Part shown: positions 1 to 64,000 of the stretch, piece by piece
How the letters are laid out: each line of letters begins with the position of its first letter
How positions within the stretch are numbered: the first letter of the stretch is position 1
DNA from: Candidatus Latescibacterota bacterium
Lineage (GTDB): Bacteria; Latescibacterota; UBA2968; GCA-2709665
Direction of reading: 5' to 3'
NCBI GenBank assembly: GCA_965222075.1
Contig: OZ244937.1
Location: 3,840,001 to 3,904,000 of the forward strand
Length of the DNA: 64,000 bases
The notes under the pieces: generated by a model
The model's input: only the letters and a program-made list of their open reading frames with translations
Database searches by the model: none
What the model was told of the DNA's origin: nothing
Program-made: the position numbers and the translations under genes

Positions 1-19
1 CCAGCGGACTGGTGACCTA

Positions 20-247
20 TCCCCCCGGCCCCCTTTCCTGAGAAGAAAGGGGGAGAAAGGCGCAGAAGGCGACGGGGAGTTTGCAGAAAGTGGATCTGGA
101 TAAGGTGAAGATATAAGACAGAATCTTGAAGGTGTTCTAAGTCGACCCATCCGGAGAGAGTATAACTGAAGAAACGCTCTACCTTCCAAACCTCTTAGGA
201 ACACCCTCTCCCCTCCCCGCCTCGGGGAGGGGCCGGGGGAGGGGTCA
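20..247. repeat. Cluster of GC-rich palindromic (REP/MITE-like) sequences
   Basis: Hairpins CCCCCTTTC..GAAAGGGGG (about 29-54) and CCCCTCCCC-GCCTC-GGGGAGGGG (about 210-232), plus imperfect IR GGTGTTCTAAG / CTTAGGAACACC (131-204). Confidence 0.5.
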
Positions 248-428
248 CTACCACGGCTGTTCCGCGTTCCCCGGACGCCGACGGCAATCGCACCGGTGGC
301 CTGCAACCTCTGCTGTCCGCTACAACAACTTTCCCTGTATTCTGTCAAAACAATTGGTTATATTTACTTTGTTACCAATGGCGTTGTATTTATAGGCGGT
401 TTCTGCGGCATAAAGGGAGAGAGTATGG

Positions 429-881
429 ATGTTGAAAAGCGAAACGGATGAGCATCGGGAATCGGTCTGGAGTGTGAACGACAGGGAATGGTTTGCCTAT
501 TTGTCGGTCGCACTATTTGTTCTCGGATTGGTTTTGCGGTATCGGGAAAAGGATGCATTTCAAACGGCATTCGACCTCATAAAAGATGTGGGAACCATTG
601 GCATCTTTGCTGTTACAGGTGCTTTTTTCACACTGGAGGTGATAGACGTTATGTTAGGAATTTATGAGAGGATTAAGAAAACGCAACATGAAATGGGACG
701 CAAGGCAGGACGTCAGGAAGGACGTCAGGAAGGTCAGGAAGGACGTCAGGAAGGACGTCAGGAAGGACGTCAGGAACAAATTGATAAAATCAGGAAACGG
801 ATTGAGGCTGAAAGAGAAAAAGGAAATCTGAAAGACATCGAGTTGAGGAAATTTGAAAAACTTCTGGACGACGATGAGTAA
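429..881 (+). CDS. Hypothetical 2-TM membrane protein with RQEG repeats; internal in-frame start at 651
   Basis: 150 aa ORF, two hydrophobic segments, GRQE repeats, charged helical tail; AT-richer than flanks; GGAGAG upstream. Confidence 0.7.
   Translation: MLKSETDEHRESVWSVNDREWFAYLSVALFVLGLVLRYREKDAFQTAFDLIKDVGTIGIFAVTGAFFTLEVIDVMLGIYERIKKTQHEMGRKAGRQEGRQEGQEGRQEGRQEGRQEQIDKIRKRIEAEREKGNLKDIELRKFEKLLDDDE
708..776 (+). repeat. 12-bp tandem repeat GGACGTCAGGAA x6 (third copy 3 nt shorter)
   Basis: Read directly from sequence; encodes GRQE units. Confidence 0.95.
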
Positions 882-909
882 GAAGCTGTATAGGTGCATT
901 GAGGATACC

Positions 910-1893
910 GTGTCAGACCCCCGAAAACTCGCCTGCTGTGCGGCCGATCGGCCCACCACCCTGGCAGGCAGGCAACCGCCCGCCTCAAAACCGCGGGCCA
1001 AAGCGAAAACCCGCCGCGCCCGGAAGAAAACCGCGTCCACCAGCGGAATGGTCCGGCTGGACAGCGGAGCATTCCTGATGGGCACAGACGACAACCTCGG
1101 CTTTCCCGATGACGGCGAAGGTCCCGTCCGGGAAGTCTATCTGCACCCATTCTACATCGACCCATGCGCCGTCACCAACGCCCGGTTTGCCAGATTTGTG
1201 AAAGCCACCGGGTACCAGACCGAAGCGGAACGGTTTGGCTGGTCCTTCGTCTTCCACAGCTTTATTGCCCCCAGCGTGGCGCAGCGCGTGACTCAGGTCG
1301 CCTCCGATACCCCCTGGTGGTGGCCCGTGGAAAACGCCTCTTGGCGCTGCCCCGAAGGCCCCGGTTCAACCGTCCGGAGACGCCTGGACCACCCCGCCGT
1401 CCACATCTCCTGGAACGACGCCGCTGCCTACTGCAAGTGGGCGGGAATGCGCTTGCCCACAGAAGCCGAATGGGAATTTGCCGCCCGGGGGGGGCTGAAA
1501 GGGAAAACCTACCCGTGGGGAGATGAACTGACCCCCAACGGGGAACACCGATGCAACATTTGGCAGGGAACGTTTCCCGATGTCAACACCGCAGAAGACG
1601 GACACGTAGGCACAGCGCCCGCGCATGCCTTCCCGCCCAACGGCTATGGTCTATACAGTGTATCCGGAAACGTATGGGAGTGGTGCGCCGACTGGTTTAG
1701 CCCCGACTTCCACGTCAATAGCCCCCACGAAAACCCGAAAGGCCCCCCTTCCGGCGGGGCAAAAGTGATGCGAGGAGGGTCCTACCTCTGCCACGACTCC
1801 TACTGCAACCGCTACCGCGTGGGCGCACGATCCTCCATCACCCCCGACAGCTCAACGGGAAATCTTGGATTCCGCTGCGCCCGGAACGCCTGA
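910..1893 (+). CDS. Formylglycine-generating enzyme (FGE/SUMF1 family)
   Basis: RLPTEAEWEFAARGG, GNVWEWC, RGGSYLCHDSYCNRYR, GFRC motifs; GTG start after GAGG. Confidence 0.92.
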   Translation: MSDPRKLACCAADRPTTLAGRQPPASKPRAKAKTRRARKKTASTSGMVRLDSGAFLMGTDDNLGFPDDGEGPVREVYLHPFYIDPCAVTNARFARFVKATGYQTEAERFGWSFVFHSFIAPSVAQRVTQVASDTPWWWPVENASWRCPEGPGSTVRRRLDHPAVHISWNDAAAYCKWAGMRLPTEAEWEFAARGGLKGKTYPWGDELTPNGEHRCNIWQGTFPDVNTAEDGHVGTAPAHAFPPNGYGLYSVSGNVWEWCADWFSPDFHVNSPHENPKGPPSGGAKVMRGGSYLCHDSYCNRYRVGARSSITPDSSTGNLGFRCARNA

Positions 1894-1923
1894 ACCACAC
1901 ACCCGCAACCCTTCCCCGCCCTT

Positions 1924-1964
1924 CCCATGCCTTCGGCGAGGCCTTTTTCTTGATCGCCCAAGAA
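1924..1964 (-). repeat. MITE-like repeat family, copy 1 (core)
   Basis: Reverse complement matches TTCTTGGGCGnnCAAGAAAAAGGCCTCGCCGAAGGCATGGG at 31933 and 49805. Confidence 0.85.
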
Positions 1965-1969
1965 GCGGG

Positions 1970-2596
1970 TTACACCATCGGCCGCTGCGAGAGGTCCAAC
2001 GGCGATGGCGCGCGCGCCATCGCGAGCTCGTAGCCCGGTTTCGACGGTTCGAGAAAGGTGATGGCTTCATAGAAGTCGTCGAGCGCGACGAACACCCCGT
2101 TCGCATTCGCCCAGGACCGCATCCGCTGGTTGCACGAATGCCTCCACGAGAGGATTTCCACTCTCCAGCCTCGTTTCTGCATCCGTTCCAGCGTCCGGTG
2201 AAACCCGGCGCCTTCAAGGTAGCCTGCTCCGTCGCCGGTGAGGAGCGTCACGATCCCGGGAATTCCGTTGTAATCCAGTGCGTCCTCAAGCATCTGCAAT
2301 TGCAACATGTAATCGGGCATTTGCTGCTCGCCGCGAGCGGGGTCGTGGCGATCGAACAGAGTGACTTCCACGCCGGAAGCCTCCATCCGGTTCCAGAGGC
2401 CCCGCATTTCAGGCGGAACCGAACCGGCGGCGATCGCCTTTTGGAGCGTCCGGTCCGCGTGCGCGAGCCGCAGCAGGTTATCGAAGTGGATGCGCACCCG
2501 GTAACGGGCACCTGGCCCTTCGTCCTGTTCCTCCGCGAGGCGCTGGACCTCGTGAAAGATGTTTGAGTTATCCCAATAAACGAAAACCTTGTCCAT
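1970..2596 (-). CDS. NYN domain (LabA/DUF88, PIN-fold) protein
   Basis: N-terminal VYWDNSNI, LLTGDG, GWRVEILSW and FVALDD motifs. Confidence 0.85.
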   Translation of the reverse strand: MDKVFVYWDNSNIFHEVQRLAEEQDEGPGARYRVRIHFDNLLRLAHADRTLQKAIAAGSVPPEMRGLWNRMEASGVEVTLFDRHDPARGEQQMPDYMLQLQMLEDALDYNGIPGIVTLLTGDGAGYLEGAGFHRTLERMQKRGWRVEILSWRHSCNQRMRSWANANGVFVALDDFYEAITFLEPSKPGYELAMARAPSPLDLSQRPMV

Positions 2597-2685
2597 CCAG
2601 TGTTCTCCCCTTCTGATCTATCGGCCTACCTCATACCTAGCTCAGAAGAAACACCTGTCAATAGAGTTTTTTATCCGCCGACCGA

Positions 2686-2705
2686 CCTGTCTGCTGCCAG
2701 GCAGG
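2686..2705. repeat. Short CCTG(T/C)CTGC..CAGGCAGG palindrome
   Basis: CCTGTCTGCTGCCAGGCAGG; same family as elements at 28137 and 55296. Confidence 0.6.
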
Positions 2706-2740
2706 CGCGAAGACCGCTGGGAGGGTTAAAACAGCTTCTT

Positions 2741-4459
2741 TTAGCATACCTGCCGCACCCGCAGGGTCCGAAACCGGTTGATGGCCGCCGCCAGTTCAAA
2801 CCGGCGCGGAAGCGCAAACTGCCCCAGCAGGCGCGGGCTCAAAACATCCAGCCCCTCCCCATCCAAATCCGCCCAGACCCGCTCCAGCACCTCCCGCAAC
2901 GGACGCCTTCCGTCCATATACCGGTTTCGAGCGTAAAGAATCGCGTTCCCGATCGCCTCCGTCTGCCCCCTGTCAACGACCTGCTCAACCGCAGAAAGGT
3001 CGATCGTCTGCTCCCCAAACGCAATCGTATGGGCATCGCGCACCCCAATATTGACCCCCCGGCGGCCCCGGCTGGGATCGATACTATCCGAGATGGGTGC
3101 CCGGGCAGTCACCCGCCCGAACCGCTCGCCTCCCTCTGCCCTCCGTCTTGCCCGATAGCGCTGCGCAATCGCCCCCGCCTCCCGGCTGACGTCCCGGGGG
3201 CAATAGACATCCATCATAATCACCCGGTCGGCTGCATCGAAATAGTCGCCCGACCCCCCGATCACCAGCACCGTAGAAACCCCCAGATCCCGATAGAGCA
3301 GGCGAACCTTATCGATAAACGGCGTGATCGGCTCCTTCTCCTTGGCCACCAGCTCCTGCATCCGGTGATCCCGGATCATAAAATTCGTCGCCGAAGTATC
3401 CTCGTCAATCAGCAACAAATCAGCGCCCGCCTCCAGCGCCTCGATAATATTTGCAGCCTGCGATGTACTCCCGCTGGCGTCCTCCGTAGAAAAGGCGGAC
3501 GTGTCCTTGCCGTGGGGCAGATGGGTAATAAAGGGCCGGATGTCCACCCCCTCAATCCTCCGGCCGTCCTCTGCCCGGATCTTGACCGCATCCGCCACCG
3601 TCACCGCCAGCTCCCGGCCGTCTCCGGGAATGTGGTTGTAGACCCCCACCTCCAGGGCACGCAACAGCGTCGACTTCCCGTGGTAGCCCCCGCCTACGAT
3701 GAGGGTGATCCCCCTGGGAATCCCCATCCCCACCACCTCCCCCCGGCCTGGAAGGTCCACCACCACACGCAGTGAGGGGGGGGAAACAAACGGAACGGCC
3801 GCTTCCGCCCGCATCGGCCTGTCGTCCACCCCGCTGCGCCGGGGCAGCACCGCCCCCTCCGGTACAAAAGCCACCAGCCCCAAATCGTCCAACCTCTTTC
3901 GCAGCGCATCCTGGTCTTCATTCACCTCAAGATGGGCGTATAACCCCGCCCGGTCCAAACGGTCAAAACACAGCGCGCAGGCCACGATCTCGGGCAACTC
4001 CTCAAAAAACATCGCCTCTGCCTGTCGGCCCATCACACGCCTCCCCTGAGCGGGCAGCCCCATCAGCAGCCGCGCCTCCACCCCCTCCTGCGTCACCCCC
4101 ACCGAAGTCCGCTCTAAAATCTCCTGCCCCGGCCCACCAATCGCAATCTGTCCGCTCCGCCCGCTCCCCCGCCGGCCCCGCGTAACCCGCAGGATGGCCT
4201 CGGCAACCCGCCGGGTCAAAAAATCGCAGAGCCCCACCCGCCGGCTTCGAGAGGAAAACGTATCCCCTGGAAAACGGGCCACGCCCTGCAAGACCTCAAC
4301 CCGTATCCGGCTTGGCGGCGCGAACGGATCGGCCTGTACATGGTCGATACGCAAACAATAGCATCCAAAATCGTACTGCCCTGCAATCGCCTTGTACGCC
4401 GGATACCCCCGACCGTCGATCCGGCGCAGATTCCGACGCAGATCCTCCCCGCTCCTCAT
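2741..4459 (-). CDS. ABC-class ATPase domain protein (COG3044 / MRB1590-like)
   Basis: Walker A GGGYHGKST, Walker B LLLIDEDTSATNFM, ASGSTSQAA, N-terminal DHVQADPFAPPS. Confidence 0.9.
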   Translation of the reverse strand: MRSGEDLRRNLRRIDGRGYPAYKAIAGQYDFGCYCLRIDHVQADPFAPPSRIRVEVLQGVARFPGDTFSSRSRRVGLCDFLTRRVAEAILRVTRGRRGSGRSGQIAIGGPGQEILERTSVGVTQEGVEARLLMGLPAQGRRVMGRQAEAMFFEELPEIVACALCFDRLDRAGLYAHLEVNEDQDALRKRLDDLGLVAFVPEGAVLPRRSGVDDRPMRAEAAVPFVSPPSLRVVVDLPGRGEVVGMGIPRGITLIVGGGYHGKSTLLRALEVGVYNHIPGDGRELAVTVADAVKIRAEDGRRIEGVDIRPFITHLPHGKDTSAFSTEDASGSTSQAANIIEALEAGADLLLIDEDTSATNFMIRDHRMQELVAKEKEPITPFIDKVRLLYRDLGVSTVLVIGGSGDYFDAADRVIMMDVYCPRDVSREAGAIAQRYRARRRAEGGERFGRVTARAPISDSIDPSRGRRGVNIGVRDAHTIAFGEQTIDLSAVEQVVDRGQTEAIGNAILYARNRYMDGRRPLREVLERVWADLDGEGLDVLSPRLLGQFALPRRFELAAAINRFRTLRVRQVC

Positions 4460-4480
4460 GGTCTCTATACCTTACATATA

Positions 4481-4520
4481 AAGCAGTGGGGGACGAACCT
4501 GCCGTCGTCCCCCACTGCTT
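4481..4520 (-). terminator. Probable intrinsic terminator after rplI
   Basis: Perfect 16-bp stem AAGCAGTGGGGGACGA / TCGTCCCCCACTGCTT with 8-nt loop. Confidence 0.7.
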
Positions 4521-4549
4521 CCAAACCGGCCCGAAACCTGAAACACGCC

Positions 4550-4993
4550 TCATTCCCTCACAACCCAAACCTTGACCTTGGCCTCCACTTCCGCATGCAG
4601 ACGGATAGGCACATCGTAAACGCCCAGCGCCCGAATCGGCTCCTCGAGCTGAACCGCGCGGCGATCGATCTCAAGCCCCTGCTCGTTCAACAGGTCGGCA
4701 ATATGCTGCGACCCGACCGACCCGAAAATCCGATCCTCTTCACCCACAGCCACGGGCACCGTGCACGACATCTTCTCCAGCCGCTTCCCCAAAGCCTCCG
4801 CCTCTCGCTGCGCCCGGGTACCCTGCATCTGCTTCTGGCGGCCGAACTCCTTGTATACCGCCATGTTGCTCCGGTTGGCAACAAGCGCCAAACTCCGCGG
4901 GAGGAGGTAGTTCCGGGCATAACCGTCCTTCACCTCAACAATACTCCCCGCCTCCCCCAAACGGCCCACGTCCTCTGTCAGTATCACCTTCAT
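4550..4993 (-). CDS. rplI: 50S ribosomal protein L9
   Basis: MKVILTEDV..LGEAG..VKDGYARNYLLPR; FGSV motif. Confidence 0.97.
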   Translation of the reverse strand: MKVILTEDVGRLGEAGSIVEVKDGYARNYLLPRSLALVANRSNMAVYKEFGRQKQMQGTRAQREAEALGKRLEKMSCTVPVAVGEEDRIFGSVGSQHIADLLNEQGLEIDRRAVQLEEPIRALGVYDVPIRLHAEVEAKVKVWVVRE

Positions 4994-5034
4994 AAATCTC
5001 ATTCCTCGTCAAAAAAAGATGGGCCCCATCGTCT

Positions 5035-5250
5035 TTACCTGACCGTCTCCGCGGCAAAGGGCAACAACGCAATCTGTCGCGCCCGTTTGAGCACCCGCGT
5101 CAACTGGCGCTGATGATGTGCCTGACTCCGCCGGGGGGTAATCTTTCCCCGTTCGGTAACAAACCGTTGAAGCAGCCGCACATCCTTGTAACCGATCTCC
5201 AGAGACTTATCCTCGCAAAACCGGCAGACCTTTACACGCATTCGATTCAT
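5035..5250 (-). CDS. rpsR: 30S ribosomal protein S18
   Basis: CRFC, YKDVRLL, ERGKI.PRR, HQRQL..KRAR..ALLPF. Confidence 0.95.
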
Positions 5251-5663
5251 ACCGCTTCCTCCTCGTCTGCTTCGTGCTCACCCTCGGCTTCAGCATCTTC
5301 AGCATCCCCATCCGACGCGTCGCCCCCGGTGTGAACCTCCTCCGCTTCAACCTCGGAAGGGGCAGGCTCCAAATCCACTTCGAGCAGAACGACCATATAC
5401 CGGAGCACCGACTCGTCCAACTTGCAGACCCGATCCAGTTCGGGAAGAATCCCTGGCTCCGCCTGGAACTGGACAAAAGTGTAAACAGCCTGCTGGTGTT
5501 TCTTAATTTCATACGCCAGCTTCCGCACCCCCCACCGATCCACATTGAAGATTGTGGCGTCCTGCCCGGTGAGAAAGTCCTCATAGCGCTTGATGGTCTC
5601 CTCTACACCCCCTTCCGGAAGTTGAGAATCCACAATCAGCGCCAGTTCGTAATTCCTCGACAT
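5247..5663 (-). CDS. rpsF: 30S ribosomal protein S6
   Basis: [20 protein letters not shown]; acidic C-terminal tail. Confidence 0.96.
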
Positions 5664-5720
5664 ACAAAATCTCCCCCTGGACTAAGACCCGGGATATACG
5701 CTTCCCGAGTGGGGTTAAAT
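5664..5720 (-). promoter_or_regulatory. Possible S6:S18-type leader hairpin next to the rpsF RBS
   Basis: Minus strand CTCGGGA-AGCGTATA-TCCCGGG stem inside a CCCC/GGGG pairing that includes the GGGGGAG SD; position fits rpsF autoregulatory leaders. Confidence 0.35.
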
Positions 5721-5734
5721 ACTGCCTGCTACCC

Positions 5735-8014
5735 TCAGTTGGCCTGCTTTGAATCCTGTTCCCCCTCCTCGACCAGGGACCCGCGCTTGCTAAACACGAT
5801 CCCGATGCCCAGGGCAATAATGCAGGTAAGAACGACCACCATGCGGCCAATAGAGAACTCGTTGAAGTGAACGTACACAACAAAGGGTGCAACGAGAAGG
5901 CCGACCAGATTCATCACCTTGATCAGCGGGTTGAACGCCGGTCCCGCCGTGTCCTTGTAGGGATCGCCCACCGTGTCACCGATCACGCCCGCCTTGTGGG
6001 CGTCGGTCCCCTTGCCGCCCAGGAACCCGTCCTCGATCTTTTTCTTGGCATTATCCCATGTTGCCCCGGTATTGCACATATACCCGGCAAGCAGCTGCCC
6101 CGTAAGGATCGCACCGGCTAAGTACCCGCCCAGAGCGCCCGGCCCCAGGCCAAAACCGACCAGCACCGGCGTGGCGATGGCCAGGATGCCGGGGCCAAGG
6201 AGTTCCTTCTGCGCGGCCGCCGTTACAATATCCACACAGGTGCCGTAATCCGGCTTCTCTTTGCCCGTCATAATGCCGGGATGTTCCCGGAACTGCCGAC
6301 GAACCTCCTCCACAACCTGGAATGCGGCACGGCCCACAGCCTTGATCGCAAACGAAGAAAACAGAAACGGCACGGCCCCGCCAATCAGCAGACCCACAAA
6401 TACCTGTGGAAGGTTCACCTGAATACCCGTCTCGATCAGGCCCGTGGCGTCGATAAAGGAACTGAAAAGGGAGATGGCCGCAATCACCGCCGTGGCAATG
6501 GCCAGCCCCTTCGTCAATGCCTTGGTGGTATTCCCGATGGCGTCCATCCAGGCCAGGTTCCGGCTGGCCTCGTGCTCCTCCGTAATGCCCGACATCTCGA
6601 AAATGCCGTGCGCATTGTCAGTGATGGGGCCGTAGGTATCCATCGCCAGGATGAACCCGGTGGTCGTCAGCAGCCCCAGACCGGTCAGCGCGATGCCGTA
6701 GGCGGCCAGGGCGGGACTGTCCGGGAAAATGATCAGGGAGGAGATGATCGTCAGGCTAATGGTGACCACCGCCCAGACCGTCGACTCCAGCCCCTCGGCC
6801 ATACCCGCTAAGATCAGCGTGGCCGGCCCGGTTCGAGAAGCCACGGCGGTCTCTGTGGTCGGCCGCAGGTCCGGATGGGTGAAATGGTTGGTCAGCCACA
6901 GCGTGACAATAGCCAGGACGATGCCCATCGTCGTCGCCCAGAAAAACCGAAAGTCGGGCGCACCCGTATTGGGGTCGGTCAAATAGAAAAAATTGACAAT
7001 GGCGAAGCCCAAAATAGACACAAGAGACGCCGTCCAGTAGCCCACGCTGATGGGCCGCATCGGGTCCGCCAGCTCCTGTTCCTTCGCCCGCACCGCCCAG
7101 GTGCCGATAATGGACGAGAAGACGCCGACCGCGCGGATGAGGAGCGGATAGATGATAAGCTTCAGGGCGAACCCTGCCGATGCCGCCCCGTAGACCTCGT
7201 TGAAGTGCGCATCCAGCGTGGCCACCGCCGCTAAGATGATGGCAGCCACAAGCGTCACTTCATAGGACTCGAACACATCCGCCGCCATCCCGGCGCAGTC
7301 CCCCACGTTATCCCCCACATTGTCGGCAATCACCGCCGCATTTCGCGGGTCATCCTCCGGGATGTTCTGTTCCACCTTGCCCACCAGGTCCGCGCCCACG
7401 TCCGCCGCCTTGGTGAAAATACCCCCGCCCACCCTCATGAACAGGGCTGCGAGCGACCCACCGAACCCGAAGCCGATGAGGACCTTCATAGCATCCTCTT
7501 TGAAGATCATAAAAATCAGCGTTGCGCCAAGCAGCCCGAAGCCAACGGTGAACATGCCCGACACGGTCCCGGCGCGAAAAGCCAGCTCCAGCGCAGGCTT
7601 GAACCCCCGCAGGGCGGCGTTGGCCGTACGCACATTCCCCTTCACGGCCAACCACATCCCCACATAACCCGCCCCGTAGGAGGCCATCACGCCCATCAGA
7701 AAGGCCACGGCCACACCAATGGGAAGCGGGTGGGGGTACTGCTCGGGCATGCTGTGATACATGTAAAAAAGGCCGATGGTGATCACGATGACAAACCAGA
7801 TCATCGTCCTGACCTGCCGGCCCAGGTAGGCCATCGCCCCCTCCTCAATGGCGCGGGCAACCTGCTGCATCCGGGGTGTGCCGGGGTCTTCCTTGAGCAC
7901 CTGCCTGACCAGATACAATCCATACGCCAGCGCAACGAACGCAGACGCCAGAACAGCCCACAGCAATATCAACTCCGACTGCCCCAACGGGGGCAACTCA
8001 ATATGACCTTCCAT
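5735..8014 (-). CDS. hppA: Membrane-bound pyrophosphatase, K+-independent H+-PPase type
   Basis: GGIFTKAADVGADLVGKVE, DNVGDNVGDCAGM, GDTVGDPYKDT; GNTTKA carries the Lys of K+-independent enzymes. Confidence 0.95.
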   Translation of the reverse strand: MEGHIELPPLGQSELILLWAVLASAFVALAYGLYLVRQVLKEDPGTPRMQQVARAIEEGAMAYLGRQVRTMIWFVIVITIGLFYMYHSMPEQYPHPLPIGVAVAFLMGVMASYGAGYVGMWLAVKGNVRTANAALRGFKPALELAFRAGTVSGMFTVGFGLLGATLIFMIFKEDAMKVLIGFGFGGSLAALFMRVGGGIFTKAADVGADLVGKVEQNIPEDDPRNAAVIADNVGDNVGDCAGMAADVFESYEVTLVAAIILAAVATLDAHFNEVYGAASAGFALKLIIYPLLIRAVGVFSSIIGTWAVRAKEQELADPMRPISVGYWTASLVSILGFAIVNFFYLTDPNTGAPDFRFFWATTMGIVLAIVTLWLTNHFTHPDLRPTTETAVASRTGPATLILAGMAEGLESTVWAVVTISLTIISSLIIFPDSPALAAYGIALTGLGLLTTTGFILAMDTYGPITDNAHGIFEMSGITEEHEASRNLAWMDAIGNTTKALTKGLAIATAVIAAISLFSSFIDATGLIETGIQVNLPQVFVGLLIGGAVPFLFSSFAIKAVGRAAFQVVEEVRRQFREHPGIMTGKEKPDYGTCVDIVTAAAQKELLGPGILAIATPVLVGFGLGPGALGGYLAGAILTGQLLAGYMCNTGATWDNAKKKIEDGFLGGKGTDAHKAGVIGDTVGDPYKDTAGPAFNPLIKVMNLVGLLVAPFVVYVHFNEFSIGRMVVVLTCIIALGIGIVFSKRGSLVEEGEQDSKQAN

Positions 8015-8036
8015 GGAACGGTTGACCCTCCCTCCT

Positions 8037-8600
8037 TTAAGAATTATAACGATTCATCGCCGCATCCGGACCCAACGCCGTCCAGCACGCCACGCCATCG
8101 GCCGCCGTCCGGACCAACCTCTCGACCCCTTCCAGCTCACCCTCGTCGAATCCATTCAACACATAGGCAACAAGGCCCATCTCTTCCGGAGGCATGCCAA
8201 TACCCATCCGGAGCCTTGGGAACCCGGCAGCCCCTACGGTTTCAATGATCGAAGCCAGCCCGTTGTGCCCCCCATCGCTTCCTTTTCGCCGCAGCCGAAC
8301 ACACCCCAGGTCCAGATACACGTCGTCAACCACCACCAGCGCATCTTCCAGAGCAATACCGAACCGCCGGAGGACGTCTCCAACCGCAGTCCCGCTGCTG
8401 TTCATATACACCGTCGGCTTGACCAGCAGCAGCGGCTTTGACGCACAGGCCACCTCACAGAAGAGATACGTAGACGCCCGCGCCCAATCCCCTCCCAGGT
8501 CGCCTGCCAGCAAATCGACCACCCGGAAGCCCAGATTGTGGCGGGTACCGGCATAACGCGCCCCCGGGTTGCCCAGGCCCACTGCGGCCTGCACAATCAT
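8037..8600 (-). CDS. pth: Peptidyl-tRNA hydrolase
   Basis: VGLGNPG..Y..TRHNLGF, KPTVYMN.SG, GGHNGL. Confidence 0.97.
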   Translation of the reverse strand: MIVQAAVGLGNPGARYAGTRHNLGFRVVDLLAGDLGGDWARASTYLFCEVACASKPLLLVKPTVYMNSSGTAVGDVLRRFGIALEDALVVVDDVYLDLGCVRLRRKGSDGGHNGLASIIETVGAAGFPRLRMGIGMPPEEMGLVAYVLNGFDEGELEGVERLVRTAADGVACWTALGPDAAMNRYNS

Positions 8601-8608
8601 ACCCCCCT

Positions 8609-9301
8609 CTACTGCGATCTGCCTTCCTCGGCCTCCTCCTCACCGCGCCTGCCCCGCTCGATAACCTCAGGCTCCTGCATCTCCTCTTCCTCCACCTCCA
8701 CCCCTTCCTCTTCCTCTTCCTCCACCTCCTTGACCACAGTGGGCGGAACCACCACGAACACCGAACGATCCCCTTCGGTAACAATCCGGACATCGCCCCC
8801 AACAGAGAGATCCGAAACGTGGACCGTATCTCCGATACGCATCTCAGACACATCCAACTCGATCCGCTCGGGGATCTGGGTGGGCAGACACTCCACCTCC
8901 ACCGTGTAGAGCATGTGCTCCAGGATCCCCCCATCGGCCCGCACCCCAACCGGGATGCCCACCCCCACAACCGACACATCCAACACGATTTTCTCGGTCA
9001 GAGAAATCCGGTGAAAGTCTACATGCAGGATGCTGTCCCCAATAGGGTGCTGCTGGATCTCCTTGATAATGGTGGTTTGGAAGGCGTCCTTTCCATCTTC
9101 CAGTACCAGGGAAATGATGGTATTCCGGCCCTGAGTATGCAGGATGTCCTCCAGGTGCTTCCGGTCCACCAAACAGGGCACCGTCGGCTCGTTGTCTCCA
9201 TATACCACCGCTGGAAGGTAGCCCTGCTGCCGGAGGTGTTTGGCCGCCTGTTTTCCGCTCTGCCGGCGCAACCTGGCCTGTAGTACCACATCATCAGCCA
9301 T
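8609..9301 (-). CDS. rplY: 50S ribosomal protein L25/CTC
   Basis: LPAVVYG, ILHVDF, GV..GG.L, acidic tail. Confidence 0.95.
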   Translation of the reverse strand: MADDVVLQARLRRQSGKQAAKHLRQQGYLPAVVYGDNEPTVPCLVDRKHLEDILHTQGRNTIISLVLEDGKDAFQTTIIKEIQQHPIGDSILHVDFHRISLTEKIVLDVSVVGVGIPVGVRADGGILEHMLYTVEVECLPTQIPERIELDVSEMRIGDTVHVSDLSVGGDVRIVTEGDRSVFVVVPPTVVKEVEEEEEEGVEVEEEEMQEPEVIERGRRGEEEAEEGRSQ

Positions 9302-9330
9302 GCTTGAATTCTCCGTTCAACGCAAAAAAA

Positions 9331-9401
9331 CTGCCGGGCAGGGATTCGAACCCTGATTAACGGCTCCAAAGGCCGCGGTCTTGCCATTAGACGACCCGGC
9401 A
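9331..9401 (-). tRNA. tRNA-Gln(TTG)
   Basis: TGCCGGG acceptor stem, D-loop CTAATGGCAAG, anticodon loop CT-TTG-GA, GGTTCGAATCC; CCA not encoded. Confidence 0.95.
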
Positions 9402-9409
9402 ATCCAAAT

Positions 9410-10273
9410 TCAAACCTTCGGACGACACAGACTAACCCGGTAGCCCCGCAACCCCGTGGCCGCTTCCGCCGCCTGCCTGCCCTCCCCAAAAACACCGTAC
9501 AGGGTTGATCCGCTCCCCGAAAGCGAACAGGCCAAAGCCCCGGACGCCTCCAGAGCGCTCAGGATGGGATCCACCTCCGGATAAGTCGTTTTCAGAAGGG
9601 GCAAAAAGTCGTTTTCCAAACAGGTGAACAAAACGTCCGCGCAAAGTTCCCCATTTTCCTCTATAGAATTCAGAAAACTAATATATCCGGATGCTTCTGT
9701 CAAGGCAATTTTCAAATTCCGATAGGCCCATCCGCTCGACACCTGGAATCCGGGGTGAACCAGGACATAATGGAAATCCGCCTGCCAGGGGATATACCGG
9801 AGACACTCACCCCGCCCGGTGACCACGGCGGTCCCCCGCCTCAAAAAAAAGGGCACATCCGACCCCAGGTCCCCGGCCAGAGCCTCCAACCGCGCCCCGG
9901 AAAGGCGCAACGCCCACATCCCGTCCAGCACCCGAAGCACCGCCGCCGCATCCGAACTGCCCCCGCCCAACCCTGCCCCGACCGGGATGCGTTTTTCCAG
10001 AACCACCCGAATGCCGTTCTCCGTCCCGGTGGCCTCCCGCAGGGCCTCCACCGCCTGAAAAACCAGATTCTCACGCCCCGCCGGAATCCCCGGGTCATCA
10101 CATAAAATCTCCGTCGCCCCCCTCGCCGCCGGTTCAAAAATCAGCCGATCGTGCAGGTCTATAGTCTGAAAAATCGATAGAATATCGTGATATCCATCCG
10201 CCCGCCGCCCCAGCACCTTAAGCCCCAGGTTGATCTTGGCATAGGCATACGCAATCGTCCGATTCACGCACAA
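9410..10273 (-). CDS. ispE: 4-diphosphocytidyl-2-C-methyl-D-erythritol kinase
   Basis: AKINLGL, KRIPVGAGLGGGSSDAA, GSDVPFF, NDF, LSGSGS. Confidence 0.96.
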   Translation of the reverse strand: MCVNRTIAYAYAKINLGLKVLGRRADGYHDILSIFQTIDLHDRLIFEPAARGATEILCDDPGIPAGRENLVFQAVEALREATGTENGIRVVLEKRIPVGAGLGGGSSDAAAVLRVLDGMWALRLSGARLEALAGDLGSDVPFFLRRGTAVVTGRGECLRYIPWQADFHYVLVHPGFQVSSGWAYRNLKIALTEASGYISFLNSIEENGELCADVLFTCLENDFLPLLKTTYPEVDPILSALEASGALACSLSGSGSTLYGVFGEGRQAAEAATGLRGYRVSLCRPKV

Positions 10274-10386
10274 TCTCCTTCAGATGTACATCCTCTCTGC
10301 CAAACTTGCAGGTGACGTCCTCGACCTTGCAAACCCGCAACACAGGCCCCTGTTTGGGTGTCTCAAGCCCAACGTGAAATTAAAGA

Positions 10387-10415
10387 TTGACGCTTTTGGA
10401 TAAATGTTATACATT
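10387..10415 (+). promoter_or_regulatory. Putative sigma70 promoter of the TPR operon
   Basis: TTGACG-N17-TACATT. Confidence 0.5.
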
Positions 10416-10488
10416 GGAAGAAAAGCTCCCGGAAAAGAAGATAACCAGCGTAAAATTTTAAGATTATGAATACTTCAACGCCGATTGC

Positions 10489-13400
10489 GTGAAGGCTATG
10501 GTGTCGATCCGAACAGGTGGAATAGTGGGAGGTCTGCTCGTCGTCCTGGGCCTTTTCGCGCCTTTGACGGCACAGGGGCCCCAGGACGAAAAAGAACTGT
10601 TCGGGTTTGCCCAGAGGCTCTTTAAAGACGCCTCGTATGCCAATGCGGCGCAGGAATTCAGCCGGTTTATTGCCTACTTCCCAACCAGCGCCCGCCTCCC
10701 GGAGGCCATGCAGCGTCTGGGAGAAGCTTACTTTTTGGACGGGAAATATCAGGAAGCGATCGGCGCCTGTCAGGCATTTATCGACAAATACCCCAACCGC
10801 TTCAATGCAGCCGCGGTCATGCGCCGAAAGGCCGAGGCCCTCCTGCGTCTGAAAGAATATACAAAAGCCGGAATGGCCTTTCAAGAAGTGCACGACGCCT
10901 TTCCCGGCGGAGACTACGCCCCCCAGGACCTCCTCTACGCAGGCGACACGTTTCGCCTTGGAGGCGACCTCAACGCCGCAGAATCCGCACTCCGATCCCT
11001 CATCAGTACCCACCCCACGTCCCGGCTGATCCACGAAGCGACCTACAATCTCGGGCGCGTCCTGCTTGAGGCAAACCGTTCCGAAGAGGCGCTCGCCCAG
11101 TTCCGATCTATCGCCGAGTTTTCCGGAGCCACCGAACGGAAACCGGATGCCCTCCTCGAAATTGGAAACGTGGCCCTTGCCAGGGAGGACCTCCAGGAAG
11201 CCCAGCGGGTCTTCTTACAGCTTCGCAAAGCCTTCCCCAAAACGACTTCGGCCGAAACCTCCTACCTGGTGATGGCGCGCTGGTTTGTCGACAGAGGCGA
11301 CCTGCAACGCGCGGCCAAAACCTATGCCATGGCCCGCAACACCCTCCCCGGAAACGAACGTCGCCAGCAGGCCGTTCTGGGACTGGCCGACGCCAACCGA
11401 AAACTTGGCCGGAGCGCCGACGCCCTCAACCTGTATAGTCAATTTCTCAAAATCTATCCCTCCAGCCCCTTCCTGGCCCGGGCCTGGCTCGGCCTGGGTC
11501 GCGCTTATGCAGACCTGGAAAACGACCGACACGCCCTGGAAGCCTTCAAGCGCCTCCTGGAAGAATTCCCAAACGCCGACGTCAGCGTCCGGGCTTACAG
11601 CGATATGGGCGATATCTGGCGAAAGCACCGAACCCCCCAAAAGGCCCTCAACGCTTACCGGACCTATTTGGATCGGGTTGGTGACCCCGGCGCAAAGGCC
11701 TCGGCCCTGCTGCGCATCGCCCGGCTCTACGAGGAAGACCTGGAGTGGTACGACCGGGCCGCCGATACCTATCGTAAACTCCTCGATACGACGCCTCCCT
11801 ATGCCTCCGAAGGCCAGTTCGGGCTGGCCCGCACCTTCGAAAAAACCGGGCAACCCAAACTGGCCCTTCGAGAATACCGGACCTATCTCCAAAAGTTTCC
11901 CGGCAGCACCCGTGCGGCAGAGGCCGAAACCCGTATTCAATACCTCCGGGAGTTTGCACGCAGCGAGAGTCCCCCGGATGCCCTCGTTGCGCTCCTGGCC
12001 GACCTCCCCTCCGTCGCAGCCGACCCGGAAGCCCGGTTTCGGCTGGGGCGCTTCCTCTACCAGCACCGAAACTATCGCCTGGCCGCCGAAAACCTTGAGG
12101 CCGCCCTTGCGGGCGACCCGGCCTCCTCGTATGCGCCCCAAGCCGGCTACCTCTTAGCCGAGAGCCATCTCAAACTTGCCCGCAAAGCACACCTTGGAAC
12201 CGACCTGCAAGAAGCAAGGGCCTGGCAGCGGAAAGGCCTGGCAGCACTTCAGAATGTCGTATCCCAATACCCCCAAAGCGACTGGGCGGACGATGCGGCG
12301 CTGGGGGTGATCCGGCAGACCCTGGTGGAGGTCACGCCCGACTCTGCGCGTGCGCGACGCATGCTCGACGCCTACGGCAAATTTGAGCAGACCTATCCCA
12401 CCAGCAACCGGCGCGACACCGCCCTGCTGCGGGTGGCCGATGCCTACCTCCTGCTCGGCCGGACCGATCCCCTCCGGATCGCGGACGCGCTTGCGGCCTA
12501 CCGCAGCTTGCAGAGGAACTTCCCCGAAAGTCCCTTAAGCGCGCAGGCGGCCTACGGAATCGGCATCTGCCAGGCCCGCCAAAAGAATTACATCGATGCC
12601 GAAGAGACGCTGCGCAACTTCTTCTTCGAGTTCCCGCAAAACGACCTGGCCGACCGTGCCCGATTCGAACTGGGGCGCATCCTCCTGGAGAGAGAATACT
12701 ACGCCAGCGCCGCCGAAGCGTTCTCCGAACTCCTCGTCAGCCCTTCCTCTTTGGAACGCGAGCGTTCAAGCCGGGCGCTCCTGGCCGAGTGCTACTTCCG
12801 CCTGAAAAACTACGCCGGCGCCATCCGGATCGACCGCGGCCTGCTCCGGCGAGGCGCCGAACCCTCCCTCCTCCGGCGGCTCGCCAGGGCCTACCAAAAA
12901 AGCGGACAACACGAGAAAGCCGTTGAAACCTACGCGGCCTTTCTCAGAACCTTTCCCGATGCAGCCAACGCCGACAGCATCGCTTTTACCCGGGCGGAAC
13001 TCCTCTCCTTCTTGAACCGCACCCCCGAAGCCATCGCCGCCTTCCAGGAATTTACGAAAAAATTTCCCAAAAGCCCCCTCCGGGGCGAAGTCGGCCGAAA
13101 CGTGGGCAACCTCCTGTTTGAAACGGGAAATTATGAAAAGGCGTTTGCGGCCTATCAAAACCTCTCCCCCTCGGCCCGCAACGAATCTGTTGCCGGCCGG
13201 GAGGTCCTGAGTCTTTACCGCCTGAAGCGCATCAAAGACGCCCGAAAAAGTGAAAAAAAGTTTAAAAAGACCTACCCGAACGCCCGTTCCTGGCTGGCCC
13301 TGCTCCAGGTGGAAGGGGGGAAATACCACCTCGAGTCCGGCAACCCCAAAAAGGCCCGGGGAATTTTTGAAAACGTCATCAAAAAATACGCCGATACCAG

Positions 13401-14133
13401 CGCGCTGGCAGAGGCGCACTACTACCAGGCGCGCGCTTTGTATAAAGAGGGACGCGCAGAAGACTACGAAAAAGCCCTGGGCGCCTTTGTAAAAGACCGC
13501 TCCGACAACCCGCACTGGACCGACGCAGCGGTCGAACTGGCAGACCTCTACCATAAAAATGAAAACTACGCCGGGGCGTCTAAAACCTATCAACGCGCGC
13601 TTAACAACGGCCTCTCGCCCCAACAAAAACCCTTGATCCTCTCAAAACTTGTGAGTACGCACAGAAACCTCAAATGGTACGACACCGCAATCCACTATGC
13701 GCGCCAACTCGCTCAGGAATTCCCCCGGCACAGCCTCGCCGCCGAAGCCCGAATGGACATCGGCATCATGCTACACGACAAAGGAGACTACCGGCAGGCC
13801 ATTCAGGAACTGACCCCCCTGCTCAAAATCGTAGAGAAAGACAACTGGTCGCTTGTGCAGTATGATATTGCGGAATGCTACTTCAAAATGGGCGACTACG
13901 ATAGCGCAAAACGGGAATACTTAAAACTCCGATACAACTTCCAGGGCTCCACACAATGGCTGGCAAGCGCGTATGCAGGCATCGCCTTCTGCTATGAAGC
14001 CCAGGGCAGCTATCAAAAAGCCATCGCGGAACTGGAAGAGATCCGGCGTCGATTCGGGTCTACCAGTGACTTCGGCACCCATGCCGGAGATTACATTCAA
14101 AAGCTTCAAAAACACCTCAACACAGACCCGTAG
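10489..14133 (+). CDS. Large exported TPR-repeat protein (BamD/CpoB-like repeats)
   Basis: Signal-peptide-like N-terminus; many repeats of the type A...F...FP.S.A..A...LG..Y over about 1200 aa. Confidence 0.88.
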   Translation: MKAMVSIRTGGIVGGLLVVLGLFAPLTAQGPQDEKELFGFAQRLFKDASYANAAQEFSRFIAYFPTSARLPEAMQRLGEAYFLDGKYQEAIGACQAFIDKYPNRFNAAAVMRRKAEALLRLKEYTKAGMAFQEVHDAFPGGDYAPQDLLYAGDTFRLGGDLNAAESALRSLISTHPTSRLIHEATYNLGRVLLEANRSEEALAQFRSIAEFSGATERKPDALLEIGNVALAREDLQEAQRVFLQLRKAFPKTTSAETSYLVMARWFVDRGDLQRAAKTYAMARNTLPGNERRQQAVLGLADANRKLGRSADALNLYSQFLKIYPSSPFLARAWLGLGRAYADLENDRHALEAFKRLLEEFPNADVSVRAYSDMGDIWRKHRTPQKALNAYRTYLDRVGDPGAKASALLRIARLYEEDLEWYDRAADTYRKLLDTTPPYASEGQFGLARTFEKTGQPKLALREYRTYLQKFPGSTRAAEAETRIQYLREFARSESPPDALVALLADLPSVAADPEARFRLGRFLYQHRNYRLAAENLEAALAGDPASSYAPQAGYLLAESHLKLARKAHLGTDLQEARAWQRKGLAALQNVVSQYPQSDWADDAALGVIRQTLVEVTPDSARARRMLDAYGKFEQTYPTSNRRDTALLRVADAYLLLGRTDPLRIADALAAYRSLQRNFPESPLSAQAAYGIGICQARQKNYIDAEETLRNFFFEFPQNDLADRARFELGRILLEREYYASAAEAFSELLVSPSSLERERSSRALLAECYFRLKNYAGAIRIDRGLLRRGAEPSLLRRLARAYQKSGQHEKAVETYAAFLRTFPDAANADSIAFTRAELLSFLNRTPEAIAAFQEFTKKFPKSPLRGEVGRNVGNLLFETGNYEKAFAAYQNLSPSARNESVAGREVLSLYRLKRIKDARKSEKKFKKTYPNARSWLALLQVEGGKYHLESGNPKKARGIFENVIKKYADTSALAEAHYYQARALYKEGRAEDYEKALGAFVKDRSDNPHWTDAAVELADLYHKNENYAGASKTYQRALNNGLSPQQKPLILSKLVSTHRNLKWYDTAIHYARQLAQEFPRHSLAAEARMDIGIMLHDKGDYRQAIQELTPLLKIVEKDNWSLVQYDIAECYFKMGDYDSAKREYLKLRYNFQGSTQWLASAYAGIAFCYEAQGSYQKAIAELEEIRRRFGSTSDFGTHAGDYIQKLQKHLNTDP

Positions 14134-14154
14134 GGGCGACCCTTGGGGTCGCCC
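14130..14154 (+). repeat. GTAG-type REP palindrome
   Basis: GTAG-GGGCGACCC-TTG-GGGTCGCCC; its TAG is the stop codon of the TPR gene. Confidence 0.7.
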
Positions 14155-14173
14155 GCCCTGGAGAAAACGCCTC

Positions 14174-15343
14174 ATCGAAAAAGACATCAAAATTCTGGGG
14201 CACTCAGACGCCTTACGGCAAATCCGGGACACCATCGCACAGATTGCTCCCACACCGATCATCGTCCTGATCACCGGAGAGAGCGGTACGGGAAAAGACC
14301 TGATTGCCGAGTCCATCCACCAGCACAGCCCCCGCCGTAACGCACGCTTCCTGACCGTCAACTGCGGCGCCATCCCCGAAACCCTGCTGGAAAGCGAACT
14401 CTTTGGCCACCAAAAGGGCGCCTTCACCGATGCCCGGACGCATCGGCCGGGCATCTTCGAGGCCGCAGACGGCGGTACGGTCTTCCTGGACGAAATCGGA
14501 GAGATGTCGCTCTCCGCCCAGGTTCGACTCCTGCGGGTACTGGAAGGCCGGGAGATCACCCGCCTCGGCAGCACCCGGCCCACCGAAATAGACGTCCGGG
14601 TAATTGCCGCTACAAACCAGGACCTGAAACAGAACGTAGACAACGGCACCTTTCGCCGGGATCTCTACTACCGACTCAAAGTCGTCGAAATCGCGGCCCC
14701 CCCCCTGCGCAACCGCCCCGAAGACATCCCCATCCTCATCGACCACTTCGTCCAGCTCTACAGCCGGAAACACAACGTCCCTCCCATTGAACCGGATGCG
14801 CAGTCTATGGCCCTGCTTCAAAATTACCGCTGGCCCGGAAACGTCCGGGAACTCAAAAACCTCATCGAACGCCTGATAGTCCTTTCCGTGAACCGCCGCA
14901 TCGGGGTGGCCGATATTACCGCACACCTTGAAGACCTCGACGGAGCGGCCTCCCCGGGTGGTGAGGTCTCCAACCTTCCCGTCCACCTTGGCAAAACCCC
15001 CGAAGAATCCCACCACGACCTCCTCTACTGGGCCATCCTCGAAGTCGCCCGTGACCTCAAAGAACTCAAGGCCTACCTGATGGACAACCAGCCGGAAGTC
15101 CGGTCCCTCCCTGTGTACCCGCCCGAAGGAACACCCTTCGCCGGGCAGGCAACAGAAGTCGAAGTTACGGAATCGACCGCCCCTCCACCGGTTCCCGAAG
15201 ACGTCAAACCCCTTCGGGAAGTGGAGCGGGAAGCCATCGTCAAAGCGCTGCGAGCCACAGGGGGCCACCGCAAACGCGCAGCAAAACTCCTCGATATGCC
15301 GGAGCGCACCCTCTACCGCAAGATCCAGCAGTATAATCTCTGA
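14174..15343 (+). CDS. Sigma54-interaction domain (AAA+) Fis-family regulator without N-terminal sensor; start uncertain
   Basis: GESGTGKD, NCGAIPETLLESELFGH.KGAFTDA, FLDEIGE, WPGNVREL, C-terminal HTH. Confidence 0.88.
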   Translation: MEKDIKILGHSDALRQIRDTIAQIAPTPIIVLITGESGTGKDLIAESIHQHSPRRNARFLTVNCGAIPETLLESELFGHQKGAFTDARTHRPGIFEAADGGTVFLDEIGEMSLSAQVRLLRVLEGREITRLGSTRPTEIDVRVIAATNQDLKQNVDNGTFRRDLYYRLKVVEIAAPPLRNRPEDIPILIDHFVQLYSRKHNVPPIEPDAQSMALLQNYRWPGNVRELKNLIERLIVLSVNRRIGVADITAHLEDLDGAASPGGEVSNLPVHLGKTPEESHHDLLYWAILEVARDLKELKAYLMDNQPEVRSLPVYPPEGTPFAGQATEVEVTESTAPPPVPEDVKPLREVEREAIVKALRATGGHRKRAAKLLDMPERTLYRKIQQYNL

Positions 15344-15479
15344 GGCCACCCCTATTCCTCACCCCTATATTTTTGGGAACCTTTCCCCACACTTACAGGT
15401 TTAAGCGGAGAACCCGGGTGCTGTGATTTTGGATAGCGGCTTTTAATCCTTCCATAATGCAGAAAGGAGTTGAAAACAG

Positions 15480-16931
15480 ATGCGTCCGATCCTCATACTG
15501 AGCCTCGTCCTGCTCACCGCAGGCATCGGTCCAATCACCGCCACAGAGGCAGACCAGGCCGTTGCCCAGCTTCAGAGCCTCAACAAAGCGTTTACGAGCA
15601 TCGCCAAACAGGTGACCCCAACCGTTGTCACCATCAGCACCAAACAGGATGTGAAGCAGGCCCGCCGGTGGCGGCAGCGCTTCCCCGCTCACCCTTTTTT
15701 TGAAGACCCCCGGTTCCCGGAATTCCGGGAACGTGAAAGAGAACCGGAAGAACGGAAAGGCCTCGGCTCCGGCGTCATCATAACCCGGGACGGCTACATC
15801 CTCACCAACCACCACGTGGCGGGCAAAGCAAACGAGATTACCGTGATCCTCAGTGACAATCGAGAGTTTGAGGCTAAGCTGGTTGGCACCGACTCCCTCA
15901 CCGACGTGGCGGTAATCAAAATAGACGCAAAAGGCCTGCCGACCGCGAAAATCGGGAATTCCGACCAGCTTGAGATTGGGGAGTGGGTACTGGCCGTTGG
16001 TGCTCCCATGGACCTGCGCTCTACCGTCACTTCCGGCATCGTCAGCGCCCTGGGTCGGGATATCAATATCATGGGGCATTCCGGTTTCGAAGTGGAAGAC
16101 TTCATCCAGACCGATGCCGCCATCAACCCGGGCAACTCAGGGGGTGCGCTGGTCAACCTCAACGGCGAGGTCATCGGCATCAACACCGCCATCGCCACAC
16201 GAACCGGTAATTTCGTAGGCTACGGATTCGCCATCCCCATCAACCTTGCCAAAAAGGTCATGGACGACATCACCGCGCACGGCTATGTCCGGCGGGGCTT
16301 CCTGGGTGTGGCCCTGGGTAATGTTACAGCCGGCATCGCCGACGCCTTTGGCCTTGATCGGCCCCGGGGGGTTCTCATTACGACCGTCTATCCCGAATTC
16401 CCCGCCGACATCGCCGGTTTGATGGCCGAGGACATTGTCCTAAAAATCGATGGACAGGAGGTCAACCGGCCAAACCACGTCCAGAGCCTGATTGCCAGAC
16501 AACATCCCAACGACACCGTCTCCCTGGAAATAAGGCGCAAAGACAAAACCCTTACCCTGAAGGCCAGGCTGGGTGAAAAGCCCAACGACTTCCGTATAGT
16601 TCAGGCCCCCCATCGCAAACCCGGAGAAACCGAACAGCTCGGCCTCACAGTCCGGAATATCACCCCGGAAATCGCCGAAAGCATCGGCATCGATGAGAAT
16701 GTGAAGGGCATCATCGTCACCGATGTCGGCCGTGGACCGGCCCGCGATGCGGGCTTCCGGCCGGGCTACATTATTCTCAAGGTCCGCCAGGGGGATATAG
16801 ATCAGGACATTCGATCCGTTAAAGACCTCAAAACCGCCCTTGAAAGACTCAAAAAGGGTCGCAACGCCGCCTTCTCCGTCAGGTGGGGCGACAGACGCAT
16901 ATTCCTGACCCTGCAAATCCCTGAAGAATGA
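15480..16931 (+). CDS. DegP/HtrA (Do family) serine protease with two PDZ domains
   Basis: GSGVI, TNHHV, IQTDAAINPGNSGG. Confidence 0.95.
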   Translation: MRPILILSLVLLTAGIGPITATEADQAVAQLQSLNKAFTSIAKQVTPTVVTISTKQDVKQARRWRQRFPAHPFFEDPRFPEFREREREPEERKGLGSGVIITRDGYILTNHHVAGKANEITVILSDNREFEAKLVGTDSLTDVAVIKIDAKGLPTAKIGNSDQLEIGEWVLAVGAPMDLRSTVTSGIVSALGRDINIMGHSGFEVEDFIQTDAAINPGNSGGALVNLNGEVIGINTAIATRTGNFVGYGFAIPINLAKKVMDDITAHGYVRRGFLGVALGNVTAGIADAFGLDRPRGVLITTVYPEFPADIAGLMAEDIVLKIDGQEVNRPNHVQSLIARQHPNDTVSLEIRRKDKTLTLKARLGEKPNDFRIVQAPHRKPGETEQLGLTVRNITPEIAESIGIDENVKGIIVTDVGRGPARDAGFRPGYIILKVRQGDIDQDIRSVKDLKTALERLKKGRNAAFSVRWGDRRIFLTLQIPEE

Positions 16932-16986
16932 ATTGCGGGTTTGGTCCCTCACCTGAGAACGAGGGCCTCCCGAACTCGAATCGGCC

Positions 16987-18123
16987 ATGTCCAATACAGA
17001 CGCCACCCACGCCCGCCTCATCATCGCCGCCAGCGAGGTCGATGCAGACCTTTACTACGCGACACAATTCCTGGCCCCCGACGCCTTCGTCTTCCTCCGG
17101 ACAAAGGCCGAAAAAATCCTGCTCGTGTCCGACCTGGAACTGGACCGGGCGCGTGGGCACGCGCAGGTCGACACGGTCCTCTCCCTCTCCCGGTACCAGC
17201 ACAGGGCACGCCGGAACGGGATCGAAAGCCCAACCCCCCTGGACGCCCTCCACCAACTCCTCCAGGAGCGGGGAATCAAAACCCTGCTTGTCCCCCGGAC
17301 CTTCCCCATAGAAGCCGCCGACCACCTTCGAAACGCCGGCTATCGGATCAGCTTCCCTTCGGGCTCCTTCTTTCCCCGGCGGGAATGCAAAACGCCCGAT
17401 GAAATCGACCACATCCGTCAGGTCCAGCGCCATACCGAAGCCGCCATGCACACCGCCATCGCCGCCGTGCGCGAGGCCGAGGTACAGGACGGCGTCCTCT
17501 ACCTCAACGGCGCCCCCCTCACCGCCGATGTGGTCAAACGCCTCATCGCCCTGTCCTTAATGGAAAAAGGGTGCACGGCCCGCCACACCATCGTGGCCTG
17601 CGGAGACCAGGCCTGCGATCCCCACAACCAGGGCTCGGGTCCCCTCCGTGCCGGGCAGATGATCGTCATCGACATCTTTCCCCGCTCCGATCACACCGGC
17701 TACTTCGCCGACATAACCCGCACCATCGTCAAAGGGCCGGCCACCGACGATCAGCGCCGGCTCTACGAAGCCGTCCTGGAAGGCCAGACGCTCGCTCTTG
17801 GACGCATTCGAGGCGGCGAAAACGGAAAAGAGATCCATCACAGCGTGGCGGATCTCTTCGAAAACAAGGGCTATTCAACCGGAGAAATCAACGGCCGCAT
17901 GCAGGGCTTCTTCCACGGCACCGGCCACGGCGTCGGCCTGGAAATCCACGAACCCCCCCGAATCAGCAAAGCCGACATCCCCCTCCGGCCCGGCCACGTC
18001 GTCACCGTCGAACCCGGCCTCTACTATCCCGGCCGGGGCGCCGTCCGCATCGAAGACCTCGTCGTCGTCACCCGGCACGGCTGCGACAACCTCACCTCCT
18101 ATCCCAAGGAACTTGAGGTCTGA
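16987..18123 (+). CDS. Xaa-Pro peptidase family (M24) protein
   Basis: GYFADITRT, HGTGHGVGLEIHE, TVEPGLY, RIED. Confidence 0.93.
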   Translation: MSNTDATHARLIIAASEVDADLYYATQFLAPDAFVFLRTKAEKILLVSDLELDRARGHAQVDTVLSLSRYQHRARRNGIESPTPLDALHQLLQERGIKTLLVPRTFPIEAADHLRNAGYRISFPSGSFFPRRECKTPDEIDHIRQVQRHTEAAMHTAIAAVREAEVQDGVLYLNGAPLTADVVKRLIALSLMEKGCTARHTIVACGDQACDPHNQGSGPLRAGQMIVIDIFPRSDHTGYFADITRTIVKGPATDDQRRLYEAVLEGQTLALGRIRGGENGKEIHHSVADLFENKGYSTGEINGRMQGFFHGTGHGVGLEIHEPPRISKADIPLRPGHVVTVEPGLYYPGRGAVRIEDLVVVTRHGCDNLTSYPKELEV

Positions 18124-18169
18124 ACCCCGGCGCCGGATCGTCTCCCCTCCCTGGAATAAGAAGCTGTCC

Positions 18170-19087
18170 CTATGCTCTTGGATGAAACGTCCGGTGCACC
18201 TCCTTCAAATACTCCCGGTCTACGTGTGTGTAAATCTGCGTCGTCGAAATATCTACATGTCCCAGCATTTCCTGCACCGCTCGCAGGTCCGCGCCCCCTT
18301 CCAGCAGGTGGGTCGCAAACGAATGCCTGAGGGTATGGGGGCTCACCCTCTTTTCAATCCCCGCCTTCCGCACATACTGCCGCAGCAGCTTCCAGACGCC
18401 CATGCGGGACAGCCTTCCGCCGCGCCAGTTCAAAAAAACCGCATCCCCCGATCCCGGCCGGGTCAGTTCGGGTCGCACCTGCTCCAGATAGCGGGTCACC
18501 CACACCTCCGACTCGGACCCGATCGGCACCACCCGCTCACGGCTTCCCTTCCCAACCACCCGGACCACCTCCAGGCCGAACAGCAGATGGGACCGTTCCA
18601 GCCCGATCAGTTCCGACACACGCAGCCCTGCCCCGTAGAGCACCTCTAAAAGCGCCCGGTCCCGCAACCCCAGAGGCGTCTCCCAATCCGGCTCCACCAT
18701 CAGGCGCTCCACCTCAAAAATATTCAGCACCATCGGCAGCTTCCGCACCGGCTTGGGCGGATTCAGATGCTCGGTCGGATCCCGCTTTGCCAGCCCCTCC
18801 GCCTTCAAAAACCGGTGGTACATCCGCACCGCCGTCAGATTGCGGGCCACGCTCGACGCCTCCAGTCCCAGATCCCCCAAAAGGCGCAACAGCGCCAAAA
18901 CGTCCTCCTGAGAGGCGTCCCCCACCCCCAAAGCGCCCTGCGCCGTCAGCAGCATCAGGTACCGGTCCAGATCCCGCCTGTAGGCCTCCACCGTATTCTC
19001 CGCCAGCCCCCGCTCCAGCCTCACAAAATCCAGAAACCGGCGCAACGTCTCGTGCAGTTCGGGCGCAATCCTCCCGTTATTCCGCAA
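18170..19087 (-). CDS. xerD: Site-specific tyrosine recombinase XerD
   Basis: TVEAYRRDL, RDRALLE.LYGAGLRVSEL, SPHTLRHSFATHLL.GGADLR.VQE.LGH...STTQIYTHV..HPRA; TTG start inferred. Confidence 0.93.
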   Translation of the reverse strand: MRNNGRIAPELHETLRRFLDFVRLERGLAENTVEAYRRDLDRYLMLLTAQGALGVGDASQEDVLALLRLLGDLGLEASSVARNLTAVRMYHRFLKAEGLAKRDPTEHLNPPKPVRKLPMVLNIFEVERLMVEPDWETPLGLRDRALLEVLYGAGLRVSELIGLERSHLLFGLEVVRVVGKGSRERVVPIGSESEVWVTRYLEQVRPELTRPGSGDAVFLNWRGGRLSRMGVWKLLRQYVRKAGIEKRVSPHTLRHSFATHLLEGGADLRAVQEMLGHVDISTTQIYTHVDREYLKEVHRTFHPRA

Positions 19088-19580
19088 TCCGCATTCCCTC
19101 CAACGCCAACAACGCCGCCTTCCAGGCCTTCCCGTATGCAAACCCCGTCAACGCCCCACCCGCCCCCACCACCCGGTGGCAGGGCACCACCATGGGGAAG
19201 GGGTTCTTCCCCAGCGCCGCCCCCACCGCCCGTGCCGCCCTCGGCCGGCCGACCGCCTCTGCAACCCACCCATAACGCCGGGTCTGCCCGTAGGGAATCT
19301 CCCGCGCCGCCCGCCAGACCGCCCGCTGAAAAGGCGTCGCCTCCGGCAGCGGCAGACCCTCCCCCGGCGTGATCAACCTGCCGGAAAAATAACCCATCAA
19401 TTCCCCCACCAACGCCTCACCCATCCCATCCGGCGGCCGTCCCTCAGCCACGTACGGCCGACCGATCCTCCCCGCATCCCGCTCCAGACGCCCCAACCGG
19501 ATGCCTTCCAACCTCCCCCCGGACCACCTCAGACTCACCCGCCCCAACCCCGTCTGCAGCACCACCGTATACCTCATCAC
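19077..19580 (-). CDS. ogt: Methylated-DNA-protein-cysteine methyltransferase
   Basis: TPFQRAVW, IPYG, ARAVG, PCHRV. Confidence 0.92.
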   Translation of the reverse strand: MMRYTVVLQTGLGRVSLRWSGGRLEGIRLGRLERDAGRIGRPYVAEGRPPDGMGEALVGELMGYFSGRLITPGEGLPLPEATPFQRAVWRAAREIPYGQTRRYGWVAEAVGRPRAARAVGAALGKNPFPMVVPCHRVVGAGGALTGFAYGKAWKAALLALEGMRIAE

Positions 19581-19830
19581 ACCCCCCTTGAAAAGGGGCT
19601 TATATATTTAGAAGCAACTGACCCTGACGCTTCGCTTCAGGGTTATGAATGAGAGAAACTTGCTTTCAGACGGTTTTATAGCGCAAATAAGCACCATATA
19701 TATTGTGCCAAATTCATTATGTGACACAATATGTGCTAAATTACTCAGGAGAAAAGAAAACGAAGCAGGCAGGAAGTCAAGAAGACGGGTCCCAAGCTAC
19801 CACAGCAAGACGGGACCCTTTGAGTTGATC

Positions 19831-20211
19831 TCAGGGCATTTCAAAAAACTTTATTACCTTGGGATCAGCATAAGGCGAGTCTAAAAGCCCCTGTTGAACG
19901 CGTTGAAGCACGGCAGGTTTTAGGCGTTCTATGCCTACTCGATCACCGTTACGAAAAGCAACCTCGGCGTTACTATGCGCCAATATCCCTGCGTTGTAGT
20001 AATTAACCACGGACTCGTGTTTTATAAAAGAGTGATCGCCAGGATTCAGGATTGTCGTGGTATCACTGTTATCACGTAGTGATGTAACATTGACGAGAAT
20101 AAGTTCATACTTATCACCTTTGGGATCACACAATACAATATAGAGATGCCTTCTCTCCCCGTCGTAATGGCCGTCGTGAAGAATCGCAGTGTCCCCCGCG
20201 GATAACGGCAT
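19831..20211 (-). CDS. Putative toxin, PemK/MazF-like hypothetical protein
   Basis: GD..HLYIVL..VNVTS..D...L.PGDH.F..ES pattern; 5 bp downstream of the Panacea gene; low GC. Confidence 0.55.
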   Translation of the reverse strand: MPLSAGDTAILHDGHYDGERRHLYIVLCDPKGDKYELILVNVTSLRDNSDTTTILNPGDHSFIKHESVVNYYNAGILAHSNAEVAFRNGDRVGIERLKPAVLQRVQQGLLDSPYADPKVIKFFEMP

Positions 20212-20216
20212 ACCAA

Positions 20217-20771
20217 CTACCTACAAAGCTGTTCAGCAAAGGCCTGCACACTTAGATCCTCACAAATACCGTCAAATTCCTCTTGGTTTTTCAAAACCGC
20301 CTGGAGTATGCTTTCGATGGAGATCGGCAGAGAACCCCCATCGGGATCTTGGTACTCTGGGAAATTGTGAGTGATGCTCTGGAGTTCTTTAAAACTTAAA
20401 CGACCGTAATCCTCAAAAACTTCCTCTGCAAGGTCTCTCTCTGCCCTTGAGAGATTTCCCAAATCAGGATCATTTTTGACCAAACACACACAATGCTCTT
20501 CTTCACACCCGGAAAAATGCTCGTCCCAAAGCGGATTATGTGTTTCGCCTTTGATCAGGTCATAGGTCTGACTTACAACAGGACCGTAAGGTAGCGACAC
20601 ATAGTCGTCGAACGTGACAGCACGTCCCCAACGCTTAAATCCTTCTCTGTCAAGGATATAAAGCAACTTGATCAGGATATATTTATCAATCCTGCCCTTT
20701 GCCATCTGGAGAAAATAAGCAACCATCTGGCAGGTTTTCTCGAATTTGAATTTGGGTCTCTGTAATATCAT
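20217..20771 (-). CDS. Panacea (DUF4065/SocA/GepA-like) antitoxin
   Basis: LIKLLYILDRE..G..VT.DDY..LPYGPV, TH..PEY motifs. Confidence 0.85.
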   Translation of the reverse strand: MILQRPKFKFEKTCQMVAYFLQMAKGRIDKYILIKLLYILDREGFKRWGRAVTFDDYVSLPYGPVVSQTYDLIKGETHNPLWDEHFSGCEEEHCVCLVKNDPDLGNLSRAERDLAEEVFEDYGRLSFKELQSITHNFPEYQDPDGGSLPISIESILQAVLKNQEEFDGICEDLSVQAFAEQLCR

Positions 20772-20916
20772 CGCAAATCTCCTTTTTTAGTCCATTCCGT
20801 TGATCAAACTCCGTAGGTTGGCCGCAAGTTTGTCAACGCCGAACCAGTTCACATCGTTTTCCGGCCAATCCAAATCATTGAGAAGCGATGTGCGGGCTTT
20901 TTCCCCTGTACTTCTG

Positions 20917-22791
20917 TTACTCAAGCACTGGACTACCCTCTTTCAACGCTTCCAGGATCTGCCCCGCCAGCTTCGGCCCGATCCCCCCCACCGCCGCGAC
21001 CTCCTCTACCCCGGCTTCCCGGATCCGAGCCACCGACCCGAAGTGGAGCAGCAACGCCTTCCGCCGCGCCGGCCCCACCCCACCCACTGCATCCAGCTCC
21101 GACCTCAGCGTCCGCTTGCTGCGCAGCTTCCGGTGATAGGCCACCGCAAACCGGTGCGACTCGTCCCGAACCGCCTGCAACAACCGAATGGACGACGACG
21201 TCTTCGGAATATTCTGTGCGTCCGAACACCCCGGCAGGAACACCTCCTCCAGGCGTTTGGCCAGCCCGACCACCGGCTGTTCTTTGATCCCCAACCCCCC
21301 CAGCGCCGCCACCGCACTGGAAAGCTGCCCCTTCCCCCCGTCAATCAGCAGCAGGTCGGGAAAAGCCCGGCCCTCCTCCATCAACCGCTTGAACCGCCGG
21401 GTGACGGCCTGCTGCATCATCGCAAAATCGTTCGGCCCCTCAACCCCGGTGATCTTGAAGCGCCGGTACTCCGACTTCCGGGGGCGGCCATCCACGAAAC
21501 AGACCAGCGACGCGGCCGCATCGGTCCCCTGAATATTGGAAATATCCATCGCCTCAATCCGCCGGGGCGGGCGCTCTAAGCGCAGGTCCCGCTGCAGCGC
21601 CGCAATCGCCGCCGGCACCTGCGCCTTTCGGTTCTCCCGCTTCAGCCGCCGCTCGCACAACAGCAGGGCGGCGTTGTTCCGTGCCATCTTCAACAGGCGC
21701 GCCTTATCGCCCCGCTGGGGCATCCGGATCTCCACAAGCCCCTCCGACCGTTCCCGCAGCCAGTCTAAGACCGTCTCCCGGTCCTGGATGTCGCAGGGCA
21801 GACAGATCTCCTTTGGCACAAACGACGCATTCAGATAAAACAACTGCACAAACCTCGAAACCACTTCCTCCACCGGCGCATCCAGTACCCCGCCCATAAA
21901 ATAGTGCTGCCGGCCGATCAGCCGCCCCTCGCGCACCTCCATCACCACCCCGCATGCCTCGTCGTCCTCCCGGGCCAGAGCGATCGTATCCCAATCCGTC
22001 TGCTCCATCGAAACCACCTTCTGGCGGCTCACCGTCTGCTCCAGCGCCTGCAGCCGGTCCCGGTAAACCGCCGCCGCCTCAAATTTCAGCGCCTCCGCCG
22101 CCTGCCGCATCCGGTCCTTCAACGCAACCACCACCTGCGTGTGCCGTCCGGTCAGAAACAGCATCGCCTCATCCACGATCACCCTGTAGTCTTCCTCCGA
22201 AATCAACCCCTCACAGGGACCGTCACACCGCTTGATCTCGTAATCCAGACAAACCCGCACATTGTCGCAGGGCAGAGCATAGTCGCAGCTTCGGATCCGG
22301 AACAGCCGGTGCATCGTATCCACCGTCCGGCGCATCGCCTTCACATCCGTATAAGGCCCCAGGTAGCGCGACCCGTCCTTCACCACGTCCCGCGTGACGA
22401 TAATCCGGGGAAACGGCTCATTTGTAATCCTGATAAACGGATACTTCTTGTCGTCCTTCAGGCTGATATTGTATCTCGGCTTGTGGGTCTTAATCAGGTT
22501 CGCCTCTAAAATCAGCGCCTCCAACTCCGTATCGGCCACGATATATTCCACATCCCGAACGCTTCTCACAAGCGCCCGGAACTGCCGCCTCCCGTCGTGC
22601 GCATGGGGGCGGAAATAGGACTGTACCCGGCCCCGCAGGGACTTGGCCTTGCCAATATAGACGATCTGCCCGTCCGCATTCTTCATCAGGTACACCCCGG
22701 GCTCTTTGGGCAGGTGGTCCAGCGCCTCCTTAAGCTGCTCGCCGGCCTCCCGCGGACCTGCCCGCGCCCGGTCTGCCAATAGAGAATCCAC
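20917..22791 (-). CDS. uvrC: Excinuclease ABC subunit C
   Basis: PGVYLM..YIGKAK.LR.RV.SYF, DISNIQG, LIDGGKGQL, RDESHRFA, HhH motifs. Confidence 0.97.
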   Translation of the reverse strand: MDSLLADRARAGPREAGEQLKEALDHLPKEPGVYLMKNADGQIVYIGKAKSLRGRVQSYFRPHAHDGRRQFRALVRSVRDVEYIVADTELEALILEANLIKTHKPRYNISLKDDKKYPFIRITNEPFPRIIVTRDVVKDGSRYLGPYTDVKAMRRTVDTMHRLFRIRSCDYALPCDNVRVCLDYEIKRCDGPCEGLISEEDYRVIVDEAMLFLTGRHTQVVVALKDRMRQAAEALKFEAAAVYRDRLQALEQTVSRQKVVSMEQTDWDTIALAREDDEACGVVMEVREGRLIGRQHYFMGGVLDAPVEEVVSRFVQLFYLNASFVPKEICLPCDIQDRETVLDWLRERSEGLVEIRMPQRGDKARLLKMARNNAALLLCERRLKRENRKAQVPAAIAALQRDLRLERPPRRIEAMDISNIQGTDAAASLVCFVDGRPRKSEYRRFKITGVEGPNDFAMMQQAVTRRFKRLMEEGRAFPDLLLIDGGKGQLSSAVAALGGLGIKEQPVVGLAKRLEEVFLPGCSDAQNIPKTSSSIRLLQAVRDESHRFAVAYHRKLRSKRTLRSELDAVGGVGPARRKALLLHFGSVARIREAGVEEVAAVGGIGPKLAGQILEALKEGSPVLE

Positions 22792-22806
22792 CGTCCATTC
22801 CCCTTC

Positions 22807-23301
22807 TCACAGGTCCACAACCTCAACCGCCATCGTCGTCAGATCCAGCACCCCCACCGTCGCCCGGCCGGTCACCCAGCCTCCGGCCTCTCCGGGGTTG
22901 ACCACCAGCGTCTTCCCGGGCCGAATGTCGATCTCGTGCGTGTGCCCGTAGACAATCGCATCGTATGCCCCGCTCGCGGCCAGGGCATCCACCTCGTCCG
23001 GTTCGTGCAGCATCAGCACCCGTTTCCCCCCGTATTCAAACGCATGGGGCGCCCGATGAATCGGTCCGATGGGCTCAAACTGCGCCCGCAGCCCGAACCG
23101 CTCTCCGTCGTTATTTCCGAACACCCCGATCATGGGCGCCTCTAAGGCCGCCATCCAGCGCGCGTTAAACGGCGCAATATAGTCCCCCCCGTGCAGGACC
23201 AGCCCCACCTGCCGGGCGTTGAACAGAGCCACCGCCACCTCCACCGAATCCCTGTTGTCATGCGTATCGGTAATCAGCCCGATCAGATGCGCTTTTCCCA
23301 T
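22807..23301 (-). CDS. Metallophosphoesterase (YfcE/MJ0936 family)
   Basis: DTHDN, HGGD, GNND, GHTH, NPGE. Confidence 0.92.
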   Translation of the reverse strand: MGKAHLIGLITDTHDNRDSVEVAVALFNARQVGLVLHGGDYIAPFNARWMAALEAPMIGVFGNNDGERFGLRAQFEPIGPIHRAPHAFEYGGKRVLMLHEPDEVDALAASGAYDAIVYGHTHEIDIRPGKTLVVNPGEAGGWVTGRATVGVLDLTTMAVEVVDL

Positions 23302-23596
23302 GGCCGTCCCCCTTTGCGTAGATCTTTCCCCGTCGGTCTTTCAAACCAGCCCCGACGCAAAATTCGGCGCCTGTATCCTGACTTACCATAAGGAATAAAC
23401 AGGAACCTTGCGCTACAACCTTCAAAAACTTAACCGCCTCCCTCTGCTTTGTCAACCGAAACCCTTTCTCCGGGAAAAAAGAGTATCCATAAAAAGGCAA
23501 AAAGCGTATCTTTACAACGTTACACGGTGTTTCTGCGATTTTATCTATGTACGCCATGTGTGGTTGCTGATCACAAAAAACCAGGAGATCCCTGTT

Positions 23597-24475
23597 TTGT
23601 CCCGCTTAAAAATCGGCCTCCCTTCCGGAAGCCTTCAGGAATCCACCCTCGACCTCTTTGCCAAAGCCGGCTACCGTATCCGGACAAACGCCCGTTCGTA
23701 TACCCCCTCCATCGACGATACCGAACTGGAGGGGCTCTTCCTGCGGGCGCAGGAGATCGCCCACTACGTGGAACGAGGGGTGCTTGATGTGGGCCTCACC
23801 GGCATAGACTGGATTCTCGAAAACGACGCGGATGTCGTTGAAATCTGCGAACTTCGATACAGCAAAACTACAACCCGGCCTGCCCACTGGGTGATTGCCG
23901 TACCGGAGGATTCTCTCATTCGGTCCGTACAGGACCTCCAGGGCAAGCGCATTGCCACAGAACTGGTCAACACCACCCGAAAATACCTCCGGGAGAGGGG
24001 GGTGGAGGCCGAAGTCGAATACTCCTGGGGCTCCACCGAGGCCAAGGTCCGCGTCCCCGGCCTGGTAGACGCCATTGCCGAGATTACGGAGACCGGCTCC
24101 TCCCTGCGTGCGAACAAACTTCGTATCGTGGAGACGATATCCGAGACAACCACCCGGTTCATCGCCAACAAACAGGCCTGGAACAACCCCTGGAAGCGGG
24201 AGAAGGCCCAGAACATCGCCACCCTCCTCGTCGGCGCCTTCCAGGCCGAAGACAAGGTCGGCATCAAAATGAACGTGCCCAGAAACAACCTGAATGCCGT
24301 CGTCGAACACCTCCCCGCGCTCAACAACCCGACCATCTCCAACCTCCTCGACGGGGATTGGGTCGCCATCGAGGTCGTCGTGGACGAAAAGGTCGTGCGC
24401 GATATCATCCCCCATCTCAAAAAAGCAGGCGCCGAAGGCATCATCGAATATCCCTTGAACAAGGTGATCTACTGA
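23597..24475 (+). CDS. hisG: ATP phosphoribosyltransferase (long form)
   Basis: [34 protein letters not shown]-terminal regulatory domain; TTG start after AGGAG. Confidence 0.95.
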
Positions 24476-24523
24476 CCGTCTCCCGAAGCGCCTGCTGCGG
24501 GAATTCAGATCGGAACAGAACGA

Positions 24524-25819
24524 ATGATCCAGATGATCTTCTATGGTTCGGACACCGAATCCAAAAAACTCAACGCCATCCTCTCACGCAGCACCGACTT
24601 CACGCCCGAGCTTGAGGCCGCCGTTCGGGAGATCGTCACCCATGTGCGGGACCGGGGCGACGAAGCCCTCCTGGAATATACCCGCACATTCGACCGGGCC
24701 GACCTCACCGTCGACGATCTCCGGGTGCCCGAAGCCCACATCGAATCGGCCTACCGCAGCGCCGATCCGAACCTGATCGAAGCCCTCCAGGCCGCAGCGG
24801 CCAACATCCGCCGCTTCCACGAGACCCAGCAGCAGACCTCCTGGTTCATCGAAGACGGCGACGGCGTCGTCCTGGGCAAGCGCGTCCTCCCCATCGAACG
24901 CGCCGCCCTCCTGATTCCAGGCGCCAGCGCGCCCCTCTTCTCCACCCTTCTCATGGCCGTCATTCCCGCTCAGATCGCCGGTGTGCCCAACCTCTGCATA
25001 GCCACCCCCCCCCGACCCGATGGCTCCGTGCATCCCACCGTCCTGGCCGCGGCCCACACCGTGGGGGTAAGCGAAATCTACCGGGTCTTCGGCGCCCAGG
25101 CCGTCGCCGCCTTCGCCTTTGGCACAACAAGCCTGCCCCGGGTCGATAAACTCGTTGGCCCCGGACACCCTTCGGTCCAGATCGCCAAGAAAATGGTCTT
25201 TGGCAGCGTTGACATCGACATGATCGCCGGCCCCAGCGAAATCGTGGTCTTGGCCGATGAAACCGCCGACCCCCGCCACGTGGCCGCCGACCTCCTCTCC
25301 CAGGCCGAACACGGCAGCGGCTTCGAGGCCGCCGTCTGCATCACCCCCTCGGCCGACCTCGCAGAGAGGGTCGCGGCCGAAATCCAACGTCAGACCGTCA
25401 ACCTGACCCACCAGGAGGCAATTCAAAAGGCCCTGGACAACTTTGGAGCGGTGGTGGTGGTCAAAGACCTTGCCGAGGGCATTGCCCTGGCCAACCGGAT
25501 TGCTCCGGAACACATCGAACTCATCGTGGCCGATCCCTGGGCATGCCTCCACGCGGTCAAAAACGCCGGGGCGGTCTTCCTGGGGTCGGCCTCACCCGAA
25601 CCGGTCGGCGATTACTACGCCGGCACAAACCACATCTTGCCCACGGCCGGCGCGGCCCGGTTTGCCTCTTCTGTGGGCGTCGAAACCTTTCTCAAAACCG
25701 TCAGCATCGTGTCCTACACCAACCGCCGCCTTCGACACACCGCCGGACACATCATCCGCCTGGCCGAAGCCGAAGGTCTCGATGCCCACGCCAACGCCAT
25801 CCGGGTGCGACAGCAGTAG
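24524..25819 (+). CDS. hisD: Histidinol dehydrogenase
   Basis: GAQAVAA.A.GT, IDMIAGPSE, DLLSQAEH, APEH, GDY.AG.NH.LPT. Confidence 0.96.
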   Translation: MIQMIFYGSDTESKKLNAILSRSTDFTPELEAAVREIVTHVRDRGDEALLEYTRTFDRADLTVDDLRVPEAHIESAYRSADPNLIEALQAAAANIRRFHETQQQTSWFIEDGDGVVLGKRVLPIERAALLIPGASAPLFSTLLMAVIPAQIAGVPNLCIATPPRPDGSVHPTVLAAAHTVGVSEIYRVFGAQAVAAFAFGTTSLPRVDKLVGPGHPSVQIAKKMVFGSVDIDMIAGPSEIVVLADETADPRHVAADLLSQAEHGSGFEAAVCITPSADLAERVAAEIQRQTVNLTHQEAIQKALDNFGAVVVVKDLAEGIALANRIAPEHIELIVADPWACLHAVKNAGAVFLGSASPEPVGDYYAGTNHILPTAGAARFASSVGVETFLKTVSIVSYTNRRLRHTAGHIIRLAEAEGLDAHANAIRVRQQ

Positions 25820-25847
25820 CCAACTCCATTATCGCGAGAACGCCCCC

Positions 25848-26912
25848 TTGAAAACGCCCCCTCTCCAAAGAATCAAGCCCGAAGTCCGGGCGATCCACGG
25901 CTACCACCTCAAAACCTACGACTGTCCGGTAAAACTCAACCAGAACGAAAGCCCCTTCGACGTTCCCGATAAACTCAAAGCAGAGATCCTCAAAACCGTG
26001 GGAGAGCGCCCCTGGTCTCGGTACCTCCAACCGATGCCCACCGACCTGGTCGAGGCGCTTGCCCGGCACGTCGGCTGGCCCCCGGAAGGCCTGATTGTCT
26101 GCAACGGCGCCAACACGCTGGTCCAGCTCGTCCTCGCCGTCAGCACCAGCCCGGGCGTCCCGATCGTGATTCCATCGCCCAGCTTCTCTCTCTACGGCCT
26201 CTATGCCAGCATCTTCAGCGGCCGGGTCGTGCCGGTGGACCCCATGCCCGACCACACCTTCAACCTCCCGGCTATCCGCGAGGCAATCCATCGGGAACAG
26301 GCGCATACGGTTATCCTCTGCTCCCCAAACAACCCCACCGGCTGTACCGTATCCAATCCGGATCTGGAAGCCCTGTTGAAGAAAACCGATGCCCTGGTCA
26401 TCGTTGACGAGGCCTACGGAGAATTCAGCAGCAGCACCGCCCTCGACCTCCTGCCCCGCCACCCCAACCTGATCGTGCTCAAAACCCTCTCCAAAGCCTT
26501 CGGCGCGGCCGGCATCCGCATCGGCTACCTCCTCGCCCACCCCAACCTGGTTCGGGAGGTCATCAAAGGAAAAATTCCATTCGACATTAACGTGTTCTCC
26601 CACACAGCCGCATTGACCCTCATAAATCGTTCGGACCTCTTCCAGGAACGCGTGGCCGCTATATGTGCCGAACGGGAGCGGGTCTTTGGCGCGCTTCAAA
26701 AGATCGACCTCGTGTGTCCCTATGCTTCACACGCCAACTTCATCCTTTTTGAGGTTGACGATGCCGATGCCGTCTTCAACGGTCTGATCGAACAGGGCGT
26801 CCTCGTCCGTAACCTCGCCGGCTATCCCGGGCTTTCAAAAGCCCTCCGGGTCAGCATCGGTACCCCGCAGGAGAACGCGTGTTTCTTGAATGCCCTTCGG
26901 GAAGTCGTCTAA
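25848..26912 (+). CDS. hisC: Histidinol-phosphate aminotransferase
   Basis: KLNQNESP, CSPNNPTG, VDEAY, TLSKAFG.AG.RIGY. Confidence 0.94.
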   Translation: MKTPPLQRIKPEVRAIHGYHLKTYDCPVKLNQNESPFDVPDKLKAEILKTVGERPWSRYLQPMPTDLVEALARHVGWPPEGLIVCNGANTLVQLVLAVSTSPGVPIVIPSPSFSLYGLYASIFSGRVVPVDPMPDHTFNLPAIREAIHREQAHTVILCSPNNPTGCTVSNPDLEALLKKTDALVIVDEAYGEFSSSTALDLLPRHPNLIVLKTLSKAFGAAGIRIGYLLAHPNLVREVIKGKIPFDINVFSHTAALTLINRSDLFQERVAAICAERERVFGALQKIDLVCPYASHANFILFEVDDADAVFNGLIEQGVLVRNLAGYPGLSKALRVSIGTPQENACFLNALREVV

Positions 26913-26968
26913 AATATCGCCATACCGAATATTGGAAAATCCTCAACCAACGGGAGTCCCACCAGACC

Positions 26969-27562
26969 ATGTCCAACCTCCGCACCGCCCGCATCCAGCG
27001 CAGAACCTCCGAAACCGACATCGACCTCTCCCTGGTCCTCGACGGTTCCGGAACCTGCCAAACCGAAACCGGCATCGGCTTCTTCGACCACATGCTCACC
27101 GCCCTTGCCCGGCACGGCCTCTTCGACCTGAAAGTCGCCTGCAGGGGCGACCTCGACATCGATGCCCACCACACCGTCGAAGATGTCGGCATCTGCCTGG
27201 GCCAGGCCCTCGCCCAGGCCCTTGGAGACCGGGCCGGCATCGCCCGGTTCGGATCAAGCTGCGTCCCTATGGACGAGGCCCTCGCCCGTGCGGTTGCGGA
27301 CCTCTCCGGCCGCCCGTATCTCGTTTACAACGCCGCCTTCTCACAGGAGATGATCGGCGCCTTCCCAACCGCCCTGGGCGCCGAGTTCTTTCGGTCGGTC
27401 GCCGACCATGCGCGGATCAACCTCCACATCGACCTTCTCCGGGGCGAAAACGCCCACCACGGCGTGGAAGCCATCTTCAAAGCCGTCGCCCGCGCCCTCC
27501 GCCAGGCCTCGGAACACGACCCCCGGGTCGTGGGCGTACCCTCGACCAAAGGCGTGCTTTAG
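26969..27562 (+). CDS. hisB: Imidazoleglycerol-phosphate dehydratase
   Basis: TGIGFFDHML, DAHHTVED, PMDEAL, NAHH..EA.FKA, PSTKG. Confidence 0.97.
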   Translation: MSNLRTARIQRRTSETDIDLSLVLDGSGTCQTETGIGFFDHMLTALARHGLFDLKVACRGDLDIDAHHTVEDVGICLGQALAQALGDRAGIARFGSSCVPMDEALARAVADLSGRPYLVYNAAFSQEMIGAFPTALGAEFFRSVADHARINLHIDLLRGENAHHGVEAIFKAVARALRQASEHDPRVVGVPSTKGVL

Positions 27563-27579
27563 AAGCGGCGAAAACAGAC

Positions 27580-28752
27580 GTGAAAATCCTCCATACCATA
27601 TACGACGACGTGGACAACCCCTGGTGCGGAGGGGGGGGCGCCGTTCGGGCGCTCGAAATCAACCGCCGCATGGCCCAACGACACGAGATCACCCTGCTCA
27701 CGGGCAACTACCCCGGCGCCAGCCTCCAGGAGGTCCGCGAGGGCATTCACATCCACCGCATCGGAACAAACCGCAGCTACGCCCTCAGCCGGCTCAGCTA
27801 CAGCCTGCTGCTGCCCCGCTACCTGCGTCGACGGACCTTCGACCTCTGGGTCTACGATTTCTCTGCCTTTGCCCCCGTCCACGCACCGCCATCCCTTCGG
27901 GCGCGGGCGGTCCTGGTCCTCCACCACCTGATGGGAGGACACGCCCTCAGAAAATATTTCGGCGTGGGCCTGCTGGCCTGGGCTGCCGAAGCGGTCAATA
28001 CCCGGCTCTACCCCCGGATCATCACCGTCTCCCCCGGCACCGCATCCCAGGTCAAAAGCCGCGTGGGTCCCAACGTGGGCATCACAACCATTTATAACGG
28101 TGTGGATGCCTCTTGCTTTATCCCGGACATCCCCGACCTGCCTGCGCCGCGTCCGTCGCGGCAGGCAGGAGCGAACTACATCCTCTACTTTGGCCGCCTC
28201 GACATCTACAACAAAGGGATCGACCTCCTGTTGAAGGCCTTCGCCCAAATTGGAGGCGACTACCCCGACGTTCGCCTCATCCTGGCAGGCCGGGGTACGC
28301 AGCAGCGGCAGCGGGAATTGGAATCCCTGTGCGCTGCCCTCAACATAAGGGATCGCGTCGAAGTGACAGGCCCGGTCTCCGAAGCTCGAAAGCGGGAACT
28401 CTTCGGGGGCGCCCTCTTCACCTGTCTGCCTTCCCGCTACGAAGGCTGGGGCATCACGGCCATCGAAGCCGGCGCCGCGGGCAAAGCCGTCATCGGCGCC
28501 GACATTCCCGGCCTGGCCGATGCGATCCGCAAAGACGAAACCGGCCTCCTGGTTGCCCCCGAAAACGTGGACGCCCTGGCCGGTGCGATGCAGCACCTCC
28601 TGGGCGATCCGGAGGCGCGCCGCCGCTTCGGACAGGCCGGACGCGAATGGGCGGGGCGTTTCACCTGGGACCGGATCGCTCTGCAGCAGGAACGGGCCTA
28701 CGAACAGGCCATACGTAAAATATCCAAAAAACAGAGACGGGAATGGGACTGA
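27580..28752 (+). CDS. Glycosyltransferase family 4
   Basis: GGGA, YFGRL..KG.DLL, PSRYEGWG...EA.A.G. Confidence 0.92.
   Translation: MKILHTIYDDVDNPWCGGGGAVRALEINRRMAQRHEITLLTGNYPGASLQEVREGIHIHRIGTNRSYALSRLSYSLLLPRYLRRRTFDLWVYDFSAFAPVHAPPSLRARAVLVLHHLMGGHALRKYFGVGLLAWAAEAVNTRLYPRIITVSPGTASQVKSRVGPNVGITTIYNGVDASCFIPDIPDLPAPRPSRQAGANYILYFGRLDIYNKGIDLLLKAFAQIGGDYPDVRLILAGRGTQQRQRELESLCAALNIRDRVEVTGPVSEARKRELFGGALFTCLPSRYEGWGITAIEAGAAGKAVIGADIPGLADAIRKDETGLLVAPENVDALAGAMQHLLGDPEARRRFGQAGREWAGRFTWDRIALQQERAYEQAIRKISKKQRREWD
28137..28169. repeat. 33-bp palindromic element inside the GT4 gene
   Basis: CCTGCCTGC...GCAGGCAGG ends (8-9 bp inverted repeat), 33 bp, frame-preserving. Confidence 0.75.
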
Positions 28753-29261
28753 TTCAGGCCGTTTACACGTATGCTTTAAAATTGAAAAGCGGCACGGAAT
28801 TTTTGGCTTTCGGAAGGCCCATCGTAAAACACCTGATTCTCATCAACCAGGTGCTGGAACACACCAAAGAAATCTTCTTCATCCTCAGCGAAATCTCCCG
28901 AGCCCTCAAAAAAGGGGGCCTCCTCATCGTGGGCCTGCCCAACCTGGCCACCTGGCACGACCAGCTCCTCCTCCTGTTGGGACAGCAGCCTTCAAGCATG
29001 AGGGTTCTGGGTCCCCACATCCGGGGAATCACCCTCCCCGGCTTCAGAGCATTCGTCGAATGCGAAGGGTTCTTTCGCCTTCTGGAATACCGGGGCAGCG
29101 GCTTCTACCCCTTTTCCGTTCGGCTCAGCAGGCCCCTGGCAAAACAGTTTCCCACCCTCGCCACCTCCCTCTTTTACAAAATCGAAAGGTGCGAAAAACC
29201 GGGTACCTTTATTGACGTCCTCAAAACCCGGCGTTTTCAAACGAACTATCTGATGGGTTAA
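28743..29261 (+). pseudogene. Class I SAM methyltransferase lacking the SAM-binding half (apparent internal deletion)
   Basis: C-terminal NQVLEH..EI.R.LKKGG.L.VG.PN motifs present; no D.G.G.G motif I. Confidence 0.6.
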
Positions 29262-29279
29262 TATGACTGGAGGTACGCT

Positions 29280-31712
29280 GTGAAACGGACAAGGCCCCGA
29301 AAGCGCCGAAGAAAATCCGATACGCGTCCCGATGCCCGTACAGAACGCACAGGAACGCTTCTGGACCGTAGCGCAGCTTATCTCGCATCTCCGTGGGCGC
29401 CCGTCTGCTTCTTCGCGGTCCTCAGCATCGTCTACTTCGCCGGGTTCGTCTTCACCGACAACCAGATCCTGGGCCTCGACCCGGGCACAGCCTTCCACAG
29501 GGGGCAGGAGCCCTTCCTCCAAAAAGTCGCAGAAGTAAAGCCACCCAACTGGAGGCGCTATATGGGCGGCAACCCCGAAACCAGCAGTTTGCGGTTCAAC
29601 TACTACTTCCCGCTGCATACAATCTACTTCTTCACCAGGCTTCACACCTACTTCGGCTGGCGCTATGTCATCGCCATGTTCTGCGCCGGCTATTTCACCT
29701 ACCTGTGCATGCGCGGGTTCGGCCTGCGCCCGCTCGTCGCACTCCTCTCAGGCGTCGCCTTTTCATCGGCGCCCACCTTTCTCAGTTTCTCCTACGCGGG
29801 GCACTTTGCCAAAATGTCGGTCATCGCCCTCTTTCCCCTCATGGTCTGGAGCCTCTACCGGGGCATGGAAACCCGGCGCATCATCTACTTTCTCCTCCTG
29901 GGCGGAAGCATCGGCATGTCCGTATACAGCCCCCAGATTCAGATGGTCTACTTCTCCCTGCTGGGCCTTGGCCTCATCTTCGCCGTCAAGCTCATCGTCA
30001 CCCACGTCCGGGAGCACAACCTCATCAAATCGCTCCACCGCAGCCTGCTGGCCGCCGGAGCAATCTGTCTGGGCCTGGCCATCGGCGCCGAAGGCATCTT
30101 CCCCCAGTGGTATAACAGCAGCACCCAGACCAAACGCGGCGCCTCCCGCGGCGCGGAAAGCGAAGCGGACAGCCGCCTGGCCTTTGCCACCTCCTGGTCC
30201 CTGCACCCGGAGGAAATCGCCTCTCTCGTCGTCCCGGAATTCGTCCACTTCGACGTCCGGCAGCGGAACTACTGGGGCCGGAACGCGTTCAAAGCCAATG
30301 CGGAATACTTCGGCATCGTCGTCCTCTTCTTCGCCGCCTTCGCCCTGAGTCGAATCCGGAAAGACCCCCTGGTGCCTCTCTTGCTCATCCCCTTCCTCTT
30401 TGCAGTCGCCTACAGCCTGGGCCCACACACGCCCGTACACCGGTTTTTCTACGACTATGTCCCCGGTGTACGCGCCCTTCGCGTTCCCGGCATGATCGCC
30501 TTTCTCTTCGCCTTTCCGGCCTGCGCACTGGCCGGCCTGGGGCTGGCTCGGGTGCTCTCTGCGGAAGCCCCCGCGCCCCGGCTCCTCGTCCGCCTCACAA
30601 TCGGCGCCGCCGTGGCGGTGATCTGCCTGCTTGCGCTGGCCGTGGCCACAAAACCCCTGCTCAGCCTCTGGAACAGCCTTTTCTGGCCGGACATCCCCCT
30701 CCGGAAAGCGCAAATCGCACAGACCAACCTGCCCAACCTCAGCCGGGGCGCCCTGATCGGCGCCCTGATCGTTGCGGTCTTATGCCTCCTGACCAGAAAA
30801 CGGCTGCAAGGCACCCTCTCTCCTGCCACATTTACCCTCCTGCTCATCCCCCTGATCCTCTTCGATACCTGGCGGATCAACAAACAGCATCTCAGATACG
30901 CGGACCCGCACCACTACCCCCCAACGGAGCAGATCAACGCCGGCGTCGTACGCTTTCTCAAACAGGACGAAAGCCTCTACCGCGTGTTCCCCCTCCCCGA
31001 CTTCCGCCGGGTCACCCTGGAAGGCATCGACATCGTCACGGGATTCTACGATTTTACCATCCGGCGTTACGATCGCATCACACAGCCCGACTGCCTGCAA
31101 CACTTCCCCATCCTCAACCTTCTGAACACCAAATATATCGTGTCCACAGACCCCCTCTCCATACAGGGCTTGCAGGCGGTGGGCCGCATCGAACGGCTCC
31201 ACATCTACAAAAATCCCAACGCCCTGCCCTGGTTCTACCTTGCCCCCGACTACATCGTTGAAACGGATAAAAACCGTATCCTGGAGCGCCTGAAAGATCC
31301 CGAATTCGATCCCGCCAAAACGGCCATCCTTGAAACCGAACCGACCGGCTTTACACCCGGCGGAGACAAAAGTGGGGACCGGATCGAACAGCTTACCTAC
31401 AACGAGCGCCAGGGGATTATCGAACTCCGGGTGCAATCCGGCGGCTCCCGCCTGCTCGTCGTCTCCGAGAACCACCACCCCTTCTGGCACGCCTACGTCG
31501 ATGGGGACGAGCGACCGCTTCTGCGGGCCAACTACGTCTGGAAGGCCGTTTTGGTGCCCGCCGGCGAACACCGGGTTGCATTCCGCTACCACGACCCCAT
31601 CACCGCAGCCTGCCGGTGGGTGACCCTCTCGGCGACCGGCCTCTTCCTGGTCGGCATTGCCGCCTGGTTCCGCTGGGGCCGAATCCGCAACAAACAGACC
31701 CCCGTTGCCTGA
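29280..31712 (+). CDS. YfhO-family polytopic membrane protein (GT-C-like)
   Basis: Many TM segments, LN.KY, N..ALP, LVVSE..HP.W.A.VDG..RANY..AV.VPAGEH.V.F.Y. Confidence 0.85.
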   Translation: MKRTRPRKRRRKSDTRPDARTERTGTLLDRSAAYLASPWAPVCFFAVLSIVYFAGFVFTDNQILGLDPGTAFHRGQEPFLQKVAEVKPPNWRRYMGGNPETSSLRFNYYFPLHTIYFFTRLHTYFGWRYVIAMFCAGYFTYLCMRGFGLRPLVALLSGVAFSSAPTFLSFSYAGHFAKMSVIALFPLMVWSLYRGMETRRIIYFLLLGGSIGMSVYSPQIQMVYFSLLGLGLIFAVKLIVTHVREHNLIKSLHRSLLAAGAICLGLAIGAEGIFPQWYNSSTQTKRGASRGAESEADSRLAFATSWSLHPEEIASLVVPEFVHFDVRQRNYWGRNAFKANAEYFGIVVLFFAAFALSRIRKDPLVPLLLIPFLFAVAYSLGPHTPVHRFFYDYVPGVRALRVPGMIAFLFAFPACALAGLGLARVLSAEAPAPRLLVRLTIGAAVAVICLLALAVATKPLLSLWNSLFWPDIPLRKAQIAQTNLPNLSRGALIGALIVAVLCLLTRKRLQGTLSPATFTLLLIPLILFDTWRINKQHLRYADPHHYPPTEQINAGVVRFLKQDESLYRVFPLPDFRRVTLEGIDIVTGFYDFTIRRYDRITQPDCLQHFPILNLLNTKYIVSTDPLSIQGLQAVGRIERLHIYKNPNALPWFYLAPDYIVETDKNRILERLKDPEFDPAKTAILETEPTGFTPGGDKSGDRIEQLTYNERQGIIELRVQSGGSRLLVVSENHHPFWHAYVDGDERPLLRANYVWKAVLVPAGEHRVAFRYHDPITAACRWVTLSATGLFLVGIAAWFRWGRIRNKQTPVA

Positions 31713-32000
31713 GAAGCCGTCTCAAAATTCCGTCCACGCCCGCTCACGCGTCTCGCCTCCCTCACCTTCGCTGCGGGGGGGAAGAGGCTTTTCCGCGCGG
31801 TTCCCTCCAGCACCATCGCCCAGCAACGCCCCAGAGGTCCGCAGGGCAGAAGCTTCCGTTTCCACCACTGGGGCTATTCGCGGAAAAGCAGCCCCCGCGG
31901 CGTCTGAGCGGCGCCCTTCTTTTTCGGCCTTTTTCTTGGGCGCGCAAGAAAAAGGCCTCGCCGAAGGCATGGGGAGGGGAAGGGCGGGGAGGGCTTTTCC
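31712..32000 (+). mobile_element. MITE-like element, copy 2 (longest); right boundary approximate
   Basis: Begins AGAAGCCGTCTCAAAA at the YfhO stop; shares blocks with 49749-49845 and 1924-1964; GGCCTTTTTCTTG/CAAGAAAAAGGCC hairpin. Confidence 0.65.
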
Positions 32001-32043
32001 GCACAGGTCCCCCCAGCATCCACCGACCCGATGCGGACACGGG

Positions 32044-32928
32044 CTATCTGCCCACAAAGGTTTCAGGCCATTTCGGCTCGTAATCGCTCTCGAAGAGCCA
32101 GTCGAAGTCCTCAGGCACGATGTGGGCGCGCTCGGCACGCAGCTTCCGGCGCAGCCGGGGAAAGAACGCCATCACCCCATCGCGCTGGTTCTTCGGCAGT
32201 CCGCACGACACGCCGGCGGCGGCCCACGATGTCCCCATCGCCTTGCGGGACACCGTGTCCTCATTCTGCCAGGCCGAGTGCAGTCCCGCGCTGCACAGGA
32301 TCAGGATCTGCCCCCGGCGTGCGACCGCGGCAACCGGCTCCTGCTCGACCCAGGGCATATCCCCCAGCGTCGGCACGTGCTCGGGGTAAGCCGGCGCGGT
32401 GTCCGGCGGATCCGGGCGCACCCCGTGCACGCGGGGCAGCTTCGCCTTGTGCTCCGGCATCAGAACCCGGCTCCAGTGTTCCATAATCGGGCGATGACTG
32501 CCCGGCAGGATGCGCATGGCCCCCCGATGCTCGGGCACGTCATTGAGCCAGAACCACAGCTCAGCGCGCATCCGGCGGGGCGTCGCCTGGAAATCCTCCC
32601 ACGTCGCCTGGATGTCGATGTGGCATCCGCTGGCCCATTGGTCCCGAAGGCTTGCGAAAGGGGCTTTGGCCGGTGCGCGCTCGTGGGGCGCCAGCCCCCA
32701 CCACAGGTGCACCGCATCGGCGCCCAGCAGCTTCCTGGCTACCTCCTCGAAGTAGGGATGCTGGACCACATCGACATAGTCCGGGTCTTCGTACGGAGGG
32801 CGGCCGCTCTCCTTCAACCGGTCCCACGCCGCTTCGGCCCGGTCCAGCTCCCCGGTGGTGAAGGGGCTGTCGATGGTGACCGCCCCCTCTTCCTCGTATT
32901 GTCTCAGTTCCGCATCGGTGAATGGCAT
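32044..32928 (-). CDS. Phytanoyl-CoA dioxygenase family (Fe/2OG) protein
   Basis: HID..H triad, W.WLNDV..GAMRILPGSH, LHSA. Confidence 0.8.
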   Translation of the reverse strand: MPFTDAELRQYEEEGAVTIDSPFTTGELDRAEAAWDRLKESGRPPYEDPDYVDVVQHPYFEEVARKLLGADAVHLWWGLAPHERAPAKAPFASLRDQWASGCHIDIQATWEDFQATPRRMRAELWFWLNDVPEHRGAMRILPGSHRPIMEHWSRVLMPEHKAKLPRVHGVRPDPPDTAPAYPEHVPTLGDMPWVEQEPVAAVARRGQILILCSAGLHSAWQNEDTVSRKAMGTSWAAAGVSCGLPKNQRDGVMAFFPRLRRKLRAERAHIVPEDFDWLFESDYEPKWPETFVGR

Positions 32929-32970
32929 GGGGATCTCCTTTATGTGAACAAGTAAACAAGGGAATGATAT

Positions 32971-33003
32971 ACCGTACTTGATAAGCAGTCCATCAAGTAC
33001 GGT
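32971..33003. terminator. Perfect 12-bp stem-loop at islet boundary
   Basis: ACCGTACTTGAT-N9-ATCAAGTACGGT. Confidence 0.45.
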
Positions 33004-33327
33004 CCGCCATACGGAACATGGCTAAAGCCAATTCCCCAGTATCTTCAGGCATCGGTTTCCTCTCCACTTTCTGCCACGCTTTCCCTTCGGCCTCAACCTT
33101 TTAACTGGGCGACCACGCTTGACCTTCTTCTTAGCCATGATAGCCTCTCCCTTTGTATAGACTCATAGAATGTTTTTTCGGGCATGAAGGTACTTTCTAA
33201 AGGTACATCTTGCCAAATGTACGAAATATATTATATTTGTTCACGATGAGTATAAAAGCGATTTTGGGATTGAAGCAAGTCCTTCAAAAAGAACTCATTT
33301 AGTTAGGATATTCGGTTTCCTGGCGGA

Positions 33328-33348
33328 GTTGTATACATTGTATACAAC
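33328..33348. promoter_or_regulatory. Perfect palindromic operator candidate upstream of hicB
   Basis: GTTGTATACA-T-TGTATACAAC. Confidence 0.6.
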
Positions 33349-33397
33349 CAGCAAGAGTGAGATGATCGAGTGTAGATACAGAGAGAGGAGGCGTGAG

Positions 33398-33607
33398 ATG
33401 GCAGAAAACACCAACCTTAACGATAATGTAAGGAATCTGATTGCGATAATCAGCAAAGAGGATAAGTGGTTCATCGCTGAATGTCCGCAAATTGGCACGG
33501 TCAGTCAAGGCAAATCAGAAGAGGACGCCCTGCGCAATCTGAAAGAAGCAACGGAGCTTTACCTTGATGAAGTAAATGCCAGAGTTGTGGAGTTTGCACT
33601 TGCCTAA
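33398..33607 (+). CDS. hicB: HicB-family antitoxin (short, no DNA-binding domain)
   Basis: FIAECP..G..SQG.S.E.AL.NL.EA.ELYL; GAGGAGG RBS. Confidence 0.88.
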   Translation: MAENTNLNDNVRNLIAIISKEDKWFIAECPQIGTVSQGKSEEDALRNLKEATELYLDEVNARVVEFALA

Positions 33608-33815
33608 GATTCCTTCTGGTATTTCTGGCCAAAATGTTGTATCCGCCTTTGTATATGTACGTCAAAAAGGGAGTCATATAGTACTTAAACGTCCTGGACC
33701 GCTCAAAACTGATTTGACGATTGTGCCAGACCATAGCGAACTGGCACGGGGGATGCTAGCGAGAATTTTGAAACAAGCGGATGTTGACTTGACAGATTTT
33801 TTGGATGCTCTTTAA
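33600..33815 (+). CDS. hicA: HicA-family toxin
   Basis: RQKGSH, VPDH.EL.RG.L..IL.QA; overlaps the hicB stop. Confidence 0.85.
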   Translation: MPKIPSGISGQNVVSAFVYVRQKGSHIVLKRPGPLKTDLTIVPDHSELARGMLARILKQADVDLTDFLDAL

Positions 33816-33940
33816 TCTACTCTTATGATGATCGTTCTATGTAACGGTCAATACACGTATTTCCATCGAATACCAAAGATATATTTTGCCCAAGAGGTCA
33901 CGCGCAAACCGTCGTAACCTCTTGTAACCTCTTTTTTTTG

Positions 33941-34017
33941 TGGTGGGCGATACTGGACTCGAACCAGTGGCCTCCTGCTTGTAAGGCAGGCGCTCTGACC
34001 AGCTGAGCTAACCGCCC
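33941..34017 (-). tRNA. tRNA-Val(TAC)
   Basis: GGGCGGTTAGCTCAGCTGG..CT-TAC-AA..GGTTCGAGTCC..CGCCCACCA. Confidence 0.97.
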
Positions 34018-34334
34018 ACATCCTCTCCGGGTTCTTCCGTGGACGCCTCTTTGCCGGAAGGTCCCCCCATCAACAGCGCAATCGGGATCAGCACGCAGTA
34101 GCCCAGCACCAGCAGAATCGGCGCTAAAGTCAAAGACAGGAACCCGTCCACCGGCGGCCGTGACAGACAGATGTAGCCGATCACAATCACCCCGATGGCG
34201 GCTGCGAACATCATCGCATTCCACCGGGTATACGGAAGACCGCGCGACTCCCGGTTCCCCCGGTCCTGCTGCCCCCGTCGCCCGGACCGCCGTCTCCGCG
34301 CACGGGATCTCGCCTCTCTGCGGGTAGCAGCCAT
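34008..34334 (-). CDS. Small 2-TM membrane protein (DUF3098-like)
   Basis: N..MF....VIVIGY..S....GFLSLTLAPILLVLGY..IP.A. Confidence 0.75.
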   Translation of the reverse strand: MAATRREARSRARRRRSGRRGQQDRGNRESRGLPYTRWNAMMFAAAIGVIVIGYICLSRPPVDGFLSLTLAPILLVLGYCVLIPIALLMGGPSGKEASTEEPGEDVGG

Positions 34335-34335
34335 C

Positions 34336-34758
34336 TTACGCCTCTGGGCTTACCGCTTCTTCTGCCTCTGCCGCTTCCTCGGCTTTTTTTACCACGTCCT
34401 CTTTTTTGACCGTCCTCTTCTCCGCAATGCGGGCCGCCTTGCCGCGTAGCTCACGCAGGTAGGTGATCCTCGCCCGCCGGACCTTACCGCGCCGGACAAC
34501 CTCAATCCCGGCAACGCGGGGCGAATGCAGCGGAAAGATCCGCTCAACACCCACCCCGCCCACCGCAATCTTCCGGACCGTAAACGTCTCGTGAATTCCG
34601 CTGCCCCTCCGCTGGATCACCACCCCTTCATAAATCTGGATGCGCTCCTTCTCACCCTCAATAACCCGAACACGCACCCGGACCGTATCCCCCGCTACAA
34701 ACTCGGAAACATCGGAGCGAACCTGGTCTGCGACCAACGACTTCAACAAAGCGTCCAT
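34336..34758 (-). CDS. rplS: 50S ribosomal protein L19
   Basis: GDTVRV, KERIQ.YEGVVI, TFTVRK..GVERIFP.HSP, GKVRRA..YLR. Confidence 0.97.
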
Positions 34759-34848
34759 AATGACACACACTCCCTGAAAAACCGTGAAAGATCAAACCGC
34801 AAACGACCCCCGCTTCCGGACCTGGAGGATGAGGCGGAGTGGCACGTT

Positions 34849-35547
34849 TCACCTTTCACGTTTCACATCCTTATCCTCCAACAAATCCGGCCTCCGCTGC
34901 CGGGTGCGTTTAATCGCTTCCTCCCGCCGCCACTGTGCAATCAACCGGTGGTTCCCACCCAGCAGGACCCCGGGCACCGAAAGCCCCTCAAACACCGGCG
35001 GCCGGGTATACCAGGGACAATCCAGAAGGCCGTTCTGAAACGAATCCCCCAGGGCCGATTCCGCATCACCCACCGCGCCGGGAATCAGCCGCACAACCGT
35101 GTCGATCAGCACCAGGGCCGCAAGTTCGCCCCCGCTCAAAACATAGTCGCCAATCGAAATCTCGTGGGTCACATAACGCTCCCGGATGCGTTCGTCAATC
35201 CCCCGGTAGCGCCCGCACAAAAGCACCAGGTGCGCCTCCAGCGACAGCCGGTTCGCCATCGTCTGGTCCAGCCGCTTTCCCTCCGGGGTCAGGAAAATGA
35301 CCTTCCCGGGGGGCCGCTCCAACGCAATCCCCTTCAGCGCCCGGGCGATCGGCTCCGGCTTGAACACAATCCCGGCGCCCCCGCCGTAGGGCGTATCGTC
35401 CACCGTCCGGTGGAGATCGTCGGTATGGTCCCGCAGGTCGTGCGCGTGCACGTCCACCAGCCCTGCATCAACCGCACGCCCCGGGATGCCGTAGGAAAGC
35501 GCCTGCCGGATCAGATCGGGGAAAATCGTCAACACATCGATGCGCAT
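34849..35547 (-). CDS. trmD: tRNA (guanine-N1)-methyltransferase
   Basis: VDDTPYGGGAG, CGRY.G.DER, SIGDYVLSGGE, P.YTRP. Confidence 0.97.
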   Translation of the reverse strand: MRIDVLTIFPDLIRQALSYGIPGRAVDAGLVDVHAHDLRDHTDDLHRTVDDTPYGGGAGIVFKPEPIARALKGIALERPPGKVIFLTPEGKRLDQTMANRLSLEAHLVLLCGRYRGIDERIRERYVTHEISIGDYVLSGGELAALVLIDTVVRLIPGAVGDAESALGDSFQNGLLDCPWYTRPPVFEGLSVPGVLLGGNHRLIAQWRREEAIKRTRQRRPDLLEDKDVKRER

Positions 35548-35561
35548 TCCCCGGTGTCCCT

Positions 35562-36065
35562 TTATAAAAGCCCTTCAAGGTCTCGAACCACAACCCGCCC
35601 GCCCGCCAGGTCCACCCGGATCAACTCGCGCACAGCCGGCAGCAGGACCTCCTCCCCGTCCCGGTCCACCACGTAAACGTCATTGGCCGGAAACGAGAGC
35701 ACATCCACCACCTTCCCCACGGCCTCTCCCGCCTCCGTCTCCACCTTCAACCCCACCACCTCGAAAACGTAAAACGTATCTTCCGGCAGCGGGTAAACCG
35801 CTTCCCGGCGGACCAGAAGCACGCTCCCCTTCAAACGGGCAACCGCTTCGGGCGTCTCAATGCCCCCAAACTTGATCCCCAGCCGTTTTCCATAGGCCCG
35901 AACCGTCTGGATCCGAAGAGAGGTCCGGACGCCGCCCGGGCGTTCGAGCAGAACCTCCGTGAGACCCTCAAACCGCTCCGGATAATCCGTCAAAGGCAGG
36001 AGAAAAACCTCCCCCCGCACCCCCCTGGGCTTTTGGATCCGCCCAATGGCGACAAACGCCTCCAA
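35562..36065 (-). CDS. rimM: 16S rRNA processing protein RimM
   Basis: IGRI..PRGVRGEV, FY..E.VG..V, ANDVYVV, LLP; synteny with rpsP and trmD. Confidence 0.93.
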   Translation of the reverse strand: MEAFVAIGRIQKPRGVRGEVFLLPLTDYPERFEGLTEVLLERPGGVRTSLRIQTVRAYGKRLGIKFGGIETPEAVARLKGSVLLVRREAVYPLPEDTFYVFEVVGLKVETEAGEAVGKVVDVLSFPANDVYVVDRDGEEVLLPAVRELIRVDLAGGRVVVRDLEGLL

Positions 36066-36090
36066 ATCCGACGGTCCCTCAGACAGCTTC

Positions 36091-36408
36091 TCAGGCCTCG
36101 GCAGTCTCTTCCGCCCCTTCGACCACGTCAACGCCCCCGGAGCCGGGATGGCGCATCTCGTGCCACCGTTTGAGAATCCCCTGCTGCCTGAGCAGGCTCC
36201 GGGCCGTCCGGGTGGGCATGGCACCCCTGGAAAGCCAGTGCATCACACGGTCTTCCCGAAGCTTCACAACCTGCGGATGCTTCGAGGGATCGTAGTGCCC
36301 CAGGGTCTCAATGAACCGTCCGTCTCGGGGGGAAGCAACATCTGCAACAACCATCCGATAAAAAGGCGCACTCTTGGCCCCCAGGCGCCTCAAACGAATC
36401 TTGACCAA
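36091..36408 (-). CDS. rpsP: 30S ribosomal protein S16
   Basis: MVKIRLRR.G....PFYR.VVAD..SPRDGRFIE.LG.YDP. Confidence 0.97.
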   Translation of the reverse strand: MVKIRLRRLGAKSAPFYRMVVADVASPRDGRFIETLGHYDPSKHPQVVKLREDRVMHWLSRGAMPTRTARSLLRQQGILKRWHEMRHPGSGGVDVVEGAEETAEA

Positions 36409-36423
36409 ACCGACCTCCTAAGA

Positions 36424-37752
36424 TTATCCGAAAAAGGGCATCGGCATCCCGCGCCCGCCCGCCTCCATCCGGCCCATTCGCTTCATCGTCTTCTGCATCG
36501 AATTGAACTGCTTGACGAGCCGGTTCACATCCTGAACACTACACCCGCTGCCCCGGGCGATTCGCCGCCTGCGGCTCCCATCCAAAATCTGGGGATTTGC
36601 CCGTTCCGCCCGCGTCATCGAAAAGATAACCGCCTCGATGTGGACAAAGGCATCCTCGTCCACCTGAATTCCCTTCAGCGCCTTCCCCGTGCCCGGGATC
36701 ATCTCCAAAAGCTGGTCCAGAGGTCCCATCTTCCGGACCTGCGCGATCTGCTCTAAAAAGTCGTCAAACGTAAATGACGCGGTACGCAGCTTCTTCTGGA
36801 ACGCCCGGGCCTGCTCGACCTCCACCGTCTCCTGCGCCTTCTCCGCTAAGGTGACGATGTCTCCCATCCCCAGGATGCGGGACGCCATCCGATCGGGGTG
36901 AAACGGCTCCAGCCCGTCCAACTTCTCGCTCACCCCCACAAACTTGATCGGAACCCCCGTCACCTCGCGGATCGAAAGCGCAGCCCCGCCCCGCGTATCG
37001 CTGTCCAGCCGGGTAAGCACCACACCCGTAAAACGGACCTGCGCGTAGAAGGCCGACGCCGCAGAGACCGCGTCCTGCCCGGTCATCCCGTCGGCCACAA
37101 ACAGGACCTCCACCGGAGACACCGCCTCCCGAATCCGCACCGCCTCCCCCATCCGCTCCTCATCCACGTGCAGGCGCCCGGCCGTATCCAGGATCACCGG
37201 GTCCAGCCCCTCCAGTTGCGCCCGGTCCACCGCCCCGGTGCAAATATCCACCGGATCGGTCCCTTCGGGGGCGCGGTGCACCAATACCCCGATCGACTCG
37301 CCCAGCACACAGAGCTGCTCGACCGCAGCCGGGCGGTACATATCCGCAGCCACCAGCAGGGGGCGCCGCCCCTTCGATTTGACCAGGCGGGCCAGCTTGG
37401 CCGCCGTCGTCGTCTTCCCGGACCCCTGCAGCCCCACCAGCATCACCACATTGGGCGCAGGCCCCGGCAGGTCCAGACCCCGATGCTGGTCCCCCATCAG
37501 GTGGACCAGCTCATCGTGGACCACCTTGATCACCTGCTGCGCCGGCGTAATGCTCCGGAGCACCTCCCGGCCAATGGCCCGCTCCTTCACCCGCGCAACA
37601 AAAGACCTGGCCACCTTGTAGTTGACGTCGGCATCCAAAAGCACCCGGCGGACCTGCCGCAGCGCCTCTTCGATATTCGCCTCGGTCAACTTCCCGCGGC
37701 CGCGGAGCTTCTTGAAAACCCCTTCCAGCTTTTCGGTCAGACGATCGAACAT
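36424..37752 (-). CDS. ffh: Signal recognition particle protein
   Basis: GLQGSGKTT, DTAGR, DGMTGQ, FHPDRMASRILGMGD, Met-rich M domain. Confidence 0.97.
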   Translation of the reverse strand: MFDRLTEKLEGVFKKLRGRGKLTEANIEEALRQVRRVLLDADVNYKVARSFVARVKERAIGREVLRSITPAQQVIKVVHDELVHLMGDQHRGLDLPGPAPNVVMLVGLQGSGKTTTAAKLARLVKSKGRRPLLVAADMYRPAAVEQLCVLGESIGVLVHRAPEGTDPVDICTGAVDRAQLEGLDPVILDTAGRLHVDEERMGEAVRIREAVSPVEVLFVADGMTGQDAVSAASAFYAQVRFTGVVLTRLDSDTRGGAALSIREVTGVPIKFVGVSEKLDGLEPFHPDRMASRILGMGDIVTLAEKAQETVEVEQARAFQKKLRTASFTFDDFLEQIAQVRKMGPLDQLLEMIPGTGKALKGIQVDEDAFVHIEAVIFSMTRAERANPQILDGSRRRRIARGSGCSVQDVNRLVKQFNSMQKTMKRMGRMEAGGRGMPMPFFG

Positions 37753-37983
37753 CAAACGCCCCTACCGCACCGCGTGGTCAAAAAAAACAGGAGAATTTTA
37801 AATATACCAAATTCCGGACAATCCCGCAAAAACGCGAACAATGAAGGAAAATCCCTATTCTGTCGCCGCTTGCCTGGCGGTCAGACAGGCTGGATAGGCC
37901 GAAGCCTGTCCAAAGTTTGGTAAATATATAAGAATACTTAATTTTGTGCAAGCAGGAAATCCCCGATTCCCGGGTCTCCCCCT

Positions 37984-38652
37984 TTACCCTGTCCCCTCCG
38001 CCGCGCGCCTCAACGCCACCACGTTCTCTGTCACCCTCCCGTCCCGAAACGCCGAAGACCCGGCCACCAGCACCTCCACCCCGGCGGCCACCGCCTGCCC
38101 GGCGTTGTCCGTATTGATCCCCCCGTCAATCTCGATCTCCACCTCCACCCCCTGCCGCTCGATCTCCGCCTTTAGCGCCCCGACTCTAAGCAGGGACTCG
38201 GGCATAAAGGCCTGCCCCCCGAACCCCGGCTCCACGGACATCACCAGGGCCAGGTCCAGCGCAGGAAGCAGAGGGAAAAGGGCATCCACCGGCGTAGCCG
38301 GCTTCACCGACGCCCCGGCCTTCATCCCCGCCTTGCGTATCCGGCCGAGAAGATCGGGCAGATCCGCGTCAACCTCCACGTGTACGGTCAGGATATCCGC
38401 CCCGCTGTCAGCAAACGCCTGCAGGTATTTCCCCGGATGGGTGATCATCAAATGCACATCGAGCGTCAACTCGGTCACCCTTCGAACCGCCTCGACCACC
38501 ATCGGCCCAAACGTGAGGTTTGGCACAAAGTGGCCGTCCATCACATCCAGGTGGATATAGTCCACCCCGGCCGCTTCCACCACCTTTGCCTCGCGCGCTA
38601 AAGCGCTGAAATCCGCCGACAGAAACGAGGGCGCTATTTTGACCATAGGCAA
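37984..38652 (-). CDS. rpe: Ribulose-phosphate 3-epimerase
   Basis: IAPS.LSADF, HLDVMDGHFVPN, MSV.PGFGGQ, IDGG. Confidence 0.97.
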   Translation of the reverse strand: MPMVKIAPSFLSADFSALAREAKVVEAAGVDYIHLDVMDGHFVPNLTFGPMVVEAVRRVTELTLDVHLMITHPGKYLQAFADSGADILTVHVEVDADLPDLLGRIRKAGMKAGASVKPATPVDALFPLLPALDLALVMSVEPGFGGQAFMPESLLRVGALKAEIERQGVEVEIEIDGGINTDNAGQAVAAGVEVLVAGSSAFRDGRVTENVVALRRAAEGTG

Positions 38653-38659
38653 CTCATCC

Positions 38660-39391
38660 TTAAAGCTTGCTCACCACAAGTTGAACAGCCGTTCCCTGCT
38701 TTACCTTCTCGCCGGCCTCGGGAACCTGCCGAATCACCGTATTCGGCAGGTAGGCCGTACTGAACTCATAGCGGATCGTGGCCTGAAGCTCAAGCGAGGC
38801 AAGGCCCGAGCGAGCGTCATCCAGGGGTCGCCCTACCACGTTGGGCACCCCCACAACCTCCCGGGGTGGTCCGCTGCTGACCACCAGGGACACCGGCGTA
38901 TCAGCGGGCATTTTTTGACCGGCAGACGGCGCCTGGCGGATCACCAATCCCTCCTTCAACTCCAGGGACGCCTCCTCGCTCACCTCGCCTACCCCCAGGC
39001 CGCCCTGCTCGATCCAGAGCCTGGCCTGGCGCAAGGACCGCTTGCGCAGGTCCGGCACCTCGTAAAGCCGGGTCCCCAGGCTGGGCACCGCATACACCGT
39101 TCGGCCCGGCTTAACCATCGAAAAAGCCGTGGGATTCTGGTACACAACCCGCCCCTCGAAAACGGACTCATCCCAGCGGGGCTTCTGCAGCTCAAGCTGG
39201 AGCCCATACCGGGCCAGCGTCCGGCGGGCCTGGGCCGAGGCCAGATCCACAATATCGGGAACCTCAACCAGCCTCCCCTTCCGGACCACGTAGGGCATAA
39301 TCACCTTATCCAGAAGAAAGAGCAGGACCGTACCCACAAAAACCGCACAGACCACAAAAAGAGCGACTTCCCGCAGCAGGACTTTAAGCAT
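38660..39391 (-). CDS. Membrane-anchored triple PASTA domain protein
   Basis: N-terminal TM followed by three VP.V/L...A...L...GL...Q.P..G repeats. Confidence 0.88.
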   Translation of the reverse strand: MLKVLLREVALFVVCAVFVGTVLLFLLDKVIMPYVVRKGRLVEVPDIVDLASAQARRTLARYGLQLELQKPRWDESVFEGRVVYQNPTAFSMVKPGRTVYAVPSLGTRLYEVPDLRKRSLRQARLWIEQGGLGVGEVSEEASLELKEGLVIRQAPSAGQKMPADTPVSLVVSSGPPREVVGVPNVVGRPLDDARSGLASLELQATIRYEFSTAYLPNTVIRQVPEAGEKVKQGTAVQLVVSKL

Positions 39392-39436
39392 ACCTATGGG
39401 TCCGTTTTGTGTGATTCTGTTGTGTCAGTGAAGTCA

Positions 39437-39465
39437 AAAATAGGACAACCGGCCTCTACTGTCAA
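39437..39465 (-). promoter_or_regulatory. Putative sigma70 promoter of PASTA-rpe
   Basis: TTGACA-N17-TATTTT on minus strand. Confidence 0.5.
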
Positions 39466-39486
39466 GCCGGGTGCGCCCAAAAAGAC

Positions 39487-40317
39487 CTACCTGGACCGAC
39501 GTCGCCCCACCGACACCGACACCCGGTGCGACAGGCCCAGCACCGTATGGTAGACGGCCGCATAGTCAACCGTGAACACCCCCCGTTTTACCCCCACCCC
39601 CACCGACAGGCGCTCCGGACGCCCTCCTGCCCCCATCCGCAACGCCAACCCATCTCCATACCTGTATTCCACCCCCACACTCGTTCCAGTCGGCAGCCCC
39701 GCCTCCTTCCTCACATCCACCAGCAGCACCGCCCCCGGAGCCACCTCCACTCCCACTCCCGACATCCCCCCCTGTCCCAACTGTCCGACTTTCACTCCCC
39801 CCACATTCCATGCAGAAAGGCCCCACACCACCCCCTCTGTCAGGTACGCCCGAATGCCTAAGTCAAACGCGGTCCACCTTCGCCGTCCCACCTCCGCCAC
39901 GCTTACCTGTATCCCCCGCACCGTCACCCCCACCCCAAACCTCGACGAAAGCGCAACCCCGTACGTCAGCCCGACGGTCTGCTCCAGATAAAGGGAAAAC
40001 CCGTACCCCAGGTAGCTCAACCCAACACCCCCCTTCCCAACAGAAAGAACGATTCCAAAGGCCTCGGTCTCCAGCGCCGCCATCCCGAAGGGCCGCTCAT
40101 ATCCCCCCATCGCCTCAACCCCCACCGTCCACGCCACCGATGCCGGATTCCAGAACAGTCCCTCCGCCCCTTCTGCGCACCCCGCAAACGTGTCGCCCAT
40201 CCCCCCCGCCCGCGCCCCGATGGGCTGAAACTCAAACGCAGCCCGCATCGGCGCCGGCGTGGAAAGTATGACAACAAGACACAGAGGAATGCGTCGACAA
40301 AGTTGAGAGATAAACAT
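39487..40317 (-). CDS. PorV/PorQ-like outer-membrane beta-barrel
   Basis: IGARAGGMG....LFWNPA, DYA...LG.SHRVS. Confidence 0.75.
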   Translation of the reverse strand: MFISQLCRRIPLCLVVILSTPAPMRAAFEFQPIGARAGGMGDTFAGCAEGAEGLFWNPASVAWTVGVEAMGGYERPFGMAALETEAFGIVLSVGKGGVGLSYLGYGFSLYLEQTVGLTYGVALSSRFGVGVTVRGIQVSVAEVGRRRWTAFDLGIRAYLTEGVVWGLSAWNVGGVKVGQLGQGGMSGVGVEVAPGAVLLVDVRKEAGLPTGTSVGVEYRYGDGLALRMGAGGRPERLSVGVGVKRGVFTVDYAAVYHTVLGLSHRVSVSVGRRRSR

Positions 40318-40541
40318 TGCGCAAGGTCCAGGATCACCGAATGCACACCGCTCCACCTGTGTGCGCTCCCCCATGCAACCCCCATACCACCCTTTCGCCT
40401 TCCCGCAGTTTTATCCTCCATCCCCCTGAATACAGGACGCTTAAGCATACCCGGCGCCTGGATCGGCATCGTGCTCTGAGACTGAACCTGCCATGCCCGA
40501 AGCGACAAACAAGAGCGTCGTGTGTCCTGTTCCGGATGGCA

Positions 40542-40577
40542 CAAAAAAGCCTGAGGGCAAGATAACCCACAGGCTCG
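40542..40577 (-). terminator. Intrinsic terminator candidate
   Basis: Minus strand GAGCCTGTGGG-TTATCTTG-CCCTCAGGC followed by T6. Confidence 0.6.
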
Positions 40578-40617
40578 AATCGTGGAAAAAACCAGTCCGG
40601 AACTTCAGGTTCCAGGA

Positions 40618-41103
40618 TCAAAAGCGCACCCTCAACACAACCTTCATCCCCGCCCCCCCTTCCCCCACTCCCGCCTCAACACCCCCCCAGTCCACCCCAT
40701 CCAGGTGAGCATCCACATAAGCGTCCACCATGCTGTAAAACACAATCCCCAGGGTTGTAAAAAAATAGATGTTCCGCCTGGGGGGCGCATCCGCCGTCCA
40801 CTCCTTGTTAATCTGATTTCGGCGCACAAAAAACGCCGCCACGGACCCCACCTCTGCAGCGGCAATCATACTGCCCTTAATCACCCGCCGGTTGTAAAAC
40901 TGCCCCCACCCCGGCAGCGCCAGCGACCGCAGCATCGCCCTCCGTGGAGACCGGACCTGCCGGGTCGTATCGGGCGCTGCCCCGGTCTCTGCAGCCCCCA
41001 CCGGACCGGCCGACCCCGCAAACACGACCCCGGCCGCCAGCGTCAGAAGCAAGGGCACGGCATGCCGTGCCCCAACGGTGGAGACCCGCACGCTGATGCT
41101 CAC
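40618..41103 (-). CDS. DUF5683-like membrane protein
   Basis: SP.RA.LRS..LPGWGQFYN, Y..VDAYVDAHL. Confidence 0.78.
   Translation of the reverse strand: MSISVRVSTVGARHAVPLLLTLAAGVVFAGSAGPVGAAETGAAPDTTRQVRSPRRAMLRSLALPGWGQFYNRRVIKGSMIAAAEVGSVAAFFVRRNQINKEWTADAPPRRNIYFFTTLGIVFYSMVDAYVDAHLDGVDWGGVEAGVGEGGAGMKVVLRVRF
41053..41076 (-). repeat. GTAG-type REP variant within CDS N-terminus
   Basis: GTTG-GGGCACGGCATGCCGTGCCC perfect palindrome, translated VGARHAVP. Confidence 0.65.
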
Positions 41104-42041
41104 CCCCTCGCCAGCCGGGCCGCGCCCAGAATCCCCGCATCGTCGCCCAACGCCCCCGGCACAATCCGCACGTACTCCTTCACCCCCACCGTACCCCGCT
41201 CTTGAAAGGTCCGCCGTGCCGGCTCGAAAAGCCGCTCACCGGCCCGGGCCAGCCCGCCGCAGAGGGCAACCACCTCCACGTTCAACGCACTCACCATGTT
41301 CACCAGTCCCACGCCCAGAAAGAACCCCGTCTCTTCAAACATCGCCCCGGCAAATACATCGTCCGCCTCGGCTGCCTCAAAAATCGCCCGGGTCGTTAAC
41401 CCCTCGGCCCGTAGCGCGGTCTTCGGCCGATCCTGCGCCAACCGCTGCCGGGCACGCCGCACCATCGCCGTCGCCGATGCGTACATCTCCAGGCAGCCGT
41501 AATTCCCGCACCCACACCGGGGCCCGTTCAGATCGATCGTCACGTGGCCCACCTCCGCTGCGTTTCCGTTGAACCCGTGCATCAACCGCCCGTTCGCCAT
41601 CCACCCGCCGCCCACCCCGGTGCCCAGCGTCACGCACAAAAAGTGGTCCACCCCCCGGCCCGCCCCCAGCCACTGCTCCCCGTAGGCCGCCAGGTTCGCA
41701 TCGTTATCCACAACCACCGGCAGGCCCAGCGCGTCCTCCAAACGGTCCTTCAGCCGCACCCCGTGCATGCACGGGAGGTTCTCCGGAGAAATGATCACCC
41801 CCTCAAAAGCATCCAGCGGACCCGGCGATCCCACCCCCACGCTGGCCACCTCCAAAAGGTCCACGCCACCCTCCCGCACGGCCCCCCGGACGCAGGCCGC
41901 AATCCCCCGGATCACCCCTTCGCTGCCCAGGTCCAGCCGCGTGGGACATCTCGACCGCCCCAGCACCTCACCCGCTTCGTCCACCAGCCCGGCGAGGGTA
42001 TTGGTCCCCCCCAGATCCACTCCGATCGTCAGCCCGCTCAC
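41100..42041 (-). CDS. ROK-family sugar kinase (glucokinase-like)
   Basis: GVDLGGT, NDAN, TLGTGVGGG, EVGH, CGCGN.GCLE. Confidence 0.92.
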   Translation of the reverse strand: MSGLTIGVDLGGTNTLAGLVDEAGEVLGRSRCPTRLDLGSEGVIRGIAACVRGAVREGGVDLLEVASVGVGSPGPLDAFEGVIISPENLPCMHGVRLKDRLEDALGLPVVVDNDANLAAYGEQWLGAGRGVDHFLCVTLGTGVGGGWMANGRLMHGFNGNAAEVGHVTIDLNGPRCGCGNYGCLEMYASATAMVRRARQRLAQDRPKTALRAEGLTTRAIFEAAEADDVFAGAMFEETGFFLGVGLVNMVSALNVEVVALCGGLARAGERLFEPARRTFQERGTVGVKEYVRIVPGALGDDAGILGAARLARG

Positions 42042-42679
42042 GTCTCGGCCCGTGCCTTCCGCACAGCTTCCACGAACGACCGGGCCGTCTCGGTCAACCC
42101 CGCCCAGTTCTTCTCGGCCACGGCCTGTTTGTCCACCATCGCGCTGCCCGCGCCCACCGCCACCGCGCCAGCTTTGATGAACTCCGGCGTGGTCCGGGCA
42201 TTCACCCCGCCCGTGGGCATCAGCCTCAGCTGCGGCAGCGGCCCCCGGATATCTTTAAAAAACTCCGGCCCGCCCACCGTGGCCGGGAACACCTTCACCA
42301 CGTCACCCCCGGCCTGCCAGCCCGCCAGGATCTCCGTGGGCGTGAACCCGGCGGGCATCACCACCTTGCCGTAGCGCTTGGCCATCGCGATCACGTCTAA
42401 GTTCAGCACCGGACTGACCACGTACTCCGCCCCGGCCAGGATCGCCGCCCGCGCCGTCTCCGCATCCAGCACCGACCCCACCCCCACGATCGTATCCTCC
42501 ATCTTTGCCGACGCCTCTTCGATCACCTTCAGCGCCCCCGGCACCGTCATTGTCACCTCAATCGCCACCACGCCCCCTTCCCGCAGCGCCCGCGACACAT
42601 CCAGCAGCTCCGAAGGCGAATCCGCCCGCAGCACCGCCACCACTCCGCAGTCGATAATCCGATCCAGTATTTCGGCCAC
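42038..42679 (-). CDS. eda: KDPG/KHG aldolase
   Basis: VVAVLR, IEVT, GVGSVLD, TPTEI, VKVFP, PTGGV. Confidence 0.92.
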   Translation of the reverse strand: MAEILDRIIDCGVVAVLRADSPSELLDVSRALREGGVVAIEVTMTVPGALKVIEEASAKMEDTIVGVGSVLDAETARAAILAGAEYVVSPVLNLDVIAMAKRYGKVVMPAGFTPTEILAGWQAGGDVVKVFPATVGGPEFFKDIRGPLPQLRLMPTGGVNARTTPEFIKAGAVAVGAGSAMVDKQAVAEKNWAGLTETARSFVEAVRKARAET

Positions 42680-42751
42680 CGCCTGCTCCTCCCGTAAAAA
42701 GAACGCCCGGGAAACCTGCCCGGGCATTCGAAAAAAACCGACCTTGTCCAC

Positions 42752-43795
42752 CTACCTCCTGATCCGTGCCCCGCCGCCCTTCATCGCGGATTCCGCCTCG
42801 GTCCGGGTCGCCCAGTTCACATCGCCTGGAAACGTGTGCGCCAGCGCCGAATAGGCCCCGGCAAAGTCCACGGCCGCCTGCGGGTGCATCCCCTCGATCA
42901 GGCCGGTAACCAGGCCCGCAGAGAAGCTGTCGCCGCCGCCGACCCGGTCCACAATCTCCAGGTCCTCGTAAATCCGCGACAGGTAAAACGCCTTCCCGTT
43001 AAACAACAGCGTCCGCCAATCGTTCAAAAGCCCCGTCTTGGCCACCCGCAGCGTCGTCCCCACATAGTCCACGTTGGGATAGGCTTCCACCGCCCTGCGG
43101 ACCACGCCCTTGTAGCTCTCGGGATCCAGCGCGCTGTAATCCTCGCCCGCCCCCTCCGCCTTCAGCCCCAGCACCTTCTCGAAGTCCTCCTCGTTTCCGA
43201 CCAGCACCTTCACCAGCGGCACAAACTGTTTCGTGGTCTCCTGTGCCTGCTCCGGGCTCCAGAGTTTTGACCGGAAATTCAAGTCGTAACTCGTCGTCAC
43301 CCCCGCCTCGACCGCCGCCCTGAGCGCCTCTAAGGTCACTGCCGCCGCACCTTCCGAAAGCGCCGGCGTAATCCCGCTCACGTGGAACCACTTCGTCCCC
43401 TCAAACACCGCCTTCCAGTCCACCATCCCCGATTCGATCTTCGAAATCGCCGAATGTCCCCGGTCGTAAGTCACCGCGCTGGCCCGGGGCCCAACGCCCA
43501 CCTCCAGGTGGTAGAACCCGTTCCGTTCCAGCCCCACCCCGTCGAAGGGCACCCACACGACATAAGACATATCCACCCCGTGCTCGCGACCCTTGTTCCG
43601 GATCACCCACCCCGTCCAGTTGTCCACCAGCCGGGAAACCCACGCCACGTTCAGCCCCAGGTGGGCGCACCCCACCGCCACGTTGTACTCCCCGCCTCCC
43701 ACCTCTACGTCCAGCCTGGTCGCATTTTCCAGCCGGCGGTACTCAGGCGAAGACAGCCGAACCATCGCCTCACCGAACGTCACCACATCGTACAT
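42752..43795 (-). CDS. kdgK: 2-keto-3-deoxygluconate kinase (PfkB family)
   Basis: FGEAM.RLS, GG.E.NVA, SGITPALS, DLNFRSKLW, DRVGGGDSF. Confidence 0.88.
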   Translation of the reverse strand: MYDVVTFGEAMVRLSSPEYRRLENATRLDVEVGGGEYNVAVGCAHLGLNVAWVSRLVDNWTGWVIRNKGREHGVDMSYVVWVPFDGVGLERNGFYHLEVGVGPRASAVTYDRGHSAISKIESGMVDWKAVFEGTKWFHVSGITPALSEGAAAVTLEALRAAVEAGVTTSYDLNFRSKLWSPEQAQETTKQFVPLVKVLVGNEEDFEKVLGLKAEGAGEDYSALDPESYKGVVRRAVEAYPNVDYVGTTLRVAKTGLLNDWRTLLFNGKAFYLSRIYEDLEIVDRVGGGDSFSAGLVTGLIEGMHPQAAVDFAGAYSALAHTFPGDVNWATRTEAESAMKGGGARIRR

Positions 43796-43849
43796 ACGCG
43801 CCCTCCTCCCCTGTCATAACCCCGCTCTGTTCATATTGCAACTTCCTCC

Positions 43850-44773
43850 CTACCCCAGTCTCTCCCCCACCCCAACCCGATACCCCCGCACCAGTTCCGC
43901 CCCGCTCATCCGTCCCCTCCCGGCCGGCTGCACCTCCAGCAGGGCCAGCGCCCCGCCACCGGCGGCCACCACAAGCCCCTCCTTCCCATCGGATCGGACC
44001 ACCTCTCCGGGTGCGCCGCTTCCCTCGACCACCACCGCCCGGTGTACCTTTAAATCCTTCCCCTTCCACTGTGTAAACGCTCCTGGAAAGGGGTTGGTTC
44101 CCCGAATCAAATTCCGGATCGCTCCGGCCTCTGCCGTCCAGTTGATCCGCCCGTCTTTCTTCTCCAGCCTGGGTGCCCGGGTCACCCCTTCCTTCGGCTG
44201 CGGAACCGGCCTTACCTCGCCTTTTGCCAGGACGTCCACCGCCTCTAAAAGCAGGTCGGCCCCCAGAACCTTCAACCGCTCGTAAAGCTCTCCCGCCGTC
44301 TCATCCGGGCCGATGGGGACCCGACGCTGCAGAAGCATATCCCCGGCATCCACGCGGAGGCTCAACCGAAAGACCGTCACCCCCGTCTCCTCTTCCCCCC
44401 GGATAATCGCCCAGTTGATCGGCGCCGCCCCCCGGTACTTCGGCAACAGCGACGGATGCACGTTTACCGACCCCAGCTTCGGGATCTGGAGCACCGCCTT
44501 TGGGAGAATCGCAAAAGCCACCACCGCAAACAGGTCCGCCTCCAGCCCTCGAAGCCGTGCCAGAAAGTTTGCATCCCGCAGCGACGCCGGCTGCAGAACC
44601 GGCACCCCCAGCCCCTGCGCTGCCACCTTCACCGGCGGAGGCGCCAGCCGCTGTCCCCGCCCCCGGGGGCGGTCCGGCCGGGTGACCACGCCAGCCAGAG
44701 TGTGCCCGCTTTCTGCCAGCCGCCTTAAAGACGGTACCGCAAAATCGGGCGTCCCCATAAAAACCAGCCTCAA
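43850..44773 (-). CDS. fmt: Methionyl-tRNA formyltransferase
   Basis: FMGTPDFA, PDRP.GRG, NVHPSLLPKYRGAAPI. Confidence 0.97.
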   Translation of the reverse strand: MRLVFMGTPDFAVPSLRRLAESGHTLAGVVTRPDRPRGRGQRLAPPPVKVAAQGLGVPVLQPASLRDANFLARLRGLEADLFAVVAFAILPKAVLQIPKLGSVNVHPSLLPKYRGAAPINWAIIRGEEETGVTVFRLSLRVDAGDMLLQRRVPIGPDETAGELYERLKVLGADLLLEAVDVLAKGEVRPVPQPKEGVTRAPRLEKKDGRINWTAEAGAIRNLIRGTNPFPGAFTQWKGKDLKVHRAVVVEGSGAPGEVVRSDGKEGLVVAAGGGALALLEVQPAGRGRMSGAELVRGYRVGVGERLG

Positions 44774-44798
44774 AACCCTGGCCTCCGGTCGCGTGGTG

Positions 44799-45128
44799 CT
44801 ACTTCTCCCCTACAAGCCGCGACACCGACCCCCGGGAGGCCTCGATCCGTACATCCTTGGCCACCTGCACCACCAGAATCCCCTCCTTCTCTTTCACCCC
44901 CACAATCGTCCCGTGGATACCGCCTGATGTCACGATTTTATCCCCCTTCTTGAGCGCATCGATCATCTCCTTCTGCTGCCTCTGCTTCTTGTGCTGCGGG
45001 CGGAGAATCAGGAGATAAATCACCACGAACATCAAGATAAAAGGGAAAAACTGGAAGATCGGATTTCCCGACTCCCCCCCGGGGGACGACTGTCCCCCAA
45101 ACGCAAACGCCTCTCCAATACCGAACAA
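44799..45128 (-). CDS. yajC: Preprotein translocase subunit YajC
   Basis: Y.LILRPQ.K, LKKGDKIVT.GGI.G. Confidence 0.95.
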   Translation of the reverse strand: MFGIGEAFAFGGQSSPGGESGNPIFQFFPFILMFVVIYLLILRPQHKKQRQQKEMIDALKKGDKIVTSGGIHGTIVGVKEKEGILVVQVAKDVRIEASRGSVSRLVGEK

Positions 45129-45138
45129 AGAACCCTCC

Positions 45139-47581
<2,443 letters not shown>

Positions 47582-47658
47582 TGGAAAAGACCGGACAGAG
47601 AACCTGCGATAAAAAAAGGGGAGGCTGAAAAGGGGAAAAGGTCCACCACTTCAACGCA

Positions 47659-48666
47659 TTAATGGGAAACAATACTGATCGGTCTCGGGATAAAACAGAG
47701 CACGAAAATCGCCAGCGACAGGTAGCCCACCGCCTTTCGAGCCGGATCCAGTTCCAGGCAGGGATCGTACGGGGGGGGATGCCGGCGTCCCAGGGCCATC
47801 GAGATAAAAATCCAGACCAGCCAGCCGGGCCAGCGGGAGGCCATCCACGCCGACAGGGCGCTGCCGGCATTCAGCCACTCATAGGGAGGTCCAAACGCCC
47901 AGAAGAGGCCCAGTGCCACGATGGCCCCTTTCGAAATCAGGTCGTGCCGACGGCCGAAAATCGCATAAACAATGTGTCCCCCGTCGAACTGCCCCACCGG
48001 CAGCAGGTTCAAAACCGTCACAAACAGCCCCAGCCAGCCGGCGAATGCAACCGGGTGGAGGTAAATATCGTAGCCCTCCGGAAGCGATCCGATAACAAGT
48101 TCCCCCATCCACGCAGAGAGGATCGAATCCCCCAGCGTTAACGACGCCTGGGGAATATCTGCCTTGGCCACCACCTCCGACAGGTGCAGCCCCACGCCCA
48201 GCGCCGCCACGGCCACCACGAACCCCGCCAGGGGACCGGCCGCCCCGATATCGATCAGCGCCCGCCGGTTCGGAATCTGCGACCTGATCTTAATCACGGC
48301 CCCCAGGGTGCCGATCATCGACGGAAAAGGGATGAAGTAGGGCAGCGTTGCCCGCACCTGCCAGCGGCGGGAGGCAACGTAGTGCCCCATCTCGTGAATC
48401 CCCAGAATCGCCAGAATCGTAACCGAAAAAGGCAGCCCGTGGACCAGATACTCCGGGCCGAACAAAACCGACCAGGTATCGGCACCCGGCTCAATCTTCA
48501 AAGATGTGGACATCCACATCCCCGCATAGGTGGTCGTATAAGCCGTCATCAGAAACAGCGCCACCTGCACCCAGGTCCGATCCTTCCGCGGTGGCATCCC
48601 GCTCGACCCGTAAACCACCCCACCCCGGTCAACCCGCTCAAGATCCCCGTTCAATCCTCCGGCCAC
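47659..48666 (-). CDS. Site-2 protease family (M50) metallopeptidase
   Basis: HEMGH, IGAAGPLAG, NLLPVGQFDGGH. Confidence 0.92.
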   Translation of the reverse strand: MAGGLNGDLERVDRGGVVYGSSGMPPRKDRTWVQVALFLMTAYTTTYAGMWMSTSLKIEPGADTWSVLFGPEYLVHGLPFSVTILAILGIHEMGHYVASRRWQVRATLPYFIPFPSMIGTLGAVIKIRSQIPNRRALIDIGAAGPLAGFVVAVAALGVGLHLSEVVAKADIPQASLTLGDSILSAWMGELVIGSLPEGYDIYLHPVAFAGWLGLFVTVLNLLPVGQFDGGHIVYAIFGRRHDLISKGAIVALGLFWAFGPPYEWLNAGSALSAWMASRWPGWLVWIFISMALGRRHPPPYDPCLELDPARKAVGYLSLAIFVLCFIPRPISIVSH

Positions 48667-48686
48667 ACCATCTCTCCAAATTTGTC

Positions 48687-49580
48687 TCACCTGATCCCCA
48701 GCGCAACCCGATGCGATCCTCCCAGCCCCAGACCTGTGGGCACATAGGCGTAGTCGAACCGCCAGTTCCGGCGCTGCAGCCCCACCCCGAACGACACATC
48801 CCGCGTCTCGCTGCCCGAACGGTACCCGCCCCTTAAAAAGAACGCCTGCCGGACCCCATACTCCACGCCTGAGTGCAGGCCCCGGCCGCCTTTCTCCGGA
48901 AAACGCAGGTCCACGCACCCGGCCAGCGCGCCCCTGGCCAGCGCAGCGCCGATTCGAAACGTCCGGGGCAGGGGCACACGCTCTTGATCGAGCGGTCCCA
49001 TCCGTCCCCAGTTCCGGTAAACAGCGCCCACGGTCACCCCCTCAACCGGCATCCGGTAAAGCAGACCAACGTCCGCTGCAACTCCCGAAGCCCCCTCCGG
49101 GCCGATCGTCTCGTGCAGCACCCGCACGCTGGCGCCCGCATACATCCGTTCGCCGATCCGCTGCGCGTAGGAGAAACCGACGTTGACTTCGTACAGGCCG
49201 AACGTCCCCAATGGTTCTGCCGAAGGCCCGGTGCGGGCCTCCAGCCCCCCGGCCGAATGAACACCCACGCTCAGGGCCAGCCCCCGCTTACCGTTGCCAT
49301 AGGCCCACCCGGCATAGGCCTGCTGGATCGACTGGAAAGACCGGTGGTGGGACAGCAGAAAATCCTTCCCCCGCATCGCAGCCACCCCTGCCGGGTTCCA
49401 GAACGCAGCCGTCTGATCGCCCGCAACCGCCGTGTAGGCCTCCCCCATAGCCGCCGCCCGGGCGCCGATTCCCTCTCGAAGCAGCACAAACCCCACCTGC
49501 CGCGCCGAAGTCCTCCCCTCGCTTTCCCCCCATACCAGGATCAACGTCAAACACCAGGGCCACCAATAGAAGCGGAACAA
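48687..49580 (-). CDS. PorV/PorQ-like outer-membrane beta-barrel
   Basis: IGARAAAMGEA.TA...TA.FWNPAG, FDYAY...LG.SHR. Confidence 0.8.
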   Translation of the reverse strand: MFRFYWWPWCLTLILVWGESEGRTSARQVGFVLLREGIGARAAAMGEAYTAVAGDQTAAFWNPAGVAAMRGKDFLLSHHRSFQSIQQAYAGWAYGNGKRGLALSVGVHSAGGLEARTGPSAEPLGTFGLYEVNVGFSYAQRIGERMYAGASVRVLHETIGPEGASGVAADVGLLYRMPVEGVTVGAVYRNWGRMGPLDQERVPLPRTFRIGAALARGALAGCVDLRFPEKGGRGLHSGVEYGVRQAFFLRGGYRSGSETRDVSFGVGLQRRNWRFDYAYVPTGLGLGGSHRVALGIR

Positions 49581-49748
49581 ACAACCTCTCCTTCCGGGTT
49601 GTTCACCTCACAATCCCAACGCCTCGAATATCCCACCACAACCCCCACAACATTAACCAACAACAGCACGCCTGTCAACACCAAAACACCCTTCTTCCCT
49701 GCTGGCTTTTTGTCTCTTCTTCATATATATTAGGGAAGCGCGACAGCA

Positions 49749-49845
49749 CACGCCCGCTCACCCGTCTCGCCTCCCCCGCCTTCGGGGCGGGGGGAAGGGG
49801 CTTTTTCTTGGGCGAACAAGAAAAAGGCCTCGCCGAAGGCATGGG
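49749..49845 (+). repeat. MITE-like repeat family, copy 3
   Basis: Matches 31735-31792 joined directly to the 31929-31973 block. Confidence 0.8.
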
Positions 49846-49952
49846 GTGTGGAGGGGTTGTGGATGACGGAGACCGCCCGGGACTGAGCGACAAGGCCATC
49901 TACCGAAAGCTTATTTTCTAAACAACTTCCAGGAGAAGGGAGAACCGACACA

Positions 49953-51005
49953 ATGGATCAATCCGCACCCGTTCGCACCGCAGTGATCGGCCTGGGCCGC
50001 GCGGGATGGAACTTCCACGTGCGCACCATCCGCAGCCGTGAGGACTTCCAGGTCGTCGCCGTGGCCGATCCCAACAAGGAGCGTCAGCAGCAGGCGGTAG
50101 AGGAACTGGGCGTTGAGGCGTTCGGCGACCTCACCTCCCTGCTGAAAGGCTCCGACGCCGAACTCGTCGTCGTTGCCACCGCCTCGGTTGACCACGCCTC
50201 CCACTCGATCCAGGCGCTCGAAGCGGGCCGGCACGTCCTCACCGAAAAACCCATGGCCACCTCCCTGAAAGATGCGGACCGGATGCTCGCAGCGGCCGAA
50301 GAGGCCGGCAGCATCCTGACGATTCACCAGAGCCAGCGCTGGTCGCCTGTTTTTGCCTTCATCAAAAAGATGCTCTCCGACCAGCGGCTCGGACAGGTCT
50401 TTTTCATCCGCTCAGGCATCTACGGCTACGCCCGGCGCAACGACTGGCAGACGCTGCGCAAATACGGCGGCGGCCTGCTCAACAACACCGGCGTCCACAT
50501 CGTCGACCAGTGCGTCATCCTGATGGAATCTCCCATCGTGGACGTCTTTGGCGACCTGCAGCAGATCCTCCAGCCGGGCGATACGGAAGACCACCTCAAG
50601 GTCGTCATGCGCGGCGAAAACGGCCGCGTGATCGACCTGGAGATCTCCACCGCCTGTGCCGCTGCGCTGCCCACCTGGACCCTGATGGGCGCCCGGGGCA
50701 CGCTTACCGTCACCGGCAGAGAGACGGCCCTGCTGCGCCACGTGAAAGGCGAACTGGCGCCGGTGGAGACCATCGACAGGCCCCTGGCCGCCGATCGCAA
50801 ATATGGGGTCGCGGGAGGCGAAGAGATCGCGTTTGAGGAAGTGGAACTTGAAGCCAGGGCCGACCCCGGTCCCCTGTTCTACGACCGGCTCCGTGCCGCC
50901 ATCCGCAGCGGCACCCCGCCGCCGGTCGACCCGGCAACCTCCCGGGAGACCCTGCGCGTACTGTCCGAAGCACGAAAGAACACCCGGTTCCCGGGGGGCG
51001 TATAA
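49953..51005 (+). CDS. Gfo/Idh/MocA-family oxidoreductase
   Basis: IGLG.AG, HVL.EKPM, GGG.L...G.H..D. Confidence 0.9.
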   Translation: MDQSAPVRTAVIGLGRAGWNFHVRTIRSREDFQVVAVADPNKERQQQAVEELGVEAFGDLTSLLKGSDAELVVVATASVDHASHSIQALEAGRHVLTEKPMATSLKDADRMLAAAEEAGSILTIHQSQRWSPVFAFIKKMLSDQRLGQVFFIRSGIYGYARRNDWQTLRKYGGGLLNNTGVHIVDQCVILMESPIVDVFGDLQQILQPGDTEDHLKVVMRGENGRVIDLEISTACAAALPTWTLMGARGTLTVTGRETALLRHVKGELAPVETIDRPLAADRKYGVAGGEEIAFEEVELEARADPGPLFYDRLRAAIRSGTPPPVDPATSRETLRVLSEARKNTRFPGGV

Positions 51006-51019
51006 ACACGATCAGTTGT

Positions 51020-52297
51020 ATGATAGAAAAACCCTGCTGGGCCCAAACCCTATCCGTCTGGCCCGAAACCCTGGCCGATGAACTGCCGGAAGTCTGCGAC
51101 ACTGCGGTGATCGGCGGCGGCATCACCGGCCTGTCAACGGCCCTGCACCTGGCGCGAAGGGGCGCGAACGTCGTCCTGCTCGAACAGAATCACATCGGCT
51201 GGGGCGCCAGCACGCGCAATGCCGGAATGACGCTGGTCGGCCTGAAACGGTCCCCCGGGCAGCTCATCAAAAAATACGGCCTCTCCGACGCCCGGAAATA
51301 CTACCAGGTGTCCATCGACGCCGTTGATTTTGCAGAAACCTTTATCACCCAGGAAAACCTGAATTGCGATTTCGACCGCCACGGTGCGTTGTGGGCGGCC
51401 TATACACCCGACCACTATGAGGCATTAAAAGACGCTCAGGAGCTTTTGCAGAAAACATTTAACCACAAGACCCACCTCGTTCCCACCGCTGAAATGAAAA
51501 CGGAACTGGGATCGGACTACTATCACGGCGGTCTTGTGGACCCGCTGAGCGCAGGCCTTAACCCTGCAAAATATGTCGCCGGGCTGCTGGCAAAAGCGCT
51601 GGCGGCCGGCGTGAAAATCTTTGAACAGACGCGGGTGGAAAAATTCCACAAGCACACCACGGGCTTCCGGGTGCACACAAACCGGGGAGCGGTCCTGGCC
51701 GATCACCTCGTGGCGGCCACCAACGGCTACACCCCCCCGGCACTGCCCTGGCTGCGCCGCCGCATCATCCCCATAGGCAGTTATATCATCGCCACCGAGC
51801 CGCTACAGAACACCGTTGCCGCACAGATCATCCCGAAAAACCGGATGGTCTACGACACCAGGAAATACCTGTCCTATTTTCGCCTGACGCCGGATTGTCG
51901 CATGCTTTTTGGAGGCAGAACCAGCTTTGCAGGTCAGGATAACCAGACCGCAGCGGCAATCCTGCAGGGGTGGATGTGTGACGTGTTTCCACAGCTTCGG
52001 GGAGTGAAAATAGACTACTGCTGGAGCGGCTATGTGGGCTTTACCTTCGATCAGATGCCGCATCTGGGCGTCAACGACGGTGTGTATTATGCCATGGGCT
52101 ACTGCGGTCACGGCGTTGCGCCCGGCCTGTATTTTGGCAACCACCTGGCCCGGTTGATCAGCGGCGAAAAAACAGACCTGCCGTTTGCCGACCTGGACTA
52201 TCCCGGGATGCTCTTTTACCGAAAACGGGCCTGGTTCCTGCCGGTCGCGGGCCTGTACTATAAGCTGGTGGACAATATGGCAAAGCGGAGGAGGTAA
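51020..52297 (+). CDS. FAD-dependent oxidoreductase (PuuB/DadA-like)
   Basis: IGGGITGLSTA, GAS.RNAG, ATNGY, GYCGHGV. Confidence 0.88.
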   Translation: MIEKPCWAQTLSVWPETLADELPEVCDTAVIGGGITGLSTALHLARRGANVVLLEQNHIGWGASTRNAGMTLVGLKRSPGQLIKKYGLSDARKYYQVSIDAVDFAETFITQENLNCDFDRHGALWAAYTPDHYEALKDAQELLQKTFNHKTHLVPTAEMKTELGSDYYHGGLVDPLSAGLNPAKYVAGLLAKALAAGVKIFEQTRVEKFHKHTTGFRVHTNRGAVLADHLVAATNGYTPPALPWLRRRIIPIGSYIIATEPLQNTVAAQIIPKNRMVYDTRKYLSYFRLTPDCRMLFGGRTSFAGQDNQTAAAILQGWMCDVFPQLRGVKIDYCWSGYVGFTFDQMPHLGVNDGVYYAMGYCGHGVAPGLYFGNHLARLISGEKTDLPFADLDYPGMLFYRKRAWFLPVAGLYYKLVDNMAKRRR

Positions 52298-52339
52298 TCG
52301 GATGACCTTGCACCCAACCCTGAACTTGAGGAACCTGCC

Positions 52340-53350
52340 ATGCTCGGCGTAGCCATCCAGGGGGCGGGAAACGTCTCCACGGAACACATCAAAGCCTACC
52401 GGAACAACCCGAACACCCGTGTGGTCGCCATTGGCAGCCGCACGCTGGACGGCGCCCGGAAAAAAGCAGCCGAGTACGGCGTCGAATGCGACCTCTTCAA
52501 CGACTATGACAAGCTGCTGGCGCATCCGGAAGTCGATATCGTCTCCATCTGCACCCCTCCCGACCGCCACGCCGCCGAAACGGTCGCCGCGGCCCAGGCA
52601 GGCAAACACCTGCTCATCGAGAAACCGGTCGCAAACACCCGGGAAGAACTGGAGGCGATGCACGAAGCCGTCACCCGGGCCGGGGTCAAAACCGTCGTCA
52701 GCTTCGTCCTGCGTTGGAACCCGATGATCCAGTCGATCAAACAGGTTGTTGCAAAGGGCTGGGTCGGCAGACCCTTGCTCGTACAGGCCGACTACTGGCA
52801 CGGACCCACCCATGAACGCCCGGAGAAATGGAGCCGCCCGCGCTGGGCGCCGATGGTCACCGGCGGTATTGTTCACGGCGGCTGCCACGCCATGGACGCT
52901 GCCCGCTACATCCTGGACAACGACGAAGTCGTCCTGGTCACCGGCGTCTCCCCCACCTATCCAGGCTATGCAGAGCCGTACAGACCCACCACCCTGGCGG
53001 CGGTACGGTTCGCCGGTGGTCCGGCGGGAAAAATCTCCGGCGCCACGGAATTCTTTATGCCCTATGTCTTCAACATTGAAGTCTTCGGCGACGAAGGCGT
53101 CATCCGTAACAATCGCTTCTACACAAAACAACTGCCGGGCCAGCGCGATTTTGGAACCTTCCCCACCATCCTGCCCGACAGCGGCTCGGTCGCCCACCAC
53201 CCCTTCCAGGAAATGATCGACCACCTGATAGACTGTATCCGGACCGACACCGAATCGCACGACAACCTGGCCGTCGCCGTCAACACCCACCTGGCCTGCT
53301 TCGCCGCCGAGGAATCCGCCGCAGCCGGCTCGACACCCATCCGGCTCTAA
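52340..53350 (+). CDS. Gfo/Idh/MocA-family oxidoreductase
   Basis: GAG.V..H, ICTP..H, GKH.LIEKP, GCHAMD. Confidence 0.9.
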   Translation: MLGVAIQGAGNVSTEHIKAYRNNPNTRVVAIGSRTLDGARKKAAEYGVECDLFNDYDKLLAHPEVDIVSICTPPDRHAAETVAAAQAGKHLLIEKPVANTREELEAMHEAVTRAGVKTVVSFVLRWNPMIQSIKQVVAKGWVGRPLLVQADYWHGPTHERPEKWSRPRWAPMVTGGIVHGGCHAMDAARYILDNDEVVLVTGVSPTYPGYAEPYRPTTLAAVRFAGGPAGKISGATEFFMPYVFNIEVFGDEGVIRNNRFYTKQLPGQRDFGTFPTILPDSGSVAHHPFQEMIDHLIDCIRTDTESHDNLAVAVNTHLACFAAEESAAAGSTPIRL

Positions 53351-55041
53351 GGGGCGGCGCAAAATCTGCCCCCCCTCGCCGGACGCATATCCTCCAGCAC
53401 AAGCTGCACCCGCGTCTCCCTGTTCCATGTATTCGCTTCTACGGCACAGGCCACATCCACCTGATCTCCACAAGAGAGTTCGGTAACCAGGCCCCCCTGC
53501 CGCCACCAGATCGTGTCGCACACCGGCCCGCCCGTATCCAGCGCCAGCTTGAGATGCGCGCCCTTCCCCACCGCGGCGGTCCGTTCGATCCGGCAGTCCC
53601 GGAGCATAAACCGGGGAGGCTCGTTGCCCGCGCCGAACGGGGCAAGCGCCGACAGCGCCGAAACCGTCTCCAGTGAAATCTCCGAAGGCCGCAGCAGCGC
53701 GTCTAACTCCAGTTGGGGCGTCAGATCGTCCTCCGACAGCAGCCGGTCCGCATCCGCCTCCAGCCGTCCCTTGAACGCCTCGTAATATTCCACTCGACCC
53801 GTAAAACCTGCGGCGTCCGCATGCCCGCCGCACTCGGTCAACAGGTCCGCACACCTGAAAATCCCCTCCACAATATTGTACCCCCCCGCCGTGCGTGCCG
53901 ACCCGGTGAATGTCCCATCCCTCCGGACCTCCGTGCACACCACCGACGGGCGCCTGTACTTTTCCGTCAGCCTCCCCGCAATCAACCCGATCACCCCCAG
54001 GTGCCAGTCCTCTCCCTTCACCACCAGCATCCGGTGCCGATCCAGGCCCGCAGCCTCTACCTGCGCTTCGGCCTCGGCCACCCCCGTATTCTGCAAGTCC
54101 TTCCGCCTGGTATTCAACCGGTTCAACGCCTCTGCCAGCCGGGCCGCCTCCCGAATATCCCGGCTCCGGAGCAGATCCAGCGCCAGCCCCGCCGAGGCCA
54201 GGCGCCCGGCGCTGTTGATCCGGGGGCCTAAGAAAAATCCGATCGCCGTGGTATCCACCGGCCGGTTGCCCGAGCCCGCCAACCCCTTCAGCGCATGCAG
54301 GCCGGGCCGGGCCGTCCGGTCCAGCACCTGCATCCCCCGCCGGGTCAACAGCCGATTCTCCCCCAACATCGGCGCCACATCGGCCACCGTACCCAGCGCC
54401 ACCAGGTCCAGCAGTGAATTCAGATAGCCCCGCCGTTCCGGCCCCGGCACCAGATCTTCCGAAAGCGCCTGAACCACCTTAAATACCACCCCCACCGCCG
54501 CTAAACCTTTAAAAAGATAGGAACAGTCGACGCGGTTGGGGTTCACCACCGCCAGTGCGTTCGGCAGCCGCCCCTGAGGATGGTGGTGGTCAATCACCAC
54601 CACATCCACCCCCGCCTCTCTGGCCGCATCCACCGCCTCAAACGACGAAACCCCGTTGTCCGCCGTCACGATCAGCTCCGCGCCCGCCTCCAGCGCCCGG
54701 CGCACCCCCGGCGGCTTCATCCCGTACCCGTCCCGGAAGCGGTCCGGCAGAAGAGGCACCCCATCCACTCCCACCCGGTCCAGAAAATCCAGCATCACCG
54801 CCGTACTCGTCACCCCATCCACATCGTAGTCTCCAAACACCACAATCCGTTCCCGCTCCCGAATCGCCTTCAATATACGGTCCACCGCCCGGTCCATATC
54901 CCGCATCGCAAACGGATCCTGGAGGACATCGGGAGAATCCGCCACGTCTTCCGGCGTCAGCGACCGGTTGGCCAGGACCACATCCACAAGCGAATCGTAA
55001 TCTCCCGAATGCCGGAGATGCCATATTGGATACTGCTGCAT
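53347..55041 (-). CDS. recJ: Single-stranded DNA exonuclease RecJ
   Basis: GDYDVDG, DNG, DHH, LGTVADV, PRINSAGRL, GGH..AAG, PFG.GN..P. Confidence 0.95.
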   Translation of the reverse strand: MQQYPIWHLRHSGDYDSLVDVVLANRSLTPEDVADSPDVLQDPFAMRDMDRAVDRILKAIRERERIVVFGDYDVDGVTSTAVMLDFLDRVGVDGVPLLPDRFRDGYGMKPPGVRRALEAGAELIVTADNGVSSFEAVDAAREAGVDVVVIDHHHPQGRLPNALAVVNPNRVDCSYLFKGLAAVGVVFKVVQALSEDLVPGPERRGYLNSLLDLVALGTVADVAPMLGENRLLTRRGMQVLDRTARPGLHALKGLAGSGNRPVDTTAIGFFLGPRINSAGRLASAGLALDLLRSRDIREAARLAEALNRLNTRRKDLQNTGVAEAEAQVEAAGLDRHRMLVVKGEDWHLGVIGLIAGRLTEKYRRPSVVCTEVRRDGTFTGSARTAGGYNIVEGIFRCADLLTECGGHADAAGFTGRVEYYEAFKGRLEADADRLLSEDDLTPQLELDALLRPSEISLETVSALSALAPFGAGNEPPRFMLRDCRIERTAAVGKGAHLKLALDTGGPVCDTIWWRQGGLVTELSCGDQVDVACAVEANTWNRETRVQLVLEDMRPARGGRFCAAP

Positions 55042-55167
55042 CGATCCCCCCAAAAGCGAAAATAAAAAAAGGTTAACGTTTTCTCAAATCCCGGTCGATA
55101 TACTCGGCAAATTCTGTATATTATGGTCTGATCAATTCATAACCACAAATGGACACCGATCATCCCT

Positions 55168-55581
55168 ATGTCCCGTATCCTCCTTGCCGAAGACGGCCCC
55201 ACCGCTATTGACCTGGCCGGCGCGCTCTTCGACACGCCCGGCCTCGAACTCGACGTGGTCACCAACGGCCGCAGCGCCCTGGGCCGCCTGACCCGCCTGC
55301 CTGCAGCGCAGGACGCTGCGCAGGCAGGGGCCCCCAGGGCCTACGCCCTGGTCGTCCTGAGCTATACCCTGCCCGAAATCAGCGGCCCCGAGTGCATTGC
55401 CTTCATCCGGAGTATGTTCCCCCGCCTGACCATCCTCGTCCTCTCCGACACAACCGATGCAAAGCGCCTGGGTGAACTCGCCCGGCTCGGCATCCGCCGA
55501 GGCCACATCCTGCAAAAGCCCACCGACCGCAAAACCTTCGCCGCCTGGGTCCGGAACGCCCTCAAGGAAATTGAAACTTGA
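55168..55581 (+). CDS. Stand-alone atypical receiver (REC) domain protein
   Basis: ILLAED, LPEISG, L.KP; phospho-acceptor position is Ser (LVVLS). Confidence 0.75.
   Translation: MSRILLAEDGPTAIDLAGALFDTPGLELDVVTNGRSALGRLTRLPAAQDAAQAGAPRAYALVVLSYTLPEISGPECIAFIRSMFPRLTILVLSDTTDAKRLGELARLGIRRGHILQKPTDRKTFAAWVRNALKEIET
55296..55328. repeat. 33-bp palindromic element inside the receiver gene
   Basis: CCTGCCTGC-N15-GCAGGCAGG, frame-preserving. Confidence 0.75.
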
Positions 55582-55592
55582 AAATTTCCTGT

Positions 55593-56378
55593 TCACACAC
55601 CCATAATATGATATCCCCCATCCACATGCACCACCTCCCCCGTCACCCCACTGCCCAGGTCGCTCAACAAAAACAGCGCCGCCTTGCCCACCTCCTCCTG
55701 CGAGATATTCCGCCTCAGCGGCGCCCGATCCCGGTACATCTGCTGAAAATCTCCAAACCCCTTCACCCCCCGCGCAGACGCCGTGCTGATCGGCCCGGGC
55801 GAAACCGCATTCACCCGGATCTCCCTGGGCCCCAACTCGGAGGCAAGCTGCCGCACCGCATGCTCCAGGGCCGCCTTGGCCGTCCCCATCACATTATAAG
55901 CCGGAAACACCTTCTCAGACGCCATAAACGTCAGCGTAATCACCGATCCTCCCTCGGCCATCAACGCCGTTGCGGCCCGGGTCATCGCTACAAACGAATA
56001 CGTGCTGATGTCCAGCGCGATCCGAAAAGCCTCCCGGGAGGTCTTATTGTATTCCCCCCGCAGCGCCTCTGTAGGCGCAAACGCAATACAGTGCACAAAA
56101 CAGTCCAGCCGCCCGGCCTCCTGCCCCACAAACTCGAACAGCCTCCGGATGTCCGCATCTTCCCCCGCATTGCAGGGCTCCGGCGGAACGACCACATCCT
56201 CCCACCCCTCTCCCGCTATCAGCTTTTCAATCCCCCGCTGCTCGCGCTCGCTCAAATAGGGCAGCACCAGCCGTGCCCCCGCCTTGTGGAGGACCTGCGC
56301 AATCGCCCACGCAATGCTCCACCTGTTTGCTACCCCGGTAACCACCCCTACCTTCCCGTTCAGGTCGATCCCGTACAT
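55593..56378 (-). CDS. fabI: Enoyl-ACP reductase
   Basis: GVAN.WSIAW, H.IAFA, YNVMG.AKAALE, SPGPI, TGEVVHVDGG. Confidence 0.95.
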   Translation of the reverse strand: MYGIDLNGKVGVVTGVANRWSIAWAIAQVLHKAGARLVLPYLSEREQRGIEKLIAGEGWEDVVVPPEPCNAGEDADIRRLFEFVGQEAGRLDCFVHCIAFAPTEALRGEYNKTSREAFRIALDISTYSFVAMTRAATALMAEGGSVITLTFMASEKVFPAYNVMGTAKAALEHAVRQLASELGPREIRVNAVSPGPISTASARGVKGFGDFQQMYRDRAPLRRNISQEEVGKAALFLLSDLGSGVTGEVVHVDGGYHIMGV

Positions 56379-56542
56379 AAGCCCTATCCTCTCCTATTCC
56401 GGAAACGCGCAACACTTCCGGCAGCTCGGTCTGGGTATGCCCACCTCCGGCCTTCTCGGCAACGGTCACCCCTTATCGCTCGCGTTTTAAGACAGTTTCT
56501 AAACTAATTCACCCCGTCCCCAAAGTCAACCCGCATTCTCGC

Positions 56543-56571
56543 TTGCATTTCCAGTCCAGGCGCATTATCTT
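56543..56571 (+). promoter_or_regulatory. Putative sigma70 promoter of the YbjN-PspA operon
   Basis: TTGCAT-N17-TATCTT. Confidence 0.45.
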
Positions 56572-56675
56572 TCAAGATGGATGGGTAGCATTTTTTTGAA
56601 ACAAAATCCCATCTCCGGAATCTTATACTTACAAAACAGTCCGCTTTTCCCTCTTTCCTGCTTAAAGGAGCGTCC

Positions 56676-57071
56676 ATGTCCGACTACTTTGAAACCGTCA
56701 AGGCCTACCTCCAGGACCTCGACCTCATCATCGAAGAGGAGGACCCCGGGGAAGAACTCGTCGTGGTCAACGACGAAGATCGGGGCATTTACAGGCTCAT
56801 CGTTGACTGCGAGGACCCCATCCTCATCCTCGAACAGGCCATCATGCCCGTCCCGTCCAGGCCGGGCGACCTCTACAGGCGCCTCCTCGAAATGAACCGC
56901 ACCCTCATCCATGGCGCTTTCGCCGTCGACGACGAGACCGGCACCATCCTCTTCCGGGACACCCTCCGCCTGGACACCCTCGACCGGGCTGAAATCGAGG
57001 GCAGCATCAACGCCCTCGGCCTGGCCCTGGCGGAAAACGTCAATGAACTATTGGGATACAGCAAAAAATAA
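56676..57071 (+). CDS. YbjN/CesT-like chaperone-fold protein
   Basis: Acidic 131 aa; LL.MNR...HGAF..D....LFRDTL. Confidence 0.75.
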   Translation: MSDYFETVKAYLQDLDLIIEEEDPGEELVVVNDEDRGIYRLIVDCEDPILILEQAIMPVPSRPGDLYRRLLEMNRTLIHGAFAVDDETGTILFRDTLRLDTLDRAEIEGSINALGLALAENVNELLGYSKK

Positions 57072-57123
57072 CCGCAAAATGTGAATTATCATTTGTTTCA
57101 CGTTTCATACCAGGAGTCACACC

Positions 57124-57825
57124 ATGGGTATTTTTCAGAGAATCTTCCGCGTCAGCAAGGCTGAAGTCCATTCCGCCATCGACAAATTCGAAGATCCGAT
57201 CAGAATGACCGAACAGGGCATCCGGGATCTCAAAAAGGACCTGAACGCCGCCATGACCAGCCTGGCCGAAGTCAAAGGCCAGGCCATCCGCCTGAGAAAA
57301 CAGGCCACAGACGGCAAAAAAGCCGCCACCGACTATGAGCGCAAAGCCATGCTCCTCCTCCAGAAGACCCAGAGCGGAGAGCTCGACTCGGCCGAGGCCG
57401 ACCGGCTGGCCGCCGAGGCCCTCAACCGCAAAGAAGAGTCCTCCAGCCGGGCCACCACATTGAACCACGACGCCAAACAGCAGGAAGCCATGGCCGCCCA
57501 GCTTCAGGCCCAGGTCGAAAAACTCAAATCGGCCATCGCCGGCTACGAAAACGACCTGGTCACCCTGCGCGCCCGCGCCCGCACGGCCGCAGCCACCAAA
57601 AAGATCAACCGCCAGCTCTCCAAGGTCGACTCCAACGGCACCCTGGCCCTGCTCGAACGCATGAAGGAGCGCGTCGAAGAGGACGAGTCCCTCGCCCAGG
57701 CCTACGGCGAACTCGCCGACTCCTCCCAGACCCTCGACGAAGAAATCGACACCGTCCTTAAGGACAAAGGCGCCGGATCGGATAAACTCGCCGAACTCAA
57801 GGCGAAGATGGGGATACAAAAATAA
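57124..57825 (+). CDS. PspA/IM30 family protein
   Basis: MGIF.RI..amphipathic helix, EDP..M.EQ.IRD, L.AR...A, ERM.E.V, L.ELK. Confidence 0.92.
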   Translation: MGIFQRIFRVSKAEVHSAIDKFEDPIRMTEQGIRDLKKDLNAAMTSLAEVKGQAIRLRKQATDGKKAATDYERKAMLLLQKTQSGELDSAEADRLAAEALNRKEESSSRATTLNHDAKQQEAMAAQLQAQVEKLKSAIAGYENDLVTLRARARTAAATKKINRQLSKVDSNGTLALLERMKERVEEDESLAQAYGELADSSQTLDEEIDTVLKDKGAGSDKLAELKAKMGIQK

Positions 57826-57888
57826 CCTGACCCCCCTCGTTTACCACCAAACGGTCAGAAACGGGCAACGATCCCCACCCCTCCAACC

Positions 57889-58428
57889 ATGAACTGGAAT
57901 CCCTTCAAAAAAAAACAGGACGAACCCGAATTCGACCCGTTAAAAGACCTCACCCTCTCTGGCCTCAAACCCGGCTACGTCCTCGACTACGACCTCAAGG
58001 CCTGGCAGGTCACCGCTCACCATTATTACGATTACGAGGGCGACCGGGTCAACGAGTGGGAGCTTGCCTGCGCCGACGAGGTCCTCTACCTCGATCGCGA
58101 GGAAGACGACGAGATCACCTGGACCCTCTCTCGAAAGATCCCCCTCTCCCATATCGACGGCGACCTCCGCGCCCACCTCCGGGAGCACGAAGATCCCCCC
58201 CAGGAGATCACCTGCAACGGCGTCGAATATACCGGCGAGTCTTCCGATGTGGGCAAATTTTACAAAAACAGCGAACCCCCGGGCCAGGAATTCATCGCCT
58301 GGGACTACATAGACCGCTCCGGGGAAAAAACCCTCACCGTCGAACAGTGGGGCGACGACGACTACGAGGCCTCCCTCGGTGAGATCGTCGAAGAATATCA
58401 ATTCAGCGACATCCTCCCGTCGGAATAA
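57889..58428 (+). CDS. DUF4178-like protein
   Basis: Acidic, Trp/Tyr-rich; EW.L, YL..E.DD, WDY......L.VEQW; usual position after pspA. Confidence 0.7.
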   Translation: MNWNPFKKKQDEPEFDPLKDLTLSGLKPGYVLDYDLKAWQVTAHHYYDYEGDRVNEWELACADEVLYLDREEDDEITWTLSRKIPLSHIDGDLRAHLREHEDPPQEITCNGVEYTGESSDVGKFYKNSEPPGQEFIAWDYIDRSGEKTLTVEQWGDDDYEASLGEIVEEYQFSDILPSE

Positions 58429-58487
58429 CGCTTCGCCCAGGTCTGGATGATTTGCCCCGCTGCTTTCAAATCTTCAATCTTCGCTCC

Positions 58488-60023
58488 CTACCACCCCCAC
58501 TCCGCCTCCCGATAATATCGGTCCACCACCGGCGCCAGTTCCGTATTCACCGCCACCTCCCCTGCCTGTTCGAACACGCCCTTCCAGAACTGCACCATCC
58601 CCACCATCGCCTCCCGGTTCAAAAACGCTGTCTCAACCCCCGAGAAATCGAGTCCCATCGCCCGCTCCTTCAGCGCCTCCGCAGAAACCACCTCCGCCTT
58701 CATCCCTAACGTCCACCCCCAGTCGCCCATCGTTGGAATCGTGTTGTGGTAGGGCAACACCGAAAAGCCTGCCGCCTGTAGCGTCCTGTACACACACAGA
58801 AAAGCCCGCGTCGCGTACAGCGGGCTGGAACTCTGCGTCACCACCACCCCGCCCCGGGACAGGTGACGCTTGCAGGAGAGGTAGAACTCCCTGGAATAGA
58901 GCCGGGCCAGGTCGGGGCCCTTCGGATCGGGCAGATCGATCAGGATCACATCGAACAGCTCATCGACGTCCTCCAAAAACCGCCCGGCGTCCCGGTTCAC
59001 CACCCGCAACCTCGGATCGTTCAGCGCCCCTCCGTTGGCCTCCAGCAGCGCCGGATGCGTCCGGGCCAACTCCGTCATCGCCGGATCCAGGTCTACCAGT
59101 GTAATCGATCTGACATCGGCATGCTTCAGCGCCTCCCGCGCCGCCAGCCCGTCTCCCCCGCCCAGGATCAGCACCCGCTCCCGGGAGGCCGCCAGTCCCA
59201 TCGCCGGGTGCGTCAGCGGCTCGTGGTAGCGCTCCTCGTCGTACGTGCTGAACTGCACACTGCCGTTTAAGAAAAGCCAGTGGTAGCCCTTCCACTCCGT
59301 CATCACAATCCGCTGGTAGGGCGTCTGCGCTTCATAAATCACGCGATCCCGGTACCGACTCTGCTCCCCGAACAGCATGATCGGCCGGATGCTAACCCCC
59401 AGCCCCACCAGTCCGATTCCAATCGTCCAGAACGCCCCTGTCAGCCACCTCCGGCGCACCAGCAGCCCTCTGTATTGCCACAGCAGCGCCGATGCCACCG
59501 TGAAATTCACCGCTCCCAGCATAATCGGCGTAAAGGTCAGCCCCAGATGCGGCAGCGCAAAAAACGCAAACAGCAGCCCCCCCACAAGCGCCCCGTAATA
59601 ATCCTTCTCCATCACCGACGCAATATTCGTCCGCAACGACTCGTAGGTCTCGTTCATCCGGGCCACCAGCGGAATCTCCAGCCCGATCAACAGCCCGATC
59701 CCCGCTGCATACCCATACAGGACGACGCCCACCTGTCCGACAAGCGCCGTCCCGAAGTAAGCCGCCGCCCCGCACGACGCGCACAGCACCGACAGCGTAA
59801 ACTCCACCGCAATAAACCGGTCCAGCAGCCGATCCTGAATGTGTCGGCTCAACCGGCTGCCCAGCCCCATCGTAAACAACATCAGCGACATCACCAGTGT
59901 CCACTGGAGCGTCGTATTCCCCAACAGGTAGCTCGCCAGTGTCGACAGTACAAACTCTGCCACGATCCCCGCGCACCCCGTGGCGAACAAACAAGCTTTC
60001 AACAAGTAGCTGCGCCCTTTCAT
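58488..60023 (-). CDS. speE: Membrane-type polyamine aminopropyltransferase (spermidine synthase)
   Basis: N-terminal multi-TM region; QF..DE.RYHE.L.HP, LGGGDG, DLPDP, GDWG. Confidence 0.9.
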   Translation of the reverse strand: MKGRSYLLKACLFATGCAGIVAEFVLSTLASYLLGNTTLQWTLVMSLMLFTMGLGSRLSRHIQDRLLDRFIAVEFTLSVLCASCGAAAYFGTALVGQVGVVLYGYAAGIGLLIGLEIPLVARMNETYESLRTNIASVMEKDYYGALVGGLLFAFFALPHLGLTFTPIMLGAVNFTVASALLWQYRGLLVRRRWLTGAFWTIGIGLVGLGVSIRPIMLFGEQSRYRDRVIYEAQTPYQRIVMTEWKGYHWLFLNGSVQFSTYDEERYHEPLTHPAMGLAASRERVLILGGGDGLAAREALKHADVRSITLVDLDPAMTELARTHPALLEANGGALNDPRLRVVNRDAGRFLEDVDELFDVILIDLPDPKGPDLARLYSREFYLSCKRHLSRGGVVVTQSSSPLYATRAFLCVYRTLQAAGFSVLPYHNTIPTMGDWGWTLGMKAEVVSAEALKERAMGLDFSGVETAFLNREAMVGMVQFWKGVFEQAGEVAVNTELAPVVDRYYREAEWGW

Positions 60024-60049
60024 CACTCACCACTCACCACTCACCACTC
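60024..60049. repeat. Heptamer tandem repeat (CACTCAC)x3.7
   Basis: Read directly; spans the thiolase stop and speE start. Confidence 0.8.
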
Positions 60050-61221
60050 CTCTCCACCGCTACCGCCACCGCTTCTCCCCCACCGATACAGATTGCATCA
60101 ATCCCCACCTTCGCGCCCCGGCATTTCATCGCATGAAGCAGCGTCACCAGCGTCCGGGCACCGCTCGCGCCGATCGGATGCCCCAGCGCCACCGCGCCGC
60201 CGTGCACGTTCACCTTCTCGTGCGGAATCCCCAGATCTTTCATCGCGGCCATCGGCACAACCGAGAACGCCTCGTTGATCTCAAACAGATCCACGCCCTC
60301 CACCCCCAGCGACAGCCTGTCCATCAGCCTGGAAATCGCCGGAATCGGGGCGAGCGTAAACCACTCCGGCTCCCGGCACGCCGTCGCATACCCCAAAATC
60401 TTCGCCTGGGGCTTCACGCCCAACGCCTTGACCTTTTCTTCTGACAAAGCTACGATGGCGGCCGCTCCGTCGTTAATGCTGGACGCATTCCCCGCCGTCA
60501 CCGTCCCCTCCTTCCCAAACGCCGGCCCGAGCTGCCGGAGTTTCTCCTCGTTGAACCGCCCGGGTTCCTCGTCTTCGGTCACCCTCACGGTATCCCTGCC
60601 CGCAGGGGCTTCAACCGGCACGATCTCCTCGGCAAAGATCCCGTTTTCCGCAGCCGCCAGAGCCCGCTTATAACTCTCAACGGCAAAATCGTCCTGTTCC
60701 TCCCGTGAGAACGTATATTTCTCCGCACACCGATCCCCGCACAATCCCATGTGCAGGCCGTTGTATACATCCCAAAGCCCGTCCCTGACCATAGAATCGA
60801 TCAACGCACCGTCTCCCAGCCGGTACCCCCCCCGGGCCTTTTCTAAGAGATAAGGCGCCCGCGACATATTCTCGGTTCCGCCTGCCACCACCACCGACGC
60901 GTCTTCACACCGGATGGCCTGAGCCGCCAGCATCACCGACTTGAGCCCCGACCCACAGACCTTGTTCACGGTCGTCGCCCCAACCGAAGGGCTCAGCCCC
61001 GCCCCGATCGAGACCTGCCGCGCCACGTTCTGCCCCAGTCCCGCGCCAAGCACATTGCCAAAGATCACCTCGTCCACCTGATCCGGGGAAACCCCCGCCC
61101 GTTCCAGCGCCGCCCGAACCGCTGCGCTTCCCAGCGCCGGCGCCGGTGCCTCCGCAAACGCCTCGCAAAATCTGCCAATAGGCGTGCGCACGCCTCCTAC
61201 CAGAAAAACATCCTTAACCAT
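60034..61221 (-). CDS. Acetyl-CoA C-acyltransferase (thiolase)
   Basis: NKVCGSG, GNASSINDGAA, EINEAF, GHPIGASG, CIGGG. Confidence 0.95.
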   Translation of the reverse strand: MVKDVFLVGGVRTPIGRFCEAFAEAPAPALGSAAVRAALERAGVSPDQVDEVIFGNVLGAGLGQNVARQVSIGAGLSPSVGATTVNKVCGSGLKSVMLAAQAIRCEDASVVVAGGTENMSRAPYLLEKARGGYRLGDGALIDSMVRDGLWDVYNGLHMGLCGDRCAEKYTFSREEQDDFAVESYKRALAAAENGIFAEEIVPVEAPAGRDTVRVTEDEEPGRFNEEKLRQLGPAFGKEGTVTAGNASSINDGAAAIVALSEEKVKALGVKPQAKILGYATACREPEWFTLAPIPAISRLMDRLSLGVEGVDLFEINEAFSVVPMAAMKDLGIPHEKVNVHGGAVALGHPIGASGARTLVTLLHAMKCRGAKVGIDAICIGGGEAVAVAVERSGEW

Positions 61222-61265
61222 CGCGGCTTTCTCCCAGCACATGGGCAGACACACAGGTCCGCTTC

Positions 61266-62066
61266 TTAGATCACCTTACAGGTAATACCACCATCCACAA
61301 CAAGCTGTGTGCCGGTAATATATTTCGCTTCGTCAGAGGCTAAGAACAACGCCGCATAAGCCACATCCCAGGCATCGCCCATCTTCCCCGTAGGGCACTG
61401 GTTGTTCCGGATCTCGATCATCTTCTCCACATCCCCGTCCGCATAGAAATCAGTAAGTGCCTTGACAACCATGGGCGTGTTCATCAGCCCGGGCAGAATC
61501 GCGTTTGCCCGGATATTCTTTTTCGCGTACTGCAGCGCGATGGTCTGGGTAAGCTGGTTGATCGCCCCCTTGGTGGCGCTGTAAGAAACGTAGGGCACCC
61601 CCAGCCAGCGGATGGAAACGATGGAAGAGATATTCACAATCGCCCCGCCCCCCTGCTTTTCCATGTGCGGCAGAACGTATTTGCATGTCAGGAACATGCT
61701 CTTGAGATTGACATCGTTAACATGATCCCAGCTCTCCTCGCTGGTCTCCACACAGCCGCCAACCTCCAGAATACCCACATTGTTGTGGAGCACATCCACC
61801 CGGCCATAAATCTCAACACAGCGTGCTACCAGACCCTCAACCTCTTCGGCCTTGGAAACGTCCGCCCCGTGGGCTGTACATTCACTCCCTTCCCCATCGA
61901 TAATCTCCCTGGTCTCCTCAACGGCAGCGAGATTGATATCTACGGCGAAAACCTTCGCCCCCTCGCGTGCGAAGAGCACGGCCGTCGCCTTCCCGTTGCC
62001 CCAGCCCGGTCCGATCGACCCCGCGCCGGTCACAATCGCGACCCTGTCTTTCAAGCGGTCTCCCAT
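61266..62066 (-). CDS. SDR-family oxidoreductase
   Basis: TGAG...G.G, NNVG, SS, YSATK, VDGG. Confidence 0.93.
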   Translation of the reverse strand: MGDRLKDRVAIVTGAGSIGPGWGNGKATAVLFAREGAKVFAVDINLAAVEETREIIDGEGSECTAHGADVSKAEEVEGLVARCVEIYGRVDVLHNNVGILEVGGCVETSEESWDHVNDVNLKSMFLTCKYVLPHMEKQGGGAIVNISSIVSIRWLGVPYVSYSATKGAINQLTQTIALQYAKKNIRANAILPGLMNTPMVVKALTDFYADGDVEKMIEIRNNQCPTGKMGDAWDVAYAALFLASDEAKYITGTQLVVDGGITCKVI

Positions 62067-62095
62067 AGTGCCCTTTCTCGGCGTCAAATCTCTTC

Positions 62096-63619
62096 TCACT
62101 GAAGCCATTCACGCAGCTGAGTCTTCAGAATCTTCCCATAATTATTCTTGGGCAGGTGATCGACAAAACAATATGCCCGGGGGCGTTTAAAGCGTGCGAT
62201 ATTGTCCAGACAGAGCGTATCAAGCTCGTCTTCCGCCACCCCCCGGTCCGCTGCTCGAACGACAAAAGCAACCACTTCCTCTCCCCACTCCGGATGGGGC
62301 CGGCCGATCACCGACGCCTCCTGCACCCCCCCGTGCAGCAGCAGGACCTCCTCGACCTCCCGTGGATAGACGTTGGCCCCCCCGCTGATAATCAGATCGT
62401 TCGACCGATCTTTGAGTGTCAGAAAACCGTCCGCATCGAACACCCCCACATCGCCGGTGTGCAGCCAGCCCCCTTTCAGGGACCTCTCCGTCGCCTCCGG
62501 ATTGTCCCAGTACCCGGTCATCACCGAGTCGCCCCGTACCAGCACCTCCCCAAGCTCACCCGGGGGCAGCGGGCGGTCCTCCACGTCGCAAACGCGAACC
62601 TCAACCACCGTATGCGCGACCCCCACCGAGGCAAGGCGTTCCTCATACCGGGGATGGTCCGTATCGGCATGGTGCGCCTTCGACATCGCCGTGATCGTCA
62701 TCGGACTCTCGCCCTGGCCGTAGACCTGGACGAGTTTGCAGCCGAAACACGCCAGCGCCTGTTTCAGGTCCGCCACATACATGGGCCCTCCGCCGTACAC
62801 GAGGGTCTTGAGATTGGCAGTATCCACACGTCCATTGTCGGGATGGTCGACCAGCCGCTTCACCATGGTCGGAGCCATGAAAAAGCTCACCCCCTCATGC
62901 GCGGCGATCAGGTCGAAAATCTCCCCGGGATCGAATGTGCCGCTGGCCGGAATAACCTGCTTCGCCCCCTTGGCAACCTGGGGAAAATTGTACAGCCCGG
63001 AGCCGTGGGACAGGGGCGCTGCGTGGATAATACAGTCCTCAGGTGTAACGCGATCGATATCGGCGAAATAGCTCAGCGTCATCGCCATCAGGTTGCGGTG
63101 GCTCAGCATCGCCCCCTTCGGACGTCCCGTCGTACCGCTGGTGTAGAACAGCCAGGCCGTGTCGTCCGGCGCGCGGTCCTGCATCTCCACCGCATCCCCA
63201 CCAAACAGCGCGTCGTAGTCGGGGCTTGAAACACGGATGACATGCTCCAATGTCGGAATATCCCCCGAAAGCGGCCCAACCGTCTCCTCTAAATCCGGCG
63301 TGACAAAACAGCACCTGCTTCCGGAATTCTCAAGAATATACTGGAATTCGCGCTGATGCAGTCTGGCGTTGATCGGCACCGCACACAATCCGGCGTGCCA
63401 GGCCGCGTAGAGGATCTCGAGGAACGGTGCGCAATTCGCCATCGCCAGGGCGATGCGGTCGCCTGGCTCAAGCCGCAGCCGATCCTGGAATCGACCGGCC
63501 ATCGTCGCCACACGACGCGCGAGATCCCCGTAGGTGCAGTACAGATCTGCCCCCACCGCAATGGCGGGGTTCTCGCCGAAGGTGCACCCGGCTCCTACCA
63601 TAAGATTGGCAATATTCAT
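62096..63619 (-). CDS. AMP-forming acyl-CoA ligase
   Basis: YTSGTTGRPKG, YGQGE, TGD, R..DLIISGG.NVYP, GK. Confidence 0.93.
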   Translation of the reverse strand: MNIANLMVGAGCTFGENPAIAVGADLYCTYGDLARRVATMAGRFQDRLRLEPGDRIALAMANCAPFLEILYAAWHAGLCAVPINARLHQREFQYILENSGSRCCFVTPDLEETVGPLSGDIPTLEHVIRVSSPDYDALFGGDAVEMQDRAPDDTAWLFYTSGTTGRPKGAMLSHRNLMAMTLSYFADIDRVTPEDCIIHAAPLSHGSGLYNFPQVAKGAKQVIPASGTFDPGEIFDLIAAHEGVSFFMAPTMVKRLVDHPDNGRVDTANLKTLVYGGGPMYVADLKQALACFGCKLVQVYGQGESPMTITAMSKAHHADTDHPRYEERLASVGVAHTVVEVRVCDVEDRPLPPGELGEVLVRGDSVMTGYWDNPEATERSLKGGWLHTGDVGVFDADGFLTLKDRSNDLIISGGANVYPREVEEVLLLHGGVQEASVIGRPHPEWGEEVVAFVVRAADRGVAEDELDTLCLDNIARFKRPRAYCFVDHLPKNNYGKILKTQLREWLQ

Positions 63620-63669
63620 AGCACTCCACATTCAATTTGGAAAGCGCAACAACGCTCCAACGCCTGCCT

Positions 63670-64000
63670 TTAAAGCACCCACACAATCAAAAACGACGCC
63701 CCCACGTAGGAAAACGCCTCGATAAACCCCGCCCCCACGTTCGGCTTCTCCTGATTGGCGATCTCGTCCGACAGCCGCTGTCCCGGCAGCAGCACCTTGT
63801 CTGTGGCCACCCGCACGATTGGCAGCAGCACCAGCCCCAGCACCGCGTACCCGGCAAACCCCTGCAGGTCCACCGCCCAGGAGATAAAGTCCCCCGTCAC
63901 CGCGTGCCGCACAATATTTCCCAGCCCCACCAGCGCGCCTGCAAACGCCACGCCTGCGGCCGCGTTGTCCTGCTCGATCTCGGCATGGATACCATAAGGC
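63670..64000 (-). CDS. DUF350 (YjfL-like) membrane protein, truncated by window edge
   Basis: EI.QDN.AAG.AFAG and EI.NQ..PN.GAG..EA repeats. Confidence 0.75.
   Translation of the reverse strand, partial: PYGIHAEIEQDNAAAGVAFAGALVGLGNIVRHAVTGDFISWAVDLQGFAGYAVLGLVLLPIVRVATDKVLLPGQRLSDEIANQEKPNVGAGFIEAFSYVGASFLIVWVL

Follow-up and report, generated by a model that had tools for sequence, protein, structure and literature searches.

The closest described system to the locus considered here is that of the rpn (YhgA-like) genes, which form toxin-antitoxin and antiphage systems of the gene-within-a-gene type and in which, according to the body of the article by Zhong et al. 2023 (PMC10400941), a short protein, RpnS, is made from an in-frame internal start. 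In E. coli RpnA the production of RpnA-S was abolished by the combined changes K240R, E241D and M244L, which remove the ribosome-binding site and the start, and the C-terminal helix shared by the two Rpn products carries four-amino-acid (dodecamer) repeats, the number of which varies between strains (same part of PMC10400941). As described there and in the accompanying commentary, a mismatch in repeat number between RpnL and RpnS abolishes the neutralisation; extra short copies and tandem arrays also occur among rpn genes, as the article body reports (PMC10400941). The same text names another internally initiated product, the small subunit Cas11d, which is made from within cas10d (PMC10400941).

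The original prediction for the window, that is, the whole stretch of DNA analysed, with a length of 64,000 nucleotides, took the Rpn proteins, with their internal start, their repeats and their separate neutralising C-terminal product, as the known precedent of the gene at positions 429-881. The gene (429..881, + strand) is in the ORF list as an ORF of 150 aa plus stop, and its product, the long form, is matched by the family profile described below as a membrane protein with two transmembrane helices (2-TM) and a charged helical tail. The primary start is preceded by a purine-rich Shine-Dalgarno-like (SD-like) tract, AAAGGGAGAGAG (413..424, +), read from the sequence, which also stands 5' of the start of the same-genus ortholog L009. 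From the start onwards, the alignment of members places the N-terminal family motif RESVWSV (aa 10-16) at 456..476 (+), followed by hydrophobic helix 1 (aa 22-39; 492..545, +) and hydrophobic helix 2 (aa 54-78; 588..662, +), and the latter ends in the stretch LEVIDVM, which is written in the very codons of the internal SD site and start. Kyte-Doolittle averages over 19 aa exceed 1.4 at residues 20-39 and 50-79, and in the AlphaFold2 model (34-row alignment, mean pLDDT 71, pTM 0.34) the helices lie at 19-39 and 47-131, the second one reaching without a break from TM2 past the repeats and into the tail. The repeats are a 12-nt tandem repeat of 6.4 copies with 89% matches by Tandem Repeats Finder (703..776, +), encoding GRQE units, after which the translation and the model give a charged helical tail of 34 aa, QIDKIRKRIEAEREKGNLKDIELRKFEKLLDDDE (777..878, +), with no family match. 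The GC content and GC3 are 0.446 and 0.43 in the gene and 0.626 and 0.726 in the next gene, with 0.593 for the GC of the genome. The AT-rich 150-aa ORF with two hydrophobic helices of the original prediction is thus borne out by the ORF list, base composition, hydropathy and AlphaFold2. Note that the model consists essentially of long helices and that its Foldseek comparison with the PDB gave nothing at E <= 0.001.

The internal SD site, GGAGGTGAT, has 9 nt (635..643, +) and is the exact complement of ATCACCTCC within the 3' tail of the 16S rRNA of the same genome, GGATCACCTCCTTTCT. It is followed by the 7-nt spacer AGACGTT (644-650) and by the ATG at 651-653, which is in frame with the ATG at 429 (222 nt, or 74 codons, apart), so that the perfect SD site 7 nt before an in-frame ATG, as had been proposed, is confirmed from the sequence and the 16S tail. 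An internal start at this codon would give the proposed short form of 76 aa (651-878, with the stop 651..881, +), for which the aligned ATG of the relatives and the split copies discussed below argue; its content of GRQE repeats and charged helical tail (tail charge 20 K+R and 19 D+E) is, at the level of the sequence, as predicted. The genome does use SD sites: GGAGG/AGGAG 5-mers start at each of the positions -13 to -10 in 182-260 of the 5335 long ORFs, taken at their first ATG, with about 20 long ORFs per position at background positions. Since 22 of the 29,936 internal in-frame ATGs in the long ORFs of this genome (0.07%) carry a match of 9 nt or longer within -21..-4, a lone site of this length could occur by chance in a genome of 5.4 Mb, and it is because of its conservation in the relatives that the site before 651 appears to be more than chance. 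The scan for promoters and terminators gave one promoter-like site over the internal start, at a count not above that in shuffled sequences, and hence no internal promoter, and Rfam on locus L001 gave chance microRNA matches only. In two metatranscriptome runs the contigs cover the FGE-sulfatase and NYN genes and, of 429-881, only a 42-nt repeat piece, and these data, being assembled contigs, are informative for neither expression nor silence of 429-881.

A word-indexed protein search gave only three relatives, and these, together with a 31%-identical paralog in the same genome (G000 1147747-1148139), made up the starting profile. Of 41 related genomes, 33 have matches to this profile (1-13 each, some of them in tandem), and a profile search of the whole phylum places the family in 5 of 49 genera and 39 of 168 genomes. 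The relatives are labelled Candidatus Latescibacterota and, in some cases, Gemmatimonadota, and further copies at 28-32% identity, again multicopy and tandem, are present in Dehalococcoidia MAGs. With a profile of the 2-TM part only, searched against 1.84 billion representatives, 116 clusters were matched at E <= 0.001 and 44 at E <= 1e-10, the matched proteins all having 61-224 aa. The nearest clusters in the ESM Atlas bear the name 'hypothetical protein' and have Chloroflexota as their commonest phylum, which is a lead only and is consistent with the Dehalococcoidia copies. Among 29-34 aligned members W14 is invariant and R10, S15 and R19 are each found in 90% or more, and the traits of the family are an N-terminus of the form R-E-S-(V/I)-W-S-V, two helices and a Met at the end of helix 2, after which come G-x-x-E-G-type repeats and then variable tails, many of which end in W..W..KG..F..PPPF/PPPS. 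No model of Pfam, NCBIfam, PADLOC or PHROG reached its threshold with the window protein; among 34 members searched with Pfam the best match was Yae1_N in 6 members, below the cut-off, the PADLOC scan of six members gave no meaningful match in any of the six, and PHROGs gave none above noise. This family of small 2-TM proteins is therefore unannotated so far. The comparison with the ortholog in L009, in which dN/dS is 0.20 (N part) and 0.19 (C part), indicates that 429-881 is a real gene under purifying selection.

The internal start is shared by nearly the whole family. In the 83 distinct family ORFs of the loci analysed, the aligned codon is ATG in 77, GTG in two and TTG in two, being absent from the remaining two; three of the four GTG/TTG cases are copies disrupted by an insertion, and where Met has changed to Val (L065 and L082) the codon is GTG in both. 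In nearly all cases the 18 bases 5' of this codon include a tract of purines that can pair with the 16S tail, the encoded residues being different: LEVxDVM is written with the tract GGAGGTGA, FEGGTVM in the 31%-identical paralog of the same genome with AAGGAGG, LAGGEAM with AGGAGGTGA, LQGVDLM and ILQGVDM with AAGGAG, VLGGKDTM with AGGAGGT, TMEALDM and VVEAKDM with GGAGG, and ITEVVM in the GC-rich genes of the Dehalococcoidia copies with ACGGAGGT. Watson-Crick matches to the anti-SD of at least 5, 6 and 8 nt are present in 46, 31 and 16 of the 77 ATG members, respectively, and the corresponding fractions are 14%, 3.6% and 0.23% for the internal in-frame ATGs of the window's own genome and, for 5 and 6 nt, 28.7% and 13.9% for the first ATGs of long ORFs. 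We then redrew the codons by the family's own usage with the amino acids fixed, in 37 distinct 7-aa contexts and 2000 nulls. The mean longest match is 5.57 nt versus 4.03 +/- 0.26 in the null, with none of the 2000 nulls as high, and 26 of the 37 contexts reach 5 nt versus a null mean of 16.0 (1 of 2000). In 97 pairs of close relatives, codons -6..-2 show 0.101 synonymous differences per codon pair with an identical residue, compared with flanking values of 0.204 in codons -30..-7 and 0.152 in +1..+14. It should be noted that the paralogs and orthologs are related rather than independent, so that both the resampling and the pair counts overstate the significance. With this in mind, the codon resampling and the synonymous dip show, as far as comparisons of this kind go, that selection acts on the DNA itself, and the check that had been suggested for the prediction, namely the conservation of the internal SD site and ATG at synonymous positions, has come out in its favour.

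The partial copies, which make up about a quarter of the ORF-level matches, also bear on the internal start. In L016, L044 and L046, from three species, an insertion inside helix 2 splits the gene, and the downstream part is a 66-codon ORF that starts at the family ATG and has GGGAGGTGA before it. Because this ORF is intact in all three loci, with a dN/dS of 0.09-0.13 between the species, a protein starting at the family ATG is maintained by selection. The 2-TM halves of the split copies, which are without the shared helix, are under purifying selection too (dN/dS 0.13-0.21), and because of this a simple neutralisation through a shared helix cannot hold in the split copies. Free-standing C-terminal ORFs are present in addition in L081, L056, L086, L014 (2306-2521) and L011, where the ORF lies 3' of a full copy; short C-terminal ORFs downstream of full copies were found in L011, L014 and L016, and tandem copies in L012, L014, L016 and L147. 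Thus the arrays and extra free-standing short copies that characterise rpn genes are features of the relatives, not of the window.

The number of repeat units in the helix common to both presumed products varies as well, which is the Rpn-type feature of variable four-amino-acid (12-nt) repeats. The window protein, its ortholog in L009 and P0001 have 150, 143 and 135 aa, the GRQE units accounting for the difference; the g6 ortholog group has 6, 3, 3, 2 and 1 units, tandem paralogs are one or two units apart, and the Dehalococcoidia copies have 2-6 units of 8 aa. The DNA contigs of two other runs end at the repeat (733/747), so that the repeat number of other strains is unreadable there.

We now consider how far the likeness to Rpn reaches. 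In a sister subfamily (L032, L033 and L041) the tails match the C-termini of Rpn-like proteins of about 300 aa, with 63% identity over 78 aa (E 5e-29) between L032 and the Rpn-like protein P0010. The P0010-type proteins have no Pfam match and reach 33-36 bits with TIGR01784 (E down to 8e-9), which is below the cut-off of 52.1, and they match cyanobacterial plasmid genes annotated 'Rpn family' or 'DUF4351' with 24-29% identity over 73-99% of the length (E down to 1e-12). Genomes of the P0010-type genus have 11-34 matches to such proteins. In the five Rpn-like ORFs that the script picked correctly out of 10 loci, all five have AAGGAG(G) or AGGAGG 5 nt before an in-frame ATG at (K/Q)EGIM, and RpnA uses the same K-E...M coding trick, because it was the triple change of K240, E241 and M244 that abolished RpnA-S in the part of the article cited above (PMC10400941). 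For the tail of the window protein itself the match is of another order: BLASTP of the window protein against P0010 aligned the repeats only (E 0.009), and the family profile compared by hhalign with the Rpn-like profile gave a probability of 1.4% (E 0.037) without L032 and of 97% with it. An assignment of the L032-type tail to DUF4351 was considered and was not borne out by Pfam, the name occurring only in the annotation of the cyanobacterial homologs of P0010. Pfam on nine C-terminal peptides gave neither DUF4351 nor another domain over its cut-off, and the PDB sequence search with the L032 tail and the C-terminal-peptide profile gave nothing meaningful and no match to RpnA-S. The window protein thus shares the Rpn layout, and the homology of its tail to the Rpn C-terminal domain is not demonstrable. 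Of the claim that the Rpn C-terminal module is attached here to a 2-TM domain, what stands is the layout, conserved in two phyla, and the sister subfamily, in which an Rpn-type (RpnS/DUF4351-type) domain does follow the 2-TM part; what is not supported is the module in the window's own protein.

In summary of this comparison, the window gene is like the Rpn L/S pair in having an in-frame internal ribosome-binding site and putative start ahead of its C-terminal part, in writing this site in K/E-E-G-type codons, in having a long helix right after the start with 12-nt repeats of a number varying between close relatives, in belonging to a family with gene arrays and extra free-standing short copies, and in being a single-gene unit with no fixed partner; a tail that is itself the Rpn-type domain is a likeness of the sister subfamily only. 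By contrast, its N-terminal part is a 2-TM hairpin (residues 1-78) and not a PD-(D/E)XK nuclease, the N-terminal half having no Pfam or NCBIfam match, its tail is short and not demonstrably homologous to RpnS, and its own genome has no Rpn gene and no TIGR01784 match. A membrane variant of the Rpn layout is described in no paper that we found in the literature outside subscription journals, the supplements of PMC10400941 lying outside that search.

Other systems are more distant. Like Cas11d in cas10d, the C-terminal part of the window gene would be translated separately and would work with the long form; the proteins are unrelated and Cas11d is without tuning by repeat number. In class II holins, the dual starts are separated by a few codons near the N-terminus, and each of them gives a membrane protein. 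The window protein resembles the class II holin/antiholin pairs in being small, with two membrane helices and a charged C-tail that, from the topology we infer, would be cytoplasmic, and in the proposed two products of one frame, one restraining the other. Unlike in holins, the second start comes after TM2, the predicted product is soluble and the family is multicopy in the chromosome; moreover, among 150 neighbouring ORFs from 52 loci there is no lysis gene, that is, no phage lysis cassette or endolysin. In FliH a glycine-repeat helix mediates dimerisation, and the G-x-x-x periodicity on a soluble helix is shared with FliH/YscL. Membership in that family was rejected, since the NCBIfam match covers the repeat segment only, reaches at best 32 bits (L013, E 7.3e-8) against a cut-off of 180 (148-293 across the models) and has no flagellar context; the likeness is the resemblance of a low-complexity helix.

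Based on these data, the gene probably makes two products, a long one in the membrane and a short soluble one, and it is the conservation of the internal site in the relatives that leads us to think so. In the mechanism that we propose, the long form (150 aa, from ATG 429) would sit in the membrane as a helical hairpin whose two ends are cytoplasmic, and TM2 would extend into a long cytoplasmic helix bearing the Gly-x-x-x (GRQE) repeats. The short form (76 aa, from ATG 651), with its ribosome-binding site in the last turn of TM2 (codons L-E-V-I), would be the soluble tail alone. By analogy with Rpn L/S, the repeat helix would be a surface for self-association, and the short form would pair with the identical helix of the long form, thus blocking its assembly into an active oligomer that perturbs the membrane. 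The number of units would decide which short form fits which long form, with the result that paralogs are insulated from one another, and upon loss or titration of the short form the long form would be freed, acting as a toxin-antitoxin or abortive-infection unit. The translation of the short form from the intact gene, the binding of the two forms and the harm done by the long form are steps taken from the analogy, and the full self-neutralising toxin is put forward as a tentative reading, to which we give somewhat less than even weight. The predicted complex of long and short form scored 0.27, below the mark of 0.32, and counts neither for nor against this pairing.

The explanation that competes best with this one also has two products, so that the evidence for the internal start applies to it equally, and has no toxin or antitoxin: the long form would be a membrane anchor or scaffold, and the short isoform would tune its oligomer state or compete for a cytoplasmic partner, for instance by way of the conserved W..W..KG..F..PPPF/PPPS tail that many members have, in a housekeeping or regulatory role. 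The genomic context can be read in both ways. The neighbours in the 52 loci are heterogeneous, comprising housekeeping genes (among them those of GlnRS, FGE-sulfatase, ABC ATPases and epimerases) together with some of a mobile or defence type (five Uma2 genes, Gp49/HigB, TnpB, an integrase, an M78 peptidase and a restriction enzyme), and none of them recurs as a partner throughout the family, as would fit a self-contained unit. Most neighbours are of the housekeeping kind and subfamilies are syntenic between species, occupying in several of them conserved sites beside the housekeeping genes of GlnRS, a UvrD-type helicase, FGE-sulfatase and a GDYXXLXY protein, so that the family seems more stable than is typical of mobile defence genes. 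Consistent with a scaffold are also the purifying selection on both halves of the split copies, the proline-rich tail motif of many members, which looks like a binding peptide, and the lack of any match in the defence library. Against it stand the up to 13 copies per genome with tandem arrays and many truncated or frameshifted copies, the AT-richness of the gene in a GC-rich genome, the fast change of repeat number and the exchange of tails with Rpn-like nucleases, all of which one would sooner expect of selfish or defence genes than of a housekeeping scaffold. We consider the scaffold rather unlikely.

A further explanation dispenses with the short form: Met and the E-G or E-V residues at the end of TM2 would be structural, and the SD-like tract would be their by-product or would serve as a programmed ribosome pause that aids the insertion into the membrane. 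It is noted that the null of the codon resampling is already high because E-G and E-V themselves force GAGG, the amino acids alone giving 5-nt matches in 16 of the 37 contexts, and that in 31 of the 77 ATG members the match is no longer than 4 nt, six members having none at all. In the gene itself the first base of the GGAGG core is at -16, where 55 ORFs of the genome have theirs as against 260 at -11; in this tail of the genome's spacings, 11 nt from ATG 651, the core is placed suboptimally, the 7-nt spacer being reached only via the extended pairing of GGTGAT. E70 is moreover invariant among the first five members aligned. These points have to be set against the complementarity lying above all 2000 resampled nulls, the halving of synonymous change at the site, and the survival of the tract where E has become Q, A or L. 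A pause site could do without a start codon 5-11 nt further downstream, yet nearly all members have retained ATG or GTG there, and the free-standing ORFs that begin at the family ATG are under purifying selection. In addition, the Rpn-like genes of the relatives use the same motif, which in E. coli RpnA is an experimentally shown start according to the article body (PMC10400941). On balance, a single product is improbable, and the reading with two products is retained. That 429-881 is no gene at all, having arisen as an ORF by chance in an AT-rich spacer or being left over from decay, could be thought from its atypical composition, the lack of a curated family match and the mere three matches in the word-indexed search, and it is rejected as extremely improbable on the comparative evidence, namely the presence of the family in the phylum (39 of 168 genomes), in 116 clusters and in Dehalococcoidia, the dN/dS of 0.19-0.20 against the ortholog and the conserved N-terminal motif and two helices.

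Finally, we note what the two-product reading with self-neutralisation would mean. To our knowledge, the Rpn nucleases are so far the one type of toxin for which intragenic antitoxins have been documented. Should a membrane protein be controlled by the same layout, genes within genes would be a general and modular route to self-restrained toxins, and more such families could be found by a conserved in-frame SD site and start followed by variable four-amino-acid repeats. The family would also illustrate clearly how a ribosome-binding site can constrain the residues in which a membrane helix ends, and with 150 aa the protein is small enough for direct tests in E. coli. On the widest and rather doubtful view, the internal start and the repeat helix may be a portable self-antitoxin cassette carried by unrelated killing domains, the PD-(D/E)XK nuclease and the 2-TM hairpin, and the 2-TM family may comprise new membrane-acting toxins of abortive infection or addiction, insulated by their repeats and exchanged between Latescibacterota and Dehalococcoidia.

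It is noted that the insertion-split copies of the 2-TM family, the small membrane proteins with two hydrophobic helices to which the window's 2-TM gene belongs, are found in three species, at loci L016 (1901-2458), L044 (1468-2037) and L046 (1447-2066). In each of them helix 2 is interrupted by a few hundred inserted bases, which divide the gene into two ORFs, one encoding the 2-TM part with a new tail and the other the C-terminal part. The three species share this arrangement, and purifying selection acts on both halves. At three other loci (L079, L080 and L087) the C-terminal module is doubled in tandem inside one ORF, and the putative short form of these members, of 87 aa, holds the REKGREEGRKEVL...PPPYSP unit twice. 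The member at L125, of 255 aa, carries an additional long domain at its C-terminus, past its 2-TM module and internal Met.

The divergent Rpn-like genes, which encode proteins of about 300 aa in related genomes, are much expanded in genus g6, with 11-34 matches per genome (genomes G027, G030, G039 and G089; loci L129-L138). Many of these matches are free-standing C-terminal fragments. The full-length genes hold a conserved internal AAGGAGG-N5-ATG. The window's own genome (G000) has no such Rpn-like genes.

In the window, the FGE-sulfatase gene (874-1893) lies directly after the 2-TM gene, with its candidate ATG at 874 giving an 8-nt overlap with the end (stop) of the latter. This ATG, if used by the FGE-sulfatase gene, would mean translational coupling to the 2-TM gene; the true start is uncertain, because the FGE domain begins only about 60 residues past ATG 874. 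The same pairing is also present at the same-genus ortholog locus L009, and at L034 and L041, too, FGE genes occur close to members of the family. Further downstream, on the minus strand, are an NYN-domain protein (1970-2596, E 2e-7), the gene of which is covered by metatranscriptome contigs, and an ABC_ATPase/MRB1590-type P-loop protein (2741-4459, E 1e-126).

Directly upstream of the 2-TM gene is an array of repeated non-coding units (window 1-265, reaching back over G000 3838408-3840265), made of pieces roughly 54 nt and roughly 100 nt long with G+C-rich hairpins, which matched no Rfam family. Such units also lie at about 3759-3774 kb and 3830 kb of G000, the copy number of the pieces in this genome is 9-27 per segment, and in metagenome contigs the depth is likewise higher over the upstream array.

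The G000 paralog of the 2-TM gene (1147747-1148139), which is likewise AT-rich, is adjoined by a HigA-type 'addiction module antidote' HTH gene (L002:2143-2508; Pfam PF21716, E 3e-14). In one subfamily (L011, L029, L046 and L056; genus g2), a gene of the Uma2 family (putative restriction endonuclease) is close to the 2-TM gene. At L011 the Uma2 gene, the 2-TM gene and a short C-terminal ORF follow each other in this order on the same strand and may form a three-gene cassette.
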